In this document: one piece after another, positions 1-4,958 of the stretch | Layout of the letters: each line of letters starts with the position of its first letter | Numbering within the stretch: the first letter of the stretch is position 1 | Assembly: GCF_036507355.1 (NCBI RefSeq) | Contig: NZ_AP027883.1 | Reading direction: 5' to 3' (one strand) | DNA from: Escherichia coli | GTDB lineage: Bacteria > Pseudomonadota > Gammaproteobacteria > Enterobacterales > Enterobacteriaceae | DNA: 4,958 bases | Notes under the pieces: model-generated | Told to the model about the DNA's origin: nothing | The model's database searches: none | Seen by the model: only the letters and a program-made list of their open reading frames with translations | Made by a program: the position numbers and the translations under genes

Positions 1-124
1 AACCAGCCTCGACACCATCAAGAGCTGGGAAACCGGACGCCGTAACCCGACCGGACTGGCGGCGAAGGTACTGGCAACCATCCAGGCGAACCCGAAATTC
101 TTCCAGGAACTGGCGGCGCACTAA
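1..124 (+). CDS. higA: 3' part of a HigA2-like XRE-family helix-turn-helix antitoxin gene (5' part is at the window end; nt 1 is the third base of a codon split across the window boundary)
   Basis: Reading from nt 2 gives TSLDTIKSWETGRRNPTGLAAKVLATIQANPKFFQELAAH followed by TAA at 122-124. The SLDTIKSWETGRRNP stretch is the second helix and turn of a classic XRE-type HTH. It continues in frame from the partial ORF at 4798-4958. Confidence 0.75.
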   Translation, partial: TSLDTIKSWETGRRNPTGLAAKVLATIQANPKFFQELAAH

Positions 125-272
125 GCCGTTGTGACAGAAGGATTCGACAGGCGAGGCCGTTCGCGTGTAATTTAACGGCAACAGAAAAAACAAAGCCCCG
201 GAAATCATGTCATATCTTGGCGGATCGCATGATAACCAGGGCCAGGTCGAAACCTTGAAAGGATATTAGCAC

Positions 273-323
273 ATGAAACGTGCCAGACAACAGCCCGCCA
301 TAAGCGCAGGGCGAATTGAATAA
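273..323 (+). promoter_or_regulatory. Candidate 16-codon leader mini-ORF (MKRARQQPAISAGRIE) whose stop overlaps the rep start; possible translational-coupling element
   Basis: ATG at 273-275 preceded by AAGGA (259-263) at 9 nt spacing; in-frame TAA at 321-323 lies 3 nt after the TTG at 316 that opens the rep frame (aTTGAATAA). Purely sequence-based, no homology support. Confidence 0.25.
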
Positions 324-1284
324 CGCAGTACTCGAACTTTTCAACGACCGCTTACCGCACAAGCCGTACTTTTCGGACGATCTGCACTTTGGTGTACGCA
401 TTGCCGGTAAGGAACGCGCCATTCTGGCGAAATACATCCAGTTCAATCAGCCTCACGCCATGTTCTGGCTGGGATTCGACGTCGATCGCGCCGGTGCCGC
501 TATTGACTGGAGCGACCGCAATGCCCCCGCGCCGACACTGACGATCACCAACCCCGAAAACGGGCACGCGCACCTGCTTTACGCGCTGAAAACCCCGATA
601 CGTACCGCGCCAGACGGAAAAATGAAGCCATTACGCTACGCAGCTGCCGTAGAGAACGCGCTACGTAAAAAATTAGAGGCTGATGCGGGGTATTCGGGAC
701 TAATCTGCAAAAATCCGAACCACGGACACTGGAAAATTGCCGTATGGCAGCCGGAACTCTACACGCTGGACTGGTTGGCTGACTTTCTTGACCTGAACGC
801 AGCGAACGAAAAAGACATCGTTGATGACTACGGCTTAGGCCGTAACTGCACCTTGTTCGACAAGACCCGTAAGTGGGCATACCGCGCTATCCGTCAGGGC
901 TGGCCGGAGTATGAGCAGTGGCTGCAAGCCTGCTATGAGCGGGCTAGTGCTTACAACCTGCAATTTGCTGTGCCTCTGGATGAAAATGAGGTGAACGGGA
1001 TTGCTAAAAGCATTGCTAATTGGACAATATGCAATATGTCAGAATTCGAATTTAGAGAATACGTAAAGAAAACTCACACTTCAAAAATACAAGCTTTGAG
1101 AGGTAAGATTGGAGGTCGCAAAAGCAAAGGTGGAGGGCGTAGGAAAAATTCTAGTTGCCCCACATCAGAACGAACTACAAAGCCATGGGTTTTACTTGGT
1201 ATTAGTCGTTCGACTTATTACAGGAAAAAATCAAATAAATTTAAGGCTGATTTAAATGTCCAACCAGAAGAGTTTGAATATTGA
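316..1284 (+). CDS. rep: ColE2-type plasmid replication initiator Rep (plasmid-specific primase), probable TTG start
   Basis: 322-aa ORF. The N-terminal two thirds (LPHKPY, QPHAMFWLGFDVDR, NPENGHAHLLYAL, YSGLICKNPNHGHW, GLGRNCTLFDKTRKWAYR) and the C-terminal KPWVLLGISRSTYYRK match my recollection of the ColE2 Rep family. There is no in-frame ATG between the upstream stop (301-303) and residue 48, so TTG 316 is the only plausible start; the Shine-Dalgarno is weak (AGGG at 308-311). Confidence 0.85.
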   Translation: MNNAVLELFNDRLPHKPYFSDDLHFGVRIAGKERAILAKYIQFNQPHAMFWLGFDVDRAGAAIDWSDRNAPAPTLTITNPENGHAHLLYALKTPIRTAPDGKMKPLRYAAAVENALRKKLEADAGYSGLICKNPNHGHWKIAVWQPELYTLDWLADFLDLNAANEKDIVDDYGLGRNCTLFDKTRKWAYRAIRQGWPEYEQWLQACYERASAYNLQFAVPLDENEVNGIAKSIANWTICNMSEFEFREYVKKTHTSKIQALRGKIGGRKSKGGGRRKNSSCPTSERTTKPWVLLGISRSTYYRKKSNKFKADLNVQPEEFEY

Positions 1285-2275
1285 GTTGCTTAGGTGTCTC
1301 GCAGTAATTTCAGTGATTTTGATACATATGACCATGGGGCATTTTTACGATGCCTTGCTCATGCATGAAAATAAATTGTCATGGATTGTTAGTAATCTTT
1401 ACTACTCGTTAACTAGGTTTTGCGTCCCTATTTTTTTTATTATATCAGCTTATTTGGTTTTTAATAATAAATCCAATAAGAAATGGCATGAAAGATTAGT
1501 AAGACTTGGCTTGCCATTCGTCGCATGGTCGGCTATTTATTATGTGTACGGAGGAGGGCGCGATGCCTCGGAATTCCTAAAAAAAATACTAACAGAAAAC
1601 ACATCATTTCATCTTTGGTTTTTTCCTCCTTTTATAGGTTACACTCTTCTTCTTCCTGCGATCAAAAGTTTATTCATCAGTGAGAATAAAGATAAATTCA
1701 AATATATTTTCGTTATCATTTTTTTATCGTCCATCTTCACCCCTTCATTAATAATGCTGCTAAATTATTTTATTGGTGGCTATTCGTTTATCTATGGGAT
1801 AAGTAATTTTTGTTTAACGCTACCACCTTTGTTAGTATATGGTTTCGCATTTTCTTATTTTTACAAAAAAGTTAACGTGGTGAGTTGGTTTGTGGGGTAC
1901 TTAGTTATAATAATACTCAATATGATGATTAATATCATTATATCTAATAAGCTTGGCACACCTAATGAATGGTTTTATGGCTATACATCAGTTCTGGTTT
2001 TTATTTCTTCTTTTGTTTTATTCAACGTAGTCATGTCAATGAATCTTTCATTTCTTCCAGAAATGGCTGGTAAGGTTGTTTTGATTGTAGGACAGTGCTC
2101 ACTTGGAATATATTTATCTCATTGGTTGGTGTTTTTAATTTTGAGTAAGCATGGTTTATTGTTTTCTGGTAGAGCCATTGTTGATCCAATACTAAATACA
2201 GTAATAGTCTTTTGTGCTTCTATCGCTTTTACATTAGTAGTTCGAATTATTAAACCATTGCGCTATATCTTGTAG
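1256..2275 (+). CDS. Integral-membrane acyltransferase family 3 protein (AT3 / OafA-Oac-like O-acetyltransferase), substrate unknown
   Basis: 339-aa ORF, very AT-rich, hydrophobic throughout (multiple predicted transmembrane segments). N-terminal LLRCLAVISVILIH fits the AT3 first-helix signature R-x2-A-x3-V-x3-H, and FFIISAYLVF resembles the second conserved AT3 motif. ATG at 1256 is preceded by AAGG (1243-1246). The start overlaps the last 29 nt of rep. Stop TAG at 2273-2275. Confidence 0.8.
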   Translation: MSNQKSLNIELLRCLAVISVILIHMTMGHFYDALLMHENKLSWIVSNLYYSLTRFCVPIFFIISAYLVFNNKSNKKWHERLVRLGLPFVAWSAIYYVYGGGRDASEFLKKILTENTSFHLWFFPPFIGYTLLLPAIKSLFISENKDKFKYIFVIIFLSSIFTPSLIMLLNYFIGGYSFIYGISNFCLTLPPLLVYGFAFSYFYKKVNVVSWFVGYLVIIILNMMINIIISNKLGTPNEWFYGYTSVLVFISSFVLFNVVMSMNLSFLPEMAGKVVLIVGQCSLGIYLSHWLVFLILSKHGLLFSGRAIVDPILNTVIVFCASIAFTLVVRIIKPLRYIL

Positions 2276-2284
2276 CTCAATGGT

Positions 2285-2323
2285 TGTGAGACCAAAAACA
2301 AGCCTATATCAGATAACAGCCCT
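2285..2323. other. Probable ColE2-type replication origin (Rep binding and primer synthesis site)
   Basis: tgaGACCAaaaacAAGCCTaTATCAGATAACAGCcc closely resembles the ColE2-P9 minimal origin as I recall it (TGAGACCAGATAAGCCTTATCAGATAACAGCGCCC). In ColE2 plasmids the origin lies just downstream of rep; here it follows the cargo gene instead. Confidence 0.5.
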
Positions 2324-2346
2324 CTTTAGCAGAGGGCTGTTTTTTT
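2317..2346 (+). terminator. Rho-independent terminator closing the rep-acyltransferase transcription unit
   Basis: Perfect 9-bp stem CAGCCCTCT (2317-2325) / AGAGGGCTG (2331-2339) with 5-nt loop TTAGC, followed by a T7 run (2340-2346). Overlaps the 3' end of the origin-like sequence. Confidence 0.6.
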
Positions 2347-2379
2347 GCAGCCAGCACAGAACCTGACATACTGCACTAC

Positions 2380-2400
2380 TCTTTAAGCCAGTACACACAG
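2380..2400 (-). other. ColE1-like oriT nick-site core (bom-type)
   Basis: The - strand reads ...GTGTGTACTGGCTTAAAGAG..., containing TACTGGCTTAA, which is identical to the nick core of the ColE1/pBR322 bom region (gtaTACTGG/CTTAActatg). It lies about 125 bp upstream of mbeC; a short inverted repeat CGTC...GACG (2401-2414) is adjacent. Confidence 0.5.
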
Positions 2401-2468
2401 CGTCCCCTCTGACGAGGTGCCACCGTGACTGGTTCAGGGGGCTCGCCGCCCCCCGAAACCCCCGGCAT

Positions 2469-2510
2469 CCACTGCGAAAAATTCTCACAGTGGTGCGAAT
2501 TTTTTCTCAG
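2469..2510 (+). promoter_or_regulatory. Putative mob operon promoter/operator with repeated TGCGAA-N3/4-TTCTCA elements
   Basis: Direct repeat TGCGAAaaaTTCTCAcag (2473-2490) and TGCGAAttttTTCTCAg (2494-2510), each containing a GAA-W-TTC near-palindrome, plus inverted repeat CCACTG (2469-2474) / CAGTGG (2488-2493). Sits immediately upstream of mbeC; a ribbon-helix-helix MobC-type protein would be a natural binder. No clear sigma70 hexamers assigned. Confidence 0.3.
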
Positions 2511-2518
2511 CGGAGCCT

Positions 2519-2845
2519 ATGGAAAAGCGAACGAAAGAGATAAAAATCCGGCTTACCGAAACCGAGCATCAGCGACTGCTTGATCGCTGCGACCGGACTC
2601 ACCTTGCGGAGTGGCTTCGTCAGCTCGGTCTGGGTGAACATACCTCCCGCAAGCGCCGTGTGCCTGAGGTGGCGCCCGAACTGCTGCGGCAGGTCAGCGG
2701 TATTGGCAATAACCTGAACCAGATTGCCCGCCGCCTGAACCAGGCTGATTCCCTGACGCCTTCTGAACGTGTCTCGCTGCTCGTCGTACTGACCAGCCTT
2801 GATCGGCAGCTTGGCGACCTGCTGGAGCAGAACCGTGATCGTTAA
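2519..2845 (+). CDS. mbeC: Mobilisation accessory protein MbeC/MobC (relaxosome DNA-binding protein)
   Basis: 108-aa ORF. TETEHQRLLDRCD, the LLRQVSGIGNNLNQIARRLN block and the overall length fit the ColE1 MbeC / MobC family as I recall it. GGAG at 2512-2515. Stop TAA (2843-2845) overlaps the relaxase GTG start. Confidence 0.8.
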   Translation: MEKRTKEIKIRLTETEHQRLLDRCDRTHLAEWLRQLGLGEHTSRKRRVPEVAPELLRQVSGIGNNLNQIARRLNQADSLTPSERVSLLVVLTSLDRQLGDLLEQNRDR

Positions 2846-4403
2846 AATTCACTCACGAGGTGCGGGTTCCGGCAGCGGGCCGGTAGATTACCTGTTGGGT
2901 AAAGACCGGCAGCGTGAACAGGCCTGCGTACTGCGTGGCAATCCTGAACATGTGCGTGAGCTGATCGACGGCTGCAACTTTGCCCGCGCCTACACTTCCG
3001 GCGTGCTTTCATTCCAGGAACCTGACATTGCAGACGCCGAGAAATCGCGCCTGATGGACGAATGGGAGCACACGCTGCTGACCGGACTCGACCGCGACCA
3101 GTACGCCTGCCTGTGGGTAGAGCATCGCGACAAGGGACGGCTTGAGCTGAATTTTGTCATCCCGAACATCGAATTGCAGAGTGGAAAACGCCTGCAACCC
3201 TACTTTGACCGCGCCGACCGTCCCCGCGTCAACGCCTGGCAGACCCTGACCAACGACCGGCTGGGGCTGCGCGACCCGAATGACCCGACCTACCGCCGTC
3301 CGCTGACGCAGGCCAGCGATCTGCCCCGCGACAAACAGCAGGCGGCAGAGAAAATCACCGCCGGCCTGATGAACCTGATGCAGCAGGGCGTGATCCGCAG
3401 CCGGCAGGACGTGGTGACGCAGCTGGAAAGCTACGGCCTGACCGTAGCGCGGGAAACGAAAAGCAGCATCAGCATTGCCGATCCGGACGGCGGCCGAAAT
3501 ATCCGGCTGAAAGGAATGATTTATGAGCGAGATTTTAAATTTGGCGAAGGGCTTCGAGGAGAAATCGAAGCAGCAGGCGCAGGATACCGAGCAGAGCGTG
3601 AAGCGCGAGTTCGCGAGGCTGGAGACGTCTATCAGCGCGGAACTGCAATCAAGCTCGCAGAGCATCAGCAACGCTATCCGCGAGCAGAACGGCAGGCTGA
3701 CGGGCATGATCAGAACCTCCGTTTCAGCGGCGATGGCGTGGGTATTCCTCTGCTTCGCCCTGCTGATCGGCATCATGGGGGGGATAATCTGGTTTCAGGG
3801 CACGATCATCACCTCGCGCCTGAGCGAAATGGACAGCTACAGCCAGCAGCTGGCGAACCTGAAAGCGAAAAGCGGCGCGGGCGTGGCGATCTACAGCGAC
3901 GACAAGCACCGGAACACCTACATGGTGGTGCTGCCGAAGCAGGCGCACGGCGTGGAAACCTATACATCGACGACCGACAACACCGTAGTGAAATACACGG
4001 CGAAATAACCCCGTCAGAGCGCCCTGAAACGACACAGCGCGTTTTTAACACCGAGGATGACCAAAACCATGACCGAGATGGAAAAACAGCTTCTGAGCGC
4101 CTTAGAGAGCTTACAGACAAGCTACGAGCAACAGCAGCAGGCGTGGCAGGACAGCTACAGCAGCTTGCAGCACATGTTCGAGGCTACCTCACAGGCGCTG
4201 ACGCACAGCGACCGGGTGTGTCAGCACTTGAGCAGTCAGGTAGAGAGCTTGCGCGCGCAGGTCGAGAGCTTGAGCAGGAACGTCAGCCGCTTGATGCGTT
4301 GATCAGGCAGCACGACCGCGCCTACGCCGAGAAGCTGCGTGAGCAGCAGCCAGAGCCGGAGCCGCAGAAAAAAACGACCCGCTACTATGGCCCCTCGATG
4401 TGA
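2835..4403 (+). CDS. mbeA: MOB-HEN (ColE1 MbeA-type) conjugative relaxase; start placed at GTG 2835 rather than the ATG at 2799 in the ORF track
   Basis: From GTG 2835 the protein starts MIVKIHSRGAGSGSGPVDYLL, putting the catalytic Tyr at residue 19 and the HEN motif at H97/E104/N106 (LWVEHRDKGRLELNFVIPN), the same numbering as ColE1 MbeA. GTG 2835 is in frame with ATG 2799 and overlaps the mbeC stop (GTGATCGTTAA). 522 aa; the C-terminal half is low-complexity and charged. Confidence 0.85.
   Translation: MIVKIHSRGAGSGSGPVDYLLGKDRQREQACVLRGNPEHVRELIDGCNFARAYTSGVLSFQEPDIADAEKSRLMDEWEHTLLTGLDRDQYACLWVEHRDKGRLELNFVIPNIELQSGKRLQPYFDRADRPRVNAWQTLTNDRLGLRDPNDPTYRRPLTQASDLPRDKQQAAEKITAGLMNLMQQGVIRSRQDVVTQLESYGLTVARETKSSISIADPDGGRNIRLKGMIYERDFKFGEGLRGEIEAAGAGYRAEREARVREAGDVYQRGTAIKLAEHQQRYPRAERQADGHDQNLRFSGDGVGIPLLRPADRHHGGDNLVSGHDHHLAPERNGQLQPAAGEPESEKRRGRGDLQRRQAPEHLHGGAAEAGARRGNLYIDDRQHRSEIHGEITPSERPETTQRVFNTEDDQNHDRDGKTASERLRELTDKLRATAAGVAGQLQQLAAHVRGYLTGADAQRPGVSALEQSGRELARAGRELEQERQPLDALIRQHDRAYAEKLREQQPEPEPQKKTTRYYGPSM
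3523..4008 (+). CDS. mbeB: MbeB-like mobilisation protein, nested in the +1 frame inside mbeA
   Basis: 161-aa ORF with AAGGA (3511-3515) 7 nt before the ATG; a charged N-terminal region followed by one hydrophobic segment (AAMAWVFLCFALLIGIMGGIIWF). Position and architecture match ColE1 mbeB; call is positional/architectural rather than from verified sequence identity. Confidence 0.6.
   Translation: MSEILNLAKGFEEKSKQQAQDTEQSVKREFARLETSISAELQSSSQSISNAIREQNGRLTGMIRTSVSAAMAWVFLCFALLIGIMGGIIWFQGTIITSRLSEMDSYSQQLANLKAKSGAGVAIYSDDKHRNTYMVVLPKQAHGVETYTSTTDNTVVKYTAK
4069..4302 (+). CDS. mbeD: MbeD-like mobilisation protein, nested in the +1 frame inside the 3' part of mbeA
   Basis: ORF track starts at ATG 4057 (no spacing after GAGG). 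The in-frame ATG 4069 (MTEMEKQLLSALESLQ...) has GAGGA 11 nt upstream and better fits the ColE1 MbeD start as I recall it. Coiled-coil-like repeats (QVESLRAQVESLSRNV). Same frame as mbeB. Confidence 0.55.
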   Translation: MTEMEKQLLSALESLQTSYEQQQQAWQDSYSSLQHMFEATSQALTHSDRVCQHLSSQVESLRAQVESLSRNVSRLMR

Positions 4404-4404
4404 C

Positions 4405-4460
4405 CGCTTTTCCGAAATCAGAATTAAGTGTACTATGTACTCCGTTAAAAACAGGAGACA
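4405..4460 (+). promoter_or_regulatory. Putative higBA promoter/operator region
   Basis: 60-bp gap between the mbeA stop and the higB start contains TTAAGTGTACTATGTACTCCGTTAA, with a GTAC-TAT-GTAC dyad (4427-4440) overlapping a possible -10 (TACTAT 4431-4436), then a strong AGGAG (4453-4457) 6 nt before the GTG. Toxin-antitoxin operators are typically palindromes overlapping the promoter. Confidence 0.3.
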
Positions 4461-4463
4461 GCC

Positions 4464-4796
4464 GTGAGTCACGCGATTGAGTTTATCGAGACCCCGATGT
4501 TTACCCGTCAGATAAAACAGATCGCCACGGATGAAGAACTCAGGGAGCTGCAAAAGACGCTGATTGAGTCGCCGGACAAAGGCGATCTCATTCAGAAAAC
4601 CGGCGGGCTGCGCAAAATCAGGATGGCGACGGGCAACCAGGGAAAAAGCGGCAGCGTGAGGGTGATTTACTTTCTGGCCACCGCCGAGGTGATCTATCTG
4701 GTGATGGCCTACCCGAAAAGCACCAAAGACAGCCTGACGGACGCGGAAAAAGCCGCGCTGAAGACGCTGACCCAACAACTGAAAGACGAGGTGTGA
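4464..4796 (+). CDS. higB: HigB2-like (RelE/ParE superfamily) type II toxin, GTG start
   Basis: 110-aa ORF. TGGLRKIRMATGNQGKSGSVRVIYF and the downstream AEVIYLVMAYPKSTKDSLTD match the HigB-2 toxin family (GTGGLRKIR...GKRGGSRIIYYF...YLL..Y.K pattern) as recalled from Vibrio HigB-2. Toxin-first gene order is typical of hig modules. Stop TGA 4794-4796, 1 nt before the antitoxin ATG. Confidence 0.8.
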   Translation: MSHAIEFIETPMFTRQIKQIATDEELRELQKTLIESPDKGDLIQKTGGLRKIRMATGNQGKSGSVRVIYFLATAEVIYLVMAYPKSTKDSLTDAEKAALKTLTQQLKDEV

Positions 4797-4797
4797 C

Positions 4798-4958
4798 ATG
4801 AGTTTTTTTGACGAGCTGAAAGCATCGCTGGAAGAAGCCGTTGAAATCAAAAACGGCGTCAGAGAGCCTGCCCGCGTCACCCGTTACGAGCTGGCAGACG
4901 TGAAAGCCATCAGGGCACAGCTGAACGTATCTCAGAGCGAGATGGCGAAAGTGCTGGG
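4798..4958 (+). CDS. higA: 5' part of the HigA2-like XRE-family HTH antitoxin gene (runs off the window end and continues at nt 1)
   Basis: MSFFDELKASLEEAVEIKNGVREPARVTRYELADVKAIRAQLNVSQSEMAKVLG...; LNVSQSEMAKVLG is the first helix of an XRE HTH. 53 complete codons plus GG; with nt 1 (A) this makes GGA (Gly) and continues in frame into the 1-124 fragment. Confidence 0.8.
   Translation, partial: MSFFDELKASLEEAVEIKNGVREPARVTRYELADVKAIRAQLNVSQSEMAKVL

Follow-up and report, generated by a model that had tools for sequence, protein, structure and literature searches.

The stretch of Escherichia coli DNA analyzed here (the window, positions 1 to 4,958 of a 4,958-bp record) begins and ends within an open reading frame (ORF) that is cut off at the edge. 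The question raised by this locus is whether its last and first bases are neighbors on a complete circular plasmid, as the original prediction had proposed, or whether the window represents a single unit from a tandem array, part of a larger replicon, or an assembly artifact.

The antitoxin gene at the window ends

The features located at the two edges of the window were the following.

4464..4796, plus strand: HigB2-like toxin gene of the RelE/ParE superfamily, 110 aa (PF06296, annotated in ten loci that carry the identical gene)
4798..4958, plus strand: nadS/higA2-like antitoxin gene, 5' part (codons 1-53, then two bases of codon 54, GG)
1..124, plus strand: nadS/higA2-like antitoxin gene, 3' part (from the last base of codon 54 through codon 94, with the stop TAA at 122-124)
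Base 4958 to base 1: window junction, where the sequence reads ...GTGCTGGGAACCAGCC...

The window end holds 53 sense codons counted from the ATG (4798-4956) followed by GG at 4957-4958, and the window start holds 40 sense codons (nt 2-121) followed by the stop codon TAA at 122-124. Together with A(1) the terminal GG gives a GGA codon (Gly), which is codon 54 of nadS, and joining 4798-4958 to 1-124 produces a 285-nt ORF of 94 aa plus stop: MSFFDELKASLEEAVEIKNGVREPARVTRYELADVKAIRAQLNVSQSEMAKVLGTSLDTIKSWETGRRNPTGLAAKVLATIQANPKFFQELAAH. At the window start, one of the two remaining frames was closed after 14 codons, and the other ran on for 43 codons to a stop. Over 285/285 nt the joined ORF agreed with nadS (WP_001697687.1) from NZ_CP063292.1, a closed circular plasmid of Salmonella, and the NCBIfam NadS equivalog covered residues 1-94 of the 94-residue joined protein with 176.7 bits (cut-off 60). 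The helix-turn-helix (HTH) region of the antitoxin (residues 34-92), within which the junction falls at residue 54, matched the HigA-2 structures 5jaa and 5j9i from Vibrio cholerae (E-value 1.8e-7).

It had been proposed from the ORFs that the two partial frames complete each other exactly, that GG and nt 1 (A) form a Gly codon within a 94-aa product, and that an HTH spans the junction. Direct reading, the base-for-base agreement with a known nadS and the structural alignment bore out all three points. The naming of the antitoxin as HigA or HigA2 held in so far as HigA-2 is its nearest structurally solved relative; the family is not identical, however. The resemblance to HigA-2 is confined to the HTH half, and NCBI assigns the protein to a separate equivalog, NadS (a literature search on this name returned nothing informative). 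Judged from the sequence, the in-frame join is not a product of chance, and the two "partial" antitoxin ORFs constitute one intact gene.

The toxin stop codon (4794-4796) is separated from the antitoxin ATG (4798) by a spacer of 1 nt, so that a HigB-2-like PF06296 toxin is encoded first and is directly adjoined by an HTH antitoxin. The best solved relatives of the toxin were HigB-2 structures (E-value 8e-15), and it matched phrog_5869 with 102 bits. HigB-2/HigA-2 from V. cholerae, the best solved-structure relatives of both proteins, share with this pair the toxin-first order and the position of the HTH in the C-terminal part of the antitoxin. The HigB2-like toxin and the NadS antitoxin would presumably act as an addiction module.

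Contiguity of the window in independent assemblies

Searches for terminal and internal repeats showed that the window lacks both a terminal overlap and a long internal repeat, with short matches at chance level only, which rules out a duplicated end; the window is exactly one non-redundant unit. When the window was rotated, single uninterrupted matches were obtained across the end-to-start junction in two closed circular relatives (97.1% and 95.4% identity), and the closed plasmids matched in this way were 4.9-5.6 kb in size. The junction with 200 nt on either side was ungapped, and the 94-aa NadS identical, in all of the related loci compared (13/13).

The segment that distinguishes the window from its relatives lies between the replication gene rep and the putative origin and comprises the following features.

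1026..2285, no strand assigned: low-GC variable cargo module that holds the last ~86 rep codons, with 36% GC, and the acyltransferase gene, with 32.5%
1256..2275, plus strand: cargo gene, Acyl_transf_3 membrane acyltransferase (O-acetyltransferase-like), 339 aa (PF01757)

The cargo DNA gave no match in PLSDB (segment 1000-2300, distant mode) and no carrier among complete E. coli genomes (whole-window search), and an exact-protein contig look-up was therefore used instead. This look-up (NCBI, ENA, Logan) recovered the plasmid, including its cargo gene, from ten independently made assemblies of E. coli and Citrobacter farmeri; in every one of them it made up the whole contig (4,954-5,087 bp). 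The ten contigs were broken at nine different places, and in eight of them the ends overlapped by a length typical of assembler k-mers (127, 77, 55, 18, and four times 30), from which units of 4,953-4,961 bp were derived. One contig (L007), which shows a single mismatch to the window, gave a unit of exactly 4,958 bp and contained the 120-nt junction unchanged.

These assemblies bear on two alternative explanations. The window might be part of a larger plasmid or the product of a chimeric misassembly, in which case the join would be coincidental or the low-GC segment an artifact. The sharp change in GC content at position 1026, inside rep (from 54% to 33-36%), and the missing PLSDB match for the cargo would fit this explanation; nevertheless, the 1026-2285 segment recurs with the same flanks in all ten assemblies from the two host species, the joined ends match a known gene at every base, and low-GC inserts after rep have already been described for plasmids of the pUB6060/pHW66 type (PMC2831885). 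We regard this explanation as extremely improbable.

Alternatively, the window could be one unit of a head-to-tail tandem array, either a plasmid dimer or multimer or an array integrated in a larger replicon, which was collapsed by the assembler. A tandem repeat and a circle leave identical k-mer end overlaps in de Bruijn assemblies, and some relatives have been deposited as multimers (e.g., four copies in 21,085 bp and two copies in 11,269 bp). On the other hand, no contig >10 kb with the cargo gene was present across 37 index blocks, the ten contigs read were free of foreign flanks, and the exact Rep protein has been deposited as plasmid-borne (BED24765.1, labeled "(plasmid) [Escherichia coli]"), and for these reasons a tandem repeat unit is considered very unlikely. 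The closest relatives, moreover, are closed monomeric circles of 4.9-6.1 kb, and even a multimeric form of the plasmid would remain a circle built from the 4,958-bp unit.

The contiguous junction and the self-contained assemblies thus support the proposal that the ends join, and with high confidence the window can be taken to represent a complete, non-redundant 4,958-bp circular plasmid that was written from an arbitrary point inside nadS. On the real molecule base 1 would follow base 4958 and nadS would be intact; a record start within the antitoxin gene is an ordinary consequence of linearizing a circle. For annotation, the record is to be treated as a closed replicon and not as a fragment. 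A monomeric circle and a head-to-tail multimer are physically indistinguishable from sequence assemblies.

Replication and mobilization genes

A complete set of replication, mobilization and addiction genes had also been predicted for the window, and family or structure matches were found for all three. Rep, the acyltransferase, MbeB and the toxin were left unassigned by NCBIfam, and Pfam hits precomputed on identical genes were used in its place together with PDB searches. The features assigned to replication were the following.

194..305, plus strand: rep mRNA leader, a long hairpin with UUGGCG in the loop (Rfam, folding)
~300 to 176, minus strand: candidate antisense copy-number-control RNA (hairpin followed by a U-run)
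316..1284, plus strand: rep, ColE2-type initiator primase, 322 aa, TTG start (PF03090 Replicase, PF08708 PriCT_1)
2287..2322, plus strand: putative ColE2-type replication origin, TGAGACC...CTATATCAGATAACAGCCC (aligns with the sequence directly after the pIGMS5 rep stop)
2315..2341, plus strand: terminator-like hairpin (11-bp stem, then a T7 run) that extends over the right edge of the origin

The Pfam domains identify Rep as a primase-type initiator of a ColE2-type replicon, and the origin-binding domain is included, as residues 176-305 matched the structure of the ColE2-P9 Rep DNA-binding domain (3vw4, E-value 5.7e-29). The Rep alignment included pIGMS5, pMUT2 and other Reps. A ColE2-type origin is likewise present in cis according to the alignment of window positions 2287-2322 with pIGMS5; its core TATCAGATAACAGC was invariant in 5/5 aligned plasmids, and the origin region was conserved in 474 PLSDB plasmids. 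For comparison we used a 43-base sequence which we take to be the ColE2 origin; by BLAST it was exact over 42/43 bases in 85 plasmids, where it was located at the rep stop of colicin-type plasmids. In the window the origin does not directly follow rep: a gap of ~1.0 kb after the rep stop (1284) is filled by the acyltransferase gene, a known deviation that is common to pUB6060, pHW66 and pMUT2. From homology, Rep would serve as a plasmid-specific primase that binds the ColE2-type origin (~2287-2322) and primes replication.

The leader matched the Rfam family PK-repBA with 39.8 bits (E-value 2.3e-6), which is under the gathering score of 45, and the region is conserved in pMUT2. Its minus strand gave a weak match to the Rfam family CopA-like (E-value 0.45) and a predicted fold of -42.8 kcal/mol (z -2.9). 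The candidate antisense RNA directed against the rep leader would probably restrain Rep synthesis. A simple sigma-70 scan of the window gave fewer promoter sites than shuffled sequence did, and none of those beyond the AT-rich cargo was convincing.

The mobilization module consists of the following features.

2383..2398, minus strand: oriT nic-region-like sequence GTGTGTACTGGCTTAA, upstream of mobC
2519..2845, plus strand: mbeC/mobC, relaxosome accessory protein, 108 aa (PF05713 MobC, PF21983 NikA-like; homologs annotated as MobC family)
2835..4403, plus strand: mbeA, relaxase, 522 aa, GTG start (NCBIfam relax_MbeA_E1)
3523..4008, plus strand: mbeB, 161 aa, nested inside mbeA in another frame (homolog annotation "MbeB family mobilization protein"; called in several loci)
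4057..4302, plus strand: mbeD, mobilization/entry-exclusion protein, 81 aa, nested inside mbeA (NCBIfam plas_excl_MbeD, 105.2 bits at a cut-off of 60)

The module thus combines an MbeA-type relaxase gene, nested mbeB and mbeD, and an upstream mobC, with mbeB identified through homolog annotation only. MbeA scored 476.7 bits (E-value 1e-142) and fell slightly short of the curated cut-off of 500, a value set for ColE1 MbeA itself, and the identical 522-aa call was made in two of the loci (L006 and L007). The nic-region-like sequence GTGTGTACTGGCTTAA agreed at 15/16 bases (E-value 0.016 within the window) with what we take to be the nic region of the pBR322/ColE1 bom site. MbeA together with MbeB, MbeC and MbeD would nick this putative oriT just upstream of mobC, and a co-resident conjugative plasmid could thereby mobilize the window plasmid.

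Known relatives and the cargo between rep and the origin

The window plasmid is best assigned to the known pUB6060/pHW66/pMUT2 type of mobilizable ColE2-type plasmids, here from E. coli and Citrobacter. For pUB6060 (Plesiomonas) and pHW66 (Rahnella), published work (PMC2831885) describes a ColE2-like rep, a putative origin beyond a low-GC insert that seems to be cistronic with rep, and a mobA-D system of the ColE1 superfamily; the window plasmid has these features in common with them and with pMUT2. The layout of rep, cargo and origin is also found in pMUT2, p58 and pCP8-3-ColYe4449.

Plasmids of the Col(Ye4449) type from Salmonella, Klebsiella, E. coli and Raoultella, e.g., pR17.4111_p5.6k (NZ_CP063292.1), pJBIWA001_8 (NZ_CP074190.1) and p58 of ETEC H10407 (NC_017723.1), were collinear with ~75% of the window, i.e., its whole backbone, at 95-97% identity. 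They share with it an identical NadS protein and the gene order nadS-rep-cargo-ori-mobC-mbeA(B,D)-higB. Homology to the closed relatives ends at window position 1025 and restarts at 2286, and the backbone has a GC content of 53-59%. In the Col(Ye4449)-type plasmids the cargo slot is occupied by genes for AIPR, dCTP deaminase, DNA methyltransferase, TIR+DUF4231, DUF262, AAA ATPase, Kiwa and others, whereas the slot of the window plasmid (1026-2285) holds the acyltransferase gene and a low-GC Rep C-terminal tail of its own.

The first 29 nt of the cargo gene lie within the end of rep, and the low-GC module appears to be co-transcribed with rep and would supply an O-acetyltransferase-like membrane enzyme. 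The cargo protein gave a full-length match to phrog_3333 "O-acetyltransferase" (E-value 5e-13), and its cluster has source names such as "peptidoglycan/LPS O-acetylase OafA/YrhL". No PADLOC model fitted the acyltransferase or the toxin, and the cargo can therefore not be filed as a known defense system.

The cargo is the only unusual part of an otherwise well-known plasmid type; biologically, the finding of a circular plasmid is correct but ordinary. The sole element of wider interest is the slot between rep and the origin, which in relatives holds many different anti-phage genes and in the window plasmid an O-acetyltransferase-like enzyme, through which the cell surface might be modified. We tentatively suggest, as a speculative reading, that this gap may be a slot dedicated to the exchange of host-protection cargo, with each cargo bringing along a Rep C-terminal tail and being expressed from the rep transcript, and that the putative O-acetyltransferase found here might alter a surface polysaccharide (O-antigen or similar). 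If so, phage adsorption or serotype would be altered, and the molecule would be a mobilizable 5-kb "serotype-conversion/anti-phage" plasmid.

The more distant relatives differ from the window plasmid in several respects. The inserts of pUB6060, pHW66 and pMUT2 are different from that of the window. In pMUT2 (E. coli Nissle 1917) the order is rep-kwaA-kwaB-ori-mobC, a RelB/DinJ-type antitoxin is located nearby in place of HigB2/NadS, and the backbone DNA identity to the window is lower, about 84% at the origin. Colicin plasmids of the ColE2-P9 type (e.g., pIGMS5, NC_010883.1) have the Rep family, the DNA-binding domain (3vw4) and the origin core in common with the window plasmid, but their origin starts at the rep stop codon, while that of the window plasmid lies 1 kb downstream, after the cargo. 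Unlike them, the window plasmid is without colicin, immunity and lysis genes, and according to PLSDB typing its closest relatives carry a relaxase of the MOBP type, whereas that of pIGMS5 is MOBQ.

Reading frames at the window ends and gene content

Translation of window positions 4798-4956 gave 53 sense codons from an ATG, with GG remaining at 4957-4958; these two bases and base 1 (A) form a GGA glycine codon, and positions 2-121 add another 40 sense codons before a TAA at 122-124. At the window start, the remaining two frames are interrupted by a stop, one after 14 codons and the other after 43. The original prediction that the partial reading frames at both ends complete each other in frame was thus borne out, the frame joined across 4958/1 comprising 285 nt (94 aa) and being identical at 285/285 nt to the antitoxin gene nadS (WP_001697687.1) of the closed circular plasmid NZ_CP063292.1. 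The window is the entire source record (record size 4,958 bases) and, since neither a terminal direct overlap nor a long internal repeat was found when it was searched, represents a single non-redundant unit. The replication, mobilisation and addiction gene set that had also been proposed is present, with Rep and ori, mob genes and toxin-antitoxin genes recognised by family, structure and sequence matches.

Features of the window
194-305 (+), rep leader; Rfam PK-repBA, 39.8 bits against a threshold of 45 (below gathering), E 2.3e-6
316-1284, rep, 322 aa; PF03090 and PriCT_1
1256-2275, acyltransferase, 339 aa; Acyl_transf_3; start overlaps the rep end by 29 nt
2287-2322, ColE2-type ori, TGAGACC...CTATATCAGATAACAGCCC; aligns with the ColE2 ori
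2315-2341, hairpin of 11 bp and T7 run; overlaps the right edge of ori
2519-2845, mobC/mbeC; PF05713
2835-4403, mbeA, 522 aa; MbeA model score 476.7 bits, slightly short of the cut-off of 500
3523-4008, mbeB; nested within mbeA in another frame
4057-4302, mbeD; nested within mbeA in another frame; score 105 bits (cut-off 60)
4464-4796, HigB2-like toxin, 110 aa; PF06296

The best solved relatives of the toxin are HigB-2 structures (E 8e-15). The antitoxin starts one base past the toxin stop and matches the NCBIfam NadS equivalog over its full length (176.7 bits), whereas the match to its nearest structures, HigA-2, is limited to the HTH half.

Independent assemblies and closed relatives

As the strongest test of the join, the exact cargo protein (the acyltransferase) was looked up in public assemblies, where it was listed in 37 index blocks. 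Ten contigs of 4,954-5,087 bp were retrieved from NCBI, ENA and Logan and aligned to the doubled window. Each aligned over essentially its full length with 97.0-99.98% identity, and all ten crossed 4958/1, their starts lying at nine window positions (4779, 4290, 3889, 4745, 2638, 4259, 3866, 2433 and, twice, 2347). Identical sequence of typical assembler k-mer size was present at both ends of 8/10 contigs (127, 77, 55, 30 in four contigs, and 18), and trimming of these overlaps left units of 4,953-4,961 bp. The unit of one Logan contig (ERR1790377) was exactly 4,958 bp long; it differed from the window by a single mismatch and contained the 120-nt junction unchanged. GenBank lists the exact Rep protein as BED24765.1 under the label '(plasmid) [Escherichia coli]'; records exist of the exact acyltransferase from E. 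coli and of a member of its cluster (at least 90% identity) from Citrobacter farmeri.

With the window as query, megablast matched 1,268 PLSDB records. The best were closed circles of 4.9-6.1 kb, carried by Salmonella, Klebsiella, E. coli and Raoultella, which were 95-97% identical to the window over about 75% of its length. The window was then rotated to place the junction mid-sequence and aligned to two of the closed circles. Rotated positions 1-3505 (window 2479-4958 followed by 1-1025) formed one match, of 97.1% identity to NZ_CP063292.1 and 95.4% to NZ_CP074190.1, which in both cases passed straight across the junction. The alignment of the junction ±200 nt was gap-free in 13/13 loci, all of which encode the identical 94-aa antitoxin.

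The alignments across the junction and the varied breakpoints of the ten assemblies support the proposal that the window is one complete 4,958-bp circular plasmid, a reading we hold with very high confidence. A split antitoxin gene is what ordinarily results when a circular sequence is written out linearly. Ten independent assemblies that agree with one another, together with a nadS gene restored without a single base difference, exclude a fragment or chimera for practical purposes. The assembly signature of a circle would also be left by a head-to-tail multimer or by a tandem array integrated elsewhere, and multimeric records are present among the relatives, but this alternative is very improbable: no contig with the exact cargo protein in the 37 index blocks exceeded 10 kb, and none of the ten contigs aligned had foreign flanks. 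A plasmid multimer would still be this circular plasmid. Both the plasmid family and the plasmid itself are already known, the latter from public databases.

Records of circular plasmids routinely cut genes or operons at their ends, that of p58 from ETEC H10407 between higB and nadS and that of pCP8-3-ColYe4449 within mobC. Two contigs from different NCBI assemblies (L011 and L012) lack an end overlap and both open the circle at window 2347, the base next to the ori hairpin and its T7 run (2315-2346); coverage or assembly may have failed at the hairpin or homopolymer. Some relatives carry two to four backbone copies per record (NZ_CP138436.1, 21,085 bp, four places; NZ_CP090473.1, 11,269 bp, two places; NZ_JBRAVH010000004.1, 14,910 bp, four places); such records may represent genuine multimers, cointegrates or artefacts of long-read assembly.

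Predicted replication and mobilisation functions

Rep residues 176-305 match the origin-binding domain structure of ColE2-P9 Rep (3vw4, E 5.7e-29). The ColE2 ori sequence used as query was, by BLAST, exact at 42/43 of its bases in 85 PLSDB plasmids. The ori core TATCAGATAACAGC was invariant in 5/5 plasmids aligned, and 474 PLSDB plasmids share a conserved version of the window's ori region. With UUGGCG in its hairpin loop, the rep leader is similar to the regulatory hairpin of IncB/I-type repBA, and the opposite strand (300-176, minus) folds into a hairpin with a U-run behind it (z -2.9), weakly resembling CopA antisense RNA with its terminator; in this region all Rfam matches stayed below their gathering scores. 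ColE2 is known to be under antisense control, with which this candidate minus-strand element would fit.

In an uncurated comparison, which serves as a lead, the minus strand at 2398-2383 showed a candidate nic-like site, GTGTGTACTGGCTTAA, identical at 15/16 bases to the pBR322 bom nic region. In close relatives (L019, p58, 1646-1963; L020, 4619-4936) the relaxase is annotated by RefSeq as a short pseudogene 'missing C-terminus', probably an annotation artefact of the nested genes. In the window and several loci, mbeA is an intact 522-aa frame that encloses mbeB and mbeD, each read in a different frame.

The cargo segment between rep and ori

Homology to the closed relatives ends at 1025, inside rep, and restarts at 2286, just before ori. 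The intervening 1,260 bp are low in GC (rep tail 36%, cargo reading frame 32.5%, backbone 53-59%) and had no DNA match in PLSDB or complete E. coli genomes. The recombination boundary lies at about Rep codon 237; the last ~86 codons are low in GC like the cargo gene and differ from the relatives in DNA, yet the C-terminal motif KPW..LGISRSTYYRK, conserved in the DNA-binding domain of ColE2 Rep, is retained. It therefore seems that every cargo brings a Rep tail of its own, whereas conservation of ori remains at ~91%. The acyltransferase ATG lies 29 nt ahead of the rep stop in a different frame, and the only strong terminator-like hairpin (2315-2341) is downstream of the cargo, which suggests co-transcription with rep and perhaps translational coupling. 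Rozhon et al. noted the same arrangement in pHW66 (PMC2831885).

The acyltransferase matches the phage 'O-acetyltransferase' phrog_3333 over its full length and none of the PADLOC models. Beyond this plasmid, its nearest relatives reach no more than 56% identity, and the named ones among them (Erwinia, Cronobacter, Pantoea) are all on contigs of 265-512 kb. A chromosomal homologue in Cronobacter muytjensii (L018, 4694-9023; 42% identical) adjoins gtrA-like, glycosyltransferase-2 and GT_STM0557_N genes, an O-antigen-modification type of neighbourhood which supports a role in surface-polysaccharide O-acetylation.

Apart from the position of ori, which does not immediately follow rep, the window has the features that define a ColE2-type replicon, antisense control being a candidate one; in the colicin plasmid pIGMS5 the ColE2 ori begins at the rep stop codon. 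Its layout (rep, low-GC insert cistronic with rep, ColE2-type ori, ColE1-type mob) is that described for pUB6060 and pHW66, a sub-group in which the separation of ori from rep is already documented (PMC2831885), and is shared by the E. coli Nissle plasmid pMUT2, which has Kiwa as its insert. Slot genes in relatives include AIPR, anti-phage dCTP deaminase, DNA methyltransferase, TIR+DUF4231, DUF262, AAA ATPase and restriction S subunit. On these mobilizable 5-kb plasmids the slot has the look of a hot spot for defence genes. Tentatively, the rep-ori gap might be an exchange slot for host-protection cargo, here holding a surface-polysaccharide O-acetyltransferase; if so, the enzyme could affect phage adsorption or serotype. 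The slot contents of relatives (pMUT2, L014, 1213-3005; p58, 2618-4414; L020, 300-1594; L002, 238-963) are very varied and mostly anti-phage genes, also include an Abi gene, and occur on either strand.

Follow-up and report, generated by a model that had tools for sequence, protein, structure and literature searches.

Positions 178–323 of this Escherichia coli DNA probably form a complete translational control cassette of the kind known from IncL/M, IncB and IncI-alpha plasmids, in which an antisense RNA, a leader peptide reading frame and a pseudoknot would together drive expression of a ColE2-type Rep. By the window we mean the whole stretch that was analysed, 4,958 nucleotides in length. 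The sequence elements of the cassette, their conservation and their nucleotide-level homology to the leader of IncL/M plasmids are observed directly. The mechanism itself is already known: the cassette is a further instance with a modular twist, confirmatory rather than surprising. Literature linking ColE2 or 'ColE2-like' replicons with a leader peptide or a pseudoknot in Enterobacterales was not found among the matches listed.

The gene under control, together with what precedes its start codon, reads as follows:

316..1284, + strand: rep, ColE2-type primase-initiator, a listed open reading frame starting at TTG 316
308..311, + strand: weak Shine-Dalgarno-like AGGG, 4 nt upstream of the TTG; nothing else there resembles a Shine-Dalgarno sequence

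Pfam assigns the window Rep to Replicase (PF03090, 2.8e-46) and PriCT_1 (PF08708) and not to the IncFII_RepA family (PF02387). Its C-terminal part, residues 176–305, matches the PDB entry 3vw4 'Rep' (5.7e-29), which we take to be the DNA-binding domain of ColE2-P9 Rep. About 1 kb past the rep stop, after a low-GC acyltransferase gene, a ColE2-origin-like sequence, GAGACCAAAAACAAGCCTATATCAGATAACAGCCC, is found at 2287–2321.

A preliminary description of this DNA had chosen TTG 316 as the start of rep, stating that the frame holds no ATG before residue 48. There is indeed no earlier ATG; the first in-frame one, at 460–462, is codon 49, so that the count was off by one. The upstream in-frame stop, read from the sequence, is TAA 301–303, and TTG 316–318 is the sole ATG, GTG or TTG between it and that ATG. 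A start at codon 49 would cut the Replicase domain, because according to Pfam this domain already begins at residue 28. In two close relatives the homologous codon is the one that the NCBI annotation pipeline uses as rep start, and P. shigelloides p11184 has an ATG exactly where the window has TTG 316. These comparisons confirm TTG 316 as the predicted start, and the codon already used in database annotation gains support. Could Rep nevertheless arise from a start further downstream, or through frameshifting as a leader–Rep fusion? TTG seldom serves as a start codon, and the leader described below overlaps rep by 8 nt in a different frame. Still, we find this hardly credible and rejected it: the next ATG lies within the Replicase domain, relatives carry ATG (p11184) or GTG at exactly this codon, the Reps of classical ColE type align from their own residue 2 with residue 3 of the window Rep, and a slippery sequence is not evident at 313–323. 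Non-ATG starts are the rule in this lineage. Among 27 distinct cassettes (25 of ColE2 type and 2 of IncFII_RepA type) rep starts with TTG in 18, GTG in 8 and ATG in 1, which leaves 26/27 without ATG, and the string 'GCAGG' before the start is retained in most relatives as well as in IncL/M.

Directly upstream lies a second, much shorter reading frame:

273..323, + strand: leader ORF MKRARQQPAISAGRIE, 16 codons plus TAA; ATG at 273–275, stop TAA at 321–323
259..263, + strand: leader Shine-Dalgarno AAGGA, 9 nt before ATG 273, abutting the 5' end of the antisense duplex

Every component of this mini-ORF and its good Shine-Dalgarno sequence was verified as first described, including spacing, length and stop. 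The leader frame ends 5 nt into rep (+5 of TTG 316), a placement that had been proposed to serve translational coupling, and the relatives bear this out: a Shine-Dalgarno-led leader of 16–17 codons is present in 27/27 distinct homologous cassettes, and its stop always falls at +5 or +1 relative to the first base of rep. This layout holds throughout, even in cassettes with another leader frame, and on this basis the arrangement of leader and rep is beyond chance. The string 'AAGGAT' is conserved across clades, IncL/M included. Codon 2 of rep may be AAT, CAT, CGT, AGT, ACT or GAT; because its third base is always T, the leader TAA is kept. In the clade of pMUT2 a 1-nt insertion is paired with a downstream stretch that is 1 nt shorter (14 instead of 15 nt from the box described below to the rep start), and therefore the stop still falls at +5. 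The peptide, on the other hand, is not conserved: it varies from clade to clade, and depending on the frame the conserved CGCCATAAG box is translated as PAISAG, PRHKAG or NRHKCG. The constraint thus acts on the RNA and on the reading frame. A functional leader peptide was rejected on these grounds, and the leader would matter by being translated and not by its peptide product.

Upstream of the leader, and on the strand opposite to it, the elements of an antisense system can be placed:

195..242, + strand: stem-loop I of the rep mRNA leader, proposed antisense target (inverted repeat, minimum-free-energy fold)
217..223, + strand: apical loop 5'-UUGGCGG-3', putative antisense kissing site and 5' partner of the pseudoknot
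244..255, + strand: small hairpin II, AGGU-CGAA-ACCU, a predicted fold between stem-loop I and the leader Shine-Dalgarno sequence
186..256, - strand: predicted antisense RNA gene of about 70 nt, with ends taken from promoter and U-run
263..290, - strand: antisense promoter, -35 TTGTCT (290 to 285), 16-nt spacer, extended -10 TGc-TAATAT (271 to 263)
144..171, + strand: candidate rep mRNA promoter, -35 TCGACA (144–149), 16-nt spacer, -10 TGTAAT (166–171)

The fold of stem-loop I is recovered individually in each of the 27 relatives and corresponds to the paired region of the Rfam model PK-repBA. Over the lower and middle stems of the alignment, 94.6% of cells are paired and four pairs change on both sides; the covariation score was reached by 0/500 shuffles. 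These formal counts cover 9 lower and middle pairs, because the MAFFT alignment puts the upper stem out of register; the upper stem is seen only in each sequence's own fold. The loop TTGGCG is invariant in the 25 ColE2-type and 2 IncFII_RepA-type cassettes, while IncL/M has TTGGCCGG; the role of this loop motif has been described for ColIb-P9 (PMC4705826). A hairpin also occurs in IncL/M at the position equivalent to hairpin II.

The minus strand folds at -27.8 kcal/mol (z = -3.0) into a stem followed by a U-run, the shape of a terminator. The predicted RNA would begin with a small 5' hairpin, continue with the complement of stem-loop I and end with UUUGUUUUUU as intrinsic terminator. At the sequence level, a predicted antisense RNA gene with its own promoter and intrinsic terminator is present. 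The preliminary description had expected such an RNA on the - strand somewhere in about 200–330 without placing its signals. The strand was right; the predicted gene runs from about 256 to 186, partly outside that range, and its signals are now predicted at 290–263 (promoter) and 194–185 (terminator U-run). A generic promoter and terminator scan of positions 1–700 gave no promoter and only short minus-strand hairpins; its promoter cut-off was 9/12, and the window antisense promoter scores 8/12. We accept this promoter only because its position and 16-nt spacer are common to every clade scanned and because the diverged clades lie nearer to consensus, with TATAAT or TATACT, 9–10/12 and usually a TGn extension. 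By eye, IncL/M carries TTGCAA-16-TATAAT at the same place. For the rep mRNA, the promoter at 144–171 is proposed with low confidence. Its motif 'TTCGACAGG...GTGTAA' is conserved in relatives, those of classical ColE type included, and the predicted transcript would start near 178.

The control region contains a third element that was absent from the earlier reading, namely a complementarity between the apical loop and a short box just upstream of rep:

295..300, + strand: CCGCCA box, putative 3' partner of the pseudoknot, a perfect 6-nt complement of the loop
293..312, + strand: weak hairpin III, GCCC...GGGC, present in both folds and enclosing the box and the weak rep Shine-Dalgarno sequence

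The pairing of 218–223 with 295–300 would run from U218-A300 to G223-C295. The box ends 15 nt before the rep start in 25/27 cassettes and 14 nt before it in two members of the pMUT2 clade. Loop and box change together, from GGCGG/CCGCC in the window to GGCCGG/CCGGCC in IncL/M, UGGCGA/UCGCCA in L071 (L numbers denote individual relatives) and UUGGCGG/CCGCCAA in L024. Among these changes, an indel of 1 nt relative to IncL/M is matched in both partners, and L071 shows the exchange of a G-C pair for A-U. Because the two partners are nearly invariant inside the enterobacterial clade, this covariation comes only from comparisons between clades. In L006, L010, L018 and pMUT2 the complementarity spans only 5 bases. 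A metagenome scan with the pattern TTGGCGGAN{50,80}CGCCATAAG returned 120 loci, all of them chance matches and none with stem-loop context; they are uninformative because the pattern is too short for a collection of that size.

Hairpin III is presumed to be an inhibitory structure that leader-translating ribosomes would open. A fold of 270–345 gave no significant structure, the hairpin III region behaving like its shuffles (z = 0.18), and for this reason its role is drawn from homology to IncL/M, where the corresponding stem CAGCCC/GGGCUG is stronger than that of the window.

Does the box act in a pseudoknot at all? As in R1 or IncI2 plasmids, the antisense RNA might block leader translation only, with simple coupling to rep, no activating pseudoknot and a box kept for some other reason, for example hairpin III. 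The leader geometry and the antisense gene fit such a scheme equally well, the minus strand at 270–187 gives a weak match to the Rfam CopA model (24.3 bits, E=0.45), and the four relatives with just five loop/box pairs fit as well. There is also a precedent in one IncI2 plasmid, which has a leader and an antisense RNA without a pseudoknot (PMC8053102). The CopA match, however, stays far under its gathering score of 60, whereas PK-repBA fits over its full model length. The box, moreover, is complementary to the loop in every cassette at a fixed 14–15 nt from the start, co-varies with it between families through the indel and the exchange named above, and is retained despite differing reading frames. 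We therefore consider simple coupling unlikely and favour a pseudoknot.

The match to PK-repBA (RF01089) spans 194–305 on the + strand at 39.8 bits (E=2.3e-6), below the curated gathering score of 45 bits. The same model matches every relative with a complete leader, and eleven of these exceed 45 bits: L004 (46.7), L016 (51.0), L017 and L020 (47.4 each), L019 (57.1), pMUT2 (50.4), p11184 (63.4), pEI2 (47.9), L076 (50.5), L071 (60.4) and L075 (69.7). The leader of L004 differs from that of the window by a few bases and yet lies above the threshold. Bona fide IncL/M leaders reach 117–118 bits.

How might these parts work together? From the elements and their counterparts in plasmids with leader- and pseudoknot-type control (for background see PMC4705826 and also PMC8053102), we infer what is transcribed, how ribosomes would reinitiate and what regulation would result. 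The rep mRNA would start near 178 and display the 5'-UUGGCGG-3' loop on stem-loop I (195–242). Ribosomes would load at the strong leader site (AAGGA 259–263, ATG 273), translate 16 codons and thereby traverse the weak hairpin at 293–312, which contains the CCGCCA box along with the poor rep Shine-Dalgarno sequence, before terminating at UAA 321–323, 5 nt beyond the U that opens UUG 316. The freed CCGCCA (295–300) could then pair with the loop (218–223), and this pseudoknot would keep the rep site open, so that the terminating ribosome may start again on the weak UUG. The antisense RNA, which would be made constitutively as a transcript of about 70 nt (256 to 186), would kiss the same loop first and block the pseudoknot, and the duplex would then extend to the edge of the leader Shine-Dalgarno sequence and block leader translation too. 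Since both steps would be blocked, a higher copy number should mean less Rep synthesis. The TTG start and the weak ribosome-binding site would then be design features and not anomalies; in ColIb-P9, pseudoknot dependence and repression by Inc RNA both require a weak non-AUG start (PMC4705826).

Such a mechanism would explain the TTG or GTG start and the near-absent ribosome-binding site across a whole lineage of small enterobacterial ColE2-like plasmids. Members of this lineage include pMUT2 of the probiotic E. coli Nissle 1917, ETEC p58 and Edwardsiella pEI2. An antisense RNA gene and a leader ORF that had gone unannotated have been placed, which likely set copy number and incompatibility and whose placement is useful for engineering or curing such plasmids.

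The cassette also occurs in front of other initiators. An initiator of PF02387 stands behind it in L071 (by Pfam) and in L075 (by annotation). When L018 and pMUT2 are compared with pKPC-e4b7, a 51.5-kb plasmid with an initiator of the IncFII_RepA family, loop and upper stem are identical and the lower stem is nearly so. That the cassette is a portable control module moving between unrelated initiator families in Enterobacterales is, judged from these sequences, a real possibility, if somewhat short of probable; its presence before an unrelated initiator would extend the idea of an exchangeable replication-control module to this order. Should incompatibility be set by the antisense RNA, as is the case in the I-complex, copy number would be cross-regulated between small cryptic plasmids of ColE2-like type and certain large resistance plasmids. 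There would then be incompatibility between plasmids with unrelated replication proteins, deemed unrelated by rep-based replicon typing.

Where does this place the window among known systems? The preliminary description had pointed to ColE2-P9 and ColE3 for the leader, an expectation that did not hold. We judged the classical ColE type from two proxies, one of colicin-E type (L068, pSCU-111-3) and one a Col156 plasmid (L069). It has much in common with the window: the Rep family (62% identity over the N-terminal 235 aa), the origin motif ...CCTATATCAGATAACAGC..., a homologous backbone of promoter, stem-loop and Shine-Dalgarno sequence upstream of rep, and an antisense RNA, reported there (PMC5304414) and predicted here. 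The differences lie in the leader. In both proxies SD-N10-ATG opens Rep directly, with no leader ORF and no CCGCCA box, and Rep starts with ATG where the window has TTG. The window holds 43 nt, made up of leader body and box, between the homologous ATG and the TTG start, which are absent from L068 and L069. The top of the stem-loop is inverted in these two, the sense strand reading CCGCCAAG or CCGGCAAG, so that UUGGCGG would sit in the antisense RNA.

In a control of ColE2-P9 style, Rep translation would be prevented directly by the antisense RNA, TTG 316 would serve as a start by itself and the mini-ORF would be incidental. In favour of such a control, the Rep is of the ColE2 family, a ColE2-origin-like sequence is present, and an antisense RNA directed at the 5' untranslated leader has been reported for ColE2 replicons (cited in PMC5304414). 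Set against this, both classical relatives start Rep at an ATG behind a Shine-Dalgarno sequence without a leader ORF, and they give 23.7 bits or nothing with PK-repBA. In the window lineage, moreover, the ORF has kept its length and the place of its stop despite substitutions and an indel that restores the frame, and TTG 316 has almost no Shine-Dalgarno sequence of its own. We rate such a control as very improbable. Read from sequence, the window carries a ColE2-P9-type Rep with a control region that is not of ColE2-P9 style and matches the IncL/M-type repBA leader. Were the cassette a portable module as considered above, a corollary would be that the classical ColE2/ColE3 leader is a derivative of it, formed by loss of the leader body and the box and by fusion of the leader ATG to Rep.

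The closest counterpart is the repC-repB-repA / RNAI region of IncL/M (pMU604; pOXA-48), the core of RF01089. Its parts follow one another as in the window: stem-loop I, with a loop of UUGGC type, comes first, followed by a small hairpin and AAAGGAT-N9-ATG; the leader has 16 codons, and the box complementary to the loop lies within ACAGCCCG(G)CCA; then come the weak Shine-Dalgarno sequence GCAGGG and a non-ATG start that overlaps the leader stop. The antisense promoter again faces the 5' end of the leader. Aligned directly with pOXA-48 (IncL), the window has the strings AAAGGAT.ATAGCA.ATG and ACAGCCCG(G)CCA(A)TA.G.GCAGGG in common with it. In contrast, the pseudoknot would span 6 bp in the window (UGGCGG/CCGCCA) and 8 bp in IncL/M (UUGGCCGG/CCGGCCAA), the leader stop lies at +5 (TTGAATAA) and not at +1 (GTGA), rep starts with TTG and not GTG, repC is missing from the window, and the initiators belong to unrelated families, Replicase/PriCT_1 here and IncFII_RepA there.

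The same logic holds for repY-repZ / Inc RNA of ColIb-P9 (IncI-alpha) and repB-repA / RNAI of the IncB plasmid pMU720 (PMC4705826). ColIb-P9 has an rUUGGCG loop, a CGCC box just 5' of a weak Shine-Dalgarno sequence and a non-AUG start; when translation of the leader terminates, this triggers the pseudoknot and a new round of initiation, and the competitor at the loop is an antisense RNA about 70 nt in length (PMC4705826). Similarity to the window is weaker at the sequence level, PK-repZ reaching only 29 bits and in the relative L025 only, and the initiator family is unlike that of the window. The leaders of ColIb-P9 and IncB are also longer, at about 29 codons.

With R1 (IncFII) CopA-CopT-tap the window shares the scheme of an antisense RNA against the leader, predicted here, and of translational coupling between a short leader ORF and the initiator gene (repA in R1); R1 lacks an activating pseudoknot, and the CopA score of the window is low, as given above (24.3 bits against 60). 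Modularity finds its parallel in Pseudomonas REx-C (Bardaji et al. 2017, PMC5304414), likewise a self-contained control module, with stem-loops, a putative antisense RNA and an optional leader peptide, which is swapped between non-homologous rep genes including the ColE2-related RepA-PFP. Its authors proposed no pseudoknot box and found REx-C sequences neither outside Pseudomonas nor in ColE2 replicons (PMC5304414). The sequences are unrelated to the window cassette.

The reading frame of rep, the ColE2-type replication gene of this plasmid, opens after an upstream stop (TAA 301–303) with a sole start-capable codon, TTG 316–318. The next in-frame ATG lies at 460–462, within the Replicase domain that begins at residue 28. 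The preliminary description had correctly recorded no earlier ATG, although its count of residue 48 was off by one, the codon being number 49. In two plasmids, ETEC p58 and one from Klebsiella, NCBI annotation places the rep start at the homologous codon. The only Shine-Dalgarno-like bases before this TTG are AGGG (308–311), while the overlapping leader ORF, which runs from ATG 273 to TAA 321–323 and encodes MKRARQQPAISAGRIE, has a Shine-Dalgarno sequence AAGGA (259–263) 9 nt 5' of its ATG. The proposed TTG start, overlapped by a well-initiated mini-ORF, is thereby borne out. Around this overlap the following elements were found or predicted:

195–242, plus strand: stem-loop I, with the apical motif UUGGCGG at 217–223
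218–223 and 295–300, plus strand: loop UGGCGG and box CCGCCA, perfectly complementary
293–312, plus strand: weak hairpin holding the CCGCCA box and the poor rep Shine-Dalgarno sequence
290 to 285 and 271 to 263, minus strand: antisense promoter (-35 TTGTCT, 16-nt spacer, extended -10 TGc-TAATAT)
from about 256, minus strand: predicted antisense transcript, comprising a small hairpin and the stem-loop I complement and ending in UUUGUUUUUU (194 to 185)
144–149 and 166–171, plus strand: candidate rep promoter (TCGACA, TGTAAT), called by conservation only

The predicted fold of the antisense RNA has a z-score of -3.0. On the promoter side, a 'GCCGTTCGCGTGTAA.TTTAACGGC' stretch within 125–179 is conserved among close relatives. 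GCCGTT occurs at 125–130 and 156–161 and its complement AACGGC at 174–179, so that the predicted rep -10 is bracketed by the second copy and the complement; these repeats may represent an operator or an element of the mRNA 5' end. The contig is a complete circular plasmid of 4958 bp, its last and first bases being contiguous in relatives. A RelE/ParE-type toxin gene (4464–4796) is followed by a NadS-type antitoxin gene that begins at 4798, crosses the junction and has its stop at 122–124, and the pair ends 20 nt 5' of the predicted rep -35. An 11-nt pair of 91% complementarity (138–148 with 246–256, AAGGATTCGAC / GTCGAAACCTT) joins the promoter region to the stretch directly 3' of stem-loop I. 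It would be relevant only to read-through transcripts from the upstream toxin-antitoxin genes, and may be due to chance.

How well is this arrangement preserved? Rep residues 1–235, used as query against species-representative genomes, yielded 65 loci; with additional leaders drawn from PLSDB, 27 distinct cassettes were compared, 25 before ColE2-type Reps and 2 before another initiator. The UUGGCG loop is unchanged in all 27. The distance from the end of the CGCCA box to the rep start is 15 nt in 25 cassettes and 14 nt in the two pMUT2-clade members. Throughout, the leader spans 16–17 codons, with its stop at +5 (TTGAATAA or GTGTCTGA type) or at +1 (GTGA or TTGA type). The pMUT2-clade members have one extra nucleotide in the box region and a downstream stretch 1 nt shorter, so their leader stop remains at +5. 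The rep start itself is mostly TTG (18/27), otherwise GTG (8/27) or, in P. shigelloides p11184, ATG (1/27). Rep codon 2 is variable but always has T as its third base, which preserves the leader TAA. A constraint on the leader peptide was considered and rejected: the peptide differs between clades, and the frame in which the CGCCATAAG box is read also varies (PAISAG, PRHKAG, NRHKCG). The constraint thus lies on the RNA and on translation itself.

Compensatory changes are seen in the lower and middle stem of stem-loop I, where 94.6% of cells are paired, four pairs are changed on both sides and the covariation score is reached by none of 500 shuffles. The upper stem differs in most sequences, yet every sequence, folded individually, presents the motif at its apex. 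Between families the pseudoknot partners co-vary: UUGGCCGG with CCGGCCAA in IncL/M, UGGCGG with CCGCCA here, UGGCGA with UCGCCA in the KPC plasmid pKPC-e4b7, and UUGGCGG with CCGCCAA in a Psychrobacter contig. In every clade scanned, the antisense promoter is found at the same position with a 16-nt spacer, and in the diverged clades it is nearer to consensus. Two further Rfam matches are unrelated to the cassette: AgrB antisense RNA in the IncX1 plasmid pSE13-SA02717 (L070 993–1080; 50 bits, threshold 40) and an sroH-like match in the Psychrobacter contig (L024 2846–3000; 58.6 bits, under the threshold of 80).

A permissive Rfam scan returned one credible match, PK-repBA (RF01089), the repBA gene leader with its pseudoknot, which aligns along its entire model with 194–305 of the plus strand (39.8 bits, E=2.3e-6; under the curated threshold of 45 bits). 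The minus strand gave a weak CopA-like match. Eleven relatives exceed the PK-repBA threshold, and all those with a complete leader reach E < 1e-3; bona fide IncL/M leaders, from pOXA-48 and an IncM plasmid, reach 117–118 bits. Read side by side, the IncL/M leaders and the window show the same parts, ordered alike: first a long stem-loop whose loop is of the UUGGC type, then a small hairpin, AAAGGAT-N9-ATG opening an ORF of 16 codons, the string ACAGCCCG(G)CCA(A)TA.G.GCAGGG, and a non-ATG rep start overlapped by the leader stop. It is a control cassette of a known kind, and the pseudoknot is the element that the preliminary description missed.

From homology with ColIb-P9, IncB and IncL/M we infer how it would work here; the ColIb-P9 mechanism has been summarised (PMC4705826, PMC8053102). 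Ribosomes translating the leader would unfold the structure that covers the rep site, terminating shortly 3' of the rep start. The box could then pair with the loop of stem-loop I, and the resulting pseudoknot would permit reinitiation at a deliberately weak start. In ColIb-P9, dependence on the pseudoknot and repression by Inc RNA require a weak non-AUG start (PMC4705826), which would account for the TTG and the weak ribosome-binding site here. The antisense RNA would compete for the same loop and then cover the leader ribosome site. The leader/rep feature is real, functionally coherent and accounted for by a well-known mechanism.

The first proposal is supported as regards coupling of rep to its leader, but not as regards assignment to ColE2-type RNAI control. 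Rep does belong to the ColE2 family of primase-initiators, and 2287–2321 holds a ColE2-like origin. Two classical relatives, a colicin plasmid (L068 600–700) and a Col156 plasmid (L069 1400–1500) with 62% Rep identity, served as stand-ins for ColE2-P9 and ColE3. They have the promoter, stem-loop and Shine-Dalgarno backbone in common with the window, but neither leader ORF nor box: the homologous Shine-Dalgarno and ATG open Rep directly (MSAALQYF...), the 'leader' ATG being joined straight to Rep codon 2. Leader body and pseudoknot box look to have been lost from them by deletion. The top of the stem-loop is inverted in both (sense strand CCGCCAAG or CCGGCAAG), which would place UUGGCGG in the antisense RNA, and PK-repBA scores 23.7 bits or nothing. 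Six Acinetobacter and related loci (L029–L032, L038, L048) have ColE2-type Reps at 40–47% identity that start with ATG, no obvious leader ORF, and a stem-loop, about 100–125 nt 5' of rep, whose loop carries either TTGGCG or the complementary CGCCAA. This loop motif apparently predates the leader/pseudoknot arrangement. The IncX1 plasmid also carries a second, truncated ColE2-type rep (L070 1500–1700), in which stem-loop I and the Shine-Dalgarno sequence are immediately followed by an ATG joined at Rep residue 21 (MDDLHFGVRI); leader, box and the first 20 residues are absent.

Between the rep core and the origin stands a low-GC cassette (1026–2321; 28–37% GC vs 50–64% elsewhere), in which the Rep C-terminus is divergent and an Acyl_transf_3 gene lies at 1256–2275. 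A low-GC insert between repA and oriV has been noted in pHW66 and pUB6060 (PMC2831885). Plasmids with 75% of the backbone in common at 95–97% identity are annotated with other genes missing here (AIPR family protein, J-domain protein, anti-phage dCTP deaminase, AAA ATPase). In the two plasmids that were checked, ETEC p58 and the one from Klebsiella, the genes are located shortly past rep, and the region therefore looks like a cargo slot.

No description of a ColE2-type Rep combined with an IncL/M-type leader turned up in the literature searched. The cassette also precedes initiators of the IncFII_RepA family, in the 51.5-kb pKPC-e4b7 (L071 1508–1644; Pfam PF02387) and in a 30-kb Pantoea plasmid (L075 409–545; annotated RepA), both with a 17-codon leader, a GTG start and a TGA stop at +5. 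In loop and upper stem, pKPC-e4b7 matches pMUT2 and the ColE2-type locus L018 exactly, and only a few lower-stem positions differ. This identity predicts a possible cross-incompatibility between replicons with unrelated rep genes. A parallel is found in Pseudomonas, where exchangeable control modules have been described (PMC5304414).

Follow-up and report, generated by a model that had tools for sequence, protein, structure and literature searches.

The only cargo gene of a small mobilizable plasmid of Escherichia coli probably encodes an O-antigen O-acetylase, a reading to which we give a probability of about 60% and in which the gene would act as a mobilizable determinant of serotype conversion and a barrier to phage adsorption. 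The initial annotation had already proposed an acetylase of the O-antigen or of the enterobacterial common antigen (ECA), and such a role is favored by the prophage- and gtr-associated contexts of the relatives, the closeness to Oac of phage phiV10 and the anti-phage cargo of sister plasmids. The protein probably alters the serotype and probably blocks the attachment of phages.

The plasmid and its cargo slot

The window, that is, the whole stretch of DNA analyzed (4,958 nt), corresponds to the entire 4,958-bp circular mobilizable plasmid; it is a closed circle because the antitoxin reading frame continues across the junction from position 4958 to position 1. The plasmid is of the MOB-suite type Col(Ye4449), and the features of this type were all found: the closed circle, a Rep protein with Replicase and PriCT_1 domains, MbeA/B/C/D and a ColE1-type nic site. 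The label 'ColE-type' given to it earlier needs qualifying, as ColE1-like applies to the mobilization module only and replication is Rep-dependent and ColE2-like. The pattern of the oriT nick sequence, which is of the ColE1 type according to PMC5703827, matched once in the plasmid and in none of 200 shuffles, and MbeA matched NF047848 with E=7.5e-142 and 473.9 bits, slightly below the curated cut-off of 500. A scan with Rfam, copy-control RNA models included, returned no RNA family. With Rep, MobC, MbeA/B/D, the RelE/ParE toxin and the NadS/HigA-type antitoxin identified (Table 1), all remaining genes serve replication, mobilization or addiction, and the earlier claim of a single cargo gene among housekeeping genes holds.

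Table 1 Features of the 4,958-bp plasmid, ordered by position
Feature	Position	Strand	Remarks
rep	316..1284	+	322 aa; Replicase PF03090 and PriCT_1; last 29 nt shared with the start of the AT3 gene
Variable low-GC module	1026..2285	+	GC 0.33; comprises the AT3 gene and the final ~85 codons of rep (C-terminal tail of Rep)
AT3-only acyltransferase gene	1256..2275	+	339 aa, from ATG 1256 to the stop
Putative terminator for rep and cargo	2315..2341	+	11-bp hairpin without mismatches, then a T-run
ColE1-type oriT nick sequence TACTGGCTTAA	2383..2393	-	contains CTGGCTTA; right-hand border of the cargo slot
mobC/mbeC	2519..2845	+	relaxosome accessory gene
mbeA	2835..4403	+	relaxase; inferred start, taken from the gene calls of identical copies
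mbeB	3523-4008		nested within mbeA in another frame
mbeD	4057-4302		nested within mbeA in another frame; E=1.6e-30
RelE/ParE-family toxin gene	4464..4796	+	
NadS/HigA-type antitoxin gene	4798-4958, then 1-124		after the toxin gene, over the circular junction

DNA homology with the sister plasmids ends at position 1025 and starts again at 2286, and a search with the region of the Rep tail (positions 1000-1300) gave matches of 66-74% only. The cassette is accompanied by this hypervariable C-terminal tail of Rep, a hint that cargo swapping and replicon specificity may be linked. A Shine-Dalgarno-like AAGG lies ~10 nt upstream of the AT3 start codon and no promoter-like site was found between rep and the AT3 gene, suggesting that the two genes are co-transcribed. 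The hairpin of the putative terminator is located 40 nt past the AT3 stop codon, within the conserved backbone.

Outside the module, the backbone is 94-97% identical to that of typed Col(Ye4449) plasmids. PLSDB contains ~1,270 such sister plasmids. Among sister plasmids selected from the top 40 matches for diversity of annotation, and hence not a random sample, the same slot between rep and oriT holds AbiU-like, dCTP-deaminase, PARIS, TIR and GmrSD-like defence genes, and PADLOC defence models match 8 of the 10 cargo proteins tested (AbiU, dCTPase (1e-158), AriA/AriB, ThsB, HEC-06, PbeA-like and MTase). Plasmid p58 of ETEC H10407, one of these Col(Ye4449) sisters, carries an anti-phage dCTP deaminase, and those of Salmonella and Klebsiella carry AIPR/AbiU, PARIS, TIR or DUF262 cargo. 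As with the AT3 gene, the cargo usually overlaps the rep stop codon on the same strand. However, the cargo of the sister plasmids works inside the cell, on phage DNA or nucleotides or through abortive infection, whereas the AT3 protein is membrane-embedded and would be expected to work at the cell surface. The slot is also the only defence-like feature of the AT3 gene, its product matching no defence family of PADLOC-DB 2.0 at E<=0.01.

Sequence, predicted fold and characterized counterparts of the AT3 protein

At present, the gene bears no annotation beyond 'acyltransferase family protein'. Its start codon leaves no room for an in-frame upstream extension and coincides with the residue at which the homologs begin. 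Membership of the AT3 family, first proposed from the sequence motifs, was borne out by a significant and near full-length profile match to PF01757 (Acyl_transf_3, E=7.7e-29, residues 8-329 on model positions 3-324 of 326) together with the R-X10-H and RXXR motifs, and the two strings quoted at the time, LLRCLAVISVILIH and FFIISAYL, were located at residues 11-24 and 60-67. R-X10-H and RXXR define AT3 proteins and correspond in OafB to R14/H25 and to R71/R74, the latter at the cytoplasmic face of TMH3 (PMC9833829). In the plasmid protein, R13 and H24 are separated by exactly 10 residues within TMH1, and across 20 family members H24 is invariant and R13 near-invariant (at least 90%). The RXXR motif reads R80-L-V-R83 and is followed by an invariant P87, with K at one of its positions in some relatives; further blocks are HLWF at residues 119-122 and an S/G/Y/L/H/W block at residues 282-290.

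The anticipated membrane topology was likewise recovered, with several TM segments in the hydropathy profile and an all-helical AF2 model (pLDDT 89.9, pTM 0.89) containing ~10 long helices. The best Foldseek matches of this model in the PDB were to HGSNAT, an acetyl-CoA transmembrane acetyltransferase, with a probability of up to 0.97 but a non-significant E=0.17, and these were the sole solved structures with a high Foldseek probability. A profile search of PDB sequences with the AT3 family, a Foldseek search of BFVD with the model and a search for an NCBIfam model each returned no match; PHROG 3333, 'O-acetyltransferase', matched the protein with E=5e-13. Pfam found the AT3 domain alone, in line with the architecture of phage-type O-antigen O-acetyltransferases (Oac), which are AT3-only proteins of ~330-340 aa without SGNH. 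We rejected the AT3-SGNH type (OafA/OafB/OatA), as the protein ends at residue 339 and has no SGNH match.

The GC content of the gene is 0.325 versus 0.567 in the backbone. The initial annotation had taken this composition as a sign of foreign origin; the contrast itself stands, but low GC characterizes this AT3 family in all the settings in which its members occur and therefore cannot, on its own, date the acquisition.

The nearest characterized enzyme by profile comparison is Oac of Escherichia phage phiV10 (hhalign 99.2%, E=8e-20, 317 columns, full length, 28% identity), cited in PMC9558356 (from Perry et al. 2009) as an O157 O-antigen acetylase conferring superinfection immunity; the annotation of the phage protein likewise names acetylation of the host O-antigen and a role in superinfection immunity. 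Both proteins are AT3-only (338 versus 339 aa), reside on mobile elements and have in common R-X10-H, a FxxISG/A-type motif in TMH2 and HxW and GIYLxH blocks, and the location of phiV10 Oac next to tail-fibre genes is of a kind also seen among the relatives of the plasmid gene. They differ in that identity is just 25-29% and in the vehicle, a 5-kb mobilizable plasmid instead of a temperate phage. Oac of Shigella phage Sf6 and OacB/C/D belong to the same Pfam family and perform the job predicted here (AT3-only O-antigen acetylation, serotype conversion, superinfection immunity), but they form another AT3 subgroup with only the FFxIS motif in common, and for Sf6 Oac neither pairwise nor profile similarity to the AT3 family was detectable.

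Genomic contexts, distribution and alternative functions

Among nine relatives with 41-56% identity, eight occupy prophage moron positions and/or lie beside gtrA-gtrB-gtrC O-antigen glucosylation operons, fitting the description of temperate-phage conversion modules, while the copy studied here sits on a plasmid. The arrangement in Erwinia is gtrA-gtrB-gtrC-AT3, and in Cronobacter the gene adjoins gtrA-gtrB-GT_STM0557. The others were found at a prophage end adjoining baseplate/tail genes, in a prophage remnant with GtrII, with ninB and integrase as neighbors, with gtrA-gtrB-GtrII plus ninG/ninB and an integrase, immediately 3' of tail fibre and Caudo_TAP genes, and, together with a P22-like tailspike and YfdI_N, in a nin region. 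The ninth is an isolated chromosomal island that neither phage nor gtr genes adjoin. IMG/VR contained only six relatives, all distant (<=33% identity), so that the association with phages is drawn from prophage regions of bacterial contigs rather than from curated viral contigs. Another candidate, an acyltransferase for antibiotics or macrolides, was rejected because the contexts of the relatives speak against it. The search for the nearest homologs that had been suggested initially thus led to phiV10 Oac and to prophage- and gtr-associated genes.

These contexts also bear on the acceptor. E. coli WecH (YiaH), the ECA O-acetyltransferase, is AT3-only (331 aa) and of the same AT3 subgroup, and a WecH-like enzyme supplied in trans by the plasmid could acetylate O-6 of GlcNAc in ECA. 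In BLASTP comparisons, the plasmid family, phiV10 Oac and WecH lie at roughly equal distances from one another (24-29% identity), with a match to WecH (24-25% over ~330 aa) as good as that to phiV10 Oac, and the AT3 protein at the WecH position of Yersinia matches the family profile (hhalign 98.4%, E=4e-15, 301 columns). As WecH is as distant as phiV10 Oac, the sequence favors neither O-antigen nor ECA, in agreement with the initial statement that the substrate is not readable from it. We nevertheless consider the ECA reading unlikely. WecH has a housekeeping role, is encoded at a conserved, fixed position of the chromosome close to xylAB/yiaAB (adjoining xylB in E. coli) and shares 58% identity between E. 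coli and Yersinia, whereas the AT3 family studied here is low in GC, mobile and away from the xyl locus. The relatives of the plasmid gene instead belong to prophages or adjoin gtr operons, and the latter act on the O-antigen (PMC7685785). Moreover, the hosts already possess WecH, so a plasmid copy would be redundant.

Acylation of another extracytoplasmic glycan, such as K-antigen capsule, colanic acid, osmoregulated periplasmic glucans (OPG) or the LPS core, is similarly improbable. AT3-only enzymes have many acceptors, for example capsules, PNAG, Nod factors and OPG (PMC9558356), and the substrate limitation just described applies here too, but no capsule, colanic acid or opg locus occurred in the nine contexts, eight of which are of the prophage or gtr kind.

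Intact copies of the plasmid were found in E. coli, Citrobacter farmeri and gut metagenomes, and the host assemblies include GCA_019351315.1, GCA_905398635.1 and the HBZ/HCA assemblies of C. farmeri. The 15 copies of the AT3 gene that were recovered are all intact, retain the catalytic residues and differ by 0-5 nt in 1,020 nt; the 7 variable sites (4 synonymous, 3 non-synonymous) are too few for dN/dS to be informative or to demonstrate purifying selection. DNA searches for near and distant matches did not find the gene in 72,556 PLSDB plasmids or 5,426 complete E. coli genomes. This rarity, and the very young age of the cargo block (<=0.5% divergence), which has left little time for selection, would suit a neutral or decaying hitch-hiker without a current function in its hosts, for instance for lack of a compatible acceptor sugar. 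We regard this as quite unlikely, given that the copies, which come from two genera and several metagenomes, have all stayed intact, that the gene makes up 20% of a 5-kb plasmid otherwise keeping essential functions only and that a costly membrane protein would be expected to be lost quickly if useless.

A peptidoglycan O-acetylase giving lysozyme resistance, which the initial annotation too generously called equally possible, is highly improbable, since the protein lacks an SGNH domain (Pfam), the plasmid encodes no PatB-like partner, E. coli and Citrobacter are not known to possess PatB and the contexts of the relatives point to the O-antigen. On the other side, OatA-type AT3 proteins acetylate MurNAc, and WecH can replace PatA if PatB is supplied (PMC9558356).

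Proposed mechanism, precedents and implications

As an O-antigen O-acetylase, the protein would be a stand-alone transmembrane O-acyltransferase of the AT3 family, of the type that serves 'lysogenic conversion' in prophages. If it works like OafB, Oac and HGSNAT, acetyl-CoA, the presumed donor, would pass from the cytoplasm into the pore of the 10-helix bundle, where R13, R80 and R83 may grip the 3'-phosphate of CoA. H24, at the periplasmic face, would then transfer the acetyl group to a hydroxyl on one of the sugars of the undecaprenyl-linked O-antigen, the predicted acceptor, before ligation to lipid A-core. The O-acetylated O-antigen would be expected to change serotype and antibody recognition, and phages with tailspikes specific for the unmodified O-antigen could be prevented from adsorbing to it or cleaving it. 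Apparently co-transcribed with rep from the single cargo slot, the acetylase cassette may be mobilized between Enterobacterales by helper conjugative plasmids.

Because the slot holds intracellular anti-phage systems in the sister plasmids, the acetylase is best seen as a candidate receptor-masking defence cassette. More tentatively, Col(Ye4449)-type plasmids might be carriers of swappable 'defence cassettes' in one slot, in this case a prophage-derived O-antigen acetylase; phage-borne serotype conversion and receptor masking would then have been captured by a 5-kb plasmid and become mobilizable between E. coli and Citrobacter without a phage.

Plasmids that set an O-antigen property have precedents. 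The plasmid-encoded O:54 antigen of Salmonella Borreze pWQ799, to which the initial annotation had pointed, is recorded in PMC7685785 with reference to Keenleyside et al. 1994. That plasmid, too, is small and mobilizable, but it carries a complete gene cluster for the synthesis of a new polymer instead of a single decorating enzyme. A closer precedent is pSFxv_2 of Shigella flexneri Xv, a 6.85-kb plasmid with lpt-O/opt, encoding an O-antigen phosphoethanolamine transferase (PMC3458804). Like the plasmid studied here, it is small and combines Rep and Mob genes with a single cargo enzyme, which decorates the O-antigen at the periplasmic face and converts the serotype, as is predicted for the AT3 protein; it differs in chemistry (PEtN versus acyl), enzyme family and backbone, and its function is proven, whereas ours is predicted. 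Our literature searches found no description of this plasmid, of a plasmid-borne Oac-type acetylase or of a defence slot in Col(Ye4449), an absence that is not proof. The enzyme is of a known kind and the vehicle is unusual.

If the O-antigen is acetylated, a 5-kb plasmid, mobilizable by whichever conjugative plasmid shares its cell, could in a single step and across genera alter the serotype, the epitopes seen by antibodies or used in vaccines and the susceptibility to phages, independently of the usual temperate-phage carriers. This would be relevant to O-antigen-based typing and vaccines and to the prediction of host range in phage therapy. Receptor modification would also join the defence cargo of small plasmids, as a type that current defence-finder catalogs leave unscored.

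AT3 gene and plasmid backbone

An acyltransferase of family 3 (AT3) was proposed in the initial annotation as the sole cargo gene of a small mobilizable plasmid, and the remaining genes indeed serve plasmid maintenance and transfer. The ORF call returned exactly the proposed gene (Table), the Pfam model PF01757 (Acyl_transf_3) matched its product nearly end to end (residues 8–329 against model positions 3–324 of 326, E=7.7e-29), and both quoted strings are present, LLRCLAVISVILIH at residues 11–24 and FFIISAYL at residues 60–67; the match at these coordinates is far beyond chance. The GC content is 0.28–0.35 over positions 1200–2250 and 0.50–0.64 elsewhere in the window (0.325 for the gene versus 0.567 for the backbone). 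The AT-richness read as foreign origin is thus real, but it does not mark a very recent import, since most relatives are also low in GC (0.32–0.35, two at 0.41–0.44, in genomes of 0.48–0.55), making it a family trait.

Functional AT3 domains are defined by R-X10-H in TMH1 and RXXR on the cytoplasmic face of TMH3 (PMC9833829), and the plasmid protein possesses both (R13...H24 and R80-L-V-R83). In an alignment of 20 relatives H24 never varies and R13 is kept in at least 90%, with further invariant blocks at RFCVP (54–58), HLWF (119–122) and S282, G284, Y286, L287, H289 and W290. The AlphaFold2 model built from this alignment is wholly helical and confident (pLDDT 89.9, pTM 0.89). The PDB copy searched contained no AT3 structure; the only solved structures that Foldseek matched with high probability (0.82–0.97, TMq ~0.44, but E=0.17) were of human HGSNAT, an acetyl-CoA transmembrane acetyltransferase, a likeness that fits the proposed TmAT superfamily (PMC12423673). 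Judged from its sequence, the protein is almost certainly an active AT3 acyltransferase and, having no SGNH domain, an 'AT3-only' enzyme. Peptidoglycan, which had been considered an equally possible substrate, is therefore an unlikely acceptor, with neither an SGNH domain nor a partner protein at hand.

The antitoxin ORF crosses from position 4958 to 1, and a sister plasmid (a Col(Ye4449)-type plasmid with related backbone and other cargo between rep and oriT) aligns unbroken over the same junction; the window is therefore an entire 4,958-bp circular plasmid in linearised form. The "ColE-type" label holds for mobilisation, which is ColE1-like in its Mbe genes, with mbeB and mbeD nested inside mbeA as in ColE1, and in its nick sequence TACTGGCTTAA, which contains the ColE1-type CTGGCTTA (PMC5703827). 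Replication is instead ColE2-like, and close relatives are typed by MOB-suite as Col(Ye4449)/MOBP. Two long antisense ORFs in the GC-rich mbeA region (3009–3776 and 4236–4880) are probably not genes.

Table. Features of the AT3 plasmid
Feature	Position	Strand	Remarks
NadS/HigA-type antitoxin	4798–4958 + 1–124		94 aa; partner of the RelE/ParE toxin (addiction pair)
Rep	316–1284		Replicase PF03090 + PriCT_1
AT3 gene	1256–2275	+	339 aa; ATG at 1256, stop codon ending at 2275
Hairpin	2315–2341		perfect 11-bp hairpin with T-run, downstream of AT3, in conserved backbone
Nick sequence, ColE1-type	2383–2393	-	single occurrence in the window
MobC	2519–2845		
MbeA relaxase	about 2835–4403		NF047848, E=7.5e-142; 473.9 bits, narrowly under the curated NCBIfam cut-off of 500
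MbeB	3523–4008		nested within mbeA, alternative frame
MbeD	4057–4302		nested within mbeA, alternative frame; E=1.6e-30
RelE/ParE toxin	4464–4796		

Acceptor of the acyltransferase

Taken by itself, the sequence fits more than one substrate. In PHROGs the protein falls into phrog_3333 ('O-acetyltransferase', E=5e-13), and among the characterised enzymes of the phage collection it comes closest to Oac of the E. coli O157 phage phiV10 (hhalign 99.2% against the AT3 family profile over 317 columns, E=8e-20), which is annotated with roles in host O-antigen acetylation and superinfection immunity (PMC9558356). Oac of Sf6 had no detectable relationship to the plasmid protein. A WecH-like acetylase of the enterobacterial common antigen is as close in sequence: the AT3 protein at the Yersinia WecH position scored nearly equally (98.4%, E=4e-15), and when the plasmid family was compared with phiV10 Oac and with E. 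coli WecH (recognised by its xylB neighbour) by all-against-all BLASTP, the three were roughly equidistant at 24–29% identity. Genomic context is more telling, and here the WecH-like reading is the weaker one, because the relatives occur in the wrong surroundings and a plasmid copy would duplicate what the chromosomal gene already provides.

Among 5.8 billion proteins searched, about 30 relatives were found at 41–56% identity, including Erwinia, Cronobacter and Pantoea. Nine contexts were resolved: gtrA-gtrB-gtrC-AT3 adjoining the his operon (Erwinia); AT3 divergent from gtrA-gtrB-x-GT_STM0557 (Cronobacter muytjensii); a prophage end with adjacent baseplate and tail genes; an isolated island flanked by cmoB and cutC; a prophage remnant that carries integrase, Dam and a GtrII glucosyltransferase; a phage fragment with ninB/integrase/DUF551; gtrA-gtrB-GtrII with ninG/ninB, AT3 and integrase; AT3 directly after tail-fibre and tail-fibre-assembly genes; and a lambdoid nin region that includes a P22-like tailspike and a YfdI-type gene. 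In eight of these nine contexts the gene occupies a prophage moron position and/or belongs to a gtr O-antigen glucosylation cluster; gtr systems, typically prophage-borne, add their decoration to O-antigen in the periplasm (PMC7685785). Such surroundings are the hallmark of O-antigen modifiers of the lysogenic-conversion type and strengthen the suggested role in O-antigen acetylation. The acceptor is very probably a surface glycan, and we favour O-antigen specifically (probability about 0.6) over a different glycan, the weaker alternative.

At several comparison loci (L012-L014, L016-L018, L020) an AT3 relative lies in the nin region of lambdoid prophage remnants by ninB/ninG, on the opposite strand and upstream of the replication gene, often a few kb from gtrA-gtrB-GtrII/YfdI genes. 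The flagellar locus fliE-fliF borders several of the AT3-bearing remnants and may serve repeatedly as an integration hot spot. In three viral contigs from IMG/VR (L045-L047) a 33%-identical AT3 is found within about 1 kb of the contig end, which would fit a moron by the prophage attachment site.

Cargo slot and spread

Over 1,200 PLSDB plasmids share the backbone, each covering at most 76% of the window, and the uncovered part is the cargo. Homology to a sister plasmid spans 2286–4958 and 1–1025, which delimits a variable module at 1026–2285 that contains the last ~85 rep codons and the AT3 gene, and nothing else. Compared across eight sister plasmids, Rep is almost invariant over its first 237 aa and hypervariable, in length as well as in sequence, over the last ~85 aa, which retain a PW..GIS(R/K)..Y(Y/F) HTH-like motif. 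As DNA homology ends at 1025, every cargo comes with a Rep tail of its own; the tail in the window had no close PLSDB match (best 66–74%). Cargo swapping may be linked to Rep/origin specificity or incompatibility. On the other side, a ~140-nt segment (2277–2420) including the hairpin and the nick sequence shares 93% identity with part of L051 (NZ_CP104531.1), an E. coli plasmid of 4.5 kb and ColE1/Rop type in which this segment borders a ScaI-type restriction-modification cargo. Different replicon types hence have the oriT-side junction in common, and cargo might move by relaxase- or oriT-mediated recombination.

Sister cargo genes usually overlap the rep stop on the same strand, as does AT3. 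In a non-random set chosen for annotation diversity from the top 40 matches, 8 of 10 cargo proteins matched PADLOC defence models: AbiU-like AIPR, dCTP deaminase (E=1e-158, ETEC H10407 p58), PARIS AriA and AriB, ThsB-like TIR, HEC-06/GmrSD-like DUF262, a PbeA/type IV-like helicase and a type II methyltransferase. At the Salmonella, Klebsiella and E. coli loci (L001, L002, L021-L026) the slot carries cargo of these kinds, with DUF4231 accompanying the ThsB-like TIR, a DEAD helicase, a type II methyltransferase that looks like an orphan, and a J-domain protein; backbone-sharing PLSDB matches listed with visible cargo names were almost all defence-type. Our literature search found no paper presenting Col(Ye4449)-type plasmids as defence-cassette carriers. 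AT3 itself matched no PADLOC model. Receptor modification is a recognised route to phage resistance that usually goes uncatalogued; one functional screen dropped 117 of 257 resistant clones as surface/adsorption effects (bioRxiv 10.1101/2022.05.12.491691).

The AT3 cargo was absent from 72,556 PLSDB plasmids (best protein match 28.7% identical) and from 5,426 complete E. coli genomes. Its 90%-identity cluster includes entries labelled just 'acyltransferase family protein' from E. coli (WP_174562374.1, for example) and from Citrobacter farmeri, besides numerous contigs of about 5 kb in Logan, ENA and JGI. The order rep-AT3-mobC is identical in fifteen recovered loci. All fifteen AT3 copies are intact, differing by 0–5 per 1,020 nt (seven variable sites, four synonymous and three non-synonymous), which makes a non-functional hitch-hiker unlikely, even though the copies are too young to prove selection. 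Nine full-length copies (the window versus L031-L040) differ by at most 1% at about 800–2800, the cargo and its flanks, and by 2–7% in the other backbone (200–800, 2800–3200, 3600–4958). A single young cargo haplotype thus sits on mosaic backbones, implying that it spread recently while sister plasmids recombined with one another.

Putative mode of action and significance

AT3 starts within rep, 29 nt short of its end, with AAGG ahead of the ATG, and the rep-AT3 interval holds no promoter-like site; the two genes probably share one transcript. By analogy with the OafB/Oac models (PMC9833829), acetyl-CoA would enter the AT3 pore from the cytoplasm, its CoA 3'-phosphate held by R13, R80 and R83, and H24 at the periplasmic face would pass the acetyl group to a sugar of the undecaprenyl-linked O-antigen. 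The acetylated polymer would change the serotype and could hinder phages that bind or cleave the unmodified form, as O-antigen acetylation does with Sf6 and phiV10 (PMC9558356). Phage protection has about an even chance of being the selective value.

As an enzyme it is of a known kind, joining phiV10 Oac and WecH in the AT3-only group as a new, uncharacterised member; the unusual part is its vehicle. Small plasmids that set O-antigen properties have precedents in pWQ799, cited in the initial annotation, which determines the O:54 antigen (PMC7685785), and above all in pSFxv_2, which acts through the PEtN transferase lpt-O (PMC3458804). Neither this plasmid nor any Oac-type acetylase carried by a plasmid turned up in our literature search. 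The result would overturn nothing; it offers a simple and testable example in which a mobilizable defence-slot plasmid would have captured phage-type serotype conversion.

Follow-up and report, generated by a model that had tools for sequence, protein, structure and literature searches.

Why the base composition of a small plasmid should fall abruptly in the middle of its replication gene and recover only near the origin is the question raised by the 4,958-bp stretch of Escherichia coli DNA that was analysed here in full (the window). This window represents a complete ColE2-type, MOBP-mobilizable plasmid (PLSDB type Col(Ye4449)); its ends join in frame and relatives run contiguously over the join, in line with a circular plasmid. 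In all likelihood, the replicon of this enterobacterial lineage has a cargo slot inside its replication-specificity pair, with one half of the pair on either side, and the Rep C-terminal DNA-binding part (DBD), the cargo and the origin arm constitute a single AT-rich cassette that changes hands as a whole. Breaks in composition and in homology, covariation, linkage and recombination footprints were all demonstrated computationally.

Outside this cassette, the plasmid carries backbone genes encoded on the + strand. The mobilization backbone (2519..4403), which shares 96-98% identity with relatives, was recognised through the Pfam families NikA-like/MobC, Relaxase, MbeB_N and MbeD_MobD and comprises mobC/mbeC (2519-2845), the relaxase gene starting near 2835, mbeB (3523-4008) and mbeD (4057-4302). 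It is followed by a higB/relE toxin gene (4464-4796, Pfam RelE) and a nadS/higA antitoxin gene, which, given the in-frame join, reaches from 4798 through the circular junction to position 123 of the window. The region assigned as rep leader and copy-control region (194..305, + strand) also belongs to the backbone and lies outside the cassette. Its Rfam match to PK-repBA is sub-threshold (39.8 bits, below the gathering score of 45; E 2e-6), and the opposite strand gives a weak CopA-like antisense match in Rfam (E 0.45).

Base composition and the two parts of rep

The rep gene (316..1284, + strand, TTG start) encodes a ColE2-type initiator-primase of 322 aa. Its assignment is based on Pfam, with Replicase PF03090 at aa 28-156 (E 3e-46) and PriCT_1 PF08708 at aa 175-237 (E 1e-8), as well as on an alignment of residues 176-305 with the DNA-binding domain of ColE2-P9 Rep (PDB 3VW4, E 6e-29) that takes in the KPW..LGISR.TYYRK motif; neither Rep nor the acyltransferase encoded downstream matched a named NCBIfam family. 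The backbone part of the gene (316..1026), coding for the primase domain and PriCT_1, is GC-rich (GC 0.54-0.55, GC3 0.64) and conserved. The remainder, the DBD (1027..1284, aa 238-322), forms the first part of the cassette and is AT-rich (GC 0.36, GC3 0.26) and hypervariable. Contained in the DBD are a linker of 27 aa (aa 264-290, nt 1105-1185) and the recognition module W291..GISRST..YYRK (nt 1186-1227), with the motif KPWVLLGISRSTYYRK corresponding to residues 289-304 (nt 1180-1227). In agreement with the first-pass annotation, separate searches give each half of rep its own set of nearest relatives: residues 1-236 share 82-96% identity with dozens of plasmids, the best PLSDB relative of the DBD is only 59-62% identical in protein sequence, and a DBD query against a set of 5.8 billion proteins returned only fragments from the same plasmid type.

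Along the window, sliding-window GC starts at 0.50-0.62, is lowered to 0.28-0.39 over the stretch from about 950 to 2300, and is back at 0.50-0.60 by 2350. A two-breakpoint maximum-likelihood fit of the circular sequence delimits an AT-rich block at 980..2316 (GC 0.334 versus 0.571 outside; log-likelihood ratio 110.8), with 2-lnL support ranging over 944-1017 for the left break and 2301-2387 for the right one. This agrees almost exactly with the block at 980-2345 that had been claimed in the first-pass annotation together with an abrupt drop within rep, where a sharp GC break is indeed found. The AT run quoted there as single-copy occurs once (1432-1474), and the gene calls for rep, the Acyl_transf_3 gene (1256-2275) and a ColE2-type origin (2288-2320) likewise stand. 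The longest run consisting of A/T only measures 17 nt within the block and 11 nt outside. GC3 amounts to 0.64 for rep 316-975, 0.26 for rep 1024-1281, 0.33 for the acyltransferase gene and 0.59-0.84 for the backbone genes. Since third-codon GC falls too, the drop is not due to amino-acid content. Exchange of an AT-rich cassette in one piece among plasmids that are nearly identical elsewhere very probably accounts for the abrupt change in composition.

Cargo gene and origin

The second part of the cassette is the cargo gene (1256..2275, + strand), coding for an Acyl_transf_3 membrane O-acetyltransferase of 339 aa (PF01757, E 7e-29). Its alignment covers positions 3-324 of the 326 in the profile, i.e., a full-length AT3 domain, and PHROG 3333 'O-acetyltransferase' was matched as well (E 5e-13). 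The gene overlaps the 3' end of rep by 29 nt and is preceded by an AAGG Shine-Dalgarno-like motif; read-through from rep, or translational coupling to it, would probably drive its expression, with termination at the hairpin behind the origin. Homologues with 52-55% identity adjoin gtrA/gtrB/gtrC-like or Glucos_trans_II genes, as in Erwinia, where gtrA-gtrB-gtrC-like genes lie upstream, and in L071 and L072 with their Glucos_trans_II neighbours. This association is seen for homologues only, with no O-antigen modification neighbours beside the plasmid copy. The nearest non-plasmid homologues are merely 41-56% identical, and the window's acyltransferase matches no PADLOC model, i.e., no catalogued defence-system model. 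Judged by its domain and by the neighbourhoods of its homologues, the cargo is probably an O-antigen O-acetyltransferase. As such, it may modify O-antigen or another surface polysaccharide, leading to serotype conversion or phage-receptor masking, and this putative plasmid-borne enzyme could alter both the serotype and the phage susceptibility of its host.

The origin (2288-2320, + strand) falls into a variable and an invariant half. Its left arm and spacer (2288..2307), the third part of the cassette, match the Rep C-terminus and differ in every relative; they consist of the arm pentamer GAGAC (2288-2292) and the 15-nt spacer CAAAAACAAGCCTAT (2293-2307). The core ATCAGATAACAGC (2308..2320), which holds the AGA primer site, belongs to the conserved backbone, being invariant in relatives and the same in L073, whose origin core is of the ColE2-P9 type. 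The AGA primer of ColE2-type origins is described in PMC5304414, and the 32-bp minimal ColE2 origin with its AGA primer in both PMC6856555 and PMC5304414. Comparison of the window (TGAGACC..AAGCCTATATCAGATAACAGCC) with the ColE2-P9 type (TGAGACCAGATAAGCCTTATCAGATAACAGCG) reveals that a minimal origin with core and AGA site is present. Over the right end of ori lies a hairpin of 11 pairs plus T-run (2315..2346, + strand), comprising a terminator-like site at 2315-2341 followed by TTTTT. It is likely the terminator of the rep-cargo transcript, and an equivalent hairpin with T-run is found in relatives and in the ColE2-P9 type. Hence, the earlier claim that the origin lies inside an imported block holds for the arm and spacer (2288 to approximately 2303-2307) but not for core and hairpin, which are conserved backbone, and a wholly foreign origin is ruled out. 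With the 339-aa gene in between, the origin core is located 1,023 bp past the rep stop codon and not immediately downstream of rep, whereas the distance between origin and rep is 5-27 bp in the ColE2-P9 type and in distant relatives, which display no GC drop. As a side observation, a 13-nt inverted repeat (1030-1042/2363-2375) has a left arm that is unique to the window's cassette and is probably due to chance.

Variation and exchange within the plasmid family

Relatives of the plasmid are 93-98% identical through 2286..4958 and 1..1025 and unrelated in between, blastn homology stopping at 1025. The family was sampled by 31 close relatives among more than 1,200 PLSDB records. In all 31, rep-N has a GC of 0.48-0.57 and rep-C of 0.31-0.41, and 551-2549 bp of unrelated cargo (GC 0.32-0.41) lie between rep-C and the origin. 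Because every one of these relatives has an AT-rich Rep C-terminus, this feature marks a family-wide cassette slot and not a one-off import. Mean pairwise DNA identity over 19 relatives is about 0.85 up to position 945, 0.70-0.73 at 946-1035 and 0.08-0.57 in the DBD part (0.25-0.57 at 1036-1245); it remains at about 0.28 through the cargo and is 0.34 before 2288, 0.64 at 2288-2307 and 0.88 at 2308-2327. The cargo in close relatives consists mostly of anti-phage genes, including AIPR, Old/AriA/GajA-like ATPases, NsnA/GmrSD with HEPN and ApeA-like proteins, and further type IIG RM, LeoA-like GTPases, dCTP deaminase and TIR proteins; PADLOC matches were obtained for Old/AriA/GajA, NsnA, ATPase-Toprim, LeoA and PDC-S58.

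The premise that Rep C-terminus and origin act as a cognate pair is borne out by covariation of the variable origin part with the DBD. Rep motif SR[A/S] occurs with arm GAGAC in 18 of 19 cases, SRR with GCAC in 9/9 and S[E/Q]S with GACAG in 3/3, and HTH-type Rep C-termini pair with unrelated arms. Additionally, the length of the Rep linker correlates with that of the origin spacer, with a Spearman coefficient of 0.86 (n=29), of 0.915 when only the close clade is taken (n=27, p 2e-11) and of 0.77 across the 16 distinct classes, which span 14-31 aa and 9-16 nt; two classes, both with a TCGAA spacer, fall outside the trend. All of these covariation statistics, those on motif and arm included, ignore shared ancestry. 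As DBD and arm are physically linked, part of their correlation could be inherited and not functionally enforced. PLSDB searches with the DBD only and with the origin only, run independently of each other, converge on the same plasmids, and one relative (L074) has an arm identical to that of the window and the same 27-aa linker. From these sequence patterns, protein-DNA contacts can be inferred for the recognition of the arm by Rep. The W..GIS-R-x-T..YYR module would read the arm pentamer, x being A/S with GAGAC and R with GCAC; the conserved PriCT/RG region would be positioned on the invariant core, the site of AGA primer synthesis, and the 27-aa linker would bridge the 15-nt spacer like a ruler.

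Exchange of the whole cassette is apparent from pairwise comparisons. Over 465 pairs, DBD DNA identity is either at least 0.99 (three pairs, all sharing cargo and arm) or at most 0.69 (none sharing cargo), and it is uncorrelated with rep-N identity (rho 0.016). For L001/L078, the cassette is 99.5-99.8% identical and rep-N only 93.2%. The most recent exchange involving the window's cassette can be traced by means of L069 and L087, in which 745-2325 is 99.7% identical and rep 316-744 merely 92-94%. Thirty-six of the 40 differences to L069 fall into 314-744 and four into 745-2325 (Fisher p 1e-20). The same pattern is observed for L087, with 36 of 40-41 differences in 314-744 and similarity reaching 2501, so that the co-inherited stretch is placed at 745..2501; the most recent crossover, near 745, lies on the upstream side of the GC break. 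Plasmids with other cassettes are the nearest relatives of rep 316-744 in the window (96-97%), and at least two different rep-N alleles have received the window's cassette by recombination. The proposal of a single import of Rep-specificity domain, origin and acyltransferase is supported as regards block transfer but not as a one-off event, the pattern being family-wide. Members of one specificity class may also carry different cargo at a DBD DNA identity of 50-62% (window/L074, L002/L075, L008/L013), which implies that cargo turnover within a class, or class convergence, has occurred as well.

An AT-rich donor replicon was not found beyond the family, the nearest DBD relatives residing on the same GC-rich backbone, and a 'foreign' origin is hence deduced from composition and synonymous saturation only. 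Neither 5,426 complete E. coli genomes, searched with 1030-2285, nor plasmids, beyond about 70% identity over rep, contained a DNA-level relative of the block. An exact word search with the DBD gave one metagenome contig (L087, same cassette) and no viral contig. The window's Rep-origin block was not found devoid of cargo either; in all its occurrences (L069, L070 and L087), it comes with the acyltransferase gene or a remnant of it.

It is barely credible that the low GC has no horizontal history and mirrors just what is encoded, i.e., a basic domain, a membrane protein and an AT-rich origin. Origins are frequently AT-rich, K/R/S residues abound in the Rep C-terminus and F/I/L residues in the acyltransferase, all of which fits such an explanation; yet GC3 goes down from 0.64 to 0.26-0.33, in homologues that are distant or of the ColE2-P9 type this domain is encoded with no GC drop (GC3 0.59 versus 0.61), the very diverse cargo proteins of the 31 relatives are all encoded at GC 0.32-0.41, and the breaks in homology and in composition coincide. 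Amino-acid composition as cause of the low GC is ruled out by GC3 and by the ColE2-P9-type comparison. Insertion of the acyltransferase gene between rep and ori by a transposon, as an IS-borne passenger or as an integron-like cassette, with the Rep C-terminus unmoved, is highly improbable, even though cargo is wholly different between relatives and the L070 copy contains an IS. This IS lies within the cargo gene, which it disrupts, and not beside it. Moreover, the block boundaries show no terminal repeats, whether inverted or direct, no attC-like sites and neither transposase nor integrase, the boundaries of homology and GC lie inside rep, some 230-300 bp upstream of the cargo, and linkage of DBD and cargo is perfect. 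With neither repeats nor a recombinase at the block, a transposon or integron insertion was rejected.

Divergence in place, in which Rep C-terminus and arm evolve fast under incompatibility escape and cargo is swapped independently with no block transfer, is improbable as well. In its favour, AT-rich C-termini occur family-wide, one arm/linker class can be combined with different cargo at the low DBD identities given above, and an external donor was not found. Synonymous sites, however, are saturated in the DBD and not in the adjoining Rep N-terminus: identity between cassettes at four-fold sites is 0.337 in the former (chance 0.324) and 0.58 in the latter (chance 0.26). Positive selection cannot saturate synonymous sites, which disfavours divergence in place. 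The bimodal distribution of DBD identity, with no intermediates and perfect linkage to cargo, the presence of the same cassette, at 99.5-99.8% identity, next to rep-N alleles sharing only 92-94%, and the lack of correlation between rep-N and DBD identities are further arguments against it, and divergence in place is largely refuted.

Proposed route of exchange and relation to known systems

Exchange of the cassette as a unit is proposed to proceed by homologous recombination in its flanks. As the cassettes of different family members lack homology to each other, crossover is possible only in the conserved flanks, and matched DBD, cargo and origin arm consequently move together in each exchange. 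The left flank would be the conserved primase/PriCT region of rep, and the right one the conserved origin core, hairpin and mobilization backbone. A recombinant should stay able to replicate, since DBD and arm arrive matched.

A more far-reaching reading, which we consider possible but would not yet favour, regards replication specificity and accessory gene as a single recombination unit, the shared mobilizable backbone carrying a combinatorial library of cassettes, mostly anti-phage or surface-modifying ones, with orthogonal, coded Rep-origin pairs. The code would assign one residue to the arm pentamer and linker length to spacer length. The ColE2 origin is an incompatibility determinant (as summarised in PMC5304414). 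If this reading is true, a change of cargo would automatically change the origin-based incompatibility type, and several family members with different defences may coexist in one cell. Confirmation that the family exchanges DBD, cargo and origin arm as one cassette would show how tiny plasmids with neither integrase nor transposase turn over accessory, largely anti-phage, genes, and by which route new origin specificities spread. It would also account for replicon typing and Rep phylogenies that disagree from one part of the gene to another in abundant plasmids of Klebsiella, E. coli and Salmonella. For engineering purposes, motif-pentamer code and linker-spacer ruler could supply orthogonal origin sets and designable replicons.

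Both Rep-origin specificity of the ColE2 type and mosaic replicons were already recognised in the 1990s. C-terminal Rep regions together with a one-nucleotide difference in ori length reportedly set the specificity of ColE2 and ColE3, and ColE2-related replicons are said to be mosaic. In the searchable literature, no description was found of cargo located between two specificity determinants, or of a whole family swapping DBD, cargo and origin arm as a cassette. The class C theta replicons ColE2-P9 and ColE3-CA38 share with the window the Replicase, PriCT_1 and C-terminal DBD arrangement and the core ATCAGATAACAGC followed by a hairpin. ColE2-P9, with a 21-aa linker, a 12-nt spacer and SRA paired with GAGAC, also fits motif code and ruler, which, extending over 16 classes, is far wider than the single E2/E3 pair. 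In ColE2-P9, the rep stop codon marks the start of the origin, and the composition of the C-terminal coding part is normal; in contrast, the window has about 1 kb of cargo between the determinants, an AT-rich C-terminus and saturated synonymous divergence. Mosaic ColE2 replicons and the exchangeable replicon modules REx-C/REx-R of Pseudomonas (PMC5304414) are likewise composed of segments of different history swapped by recombination. There, however, the units are the control region and the rep gene, whereas the junction described here lies inside rep, at the boundary of PriCT and DNA-binding domain, and the unit additionally includes an accessory gene and half an origin. AT3 O-antigen O-acetyltransferases (Oac/OafA-like) of seroconverting phages and gtr clusters resemble the cargo in having a single full-length Acyl_transf_3 domain and about 340 aa, but this putative O-acetyltransferase gene sits inside the replicon of a 5-kb plasmid. 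Anti-phage defence hotspots, finally, also offer a fixed slot with conserved flanks for unrelated, AT-rich and mostly defence-related genes; in the present family, an essential protein-DNA recognition pair flanks the slot with one half on each side, and both halves vary together with the cargo.

Base composition and organization of the plasmid

The window represents the whole circular plasmid of 4,958 bp, linearised within the nadS/higA antitoxin gene (1-123 and 4798-4958) with its ends in frame, and relatives are contiguous across the end-to-end join. It carries rep (316-1284; Replicase PF03090 and PriCT_1 PF08708), an Acyl_transf_3 gene (1256-2275), a ColE2-type origin (2288-2320) with a hairpin and T-run just after it (2315-2346), a ColE1-like mobilization block of mobC, relaxase, mbeB and mbeD, and a higB/relE-nadS toxin-antitoxin pair. 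This backbone is common to more than 1,200 PLSDB plasmids, chiefly of Escherichia, Klebsiella and Salmonella, which are MOBP-mobilizable and in some cases typed as Col(Ye4449); any such relative covers at most ~76% of the window. In the rep leader (194-305, plus strand), the Rfam PK-repBA pseudoknot of IncB/IncI type is matched below threshold (39.8 bits vs a gathering score of 45, E 2e-6), and the opposite strand (187-270, minus strand) weakly matches a CopA-like antisense RNA; the copy-control module may differ in type from classic ColE2 RNAI.

A two-breakpoint likelihood fit delimits an AT-rich segment at 980-2316 (GC 0.334 vs 0.571 outside, lnLR 110.8), with support intervals of 944-1017 for the left and 2301-2387 for the right break. 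The AT-rich block placed at 980-2345 by the first-pass annotation is thus real and sharp, and both the AT run (1432-1474) and the Rep motif (aa 289-304) quoted there are present. GC3 falls within rep from 0.64 at 316-975 to 0.26 at 1024-1281 and amounts to 0.33 in the acyltransferase gene, compared with 0.59-0.84 in backbone genes. Hence, the shift is a nucleotide-level one, and amino-acid content as cause of the low GC is ruled out by the drop in both genes. Searches of PLSDB with the Rep DNA-binding domain (DBD; aa 238-322, nt 1027-1284) and the origin, of a 5.8-billion-protein set and of 5,426 complete E. coli genomes yielded no fully AT-rich donor replicon.

Homology breaks and joint inheritance

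The best relatives, plasmids L001-L003, are 93-98% identical to the window over 2286 (2303) to 4958 and 1 to 1025, with unrelated sequence in between. The left break lies at about Rep residue 236, where the PriCT_1 domain ends, and the right one within the origin. The origin had been proposed as part of the imported block, which holds for its left arm, different in each relative, but not for the core CCTATATCAGATAACAGCCCTCT and the hairpin, which are common to them. Mean pairwise DNA identity among 19 relatives is ~0.85 up to 945, 0.70-0.73 at 946-1035, 0.25-0.57 at 1036-1245, ~0.28 (chance level) in the cargo, 0.64 at 2288-2307 and 0.88 at 2308-2327; therefore, the AT-rich and hypervariable blocks coincide. 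The AT-rich block of the window is flanked neither by transposon-like repeats nor by genes for a recombinase. An inverted repeat of 13 nt (92% complementary, 1030-1042/2363-2375) brackets it, and the stop codon of the acyltransferase gene lies within a 13-nt hairpin directly 5' of ori (2253-2265/2273-2285); though located at block boundaries, both probably reflect chance.

The DBD, the cargo gene and the origin left arm with its spacer (2288-2307), hereafter the cassette, are inherited together. The 465 pairwise comparisons give a bimodal distribution of DBD DNA identity, with three pairs at 0.99 or more and all others at 0.69 or less. All three of the former have cargo (97.6-100%) and arm in common, none of the latter shares its cargo, and identity of the conserved rep 5' part does not predict that of the DBD (rho 0.016). 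In L001 and L078, for instance, the cassettes are 99.5-99.8% identical and the rep 5' parts 93.2%. Between the window and its relative L069, 36 of 40 differences fall at 314-744 and four at 745-2325 (99.7% identical; Fisher p 1e-20), a pattern repeated in L087 from another sample. This joint inheritance agrees with the earlier suggestion of transfer as a block. Nearest matches of rep 316-744 (96-97%) belong to plasmids with other cassettes, and the GC-normal stretch 745-1023 matches L069/L087 at 100% and no other relative above 90%, which places the latest crossover near 745; rep sequence bordering the cassette (745-1023) appears to be carried along with it. L070, a 5,795-bp contig of JGI 3300045669, holds a third copy of the cassette that has diverged further (96-99% identical). 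In it, an IS (DDE_Tnp_1) disrupts the acyltransferase, the reading frame shifts within the Rep linker and the origin spacer has lost one nucleotide (AAGCC to AACC); this copy is either decaying or an assembly error. Simple divergence in place is excluded as source of the variability, since four-fold-degenerate sites are saturated in the DBDs (identity 0.337 vs 0.324 by chance) and not in the N-termini (0.58 vs 0.26).

Pairing of Rep C-terminus and origin arm

Among loci with a W..GIS-type C-terminus, the motif SR[A/S] occurs with arm GAGAC in 18 of 19 cases, SRR with GCAC in 9/9 and S[E/Q]S with GACAG in 3/3. As both main types are found in close and distant clades, the pairing crosses the N-terminal phylogeny. 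HTH-type C-termini go with unrelated arms. For example, L004 and L080, whose Rep N-termini are 92-95% identical, have such a C-terminus instead of the W..GISR..YYR module, and their arms (GCGTTCA, GTGTTCA) resemble neither GAGAC nor GCAC; this indicates that the DNA-binding fold class was exchanged on the same backbone. The length of the Rep linker (RG motif to conserved W) also covaries with that of the spacer (pentamer to ATCAG core), with Spearman coefficients of 0.86 over all unique pairs (n=29), 0.915 within the close clade (n=27, p 2e-11) and 0.77 over 16 distinct classes, at a slope of ~2 aa per nt; these coefficients, like the motif-arm counts, are uncorrected for shared ancestry. The window has 27 aa/15 nt, its closest backbone relatives 18/13, 24/14 and 17/12, and ColE2-P9 21/12. 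Two outliers below the trend (L085, 17 aa/10 nt; L038, 21 aa/11 nt) contain TCGAA in their spacers, suggesting a different binding geometry. The cognate Rep-origin pair assumed initially is borne out by both covariations. As a test of this pairing by prediction, PLSDB was searched with the origin alone and, by tblastn, with the DBD alone, and both found the same plasmids; one (L074) combines the arm of the window with a likewise 27-aa linker, and L075 has 24 aa/14 nt.

A mechanism that would account for the demonstrated homology breaks, covariation, linkage and recombination footprints is crossover between family members confined to the conserved rep 5' two-thirds and the origin core/backbone, so that each exchange would bring in a matched DBD and arm plus the intervening cargo. 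The C-terminal helix module would read the arm pentamer, the PriCT/RG part would be seated on the invariant core and the linker would measure the spacer. According to PMC5304414, the AGA primer is made at the ColE2-type origin core, and the origin is an incompatibility determinant (citing Tajima 1988; Hiraga 1994). A cassette swap would therefore be predicted to alter origin-based incompatibility as well.

The cargo slot and known ColE2 replicons

In a scan with one genome per species, 19 relatives were close, with Rep N-termini 82-96% identical, and many others were distant; PLSDB records extended the close set to 31. All 31 have a GC content of 0.48-0.57 in the 5' and 0.31-0.41 in the 3' part of rep, and in each a cargo of 551-2549 bp (GC 0.32-0.41) separates rep from ori. 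In distant plasmids of ColE2 type (Psychrobacter, Acinetobacter, Pseudomonas), ori follows rep after 5-27 bp and GC does not drop. The same lack of a drop is seen in plasmid L073, whose DBD shows no difference from the ColE2-P9 crystal construct, whose rep GC3 is 0.61 in the N-terminal and 0.59 in the C-terminal part, and whose origin TGAGACCAGATAAGCCTTATCAGATAACAGC begins at the rep stop codon. Hence, the cargo slot is derived and divides a once-contiguous DBD-origin module.

Cargo genes are unrelated among relatives; in 11 of 18 relatives examined they point in the direction of rep, often overlapping its stop, and in 7/18 in the opposite one. Pfam, PADLOC and record annotations identify AIPR, Old/AriA/GajA-like proteins, ATPase-Toprim proteins, NsnA/GmrSD with HEPN, ApeA-like proteins, type IIG restriction-modification, DNA methyltransferase, LeoA-like GTPases, dCTP deaminase, TIR with DUF4231, DUF262, DEAD-box helicase and a few envelope enzymes (glycosyltransferase, AsnB-like, transglycosylase). 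The cargo protein of the window, a full-length AT3 acyltransferase of 339 aa, received no NCBIfam name and no PADLOC match to a catalogued defence protein. It matches a PHROG of phage O-acetyltransferase and is identical in 26 run assemblies, its next relatives being at most 56% identical. Homologues adjoin Glucos_trans_II/GtrC-like genes, one on an Erwinia chromosome lying immediately 3' of gtrA-gtrB-gtrC-like genes beside the his operon; O-acetylation of O-antigen or a surface glycan is a somewhat favoured role. The 29-nt overlap with rep, an upstream AAGG motif and a terminator 3' of ori suggest co-expression with rep.

L077 (NZ_CP104531.1), an E. coli plasmid of ColE1/Rop type without ColE2 rep, has an orphan origin of ColE2 type (GTGAGACAAAAACAAGCCTATATCAGATAACAGCC, hairpin and backbone flank) at ~936-1000 on the minus strand. 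Genes for an HTH regulator, a restriction enzyme of the ScaI family and a methyltransferase adjoin this origin, which looks like a cassette remnant taken up by another replicon type. Several backbone copies occur in single PLSDB records (NZ_CP138436.1, 21 kb, four matching places; NZ_CP090473.1, 11.3 kb, two places), which may be multimeric or cointegrated family members and, if so, would supply substrates for cassette exchange.

By the domains of its Rep, the homology of its DBD and the core of its origin, the window is a ColE2-type replicon; it differs from that type in lacking an origin directly downstream of rep. Mosaic ColE2 replicons and Rep-origin specificity pairs were reportedly already established by Hiraga in 1994 and by Shinohara and Itoh in 1996. 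In the openly searchable, non-subscription literature, no description was found of cargo between both specificity determinants or of cassette-wise exchange.

Follow-up and report, generated by a model that had tools for sequence, protein, structure and literature searches.

In ColE2-P9 the origin primer, ppApGpA, is made in a Rep-dependent way, and DNA polymerase I is needed. In vitro, ColE2 replicates with Rep and DNA polymerase I and has no need of RNA polymerase; Rep can be supplied in trans. The AGA primer at a ColE2-type origin has been named (PMC5304414). Two described plasmids, pHW66 and pUB6060, carry a low-GC insert between repA and oriV whose genes are given as 'cistronic with repA' (PMC2831885), and the title of Avison 2001 calls pUB6060 Pol I-independent.

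The window, the whole stretch of DNA analyzed here, spans an entire ColE2-like plasmid, 4958 bp long and mobilizable, which belongs to the pUB6060/pMUT2/Col(Ye4449) subfamily. A first-pass annotation had read a cargo gene between rep and the origin and a terminator on the origin's edge, and had suggested that this layout, a departure from the ColE2 arrangement, could tie cargo expression to Rep supply and origin activity. The gene order is as it described (Table 1). Why, then, should a cargo gene lie there? We find it likely that one joint account covers the locus: a cargo slot belonging to the subfamily, an acyltransferase cassette within it, a leader-rep-cargo operon, an ancestral hairpin and exchange of cassettes.

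The plasmid and its ColE2-type replicon

The end and start of the window are contiguous in relatives, and since the antitoxin reading frame runs from one into the other, the window is a closed circle. All of the eight contigs of ~5 kb that were examined (circular, ~4.95 kb) have terminal overlaps. The plasmid recurs in assemblies and metagenomes, and 37 indexed blocks of the assembly collection contain exactly this acyltransferase protein; PLSDB has no entry for the plasmid itself, while 1268 of its records match the backbone, which is 94-98% identical to relatives. About 380 PLSDB/RefSeq records have a Rep of this clade at 80% identity or more. Three traits place the plasmid in its subfamily: ColE1-superfamily mobilization genes (mobC, mbeA, mbeB and mbeD) that adjoin oriV, by Pfam and synteny with relatives; a Rep N-domain 91-97% identical to Col(Ye4449)-typed records and 83% identical to pMUT2, with a subfamily threshold of at least 82%; and a low-GC insert between rep and oriV.

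Table 1. Features of the plasmid, in window coordinates
Feature	Position	Strand	Basis
Rep leader/control region resembling PK-repBA pseudoknot	194..305	+	Rfam RF01089, 39.8 bits, E 2e-6, below gathering score 45
Leader ORF, 16 aa	273-323	+	overlaps rep TTG start by 8 nt; read from sequence
rep, ColE2-type initiator/primase, 322 aa	316..1284	+	ORF list, Pfam
Variable low-GC cassette: rep 3' end, acyltransferase gene, origin left flank	1026..2285	.	homology breaks, GC profile
Acyl_transf_3 membrane protein, 339 aa	1256..2275	+	ORF list, Pfam
oriV, ColE2 type, GTGAGACCAAAAACAAGCCTATATCAGATAACAGC	2286-2320	+	alignment to ColE2 and 13 relatives; assigned by homology
Origin left element GAGAC	2288-2292	+	alignment
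Stretch equivalent to mapped pMUT2 oriV	2291-2319	+	comparison with pMUT2
Origin core ATCAGATAACAG	2308-2319	+	single exact core in plasmid
Putative AGA primer site	2311-2313	+	within core ATCAGATAACAG
Intrinsic-terminator-like hairpin and T7	2315..2346	+	fold prediction
Conserved backbone including intergenic region (probable oriT)	2347..4403	+	Pfam; 96-98% identity to relatives
mobC	2519-2845	+	Pfam NikA-like/MobC
Relaxase mbeA/mobA	about 2835-4403	+	Pfam Relaxase
mbeB	3523-4008	+	Pfam MbeB_N; nested in other frame within mbeA/mobA
mbeD	4057-4302	+	Pfam MbeD_MobD; nested in other frame within mbeA/mobA
higB/relE-like toxin	4464-4796	+	Pfam RelE
NadS/HigA-type antitoxin	4798 across window end to 1-123	+	read across junction

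Rep has the make-up of a ColE2-type (class C theta) initiator, with a primase (AEP Replicase in Pfam, 157 bits), PriCT_1 (34.8 bits) and a C-terminal ColE2-like DNA-binding domain; over residues 176-305 the protein matches 3VW4, the DNA-binding domain of ColE2-P9 Rep (E 6e-29). Past this domain, alignment with relatives reveals a tail of 17 aa. The low-GC 3' end of rep encodes the last ~85 aa of the protein. Upstream of rep, RF01089 exceeds its gathering score in pMUT2 (50.4 bits), L037, L034, L033, L042 and L044. The PK-repBA-like leader was considered as a marker of the insert-bearing clade and rejected, being present in the insert-free clades L033, L042, L044 and L028.

As the ColE2 origin reference we used the colicin E2 plasmid pIGMS5, chosen because its Rep DNA-binding domain is 100% identical to ColE2-P9 chain 3VW4. 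Aligned against ColE2-family origins, as the first-pass annotation had proposed, the origin matches that of pIGMS5 at 29 of 32 positions; the earlier limits (2285-2323 for the origin, 2317-2339 for the terminator) were right to within a few bases. The segment has the ~30-bp length, conserved core and primer site (CAGATAAC) of a ColE2-type origin, and the 14-mer TATCAGATAACAGC occurs once in the window, at 2307-2320. A position immediately after rep is typical of, though not strictly defining for, the ColE2 type. Here the rep stop is separated from the origin left edge by 1001 nt and from the core by 1023 nt, versus 15 nt to the core in ColE2/Col156; that the ColE2 origin abuts rep was correctly stated, the TGA stop of pIGMS5 rep lying inside the origin left edge with the core 15 nt downstream. 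An Rfam search of the window found no RNAII/RNAI or other transcript-dependent origin element. Judged also, indirectly, from a relative, pMUT2-mini, where a homologous oriV of 26 bp suffices, the origin would not fall into the transcription-dependent classes (ColE1 class B, pAMbeta1 class D).

Cargo in the slot between rep and the origin

Is a gene between rep and the origin unusual? Our sample, with Rep N-domains at least 82% identical, comprised 14 members from PLSDB/RefSeq and 16 contigs of GTDB genomes. All 30 (29 besides this plasmid) have 532-2549 nt of 32-40% GC between the rep stop and the core; with Reps of 39-68% identity, including the ColE2 archetype, the core follows the rep stop by 9-82 nt. 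Cargo between rep and the origin is thus the normal layout of the subfamily, already described for pHW66 and pUB6060 (PMC2831885), and no special device. The layout was correctly read, is typical of a known subfamily, and by itself changes little.

The wider pattern is of a ~5-kb mobilizable plasmid family, very common in enterobacteria, that retains a single slot with essential replicon sequences on either side. In relatives this slot holds mostly anti-phage genes: Kiwa, RexAB, an AbiU-like AIPR protein, dCTP deaminase, GmrSD-like and OLD/Gabija-like genes, PARIS/Septu-like ATPases, TIR, reverse transcriptase and R-M. It is a simple place to seek new defense genes. The literature searched yielded nothing specific on the rep-oriV slot as a defense hotspot, which does not in itself prove novelty.

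In this plasmid the slot holds a low-GC cassette, probably of horizontal origin, that encodes an Acyl_transf_3 O-acetyltransferase. The Pfam domain is full-length, scoring 101 bits (cut-off 31) over profile positions 3-324 of 326, and a PHROG match names an O-acetyltransferase (E 5e-13). Homologs sharing 50-56% identity have lengths of 339-345 aa and align along 100% of the query, in favor of the ATG at 1256 as the start; a weak AAGG Shine-Dalgarno sequence lies at 1243-1246. At 51-53% identity, homologs adjoin gtrA/gtrB/GtrC-type glucosyltransferase genes, one of them also near a phage integrase. The protein is probably an O-acetyltransferase of surface polysaccharide (O-antigen type), O-antigen or another surface glycan being its putative substrate. 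Neither PADLOC nor NCBIfam returned a match for it. Homologs on small contigs were considered as plasmid cargo, and neither of the two contigs checked fits: one is prophage-like (gtrABC, NinB, integrase), and the other has a GtrC-type glucosyltransferase and no rep. A third homolog sits in a chromosomal gtr context. A search of the cassette DNA against PLSDB found no match for the cargo; only the rep 3' end matched, at ~70%.

How might the cargo be expressed? Its start does lie 29 nt inside the rep 3' end (1256-1284), and the standard scan predicts neither a promoter nor a terminator between rep and the cargo. Given this overlap and the lack of predicted signals, the most likely arrangement is a leader-rep-cargo operon in which the cargo comes last, and co-transcription with rep is plausible. 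The start of the first cargo gene falls between -56 and +30 nt relative to the rep stop in 10 of 13 genome-contig slots, as well as in L020, L021, L025 and pMUT2. The cargo could instead be an independent unit, with a promoter in the AT-rich rep 3' end and an incidental overlap. That 3' end and the cargo move together as a single cassette, so the end could carry the cargo's own signals, and a looser scan finds two weak promoter-like hexamer pairs in it (8/12 matches; 1001-1028 and 1080-1109). However, neither site passes the standard scan, and start-stop overlaps between -1 and -14 nt are seen again where the cargo genes are unrelated, as is typical of operon-style coupling; we regard an independent unit as unlikely.

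The cassette is a distinct piece of a mosaic. Its GC content is 30-39%, versus 52-60% in the backbone, and homology to relatives ends at 1025/1091 and resumes at 2286/2296/2303. The eight circular variants differ at 3-4 sites in 745-2340 versus about 37 in 335-744, a near-identical 745-2340 tract joined to rep 5' halves with about 9% divergence. The two ends of the slot also covary: a Rep tail of 'SR[S/A]' pairs with an origin-left '[G/T]AGAC' (one GGGAC), and 'SRR' pairs with 'GCAC', with concordance in 30 of 30 cases, across several Rep clades. These comparisons establish the mosaic structure, anatomy and homology of the locus, its family-wide conservation and the covariation, and the association may be the product of few evolutionary events.

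Plasmids probably swap cassettes with one another through homologous recombination, on one side in the conserved part of rep (its 5' two-thirds) and on the other in the conserved origin core and backbone. The piece exchanged would comprise the cargo, the Rep C-terminal DNA-binding tail and the matching origin left element; because the cargo lies between the Rep recognition tail and the origin left element, recombination would move it together with a matched pair. We put forward only tentatively, as a possibility just short of even, the further reading that the interval is a dedicated exchange site at which anti-phage or surface-modification cargo moves with its matched Rep-tail/origin-left pair and, by lying in the rep operon, has its expression brought under the plasmid's copy-number control circuit. 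The literature searched has no description of such an exchange site beyond the bare mention of an insert. The covariation offers a testable specificity code for the design of compatible ColE2-type vectors.

The hairpin at the origin edge

The hairpin has an 11-bp stem (2315-2325/2331-2341; 6 G-C pairs), a 5-nt loop (2326-2330) and seven T at 2340-2346. Its RNA fold energy is -19.8 kcal/mol (z = -4.0), equalled by 0 of 200 shuffles, and a G+C-rich stem-loop followed by a T-tract has the structure of a Rho-independent terminator. As the first-pass annotation had noticed, the stem shares bases with the origin 3' edge: the first 5-6 bases of the hairpin are the last of oriV (2315-2319/2320).

A hairpin stands at this location in each of 13 distinct relatives, with energies of -8.8 to -21.7 kcal/mol. 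In their alignment 91% of cells are paired and 3 pairs are changed on both sides; the observed value was reached by 0 of 500 shuffles on four of five measures and by 8 of 500 on the fifth. MAFFT placed the ColE2/Col156 hairpins one column off register, and these were counted as unpaired, though each folds alone. The stem sequence is fully different between clades (GCGCC/GGCGT versus GCCCTCT/AGAGGGC) with hairpin and T-run kept, and in every case the T-run comes after the stem, on the rep strand alone. The hairpin has a strictly conserved position relative to ...ACAG and is kept even with convergent cargo. Cargo-free ColE2/Col156 plasmids likewise have a hairpin and T-run directly after ...ACAG, so the terminator-on-origin geometry is ancestral.

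By this structure, the leader-rep-cargo transcript is predicted to end at the conserved hairpin and T-run immediately after oriV. It would cross the origin and meet the terminator there, as had been proposed. The hairpin would end rep transcription and shield the oriT/mob region while lying outside the origin proper. Rep would act in trans on a roughly 30-bp origin (2291-2319), and acting in trans it could tolerate the 1-kb rep-origin separation without mechanistic cost. The pMUT2 oriV has been mapped experimentally to 26 bp, ACAAAACAACCTATATCAGATAACAG, ending at ...GATAACAG just before the hairpin. Because that origin stops short of it, the hairpin is, by analogy with pMUT2, dispensable for replication. 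In pMUT2-mini, which replicates, a KanR cassette stands directly after ...GATAACAG and the hairpin is absent, as read over 400 bases of sequence.

Might the hairpin be a replication element rather than a terminator, as a single-stranded DNA hairpin that stabilizes the opened origin or through the post-binding function of what we take to be 'subregion III' among the ColE2 origin subregions? Its left arm begins inside the origin, it folds well as single-stranded DNA (-13.5 kcal/mol, z -4.5), and it is conserved with convergent cargo, where no rep-cargo transcript should arrive. The 26-bp pMUT2 oriV, however, excludes both hairpin arms beyond ...ACAG, and the strand-specific T-run, retained across clades with entirely different stems, is the signature of an intrinsic terminator; a replication role is improbable.

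Coupling of cargo expression, Rep supply and origin firing through the cargo placement and the terminator on the origin, for example by read-through transcription that activates or inhibits the origin or displaces Rep, is very unlikely. RNA polymerase on rep-cargo must indeed cross the Rep-binding and primer sites before the terminator, the hairpin keeps its exact place, and ~70% of relatives have co-directional cargo abutting or overlapping rep. The proposal nonetheless finds no support: the same geometry exists in cargo-free ColE2/Col156 and so was not created by the insertion, the pMUT2 26-bp oriV stays functional, at about 22 copies per cell, when foreign DNA is placed directly after it, and in 8 of 27 distinct relatives (~30%) cargo and rep are convergent, so co-transcription is no requirement of the replicon. 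ColE2 replication without RNA polymerase in vitro, with Rep in trans, also speaks against it.

Comparison with known plasmids

Judged by the published description, pUB6060 (Plesiomonas shigelloides) and pHW66 (Rahnella) resemble this plasmid in their ColE2-type Rep, conserved origin, low-GC rep-origin insert with genes apparently cistronic with repA, and ColE1-type mobA/B/C/D; they differ in that the inserts are unrelated, that of pHW66 being an ATPase-like ORF and a hypothetical one (PMC2831885). With pMUT2 (E. coli Nissle 1917, NZ_CP058219.1) this plasmid shares the gene order, leader-rep-cargo-oriV-hairpin-mobC, an identical origin core and a Rep N-domain at 83% identity. The cargo of pMUT2 is Kiwa, with kwaA overlapping rep by 11 nt and KwaB ending at the origin; it differs further in its RelBE toxin-antitoxin pair, its hairpin stem (GCCCTGC/GCGGGGC) and a GAGAC-core spacing three bases shorter than here.

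The ColE2-P9-type plasmid pIGMS5 (NC_010883.1) shares the Rep primase, PriCT and DNA-binding domains, the closely matching origin, and a hairpin and T-run directly after ...ACAGC. In contrast, its Rep N-domain is only 60% identical, its rep stop codon lies within the origin and no cargo intervenes, and its hairpin is weaker (-9.1 kcal/mol); it carries a MOBQ relaxase and colicin, immunity and lysis genes, and Rfam finds no PK-repBA-like match upstream of its rep. Plasmid p58 of ETEC H10407 (NC_017723.1) and other Col(Ye4449)-typed plasmids have a backbone 95-97% identical and the same rep-oriV slot, but there an anti-phage dCTP deaminase, encoded on the opposite strand, occupies the slot, and a Rep tail of the SRR type is paired with a TTGCAC origin-left element.

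Plasmid anatomy and the identity of the cargo

The window spans one whole, circular plasmid. In every close relative compared, the end of this sequence runs on into its start, and the identical acyltransferase is encoded on eight independent ~5-kb contigs (unit length 4953-4961 bp), all with assembler-type terminal overlaps; we take circularity from these contiguous ends and overlaps.

Gene order and features of the circular plasmid
Feature	Position	Placement
NadS/HigA-type antitoxin		spans the window ends
Leader region		between antitoxin and rep
rep	316-1284	
Acyl_transf_3 gene	1256-2275	
ColE2-type origin, then hairpin and T-run		3' of the Acyl_transf_3 gene
mobC, then relaxase with mbeB and mbeD nested		3' of origin/hairpin
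RelE/HigB-type toxin		last in gene order, after the relaxase

The cargo between rep and the origin encodes a full-length Acyl_transf_3 membrane protein that matches a phage O-acetyltransferase family. Homologues of 339-345 amino acids spanning the whole protein back ATG 1256 as its start, and the 29-nt overlap with rep described in the first-pass annotation is indeed present. Homologues at 51-53% identity adjoin gtrA/gtrB/GtrC-type genes, one of them also a phage integrase. Our best guess is that the cargo is a putative surface-polysaccharide O-acetyltransferase.

Upstream of rep, window 194-323 has similarity to PK-repBA, a leader/pseudoknot element known from I-complex plasmids; at 39.8 bits it falls short of the gathering score (45). 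The opposite strand gives a weak CopA-like match (187-270), and a 16-amino-acid leader ORF (273-323) overlaps the TTG start of rep. In pMUT2 and in several further ColE2-like replicons, some with a cargo insert and some lacking one, this element precedes rep and scores above the gathering threshold; it was not detected upstream of rep in the ColE2 or Col156 plasmids.

The origin and its hairpin

Is the origin-like segment an origin? Aligned with the origin of the colicin E2 plasmid pIGMS5 (NC_010883.1), 2286-2320 is identical at 29 of 32 positions. In that plasmid the Rep DNA-binding domain matches the crystallised ColE2-P9 domain at every residue, and the origin core, TATCAGATAACAGC, occurs once in the window plasmid. 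The premise that a ColE2 origin directly follows rep also holds: in the ColE2 plasmid the rep TGA lies within the left edge of the origin, with the core 15 nt downstream. Stepwise truncation has narrowed the pMUT2 origin to 26 bp (bioRxiv 10.1101/2023.06.05.543671). The deposited pMUT2-mini sequence begins with ACAAAACAACCTATATCAGATAACAG (pMUT2 752-777, the counterpart of window 2291-2319) and runs directly into a kanamycin cassette, so the pMUT2 origin ends at ...ACAG.

The TGA of the origin-left TGAGAC (window 2286-2292) ends rep in ColE2, and in pMUT2 (locus L014, 747-753) it terminates the KwaB-like cargo gene. It lies outside coding sequence in the window, where the acyltransferase already stops at a TAG (2273-2275) 10 nt earlier.

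A strong hairpin does share bases with the origin, as first proposed: stems at 2315-2325 and 2331-2341 are followed by seven T, the folding energy is -19.8 kcal/mol (z = -4.0), and the last bases of the origin form its first five or six. Since the 26-bp pMUT2 origin ends at ...ACAG, the hairpin is dispensable for replication in this close relative. Why, then, is it there? Hairpin and T-run are kept at exactly the same place, 13 distinct sequences folding at -8.8 to -21.7 kcal/mol, and the stems differ among replicons (GCCCTCT/AGAGGGC, GCCCTGC/GCGGGGC, and GCGCC/GGCGT in ColE2 and Col156). In the hairpin alignment 91% of cells are paired and three pairs are changed on both sides; the observed value was reached by no shuffle on four of five measures and by 8 of 500 on the fifth. 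Because this conservation extends to ColE2 and Col156, the terminator-on-origin geometry is ancestral to ColE2-type replicons, predating the cargo insertion rather than being made by it. On the simplest reading, the hairpin is a putative intrinsic terminator that would end rep (or rep-cargo) transcription and insulate oriT and the mob genes.

Many E. coli plasmids of 24-270 kb (e.g., NZ_CP009074.1 7898-7957) carry 60-nt stretches that match origin and hairpin at 90% identity, and such stretches also lie on contigs (L048, L055) that have no co-directional rep within 4.5 kb. The pUTI89-type plasmids contain unannotated rep fragments. On a 5.6-kb Edwardsiella ictaluri contig (L033), one rep is followed by three copies of the ColE2-type origin core (578-596, 2755-2773, 3821-3839), each with its own hairpin; the first of them lies 23 nt past the rep stop. 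In Dickeya pQZH3 (L027), deposited as complete, rep seems frameshifted or truncated (197 amino acids from the aligned start, no rep annotated); either the record contains a sequencing error or the replicon is defective.

Recombination and the Rep-origin pair

The variable segment, 1026-2285, runs from the last ~85 codons of rep through the cargo to the left flank of the origin, and its GC content is 30-39% versus 52-60% for the backbone. Eight circular variants of the window plasmid (L006-L013) differ at just 3-4 sites across 745-2340 (rep 3' half, acyltransferase and origin), whereas 335-744 (rep 5' half) differs at about 37 sites, or ~9%. This pattern indicates a recombination junction within rep and a mosaic structure that would have arisen through recombination inside the gene. 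The mob genes of these variants differ by several percent. A 95% identical copy of window 2277-2520 (origin-hairpin-oriT) lies at 4315-4556 of NZ_CP063352.1 (L023), a ColE1/Rop-type tet(A) plasmid without a ColE2 rep, adjoining a ScaI-family restriction-modification system; the copy is a putative orphan ColE2-type origin left behind by recombination.

The ColE2 Rep C-terminus functions in origin recognition (structure 3VW4). Rep tails with SR[S/A] pair with an origin-left [G/T]AGAC (one GGGAC) and those with SRR pair with GCAC; concordance is 30/30 among loci L001-L056, and both pairings occur in more than one Rep clade. This covariation is consistent with the recognition role of the C-terminus and looks like a Rep-origin specificity code. 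In the window the tail GISRSTYYRK (1210-1240) and origin-left GAGAC (2288-2292) flank the cargo; the covariation suggests that cargo travels with a matched specificity pair. In one plasmid, L046, both partners are of a third kind: an unrelated Rep tail and the left element GCGTTC.

The cargo slot across the subfamily

Are rep and cargo read as one transcript? In the window plasmid co-transcription is plausible: a standard scan predicted no promoter or terminator between the two genes, a looser promoter scan gave two weak 8/12 sites only, and in many relatives the first cargo gene, unrelated among them, begins -56 to +30 nt from the rep stop. The replicon does not require it, however: 8 of 27 distinct relatives carry their cargo in convergent orientation to rep, for example the dCTP deaminase of ETEC p58, RexAB in pYR5 and J-domain genes. 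We found no support in this analysis for coupling of cargo transcription to origin firing. The layout observation is confirmed, while its interpretation is only partly supported.

What occupies this slot in relatives? Annotations and searches (loci L001-L003, L014, L018-L027 and L031-L053) gave mostly anti-phage genes, known or candidate: Kiwa, RexA/B, an AbiU-like AIPR protein, dCTP deaminase, GmrSD/DUF262 proteins, OLD/GajA-like and AriA/PtuA-like ATPases, TIR with DUF4231, a helicase, a reverse transcriptase, a GTPase and a type IIG restriction-modification enzyme. An orphan methyltransferase, a glycosyltransferase and a transglycosylase are the non-defence contents. The literature searched contained no description of the rep-oriV slot as a defence hotspot. 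A defence-rich slot, a co-varying specificity pair on either side of it and apparent exchange by recombination within rep make up a candidate family-level pattern, a by-product of our analysis that is more interesting than the window layout.

Of 1268 PLSDB records matching the backbone, the closest share 94-98% identity with it; homology to relatives always stops within the 3' end of rep (at 1025 or 1091) and restarts at the origin (2286-2303). Our insert survey covered 14 complete plasmids and 16 genome contigs, oriented and with Rep N-domains at least 82% identical. In all 30, 532-2549 nt of 32-40% GC DNA separate the rep stop from the origin core; with Reps of 39-68% identity, the core lies only 9-82 nt past the stop. 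The rep-cargo-origin layout is the rule for the subfamily and an already known architecture, and only the cargo is new here. The E. coli Nissle plasmid pMUT2, which belongs to the same subfamily, has an 11-nt overlap between rep and kwaA, and its KwaB-like gene extends up to the origin.

Follow-up and report, generated by a model that had tools for sequence, protein, structure and literature searches.

The window (the whole stretch of DNA that was analysed, 4958 bases) is a complete small circular plasmid opened inside its antitoxin gene, since the junction between the window end and the window start is contiguous in near-identical plasmids. In NZ_CP092261.1 (Salmonella, 5632 bp) the counterpart of window 2519-4958 (98%) runs directly into that of window 1-1025 (94%). 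The features are listed in Table 1. The layout of the mob genes is that of the MOBHEN modules of Francia et al. as summarised in PMC5703827, with mobC directly upstream of mobA and further genes nested in mobA.

Table 1. Features of the plasmid and of its candidate oriT region (window coordinates). Identities are mean pairwise values for seven plasmids, the overall region being 79-95% identical.
Feature	Position	Strand	Basis or remark	Mean pairwise identity
ColE2-type rep	316-1284		Pfam Replicase and PriCT_1	
Acyl_transf_3 gene, low-GC, cargo	1256-2275		overlaps the end of rep	
ColE2-like ori block CCTATATCAGATAACAGC	2286-2320	+	neighbour of the oriT, outside it	
Terminator-like hairpin with T run	2315-2347	+	terminator scan; overlaps the ori block	
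Flagged region	2350-2518		between the ori block and mobC	
Spacer left of the nick core	2350-2382			0.35
Conserved nick block TTAAGCCAGTACACAC (+ strand reading)	2383-2398	-	15/16 identical to ColE1 1461-1476	0.96
Candidate nick-containing hairpin, predicted transferred strand	2388-2432	-	fold and covariation	
Shared block CGTGACTGGTTCAGGG	2424-2439	-	15/16 identical to ColE1 1490-1505	
GTGACTGG and inverted repeat	2424-2457			0.97
Inverted repeat IR-A TTCAGGGGGC / GCCCCCCGAA	2433-2442/2448-2457	-	10 nt, 90% complementary, 5-nt loop	
Shared block CCCGGCATCCACT	2461-2473	+	12/13 identical to ColE1 1561-1573	
Two tandem imperfect palindromes before mobC, nested in a 14-nt outer inverted repeat	2468-2514	+	repeat search	0.83
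mobC/mbeC, relaxosome accessory protein	2519-2845	+	Pfam NikA-like 1.4e-11, MobC 6.6e-10	
MbeA-type (MOBHEN / MOBP5) relaxase gene, GTG start	2835-4403	+	NCBIfam relax_MbeA_E1	
mbeB-like gene nested in the relaxase gene	3523-4008	+	Pfam MbeB_N 8.3e-18	
mbeD-like gene nested in the relaxase gene	4057-4302	+	Pfam MbeD_MobD 2.3e-23; NCBIfam plas_excl_MbeD 1.6e-30	
RelE/HigB-type toxin gene	4464-4796			
Antitoxin gene	spans the window ends			

The replicon is of the ColE2 type. Its Rep protein matches Pfam Replicase (2.8e-46) together with PriCT_1 and aligns over its full length with the Rep protein of pMUT2, most columns being identical. Rep residues 176-305 match PDB 3vw4 ('Rep', E 5.7e-29), which we take to be the DNA-binding domain of ColE2-P9 Rep. 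A structure of the ColE2-P9 Rep DNA-binding domain exists (PMC4980987), and pMUT2 has been described as ColE2-like (PMC11056357). On alignment among relatives, the putative ori block is conserved in all the ColE2-like ones, including pMUT2. A low-GC insert parts it from rep, as in pHW66 (PMC2831885). At 194-305 (+) a sub-threshold match to Rfam PK-repBA was observed (39.8 bits against a gathering threshold of 45, E 2.3e-6), and a weak CopA-like antisense match lies at 187-270 (-). PK-repBA is the pseudoknot of a rep regulatory leader, and the two matches probably represent the antisense-controlled rep leader of the ColE2-type replicon.

Past window 1025 the rep DNA is low in GC and unalignable with the closest backbones. 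The boundary of the cargo-swap module therefore lies inside rep and not after it. The C-terminal DNA-binding part of Rep (approximately residues 235-322; window 1000-1284) is conserved as protein, matching PDB 3vw4. The cargo slot between rep and ori (1026-2285) consists of the 3' end of rep and the gene of an Acyl_transf_3 membrane acyltransferase with about 31% GC. No DNA match to 1026-2285 was found in PLSDB, and all PLSDB matches of the Acyl_transf_3 protein are at most 29% identical. In relatives the same slot holds other genes, many of them anti-phage (AIPR, dCTP deaminase, KwaB-like, TIR, AAA ATPase, DUF262, methyltransferase). It resembles the low-GC inserts described for pHW66 and pUB6060 (PMC2831885).

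All four mob genes are intact, with homologues of MobC, MbeB and MbeD accompanying the relaxase. The latter shares 43% of its residues with ColE1 MbeA along the entire protein and, by a hand count from the alignment, approximately 62% within the first 240. It scores 476.7 bits (E 1e-142) with NCBIfam relax_MbeA_E1, under the strict 500-bit cut-off of that model. The first-pass annotation had called it a HEN-motif relaxase; it is indeed of the MbeA type, and its catalytic residues Y19, H97, E104 and N106 align with those of MbeA without gaps and at identical positions. None of the solved structures matches the relaxase by sequence.

The nick core TACTGGCTTAA occupies 2393..2383 on the - strand. 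This is its sole exact copy within the window, and it is absent from 200 of 200 dinucleotide-preserving shuffles; when two mismatches are tolerated, one further match appears in the window, a poor one inside rep. ColE1 (NC_001371) contains the identical 11-mer once, at 1471..1461, also on the - strand. Thus the core of ColE1/pBR322 type that had been recognised on the - strand at first pass is exact, unique and identical in ColE1. According to PMC5703827, CTGGCTTA of the ColE1 oriT holds the relaxase cleavage site. Varsaki et al. (2003) reportedly placed the bond cut in ColE1 at CTGG/CTTA. By homology, we take nic here to be the same CTGG/CTTA, between G2388 and C2387 of the - strand. A degenerate second copy of the core is present 37 bp leftward (AGCCAGCACA at 2349-2358, compared with AGCCAGTACA at 2386-2395); its counterpart in the Soerenga plasmid is AGCCAGTATA, which is nearer to ColE1. 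This direct repeat was considered as a second nick site and dropped, because a 9/10 match in 255 bases is about what chance would give (a rough estimate made without a tool).

An alignment of the flagged region with the ColE1 oriT had been suggested together with the first-pass annotation. Window 2350-2518 was compared with the oriT of NC_001371 by local alignment, using 1000 dinucleotide shuffles. The Smith-Waterman score of 33 lies above all shuffles (16.7 +/- 2.3, maximum 28; z approximately 7), and the top-scoring position across all of ColE1 is its oriT. Three shared blocks are collinear between the two plasmids (Table 1), and outside them identity to ColE1 is low overall. Both plasmids have the blocks GTGACTGGkTCAGGG and CCCGGCATCC, an inverted repeat 5' of nic, and a CCAGT/ACTGG pairing that takes in the nick core. 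To the right of the 11-mer, the + strand of ColE1 encodes the MobC-family protein (1867-2190) and MbeA (from 2180). With the core on the - strand and the mob genes on the + strand, the strand relationship is therefore the same as in the window, the nicked strand being opposite the mob coding strand in both. The likeness extends to the relaxase residues Y19 and H97/E104/N106 and to the gene order mobC-mobA with mbeB and mbeD nested.

However, ColE1 differs in several respects. There, rop (1612-1803, - strand) alone separates the oriT from the mob genes, whereas here the oriT adjoins mobC. Between the nick block and GTGACTGG the window has approximately 12 bases more than ColE1, and these form an additional CCTC/GAGG stem. 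The inverted repeat has 8 bp in ColE1 and 10 bp here, with a different sequence. The tandem TGCGAA/TTCTCA palindromes of the window are not seen in ColE1, the mob proteins are only 43% identical, and the replicon of ColE1 is of the RNA II/RNA I type instead of the ColE2 type.

A query of 251 bases around the oriT matches 465 PLSDB records, mostly from Escherichia, Salmonella and Klebsiella; 146 of them match over at least 80% of its length. Alignments were made of nine and then fourteen copies; ColE1, Edwardsiella pEI2 and pMUT2 of E. coli Nissle 1917 are among them. In 14 of the 14 sequences, conservation along the nicked strand ends 4-5 nt 3' of the predicted nick. Judged from the alignments, this one-sided profile is the asymmetry expected of a relaxase target with its recognition elements 5' of nic. 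As conservation halts just 3' of the nick, the predicted functional oriT starts at 2383, not at 2350. The extent given at first pass, 2350-2518, thus stands from 2383 rightwards, and its leftmost part, 2350-2382, is a non-conserved spacer (Table 1). Intermediate, short-form oriTs sit beside ColE2 origins.

The - strand of the region folds into two adjacent hairpins (-22.9 kcal/mol, z -3.1), a stability reached by none of 200 shuffles. One is formed by IR-A, which starts approximately 45 nt 5' of nic on the nicked strand and folds as a 10-bp stem. The other contains the nick. Its outer stem pairs CCAGT (2432..2428) with ACTGG (2392..2388) of the nick core, its inner stem pairs CACGG (2427..2423) with CTGTG (2400..2396), and its apical stem is CCTC/GAGG (2406-2409/2414-2417), retained in every long-form relative. 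ColE1 retains the outer CCAGT/ACTGG pairing and a shorter version of IR-A. Two GC-rich hairpins had been noted at first pass. The GGGGG/CCCCC pair (2437-2441/2449-2453) is present and forms the centre of the longer IR-A. The CGTC/GACG pair (2401-2404/2411-2414) is also present, but it has been lost in most relatives and for that reason was rejected as a functional element; we consider it incidental. The Rfam scan gave no match in the oriT region.

The stems covary. Among the 14 sequences five pairs are changed on both sides, compared with 1.9 in shuffles, and 2 of 500 shuffles reach five; slid controls gave much lower counts. The pair 2424:2399 is A-T in five of the 14 sequences; three others have G-C, and a further three, the window among them, have G-T. 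Two pairs of IR-A change on both sides (GC to AT, CG to TA) in pYLPK13b and pEC545_5, so that the top of the stem is AT/TA in these two plasmids and GC/CG in most sequences. The pattern supports selection for symmetry and would be compatible either with a hairpin of single-stranded DNA or with a dimer-bound palindrome in duplex DNA. It is no proof of a hairpin, because a dimeric protein on duplex DNA would also keep symmetric changes.

The palindromes next to mobC have four half-sites: TGCGAA at 2473 and 2494, and TTCTCA at 2482 and 2504. The first palindrome is TGCGAA-N3-TTCTCA (2473-2487), the second TGCGAA-N4-TTCTCA (2494-2509), and their spacing is 21-22 bp. These are the TGCGAA-N-TTCTCA repeats already reported beside mbeC at first pass, and they lie where they had been placed. 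Relatives keep these half-sites, and plasmids of the pMUT2 lineage have a perfect version of the first palindrome (TGCGAA..TTCGCA). The adjoining gene encodes a MobC protein with an N-terminal ribbon-helix-helix/NikA-like domain and a MobC motif (Pfam), 43% identical to ColE1 MbeC (E 6e-27). We infer that the palindromes are candidate binding sites, or an operator, for this ribbon-helix-helix protein. Accessory proteins of the MobC kind bind palindromes at oriT, and MobC of RA3 also represses its own operon (PMC4175270). As here, in RA3 (IncU) and R64 the ribbon-helix-helix accessory gene is directly upstream of the relaxase gene, and RA3 MobC and R64 NikA bind an imperfect palindrome beside oriT; the MobC of the window matches the NikA-like family of Pfam. 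However, RA3 and R64 have relaxases of other clades and other nick sequences, and thus the analogy bears only on the putative role of the palindromes. A sigma-70 consensus scan of 2250-2600 gave no promoter, hence none between the oriT and mobC, so that an operator role has no promoter to support it. The best candidate of a relaxed scan, TTTGCA-17-CATACT preceded by a TG, lies left of the nick at 2344-2372; with 8/12 matches it was too weak and was rejected.

It is likely that the region from 2383 to approximately 2518 serves a small mobilisable plasmid as its oriT and is a homologue of that of ColE1 (bom); from the sequence comparisons we put the probability at about 0.86. The basis for this reading is homology, orientation, the conservation profile, compensatory changes and protein families. 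The exact bond cut, the binding of MobC to the palindromes and function in vivo are predicted by analogy. Together with mobC, the relaxase, MbeB, MbeD and the ColE2-type Rep, this oriT makes up the complete ColE1-type mobilisation module on a ColE2-type replicon that the first-pass annotation had described.

The following mechanism may be suggested. MobC dimers would bind the tandem palindromes at 2468-2514 beside their own gene and help to open the DNA. The MbeA-type relaxase would recognise the - strand through the inverted repeat at 2433-2457 and the hairpin with the nick core in its 3' arm. Tyr19 would cut 5'-CTGG/CTTA-3' between 2388 and 2387, with H97, E104 and N106 holding the metal ion, and the relaxase would remain on the 5' end (C2387) and be exported via the type IV secretion system of a helper conjugative plasmid. 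The - strand would be transferred 5' to 3', with the ColE2-type ori, the cargo gene and rep going first; given a nick at 2388/2387 on this strand and transfer towards lower coordinates, the mob operon would enter the recipient last. The circle would be closed by the relaxase when it meets the regenerated nick site. ColE1 itself is mobilised by IncF, IncP, IncI and IncW plasmids (PMC9282650).

One possibility is that the oriT is a decayed, non-functional relic of the ColE1 type through which the plasmid can no longer be mobilised. The spacer is 12 nt longer than that of ColE1 and the inverted repeat is unlike that of ColE1 in sequence, some relatives with an oriT have no mob genes and are typed as non-mobilizable, and two relatives in the 14-sequence alignment read CTGA, not CTGG, at the nick. 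However, diverged plasmids are 96-97% identical in the nick block and the inverted repeat but 35% in the adjoining spacer, the stems contain compensatory changes, the four mob genes are intact with their catalytic residues kept, and the nick core of the window is exactly that of ColE1. Thus decay seems improbable. It is still harder to accept that the stretch acts chiefly as promoter and operator for the operon of mobC and the relaxase gene, with an incidental core match and the true nick elsewhere. Such a role would agree with the palindromes of repressor-binding type adjoining mobC and with the ability of MobC accessory proteins to autoregulate their operon, as in RA3 (PMC4175270), but it would leave unexplained an 11-mer unexpected by chance and two further collinear ColE1 blocks. 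Moreover, no other copy of the core exists at two or fewer mismatches save the poor one in rep, and 2250-2600 is without a consensus promoter. The promoter and oriT roles are in any case compatible, because oriT commonly overlaps mob promoters.

A real oriT might also be cut at another place, for example in the G-rich inverted-repeat region as in CloDF13, whose nic is 5'-GGGTG/GTCGGG-3' (quoted in PMC5935869). The - strand at 2465..2450 reads GGGGGTTTCGGGGGGC, resembling the nick context of CloDF13, and ColE1 has GGGTGTCGGGGC at the equivalent place. On the other hand, the relaxase is of the MbeA type with Y19 and HEN, not of the CloDF13 type, conservation is lost directly 3' of CTGG/CTTA as a nick at that position predicts, and mosaic plasmids change parentage inside the nick core; such a cut is therefore highly unlikely. 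Finally, the conserved block, with the ColE2-like ori block a mere 60 bp or so away, could belong to the ColE2-type replicon, for instance as a signal for lagging-strand priming or termination; small plasmids that keep the ori and the block without mob genes would fit this. We find it the hardest reading to credit, as the segment 2383-2454 occurs without a ColE2 ori on the ColE1-type replicon p805-3, and its homologue in ColE1, the oriT, serves another type of replicon. Because the oriT block accompanies other replicons, for example that of p805-3 (ColE1 type), it constitutes a module distinct from the ColE2 ori.

Near-identical backbones occur in PLSDB, for example in NZ_CP092261.1 (Salmonella), NZ_CP041098.1 (K. 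pneumoniae) and NC_017723.1 (ETEC H10407, 5.8 kb). Identity to the window is 95-98% across the toxin-antitoxin pair, the mob genes, rep, ori and oriT, and only the cargo segment 1026-2285 differs. No mobilisation data were found in the literature on the small plasmids of ETEC H10407. The plan of the plasmid is also that of pMUT2 and of pUB6060/pHW66: a ColE2-type rep, a variable low-GC cargo, the ori, an oriT of the ColE1 superfamily and mobC/A/B/D. Of these, pHW66 and pUB6060 are ColE2-like, have a low-GC insert that separates repA from oriV, and carry an oriT of the ColE1 superfamily with mobA-D (PMC2831885); ColE2-like plasmids with a ColE1-superfamily oriT and mobABCD have been described (PMC2831885, PMC11056357). 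The oriT core of pMUT2 is nearly identical to window 2383-2465. However, the backbones of this group are approximately 72-79% identical to that of the window in DNA and the spacer left of the nick is unrelated; in pMUT2 the cargo is KwaB-like and not Acyl_transf_3, and the toxin-antitoxin pair also differs.

Thus a ColE1-type oriT and mob module on a ColE2-type replicon is a correct but ordinary assignment, already known, because the combination has been published for pMUT2, pUB6060 and pHW66 and is present in hundreds of PLSDB plasmids. Publications on this design go back to about 2001-2010, near-identical oriTs have been sequenced in hundreds of plasmids from Enterobacteriaceae, and a specialist would find nothing surprising here. 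It does allow confident annotation. The plasmid is predicted to be mobilisable by co-resident conjugative plasmids, so that its unusual acyltransferase cargo could spread. By-products for work on MOBHEN relaxosomes are the predicted nick position, the oriT boundary at 2383 and the candidate MobC palindromes.

Natural mosaics join parts of these modules. In p805-3 (switch at 801-811) the sequence is ColE1-like up to ColE1 1471 and continues as an oriT of the window type (2383-2454), followed by part of a rep gene of the ColE2 type (window 637-1029). In pSFxv_2 (398-412) and pBC16UNK2 (approximately 221-281) the flank of a ColE2 ori extends up to the nick block and is followed by a short oriT of the ColE1 type. 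In all three cases examined parentage changes inside the 11-16 bp nick block. The mosaic joints hint at, and would be compatible with, relaxase-mediated exchange at nic. It is a tentative proposal, and on balance an unlikely one, that the nick site doubles as a joint at which strand exchange by relaxases between different oriTs reshuffles replicons and mob modules. The covarying hairpin carries the predicted nick in its 3' arm, which to our knowledge would be a recognition geometry new for MbeA-type relaxases.

Three tiny plasmids, pYLPK13b (3056 bp), pBC16UNK2 (2476 bp) and pEC545_5 (3164 bp), retain a ColE2-like ori and the oriT core, have no annotated mob genes, and are typed as non-mobilizable by MOB-suite. 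Such plasmids could be mobilised in trans by the relaxases of co-resident relatives. Many large plasmids (37-310 kb) that are typed as conjugative contain a copy of the 60-bp ori/terminator segment 2286-2346 at 90% identity; these copies may represent remnants of small replicons or cointegrated ones.

Follow-up and report, generated by a model that had tools for sequence, protein, structure and literature searches.

Boyd, Archer and Sherratt reportedly described the mobilization region of ColE1 in 1989 as the genes mbeA, mbeB, mbeC and mbeD in a nested layout, and Boyd et al. are said to have found in the same year that the products of mbeA to mbeD are expressed. Mobilization (mob) modules of the ColE1 superfamily, or MOB-HEN type, were reportedly treated by Francia et al. 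in 2004. In published mob regions, mobB and mobD are nested in mobA (PMC5935869, PMC9282650). For ColE1, the part of PMC2831885 that cites Yamada 1995 has mbeD mediate entry exclusion. In R1162, the small protein MobB is likewise encoded by a gene that overlaps mobA in another frame. According to the passages on this protein in PMC4655240 (citing Meyer 2011) and PMC5572225, MobB has a cytoplasmic N-terminal part and a membrane anchor, interacts with MobA and raises the transfer frequency.

The window, which is the whole stretch of 4,958 nucleotides of Escherichia coli DNA analysed here, carries an arrangement of this kind. An earlier, sequence-only reading had placed an mbeB-like ORF (3523-4008) and an mbeD-like ORF (4069-4302) entirely within mbeA, in its +1 frame, and the coordinates confirm this. 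The same reading had called the nested layout a known feature of ColE1-type mob regions; ColE1 itself (L009) is identical in layout, and the literature agrees (PMC5935869, PMC9282650, PMC2831885). The homology sample comprised family models, 3221 plasmid matches and 24 fetched loci. Judged from sequence, the stretch 3523-4302 very probably does code in two frames, as part of an mbeC-mbeA mobilization operon of the ColE1 superfamily (MOB-HEN type) with mbeB and mbeD nested in mbeA. Such nesting was already familiar from the characterization of the ColE1 mob region, and the same genes are annotated in near-identical plasmids; as biology, little is added here, and the mob region shows nothing new.

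The relaxase gene and its surroundings

The relaxase frame is open from 2799 to 4403 on the + strand. The match to the NCBIfam MbeA model sets in at residue 13 of this long ORF, the GTG codon at 2835, and mbeA is accordingly assigned to 2835-4403 and encodes 522 residues. The match covers model positions 1-490 of 497, and its score of 473.9 bits lies below the 500-bit cut-off of NF047848, the ColE1-type MbeA model. On sequence grounds, with 42% identity to ColE1 MbeA, the protein counts as a diverged relative and falls outside a strict definition of the ColE1-type MbeA. It carries the marks of the MOB-HEN type, namely the catalytic tyrosine Y19 (PVDY19LLG) and the HEN motif H97RDKGRLE104LN106. 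Residues Y19, H97, E104 and N106 are invariant in an alignment of 18 MbeA sequences, and the Pfam Relaxase family is matched with 28.3 bits (cut-off 24.6).

In the AF2 model of MbeA, residues 171-280 have a pLDDT of 73-91 (10-residue means), the values falling to 24-37 across 285-417 and lying at ~50 in the helices 419-503. The predicted layout is a folded domain (residues 1-284), followed by a disordered linker (285-417) and a helical region (419-503), and a conserved R-x-Y-x-G-P-S-(L/M) motif follows the helices at the C-terminal end. The sequence-only reading had described the whole C-terminal half as low in complexity, charged and under reduced constraint. This description fits only residues ~285-417, where the pLDDT is lowest, where residues 283-391 are hypervariable (mean pairwise identity ~0.24), and where the MbeA-frame omega over the nucleotides for residues 283-391, a rough value from a simple multiplicative counting model of 6-7 related sequences without a tree, is ~1.8 (95% interval 1.1-3.0). 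It does not fit residues 230-284, the first 55 to be overlapped, which lie within the confidently folded, conserved N-terminal domain. Nor does it fit the mbeD-overlapped residues ~412-490, which are helical and moderately conserved (mean identity 0.43 over 412-489, with D413 and R424 invariant). The compositional shift in the overlapped part of MbeA is modest, with an entropy of 3.83 vs 4.10 bits and a charged fraction of 0.33 vs 0.28. It arises because 84% of the mbeA codons in the overlap have G or C at position 1, a proportion imposed by the GC3 of the nested genes. A sequence search of solved structures with MbeA, MbeB and MbeD gave no meaningful match.

The gene directly upstream, mbeC (also mobC; 2519-2845, + strand), encodes a predicted relaxosome accessory protein of 108 residues, and its 3' end at 2845 overlaps the start of mbeA by 11 nt. 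An RHH-type accessory gene in this position is characteristic of the module. The product matches the Pfam families NikA-like (E=1.4e-11) and MobC (E=6.6e-10), and its relatives carry the MobC annotation. Upstream of mbeC lies an oriT-like block at 2383-2470 (no strand assigned), which reads TAAGCCAGTACACACAGCG ... GTGACTGGTTCAGGGGGC..GCCCCCCGAAACCCC and is also conserved in the ColE1-like and Aeromonas mob regions L004, L006 and L007. We take this block to resemble the bom sequence of pBR322/ColE1, and this putative oriT is presumably the cis site for the action of the mob proteins. No sigma-70-like promoter was found in a scan of 2200-4958, so that no internal promoter can be proposed for mbeB or mbeD.

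The mob module is of the ColE1 type, and the replicon is ColE2-like. A ColE1-family replicon is primed by RNAII/RNAI, usually with rop, whereas here a Rep protein is encoded at 316-1284 (Pfam Replicase, E=2.8e-46, and PriCT_1). Relatives of the plasmid are typed Col(Ye4449). Nucleotide identity across the mob region is 97-98% to Salmonella pSC2016091-5k (NZ_CP101377) and to p58 of ETEC H10407 (NC_017723). The cargo adjoining rep varies among the three, being an acyltransferase-3 gene here, an AIPR protein gene in NZ_CP101377 and a dCTP deaminase gene in p58.

The nested genes and their starts

Because both (3523-2835) mod 3 and (4069-2835) mod 3 equal 1, the two nested ORFs share the +1 frame of mbeA. 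The first, mbeB (3523-4008, + strand), starts with an ATG that falls in the codons for MbeA Tyr230-Glu231, at a base where Tyr codons allow no variation, and encodes 161 residues that match the full 52-position profile of Pfam PF04837, MbeB_N (E=8.3e-18); an MbeB_N-domain gene lying out of frame inside a relaxase gene is a feature of the ColE1 superfamily. The protein can be divided into an N-terminal MbeB_N helix (residues 1-52), a transmembrane helix (residues 71-89, Kyte-Doolittle mean 2.47) and a small C-terminal beta domain. Its AF2 model, of moderate confidence (pLDDT 70.5, pTM 0.27), has a long helix and a weak beta domain.

The second, mbeD (4069-4302, + strand), follows downstream of mbeB within the relaxase gene, again as in the ColE1 superfamily. 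Its 77-residue product is a heptad-leucine coiled-coil protein that matches NCBIfam NF033829 with 105.2 bits (cut-off 60) and Pfam PF04899, MbeD_MobD (E=2.3e-23). These matches to the MbeB and MbeD families supply the homologues that the earlier check asked for, and identical mbeB and mbeD annotation is found in plasmids 95-98% identical to this one and in ColE1. The two genes are separated by a clade-specific spacer of 60 nt (4009-4068, + strand), which codes only for MbeA residues 392-411 and in which substitutions show no clear frame bias.

Each nested ORF had been credited with a start context of its own, and both contexts are found. For mbeB, the predicted Shine-Dalgarno sequence AAAGGA (3511-3516, + strand) stands 6 nt before the ATG at 3523. 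It is invariant in 9/9 clade members and sits within the codons for the invariant MbeA residues L225-K226-G227. For mbeD, the putative Shine-Dalgarno sequence GAGGA (4053-4057, + strand) stands 11 nt before the ATG at 4069, which is a rather long spacing. Across the clade it reads (G/A/C)AGG(A/G), the AGG core being conserved in the 9 members. The ATG itself falls inside the MbeA codons H412-D413.

It is improbable that mbeD begins at ATG 4078 or ATG 4057 instead. The equivalent of 4078 is the PGAP start in L001, L017 and L018, but this codon is ACC in L021. The in-frame ORF listing extends to its first ATG (4057-4302, 81 aa, + strand), immediately 5' of which stands GAGG, but position 4057 holds GAC, GGT or another non-start codon in 6/9 clade members. 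ATG 4069, on the other hand, is kept in all nine, and it is there that the NCBIfam MbeD model and 19/19 aligned MbeD proteins begin, with an M-T-E motif. The start at 4069, as placed in the sequence-only reading, is very probably correct.

Signatures of coding in the two frames

The mbeA ORF is intact in 20/20 loci in which it can be traced to its stop, with MbeA identity down to 42%. Every one of them has two successive +1 ORFs, the first of 120-197 aa with its start at precisely mbeA nt 689, the second of 70-95 aa. In the same loci, the +2 frame holds only short ORFs except for one of 98 aa in L008, and the antisense ORFs are 52-255 aa long.

ORF length was dropped as evidence of coding, as +1 ORFs of 161 aa or more were present in 26% of 5000 synonymous-codon shuffles of mbeA. 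Two ORFs as long as those observed (161 aa or more and 77 aa or more) occurred together in 0.4% of these shuffles. An antisense ORF of 255 aa in the window (3009-3776, - strand) was also considered and rejected; its shuffle P is 0.002, yet it is unconserved in length among the relatives and has no family match. The signal beyond chance is the conservation together with the codon-phase signature, not the length of the ORFs.

The ease with which shuffling yields a long +1 ORF would suit the explanation that the nested ORFs do not code and simply result from the G+C-rich composition of the relaxase gene, their "homologues" being no more than mbeA conservation seen in another frame. The antisense ORFs of 103-255 aa without a family match in the same region would suit it as well, and the Pfam MbeB and MbeD families were themselves built from nested ORFs. 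This explanation is already contradicted by the data, and its probability is minute. At the precise borders of the ORFs, both the substitutions and the GC3 change over to the nested frame, and beyond the ORFs they change back. In the 868-nt alignment of 20 loci, which has zero gaps, the third-position bias of mbeA vanishes exactly at the mbeB ATG. Counted as minimum substitutions at mbeA codon positions 1/2/3, the N-terminal region has 75/39/208, the mbeB overlap 96/62/59 (p=1e-16 vs the N-terminal region), the mbeD overlap 35/21/28 (p=1e-6) and the tail after mbeD 19/21/39. The third-position bias of mbeA is lost inside the overlaps, where it passes to the third position of the nested genes, and is regained in the tail. 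pMUT2 (L023), whose mbeB overlap aligns poorly at only 55% nucleotide identity, was excluded from the pooled counts; its 161-aa +1 ORF is intact. The loss of bias is repeated in independent locus pairs, and the GC-by-phase switch is present in 14/14 loci tested, ColE1 included.

The rough omega values from the counting model described above are, for the N-terminal region, 0.12 in mbeA and 0.92 in the +1 control frame; for the mbeB overlap, 1.36 (0.89-2.26) in mbeA and 0.52 (0.35-0.77) in mbeB; for the mbeD overlap, where the intervals are wide, 0.95 in mbeA and 0.41 (0.17-0.84) in mbeD; and for the tail (4303-4403), 0.27 in mbeA. The +1 frame therefore moves from 0.92 outside the overlaps to 0.41-0.52 inside. 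Changes that create +1 stops are as frequent as expected upstream of the overlaps (18 observed vs ~19), but are depleted inside them (1 vs ~7). The start position of mbeB is invariant in the 20 loci and its Shine-Dalgarno sequence in the 9 clade members, whereas the antisense ORFs are unconserved.

The mbeA-frame omega of ~1-1.8 in the overlaps could also mean that the overlap exists in name only, with a functional relaxase of ~285 residues, 240 further mbeA codons of unselected read-through, and real coding there by mbeB and mbeD alone. This is very unlikely, even though the linker is predicted to be disordered and is hypervariable, and even though annotation programs seem to agree with it. 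PGAP calls the relaxase of the 97%-identical ETEC p58 a 318-nt pseudogene "missing C-terminus", and Prokka leaves the relaxase out of OW849314 entirely. However, the MbeA protein alignment contains many indels, and yet in none of the 20 loci is the mbeA frame interrupted over these ~240 codons. The conservation of residues 412-489, with D413 and R424, and of the C-terminal R-x-Y-x-G-P-S-(L/M) motif argues against unselected read-through, as does the purifying selection on the mbeA frame, with its third-position bias, in the non-overlapped tail. ColE1 MbeA, moreover, is reportedly a full-length protein of ~58 kDa, as Boyd in 1989 and Varsaki in 2003 are said to have found. Finally, relaxase "pseudogenes" of this kind, present in 487 plasmids, were considered erroneous in a published survey and discarded (bioRxiv 10.1101/2023.11.08.566193). 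The claim of a real double-coding stretch is upheld by these results, the nested frames being under purifying selection and mbeA being open with conserved segments.

It is because of the nesting that annotation pipelines drop or pseudogenize the relaxase. The p58 relaxase that PGAP records as truncated is intact, and there are PLSDB gene tables without the relaxase. Such misannotation can bias estimates of plasmid mobility.

Proposed roles and relation to known systems

By combining these observations, it is possible to propose how the dual-coding stretch would be used. Ribosomes starting at GTG 2835 would read frame 0 throughout and produce the 522-residue MbeA. Separate ribosomes would start at the internal Shine-Dalgarno/ATG sites and read the +1 frame, producing MbeB (161 aa) and MbeD (77 aa). 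MbeB would be a single-pass membrane protein with its N-terminal helix in the cytoplasm, and MbeD a coiled coil. MbeC and MbeA may assemble as the relaxosome on the upstream oriT, which they would then nick. The membrane-anchored MobB of R1162/RSF1010 suggests, by analogy, a probable role for MbeB in holding or presenting the relaxosome at the membrane or at the coupling protein of a helper conjugative plasmid. MbeD might take part in mobilization and in entry exclusion, the roles reported for it in ColE1.

In the overlaps, the nested genes would be the dominant selective partners, imposing their codon usage (GC3 ~0.83) and accepting mainly changes that are synonymous for themselves. MbeA would use the shared DNA in three ways: for the last 55 residues of its folded domain, which would be constrained in both frames; for a disordered linker of ~130 residues, evolving roughly neutrally; and for the C-terminal helical region overlapped by mbeD. 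As 84% of the linker codons start with G or C, the linker is rich in R, G, A, E and D. There is about an even chance that the long "host" gene is the evolutionary passenger here: across mbeB codons 54-161, the codon usage and synonymous sites of mbeB would then determine both the composition of the linker and its near-neutral or faster evolution (omega ~1.8, a rough value). If so, mbeA/mbeB would offer a clean natural model of how overlapping genes of bacteria can be asymmetrically constrained, and one that is widely sampled, in thousands of plasmids. The locus is in any case a well-sampled example of asymmetric selection, in which the short genes would dominate and the long gene would lay a disordered linker over them.

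RSF1010/R1162 (MOBQ) resembles this locus in having a small accessory gene, mobB, inside the relaxase gene mobA in another frame, but this is an analogy only. The relaxase is of a different family, RSF1010 has no counterpart of MbeD, and the likeness of MbeB to MobB is one of architecture only, that is, an N-terminal cytoplasmic part and a membrane helix.

ColE1 agrees with this locus in gene order, mbeC being followed by an mbeA that contains both mbeB and mbeD, entirely and in its +1 frame. The mbeB start falls at mbeA nt 689 in both, and Y19, H97, E104, N106, the Pfam families and the GC-phase switch in the overlaps are shared. The proteins have diverged, identity to ColE1 being 42% for MbeA, 38% for MbeB residues 1-53, 18% for MbeB residues 54-161 and 36-39% for MbeD. 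The spacer between mbeB and mbeD is 60 nt here vs 0-6 nt in ColE1-type loci, and MbeD has a 7-residue insertion relative to the ColE1-type proteins. In further contrast to ColE1, no mbeE was identified in the window, and a Rep protein takes the place of RNAII/RNAI/Rop. In this last respect, the plasmid resembles the ColE2-like plasmids with a ColE1-superfamily mob module, such as pUB6060 and pHW66 (PMC2831885), with which it shares the Rep-protein replicon, the low-G+C insert adjoining rep, and the order mobC-A(B,D) followed by a two-gene module, which here is RelE/HigB-NadS.

The mob region and its nested genes

The window (4958 bp) covers the greater part of a small, mobilizable enterobacterial plasmid. 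Its closest relatives in the databases are the plasmids pSC2016091-5k of Salmonella (98.4% identity over 2400-4958) and p58 of ETEC H10407 (97.0% over mbeA). The Rep gene (316-1284; Pfam Replicase, E=2.8e-46, and PriCT_1) is directly followed by a low-G+C (0.28-0.37) acyltransferase-3 gene on the plus strand (1256-2275; Pfam E=6.6e-29), which shares the last 29 nt of rep and has a terminator-like hairpin with an 11-bp stem at its 3' side (2315-2341). This gene looks like foreign cargo, situated where related plasmids hold other genes: the same position is occupied by an AIPR protein in NZ_CP101377 and by an anti-phage dCTP deaminase in p58. An oriT-like block (about 2383-2470) and mbeC/mobC (2519-2845) come before a long ORF containing the relaxase (2799-4403). 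As the NCBIfam MbeA alignment begins at residue 13 of this ORF, the GTG at 2835, with GGAG just before it, mbeA (522 aa) is assigned to 2835-4403. Immediately 3' of the mob operon lie a RelE/HigB-family toxin gene (4464-4796, plus strand; Pfam RelE E=6e-10) and, after 4796, a NadS/HigA-type antitoxin gene that is cut off by the end of the window at 4958; the pair is annotated likewise in relatives.

Two plus-strand ORFs, mbeB (3523-4008, 161 aa) and mbeD (4057/4069-4302, 81/77 aa), are nested inside mbeA in the +1 frame, as the sequence-only reading had proposed. The mbeD start that it chose, the ATG at 4069, is conserved, and the M-T-E motif encoded there opens both the family model of MbeD and the 19 MbeD proteins that were aligned. 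Some relatives lack the ATG at 4057 or that at 4078. The separate start contexts that it ascribed to the two genes prove to be conserved start signals set in conserved MbeA residues. The mbeB Shine-Dalgarno sequence AAAGGA is invariant, lies 6 nt 5' of the ATG and coincides with the invariant MbeA residues L225-K226-G227; the ATG itself is contained in the invariant codons Y230-E231 (TAT GAG). A conserved AGG core is positioned 11-12 nt 5' of the mbeD ATG, which is contained in codons H412-D413 (CAT GAC).

Conservation and selection in each reading frame

The length of the ORFs is no better than chance: when the synonymous codons of mbeA were shuffled 5000 times, 26% of the trials had a +1 ORF of 161 aa or more. 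Both nested ORFs together were found in 0.4% of them. The same region also holds antisense ORFs (103-255 aa), which lack conservation as well as a family match. The longest (3009-3776, minus strand, 255 aa), codon-aligned with mbeA, exceeds 99.8% of the shuffles. As it shrinks to 52-68 aa in NZ_CP138813, NZ_CP058201 and pMUT2 and a Pfam search gave no match, it most likely reflects composition rather than a gene.

For comparison, 24 related loci, ColE1 among them, were fetched. In all 20 loci where mbeA could be traced as far as its stop codon (42-99% MbeA identity), a +1 ORF of 120-197 aa begins at precisely 688 nt past the start of mbeA and a second, of 70-95 aa, lies downstream of it; the first 868 nt of mbeA align without gaps in this set. 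At the level of sequence, the comparative evidence that the nested genes exceed chance is decisive.

Substitutions were counted in the closer relatives, whose nucleotide identity is 72-98% across the N-terminal region and both overlaps, as minimum numbers at mbeA codon positions 1/2/3, mbeA position 1 being nested position 3. The counts are 75/39/208 in the non-overlapped N-terminal part, 96/62/59 in the mbeB overlap (p=1e-16 versus the N-terminal region), 35/21/28 in the mbeD overlap (p=1e-6 versus the same region) and 19/21/39 in the tail (4303-4403). The loss of the mbeA third-position bias is seen again when independent pairs of sequences are compared, and several of these pairs shift towards position 1. 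Each change was classed as synonymous or non-synonymous per frame, with all possible single-base changes as the baseline. Changes synonymous in mbeA and non-synonymous in the +1 frame are 3.0-fold enriched 5' of the overlaps and depleted within them (0.69 in mbeB, 0.89 in mbeD); the converse class stands at 0.37 upstream and increases to 1.82 and 2.12, respectively.

Omega, the non-synonymous/synonymous selection estimate per frame, was obtained from a multiplicative model with bootstrap. In the upstream control it is 0.12 for mbeA and 0.92 for the +1 frame, and the method is validated because the latter is near 1. The corresponding values are 1.36 (0.89-2.26) and 0.52 (0.35-0.77) in the mbeB overlap, 0.95 and 0.41 (0.17-0.84) in the mbeD overlap, and 0.27 and 0.76 in the tail; over mbeB codons 54-161 omega for mbeA is 1.76 (1.12-3.04). 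In the wide 20-locus set the counts change from 19/13/49 just upstream to a flat 63/57/62 immediately past the mbeB ATG, and the segment encoding MbeB_N (PF04837) is therefore constrained in both frames. The GC content of mbeA position 3 drops from 0.73 upstream to 0.42 and 0.40 in the two overlaps and reaches 0.82 in the tail; for mbeA position 1, the nested position 3, the overlaps have 0.84 and 0.82. This switch was found in 14 of 14 loci examined, ColE1 included. Inside the overlaps, then, selection and GC content both switch to the nested frames. These patterns show that selection acts on three overlapping reading frames of a single strand, and a conserved start signal belongs to each of the nested genes.

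Three of the fetched loci are decaying variants. Erwinia tracheiphila pETR005-b (1145-2618) has an mbeA frameshift near codon 105, a shortened mobC and intact mbeB and mbeD; in L020 (1801-2163) a stop cuts mbeB to 120 aa and mbeA remains open; in Shigella pSFxv_2 (1-640) all that is left of mbeA is its 3' third, and mbeD is intact. Evidently, loss or retention of the nested genes can be independent of the relaxase.

The overlapped part of the relaxase and the nested proteins

In an AF2 model of MbeA built from an 18-sequence alignment, residues 1-284 form a folded domain with a few short stretches of lower pLDDT. The 10-residue mean pLDDT is 73-91 over 171-280, a range that takes in the helix overlapping MbeB_N (240-280). 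Residues 285-417 are unstructured (pLDDT 24-37), and 419-503 are modeled as helices, with low to moderate confidence (pLDDT about 50). The same division is seen in the mean pairwise amino-acid identities: 0.71 for MbeA 1-229, 0.57 for 230-282, 0.24 for 283-391 and 0.43 for 412-489, alongside 0.50 for MbeB 1-53, 0.30 for MbeB 54-161 and 0.51 for MbeD. The suggestion of a low-complexity, charged C-terminal half under reduced constraint is consequently right for no more than the middle linker. The shift in composition, a modest one (entropy 3.83 versus 4.10 bits), is due to 84% of mbeA codons beginning with G or C.

Judged from the alignments, mbeA is truly coding to its end, because its frame is open in every locus, though the MbeA alignment has many indels, because D413, R424 and a C-terminal R-x-Y-x-G-P-S-(L/M) are conserved, and because the tail is under mbeA-frame selection. 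The motif, at the extreme C-terminus (residues about 514-522, window 4375-4400), is kept in most of the 18 aligned relaxases amid otherwise hypervariable C-terminal regions; it is conceivable that it is a secretion or coupling-protein recognition signal.

MbeB begins with the conserved MbeB_N helix, and its residues 71-89 are strongly hydrophobic (Kyte-Doolittle mean 2.47); the protein is modeled as a long helix to residue 117 and a small beta domain of low confidence. The N-terminus of MbeD, a heptad-leucine coiled coil, reads M-T-E-x-E-x-x-L-L-x-A-L-E and is very conserved in the alignment. A search of solved structures by sequence gave none related to the nested proteins.

The mob genes would be carried by a single operon transcript; a promoter scan of 2200-4958 gave no promoter-like site. 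Ribosomes would initiate internally and independently at the nested genes. MbeC and MbeA would act at the upstream oriT, and MbeB is probably a membrane-anchored accessory that helps pass the relaxosome to the coupling protein of a helper plasmid, by analogy with R1162 MobB, likewise nested in its relaxase gene (PMC4655240; PMC5572225). MbeD would contribute to mobilization and entry exclusion, in line with reports on ColE1 (PMC2831885, citing Yamada 1995).

Annotation of the relaxase and comparison with known systems

The nested genes lead annotation pipelines to treat the relaxase wrongly. In p58 (NC_017723; locus positions 3001-4569) the 522-aa mbeA ORF is intact; in RefSeq/PGAP the relaxase is a 318-nt pseudogene 'missing C-terminus' and MbeD is absent. 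The Prokka-annotated OW849314 (1636-3198) has consecutive locus tags without a relaxase, and PLSDB gene tables leave the relaxase out wherever MbeB and MbeD are listed. Such suspect relaxase pseudogenes have been reported in 487 plasmids (bioRxiv 10.1101/2023.11.08.566193). The GC3 switch is a likely reason why gene finders favour the nested frames. In the clinically important ColKP3-type OXA-232 plasmid NZ_CP033950 (2737-3447) the annotation gives the relaxase alone; as intact mbeB-like (145 aa) and mbeD-like (90 aa) +1 ORFs are at the canonical positions, the nested genes appear to be un-annotated. NZ_CP138813 and NZ_CP058201, 'non-mobilizable' per MOB-suite/PLSDB, each hold mobC, an intact 523-aa mbeA ORF, mbeB and mbeD; relaxase typing has probably missed them as members of this divergent clade.

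The arrangement in the window is the ColE1-superfamily mob layout, as had been recognized from the sequence; that layout was reportedly described by Boyd 1989 and Francia et al. 2004. The nested mbeB/mbeD layout is thus already known, and the reading of nested double coding is upheld with refinements, the observation itself being confirmed. The differences from ColE1 are minor: the mbeB-mbeD spacer is 60 nt versus 0-6 nt in ColE1-type loci, MbeD carries a 7-residue insertion, and MbeA scores just below the NCBIfam cut-off. The replicon is ColE2-like in its Rep protein, as in pUB6060 and pHW66, which have a low-G+C insert adjoining rep and a ColE1-type mobABCD module (PMC2831885).

Follow-up and report, generated by a model that had tools for sequence, protein, structure and literature searches.

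A HigB2/HigA2-family gene pair as a candidate stability determinant of a small plasmid from Escherichia coli

A small plasmid from Escherichia coli (contig NZ_AP027883.1, assembly GCF_036507355.1) probably carries an autoregulated, functional type II toxin–antitoxin (TA) system of the HigBA2 family, which would be its only recognisable stability determinant. The stretch of DNA analysed, here called the window, is 4,958 nucleotides long and corresponds to the whole circular plasmid, linearised within the antitoxin gene, so that this reading frame runs on across both ends. By sequence, conserved active site and predicted fold, the gene pair belongs to the family of Vibrio cholerae HigB2/HigA2, and in our judgement it is very probably a functional TA pair of this type. 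We are more reserved about its weight in plasmid maintenance: that the cassette is the main stability determinant is a tentative reading and somewhat doubtful. Toxicity, lability of the antitoxin, repression and an effect on plasmid retention are properties that we infer for the pair. The cassette itself is already known, being annotated on about 150 sequenced plasmids; for its family, an operator has been mapped and crystal structures have been solved.

The toxin and antitoxin proteins

The initial annotation called the pair HigB2/HigA2-like, and homology searches with both proteins bore this out. The top PDB match of the toxin was VcHigB-2 (phmmer, E = 1e-14, residues 6-99), and that of the antitoxin was VcHigA-2 (E = 1.8e-7). 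The toxin scored 39.8 bits against Pfam PF06296 (cut-off 27) and is 34-35% identical to V. cholerae HigB2 over about 100 residues. In the alignment, K49, R51, R64, Y82 and K84 of VcHigB2 (numbering from PMC5416850 and PMC10098735) correspond to K51, R53, R66, Y83 and K85, so the putative active site is kept at all five positions. These residues are unchanged in 13 homologues with identities down to about 40%, and the toxin precedes the antitoxin at 13 of 13 homologous loci. Purifying selection on the pair is strong, with dN/dS at 0.07-0.14 in the toxin gene and at 0.03-0.09 in the antitoxin gene.

The antitoxin is a protein of 94 residues whose frame is unbroken over the circular junction (coding positions 1-121 after it). 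The part of the gene before the junction encodes the N-terminal, putatively toxin-neutralising segment and the beginning of the helix-turn-helix (HTH) domain. Over its entire length (residues 1-94 of 94) the protein matches the NCBIfam equivalog NadS (NF041265) with 176.7 bits, against a cut-off of 60, and it also matches Pfam HTH_3 (E = 9e-10). In the PGAP annotation, the two products are a RelE/ParE-family toxin and a NadS-family protein; our literature search for "NadS" found no paper that explains the name or tests the family.

An AlphaFold2 model of the fused toxin and antitoxin had a mean pLDDT of 82, with low values in the linker only, and every top Foldseek match of this model was a HigB2/HigA2 crystal chain. 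The toxin part, with block-mean pLDDT of 77-97, aligned to HigB2 chains (8a0x/5jaa) with TM scores of 0.78-0.83 and rmsd of 1.8-2.7 Å, and thus has a predicted RelE-like fold. The antitoxin HTH domain aligned to 5j9i with TM scores of 0.80-0.86 and rmsd of 1.4-1.8 Å. At the antitoxin N-terminus, in a region with no detectable sequence match to VcHigA2, the model places a helix (residues 3-18) and a strand (residues 26-31) with block-mean pLDDT of 86-97; the N-terminus of VcHigA2 is likewise a helix followed by a strand (PMC5416850). The putative contact between toxin and antitoxin was read from the confidence values because the model output came without coordinates.

The V. cholerae system (VCA0468/VCA0469; PDB 5JAA, 5JA8, 8A0X) is toxin-first, as here, and its toxin has the same length, RelE-like fold and K/R/R/Y/K active site. 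VcHigA2 combines an N-terminal neutralising helix and strand with a C-terminal HTH-XRE domain; our antitoxin has such an HTH-XRE domain and, going by the model, may have the N-terminal part as well. The two systems differ in that VcHigBA2 resides in the chromosomal superintegron whereas the present cassette is plasmid-borne, and in antitoxin length (about 104 residues in VcHigA2 versus 94 here). E. coli RelBE and Proteus Rts1 HigBA belong to the same superfamily, with a RelE/ParE fold and ribosome-dependent mRNA cleavage, and neither was among the sequence or fold matches (Pfam, PDB phmmer, Foldseek). Rts1 HigBA is toxin-first, and RelBE is antitoxin-first with a ribbon-helix-helix antitoxin. 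In Rts1 HigB the C-terminal helix is missing, and its structure is the more distant one (PMC5416850).

A plasmid-borne HigBA2 homologue, ToxP/AntitoxP (CBUA0028/0027), has been characterised on plasmid QpH1 of Coxiella burnetii, and it shares the reverse gene order of the present cassette (PMC10098735). ToxP is toxic and blocks translation. AntitoxP neutralises it and binds the toxin as well as the promoter, and the authors tie the pair to plasmid retention (PMC10098735). The host of this system is distant and its plasmid large, and it is likened to the present cassette by description. The plasmid-borne HigBA2Ab system of Acinetobacter baumannii (pAB120), which has the name and the reverse gene order in common with the present pair, was considered as the nearest characterised homologue and rejected, since its toxin is of the different, GP49-like family and the published primers encode MWTVITT... 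A true Acinetobacter homologue (L019) begins MLFIETSIF..., belongs to PF06296 and lacks the HigBA2Ab primer sequences; the HigBA2Ab locus was not found in the first 30 kb of p3ABAYE. Deletion of HigBA2Ab left its native plasmid stable (PMC5906591), which we take as a caution.

Promoter region, operator candidate and proposed mechanism

The features from which the initial annotation argued for an autoregulated hig-type module were recovered at the positions listed in Table 1. The toxin gene comes first and is separated from the antitoxin ATG by a single base (C at 4797), an AGGAG precedes the GTG toxin start, and a GTAC-TAT-GTAC dyad lies in the promoter region. The extent originally given to the feature, 4405-4958, fails at its end, where the antitoxin gene continues across the junction.

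Table 1. Features of the cassette and of the neighbouring replicon (window coordinates; the plasmid is circular).
Feature	Position	Strand	Remarks
mbeA stop TGA	4401-4403		immediately 5' of cassette
promoter/operator region	4404-4463	+	from mbeA stop to toxin start
-35-like TTTTCC, weak	4408-4413	+	17 nt before TACTAT
dyad GTAC-TAT-GTAC	4430-4440		putative antitoxin operator; longer form GTGTAC-TAT-GTAC at 4428-4440
-10-like hexamer TACTAT	4431-4436	+	inside dyad; TACAAT in most relatives
toxin Shine-Dalgarno AGGAG	4453-4457	+	6 nt 5' of GTG at 4464
toxin gene	4464-4796	+	110 aa; GTG start; stop TGA 4794-4796
antitoxin Shine-Dalgarno GAGG	4788-4791	+	within 3' end of toxin gene; 6 nt 5' of ATG
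antitoxin gene, 5' part	4798-4958	+	ATG at 4798; first 53 codons plus two bases of codon 54
antitoxin gene, 3' part	1-124	+	HTH-XRE domain; stop TAA 122-124
terminator-like hairpin, weak	151-164	+	just 3' of antitoxin gene; terminator scan
rep leader	187-305	+	sub-threshold Rfam matches to antisense-RNA control elements
ColE2-type rep gene	316-1284	+	Pfam Replicase and PriCT_1
ColE2-type origin and following hairpin-T-run	2287-2341	+	core ATCAGATAACAGC at 2308-2320
terminator-like hairpin after ori core	2315-2341		terminator scan

The dyad occurs once in the window, against 0.02 occurrences expected by chance. In an alignment of eight diverged copies from seven genera it is the sole invariant block 5' of the toxin: GTGTACnnTGTAC is constant within otherwise diverged upstream regions and overlaps the TACAAT/TACTAT hexamer. 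Relatives carry a fuller palindrome, GGTGTAC-N3-GTACACC; the dyad is present in Oceanisphaera as well, and a 50%-identical Klebsiella copy has GTAC-N3-GTAC twice. Because the dyad is conserved and lies over a -10-like hexamer, it is a likely candidate for the antitoxin operator. The promoter itself is less distinct. A strict sigma-70 consensus scan detected none 5' of the toxin, so the proposal rests on hexamers picked by eye and on conservation; the candidate is weak in the window, and its counterpart in relatives is better (TAGACG, 16 nt, TACAAT). Transcription of the operon may also come partly from read-through out of mbeA.

The operator of VcHigA2 is one inverted repeat covering the -10 element (PMC11006873), and a repeat containing TGTAC over a -10 element is also what we see here. 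The putative operator (GGTGTAC-N3-GTACACC in the fuller form of relatives) differs from the Vibrio sequence (TGTACGC-N5-GCGTACA), with GTAC cores that are 6 bp nearer to one another. Three of four base-contacting residues differ between the two antitoxins, R68, E71 and N72 of VcHigA2 being replaced by D58, K61 and S62. Given these changed contacts and the 3-bp rather than 5-bp spacing, DNA binding as described for Vibrio is not simply transferable.

We propose the following mechanism. The first gene product would act as a RelE-fold, ribosome-dependent mRNA endonuclease, and the N-terminal ~33 residues of the antitoxin would lay a helix and a strand on the toxin to neutralise it. The C-terminal HTH-XRE domain, presumably dimeric, would bind the GTGTAC-N3-GTAC dyad over the -10 element and repress the operon. 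The weak GTG start of the toxin, compared with the antitoxin ATG and its own Shine-Dalgarno sequence, could secure an excess of antitoxin despite the toxin-first order. Upon plasmid loss, the labile antitoxin would decay and the toxin would arrest or kill the cell (post-segregational killing). With neither a canonical Xer site nor partition genes on the plasmid, the cassette would be its only recognisable stability determinant.

Replicon, cassette borders and multimer resolution

By its Rep primase and conserved ori core, both of which are present, the replicon is assigned to the multicopy ColE2 type. Rep matches Pfam Replicase (E = 2.8e-46) and PriCT_1 (E = 1.2e-8), and its leader gave Rfam matches to PK-repBA (E = 2.3e-6) and a CopA-like element (E = 0.45), both below the gathering score. 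The core ATCAGATAACAGC occurs once in the window and likewise once in each of 10-11 related plasmids. A cargo gene stands between rep and ori; it encodes an acyltransferase-3, for which neither PLSDB nor the complete E. coli genomes contained a close match. In Rahnella pHW66 the origin is similarly set apart from rep by low-G+C cargo (PMC2831885). The ORF listing and Pfam and NCBIfam profile searches revealed no recombinase or partition gene among the plasmid's ORFs.

Two sibling plasmids, L012 and L013, have these mob and rep flanks too, and lack both the cassette and an Xer site. Their homology to the window ends at 4403 and picks up again at 171, which puts the left border at 4404 and the right border at ~170/171 and gives a cassette of 725 bp (4404-4958 plus 1-170). 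In relatives that bear an Xer site, homology starts about 41-58 nt 3' of the antitoxin stop. Judged from these alignments, the cassette is a discrete, swappable unit. Its practical use is modest and includes the exact borders and a well-supported operator candidate for NadS-type antitoxins.

The initial annotation had found no convincing Xer-type site, and a systematic scan came to the same result. The search covered the circular sequence in both orientations and used the motif GGTGCGYRYAA-N6-8-TTATGKTAAAY (11-bp XerC arm, 6-8 bp centre, 11-bp XerD arm), that is, the canonical XerC/XerD consensus only. The window contained no canonical site; its best candidate had 8 mismatches in 22 positions, and the best sites in each of 30 shuffled sequences were better (4-7 mismatches). 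The controls cer, dif and psi were each recovered with 0 mismatches. Applied to four rep-related ColE2-type plasmids (L014-L017), the same scan detected near-perfect sites (1-2 mismatches), and it gave no candidate in the TA-bearing relatives L001-L003 or in L012 and L013. Absence of an Xer site from this plasmid lineage was already published in 2010: Rozhon et al. reported that the related plasmids pHW66 and pUB6060 have no multimer-resolution site (PMC2831885).

The same annotation went further and took the module to be the apparent sole, or main, stability function of the plasmid. The missing canonical Xer site fits that claim, and the siblings L012 and L013, which are without cassette or Xer site on a multicopy replicon, speak against it; with such siblings in existence, the word "sole" is plausible but goes too far. 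An unrecognised resolution or stability function, such as a non-canonical site or one served by a recombinase provided in trans, could in principle reduce the TA pair to a mere accessory. The scan was confined to the canonical consensus, and L012 and L013 suggest that either something else maintains the backbone or nothing further is needed. Against this explanation, the plasmid encodes no recombinase or partition gene, its best Xer-like match is poorer than those of shuffled sequence, and an expert in multimer resolution found no site in pHW66 and pUB6060. Related plasmids have also been deposited as multimers, which may, however, be assembly artefacts. We give this explanation only a very slight chance of being correct.

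Distribution and the region upstream of rep

The cassette was found in 157 PLSDB plasmid records, compared with 1268 records that match some portion of the window. Among 5426 complete E. coli genomes it was present on plasmids only, and toxin homologues also occur in a few phage records. On pHW66, p58 and about 150 other small Enterobacterales plasmids, the same cassette lies between mbeA/mbeD and a ColE2-type rep; the copies on p58 and these other plasmids are identical or nearly so. The plasmid p58 of ETEC H10407 has an annotated toxin whose protein is 99% identical, and the DNA stretch compared is 100% identical; orf5/orf6 of pHW66 are about 83% identical to the cassette at the DNA level. 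These two ORFs were labelled "unknown function" in 2010 (PMC2831885) and are now annotated as a RelE/ParE toxin and NadS, or as HigB-2/HigA-2. Plasmids of the pHW66/p58 group resemble ours in lacking an XerCD site and in the separation of ori from rep by low-G+C cargo; only the cargo differs.

In the distant hosts Pseudomonas, Aeromonas and Oceanisphaera, which carry the pair on large plasmids, the shared sequence runs from the dyad through the antitoxin stop and no further. This restricted homology, the sharp limits of the 725-bp unit (mbeA stop and 170/171), and the share of matching records that contain the cassette would all suit a portable addiction module of a selfish kind, carried along with no measurable benefit to the plasmid. 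We regard such a module as quite improbable; stability elements have repeatedly taken the rep-proximal slot, which argues for a benefit. It is also hard to tell from post-segregational stabilisation, because the killing of segregants still stabilises the carrier.

Five arrangements were found upstream of the rep control region among ColE2-type plasmids. Three include an Xer site, which stands alone, together with YoeB/YefM, or with a 78-aa ORF nearby (L015); in one ColE2-type relative the YoeB/YefM pair occupies the same position upstream of rep as the present cassette. The other two have mob genes together with either the HigBA2-type cassette or an unknown ORF of 78 aa, the latter in the absence of an Xer site. 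This stretch could be a slot in which different maintenance cassettes are exchanged for one another, in which case the TA pair would functionally stand in for multimer resolution, but we rate this proposal as a long shot. When copy number is low, a derepressed TA promoter might in addition send transcription into rep, and so couple addiction to copy-number recovery. Such feed-through is conceivable because a mere weak hairpin lies between the antitoxin gene and the rep leader.

The location of the cassette also bears on whether a functional TA pair was selected for plasmid competition or anti-phage abortive infection rather than for segregational stability. In many relatives the cargo slot of the backbone holds anti-phage genes (dCTP deaminase, AIPR, TIR, DUF262, AAA ATPase, Kiwa and restriction-modification parts), and toxin homologues are known from the phage records noted above. 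Moreover, chance loss of copies is small for a multicopy plasmid, and L012 and L013 persist with no cassette. However, PADLOC-DB 2.0 gave only generic HTH matches for the antitoxin and a chance-level CARF match (E = 0.007) for the toxin. The rep-adjacent slot that holds the cassette is used elsewhere for Xer sites, or for Xer together with another TA pair, and its occupancy therefore points to maintenance; the characterised Coxiella homologue is likewise tied to plasmid retention. Taken together, a role outside stability seems unlikely to us.

These plasmids form a natural comparison set, in which the same backbone occurs with the TA pair, without it, or with an Xer site, and from which the share of the TA pair in persistence could be estimated. 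Such a comparison bears on small multicopy plasmids, which often carry phage-defence cargo. Among other ColE2-like plasmids, pMUT2 of E. coli Nissle has been reported with a relBE pair.

A HigBA2-family pair on a small ColE2-type plasmid

The window is a complete small circular plasmid of 4958 bases, linearised within the antitoxin gene. About 75% of it matches, at 94-97% identity, numerous plasmids of 5-6 kb from Salmonella, Klebsiella and E. coli, p58 of ETEC H10407 among them, with the cargo as the sole difference from the window.

Features of the window and of plasmids sharing parts of its backbone
Feature	Plasmid	Coordinates	Remarks
Rep leader	window	187-305	
rep, ColE2-type	window	316-1284	Pfam Replicase and PriCT_1
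Acyltransferase-3 cargo gene	window	1256-2275	low G+C (about 31%)
ColE2-type ori	window	2287-2341	
mbeC	window	2519-2845	ColE1-type mobilisation
mbeA	window	2835-4403	ColE1-type mobilisation
mbeB, mbeD	window		ColE1-type mobilisation; nested within mbeA
GTAC-TAT-GTAC dyad	window	4430-4440	
AGGAG	window	4453-4457	six bases 5' of GTG
Toxin ORF	window	4464-4796	GTG start
Antitoxin ORF	window	4798-4958, in frame on from base 1	ATG start; TAA stop 122-124; 94 aa
78-aa ORF (MAKGAQAISKEINELMRKNG...)	L012	825-1061	upstream of rep
78-aa ORF	L013	876-1112	upstream of rep
78-aa ORF	L015	1796-2032	upstream of rep
Xer site	L014	~3302	upstream of rep
Xer site	L015	~1620	upstream of rep
Xer site	L016	676	upstream of rep
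Xer site	L017	~4890	upstream of rep

The initial annotation proposed a HigB2/HigA2-like module, and homology searches bore this out, with V. cholerae HigB-2 and HigA-2 as the best solved relatives of the two proteins. The toxin exceeds the Pfam threshold for PF06296, and across all solved structures its best matches are the five V. cholerae HigB-2 entries (E about 1e-14). The antitoxin belongs to the NadS family over its full length (176.7 bits against a cut-off of 60), and its closest solved relative is VcHigA-2 (E 1.8e-7). The toxin-first order, the 1-nt gap and the AGGAG before a GTG start are all present as first described. This GTG is the correct start; F7, E9 and F13 just after it are conserved in homologues and the V. 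cholerae HigB2 alignment begins at toxin residue 6.

The HigB2 active site, defined by mutagenesis or listing, comprises K49, R51, R64, Y82 and K84 (PMC5416850; PMC10098735), which correspond by alignment to toxin K51, R53, R66, Y83 and K85. These residues are invariant in all 13 toxin-antitoxin pairs that we collected from gamma-, beta- and alphaproteobacterial plasmids, including pairs with identity as low as about 40%; the wider toxin family occurs on 923 plasmid records. We then modeled a toxin-linker-antitoxin fusion with AlphaFold2, using a paired alignment of the 13 pairs, and confidence was high throughout except in the linker. The antitoxin N-terminus is predicted to form a helix at aa 3-18 and then a strand at aa 26-31, which is the shape reported for toxin-bound VcHigA2 (PMC5416850). 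The top Foldseek matches in the PDB were all HigB2 or HigA2 chains (TM 0.78-0.86, rmsd 1.4-2.7 A). Strong purifying selection acts on both genes (dN/dS 0.03-0.14), and these values together with the invariant active-site residues rule out a decayed, non-functional pair. A Proteus-type HigBA identity was rejected, as was A. baumannii "HigBA2Ab", which has its name alone in common with the pair.

The pair belongs to the HigBA2 family and shows its defining features wherever they could be tested, except for the toxin-antitoxin contact, which is a putative one. It was already known: the annotated p58 toxin shares 99% protein identity with the window toxin (100% over the compared DNA), and other pipelines label the genes Toxin HigB-2 and Antitoxin HigA-2, although the two ORFs had been entered as unknown function in 2010 (PMC2831885). 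Three 8136-bp E. coli plasmids (CP099145.1, CP057000.1 and CP058038.1) carry the antitoxin gene with the 3' third only of the toxin gene, the match beginning at query position 307 of 679, and may be orphan-antitoxin remnants.

In the best-supported reading, the cassette (4404-4958 plus 1-170; 725 bp) is very probably a functional HigBA2-type type II toxin-antitoxin system. By analogy with the family, the toxin would be a RelE-like, ribosome-dependent mRNA interferase neutralised by the N-terminal segment of a labile antitoxin. The antitoxin HTH domain would bind the dyad over the -10 element to autorepress the operon, and segregants without the plasmid would be killed or arrested, thereby stabilising the plasmid.

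The putative operator

The dyad noted in the promoter region occurs once, against 0.02 copies expected by chance. We aligned the 100 nt 5' of the toxin gene from eight copies (the window, E. coli pMB8093_3, Yersinia ruckeri, Serratia, Pectobacterium, Rahnella pHW66, Pseudomonas syringae and Aeromonas), and found that GTGTACnnTGTAC is invariant between essentially unalignable flanks. Overlapping the block is a -10-like hexamer, which reads TACAAT in most copies and TACTAT in the window; the Yersinia/Rahnella group has a TAGACG -35 element 16 nt 5' of the hexamer. The dyad is a full palindrome, GGTGTAC-N3-GTACAC(C), in Aeromonas and Oceanisphaera, and a Klebsiella IncFII copy (50% identical) has two GTAC-N3-GTAC units.

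The footprinted VcHigA2 operator, TGTACGC-N5-GCGTACA, likewise consists of one inverted repeat that lies over the -10 element (PMC11006873), and a Ralstonia homologue carries TATACGC-N5-GCGTATA, which is nearly identical. The VcHigA2 operator and the dyad have the GTAC core in common but differ in spacing, and three of the four VcHigA2 base-contacting residues differ in the window antitoxin. Therefore, the dyad is best described as a family-typical putative operator with its own specificity. A strict promoter scan upstream of the toxin gene reported no promoter, which suggests that the promoter of the window copy is weak; read-through from mbeA is a possible source of cassette transcription.

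The rep-proximal slot and plasmid maintenance

We searched the circular sequence for Xer sites (XerC arm, 6-8 bp centre, XerD arm) on both strands. In agreement with the initial annotation, none was recognised: the best window site had 8/22 mismatches, worse than in shuffled sequence, whereas cer, dif and psi scored perfectly. We considered an unrecognised resolution site on the plasmid as an alternative. The same scan gave no Xer site in the other mob-TA plasmids (L001-L003), and pHW66 and pUB6060 also lack a XerCD site according to Rozhon et al. 2010, with interpretation by D. K. Summers, although such sites are otherwise frequent among ColE2-like plasmids (PMC2831885). Four ColE2-type plasmids (L014-L017), which share about 88% identity with the window in rep and its leader, carry GGTGCG..CAA-CGGATG-TTATGGTAAAT, also written GGTGCG(N3)AA-CGGATG-TTATGGTAAAT, with 1-2 mismatches. 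The site lies about 200 bp 5' of rep in L014-L016 and further upstream in L017, where a YoeB/YefM pair intervenes. These near-perfect sites, and the additional pair in L017, show that the rep-proximal slot holds varied maintenance elements by lineage.

Two siblings on the same backbone, L012 (Enterobacter) and L013 (E. coli pLAO2), match the window up to the mbeA stop (4403) and again from 171. Between these points the 725-bp cassette is replaced by 366 bp containing a 78-aa ORF, and we found neither a Xer site nor a homologue of either toxin-antitoxin protein in them. The ORF has no Pfam match; it occurs in plasmids without the cassette, and the L015 copy is close to a Xer site.

The cassette had been proposed as the sole or main means of maintenance, through post-segregational killing. 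No other stability element can be recognised on the plasmid, and a stability role fits the relatives, in which the slot is occupied by a Xer site with or without a different toxin-antitoxin pair. "Sole" and "main" call for caution, because siblings exist with neither cassette nor Xer site, the replicon is multicopy, and deletion of a toxin-antitoxin system of another family is reported not to have destabilised its native small plasmid (PMC5906591). That the cassette is the main stability determinant is accordingly a tentative and somewhat doubtful proposal. A purely selfish module was also considered. PLSDB has the cassette in 157 records, among them large plasmids of Pseudomonas and Aeromonas where similarity runs from the dyad to the antitoxin stop, and it occurs in 29 of 5426 complete E. 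coli genomes, always plasmid-borne.

In two deposited records of related plasmids, L011 (NZ_JBRAVH010000004.1, 14,910 bp) and NZ_CP138436.1 (21,085 bp), the whole backbone is repeated three to four times in tandem with some rearrangement, and there are four toxin-antitoxin copies apiece. They may represent true multimers of a plasmid that lacks a resolution site, or artefacts of long-read assembly.

Cargo and replication region

A role of the cassette in defence or competition is an alternative to which the backbone's cargo slot, rich in defence genes, points; however, PADLOC gives no support. In relatives this slot is filled by anti-phage genes (dCTP deaminase, AIPR, TIR, Kiwa, DUF262, AAA ATPase and RM parts). 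In the window, a 1.2-kb segment of ~31% G+C (1092-2295) parts ori from rep, and the start of the acyltransferase gene overlaps the rep end. The acyltransferase has nothing close in PLSDB (all under 30% aa identity), and near-identical DNA is absent from the complete E. coli genomes searched.

The rep leader gave sub-threshold Rfam matches to PK-repBA on the + strand (39.8 bits; gathering score 45) and to a CopA-like antisense RNA on the - strand (E 0.45), which fits ColE2-type antisense-RNA control of rep translation. Similarity of rep to p58 stops at 1091. The C-terminal 64 residues of Rep are encoded by A+T-rich DNA and have a longer insert, RRKNSSCPTSERTTK, ahead of a conserved PW..GIS..TYY motif. 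In ori, the variable left-hand half (2287-2307) is correspondingly longer, TGAGACCAAAAACAAGCCTAT. The Rep C-terminus (1092-1284) and the ori left half look like a matched specificity pair.
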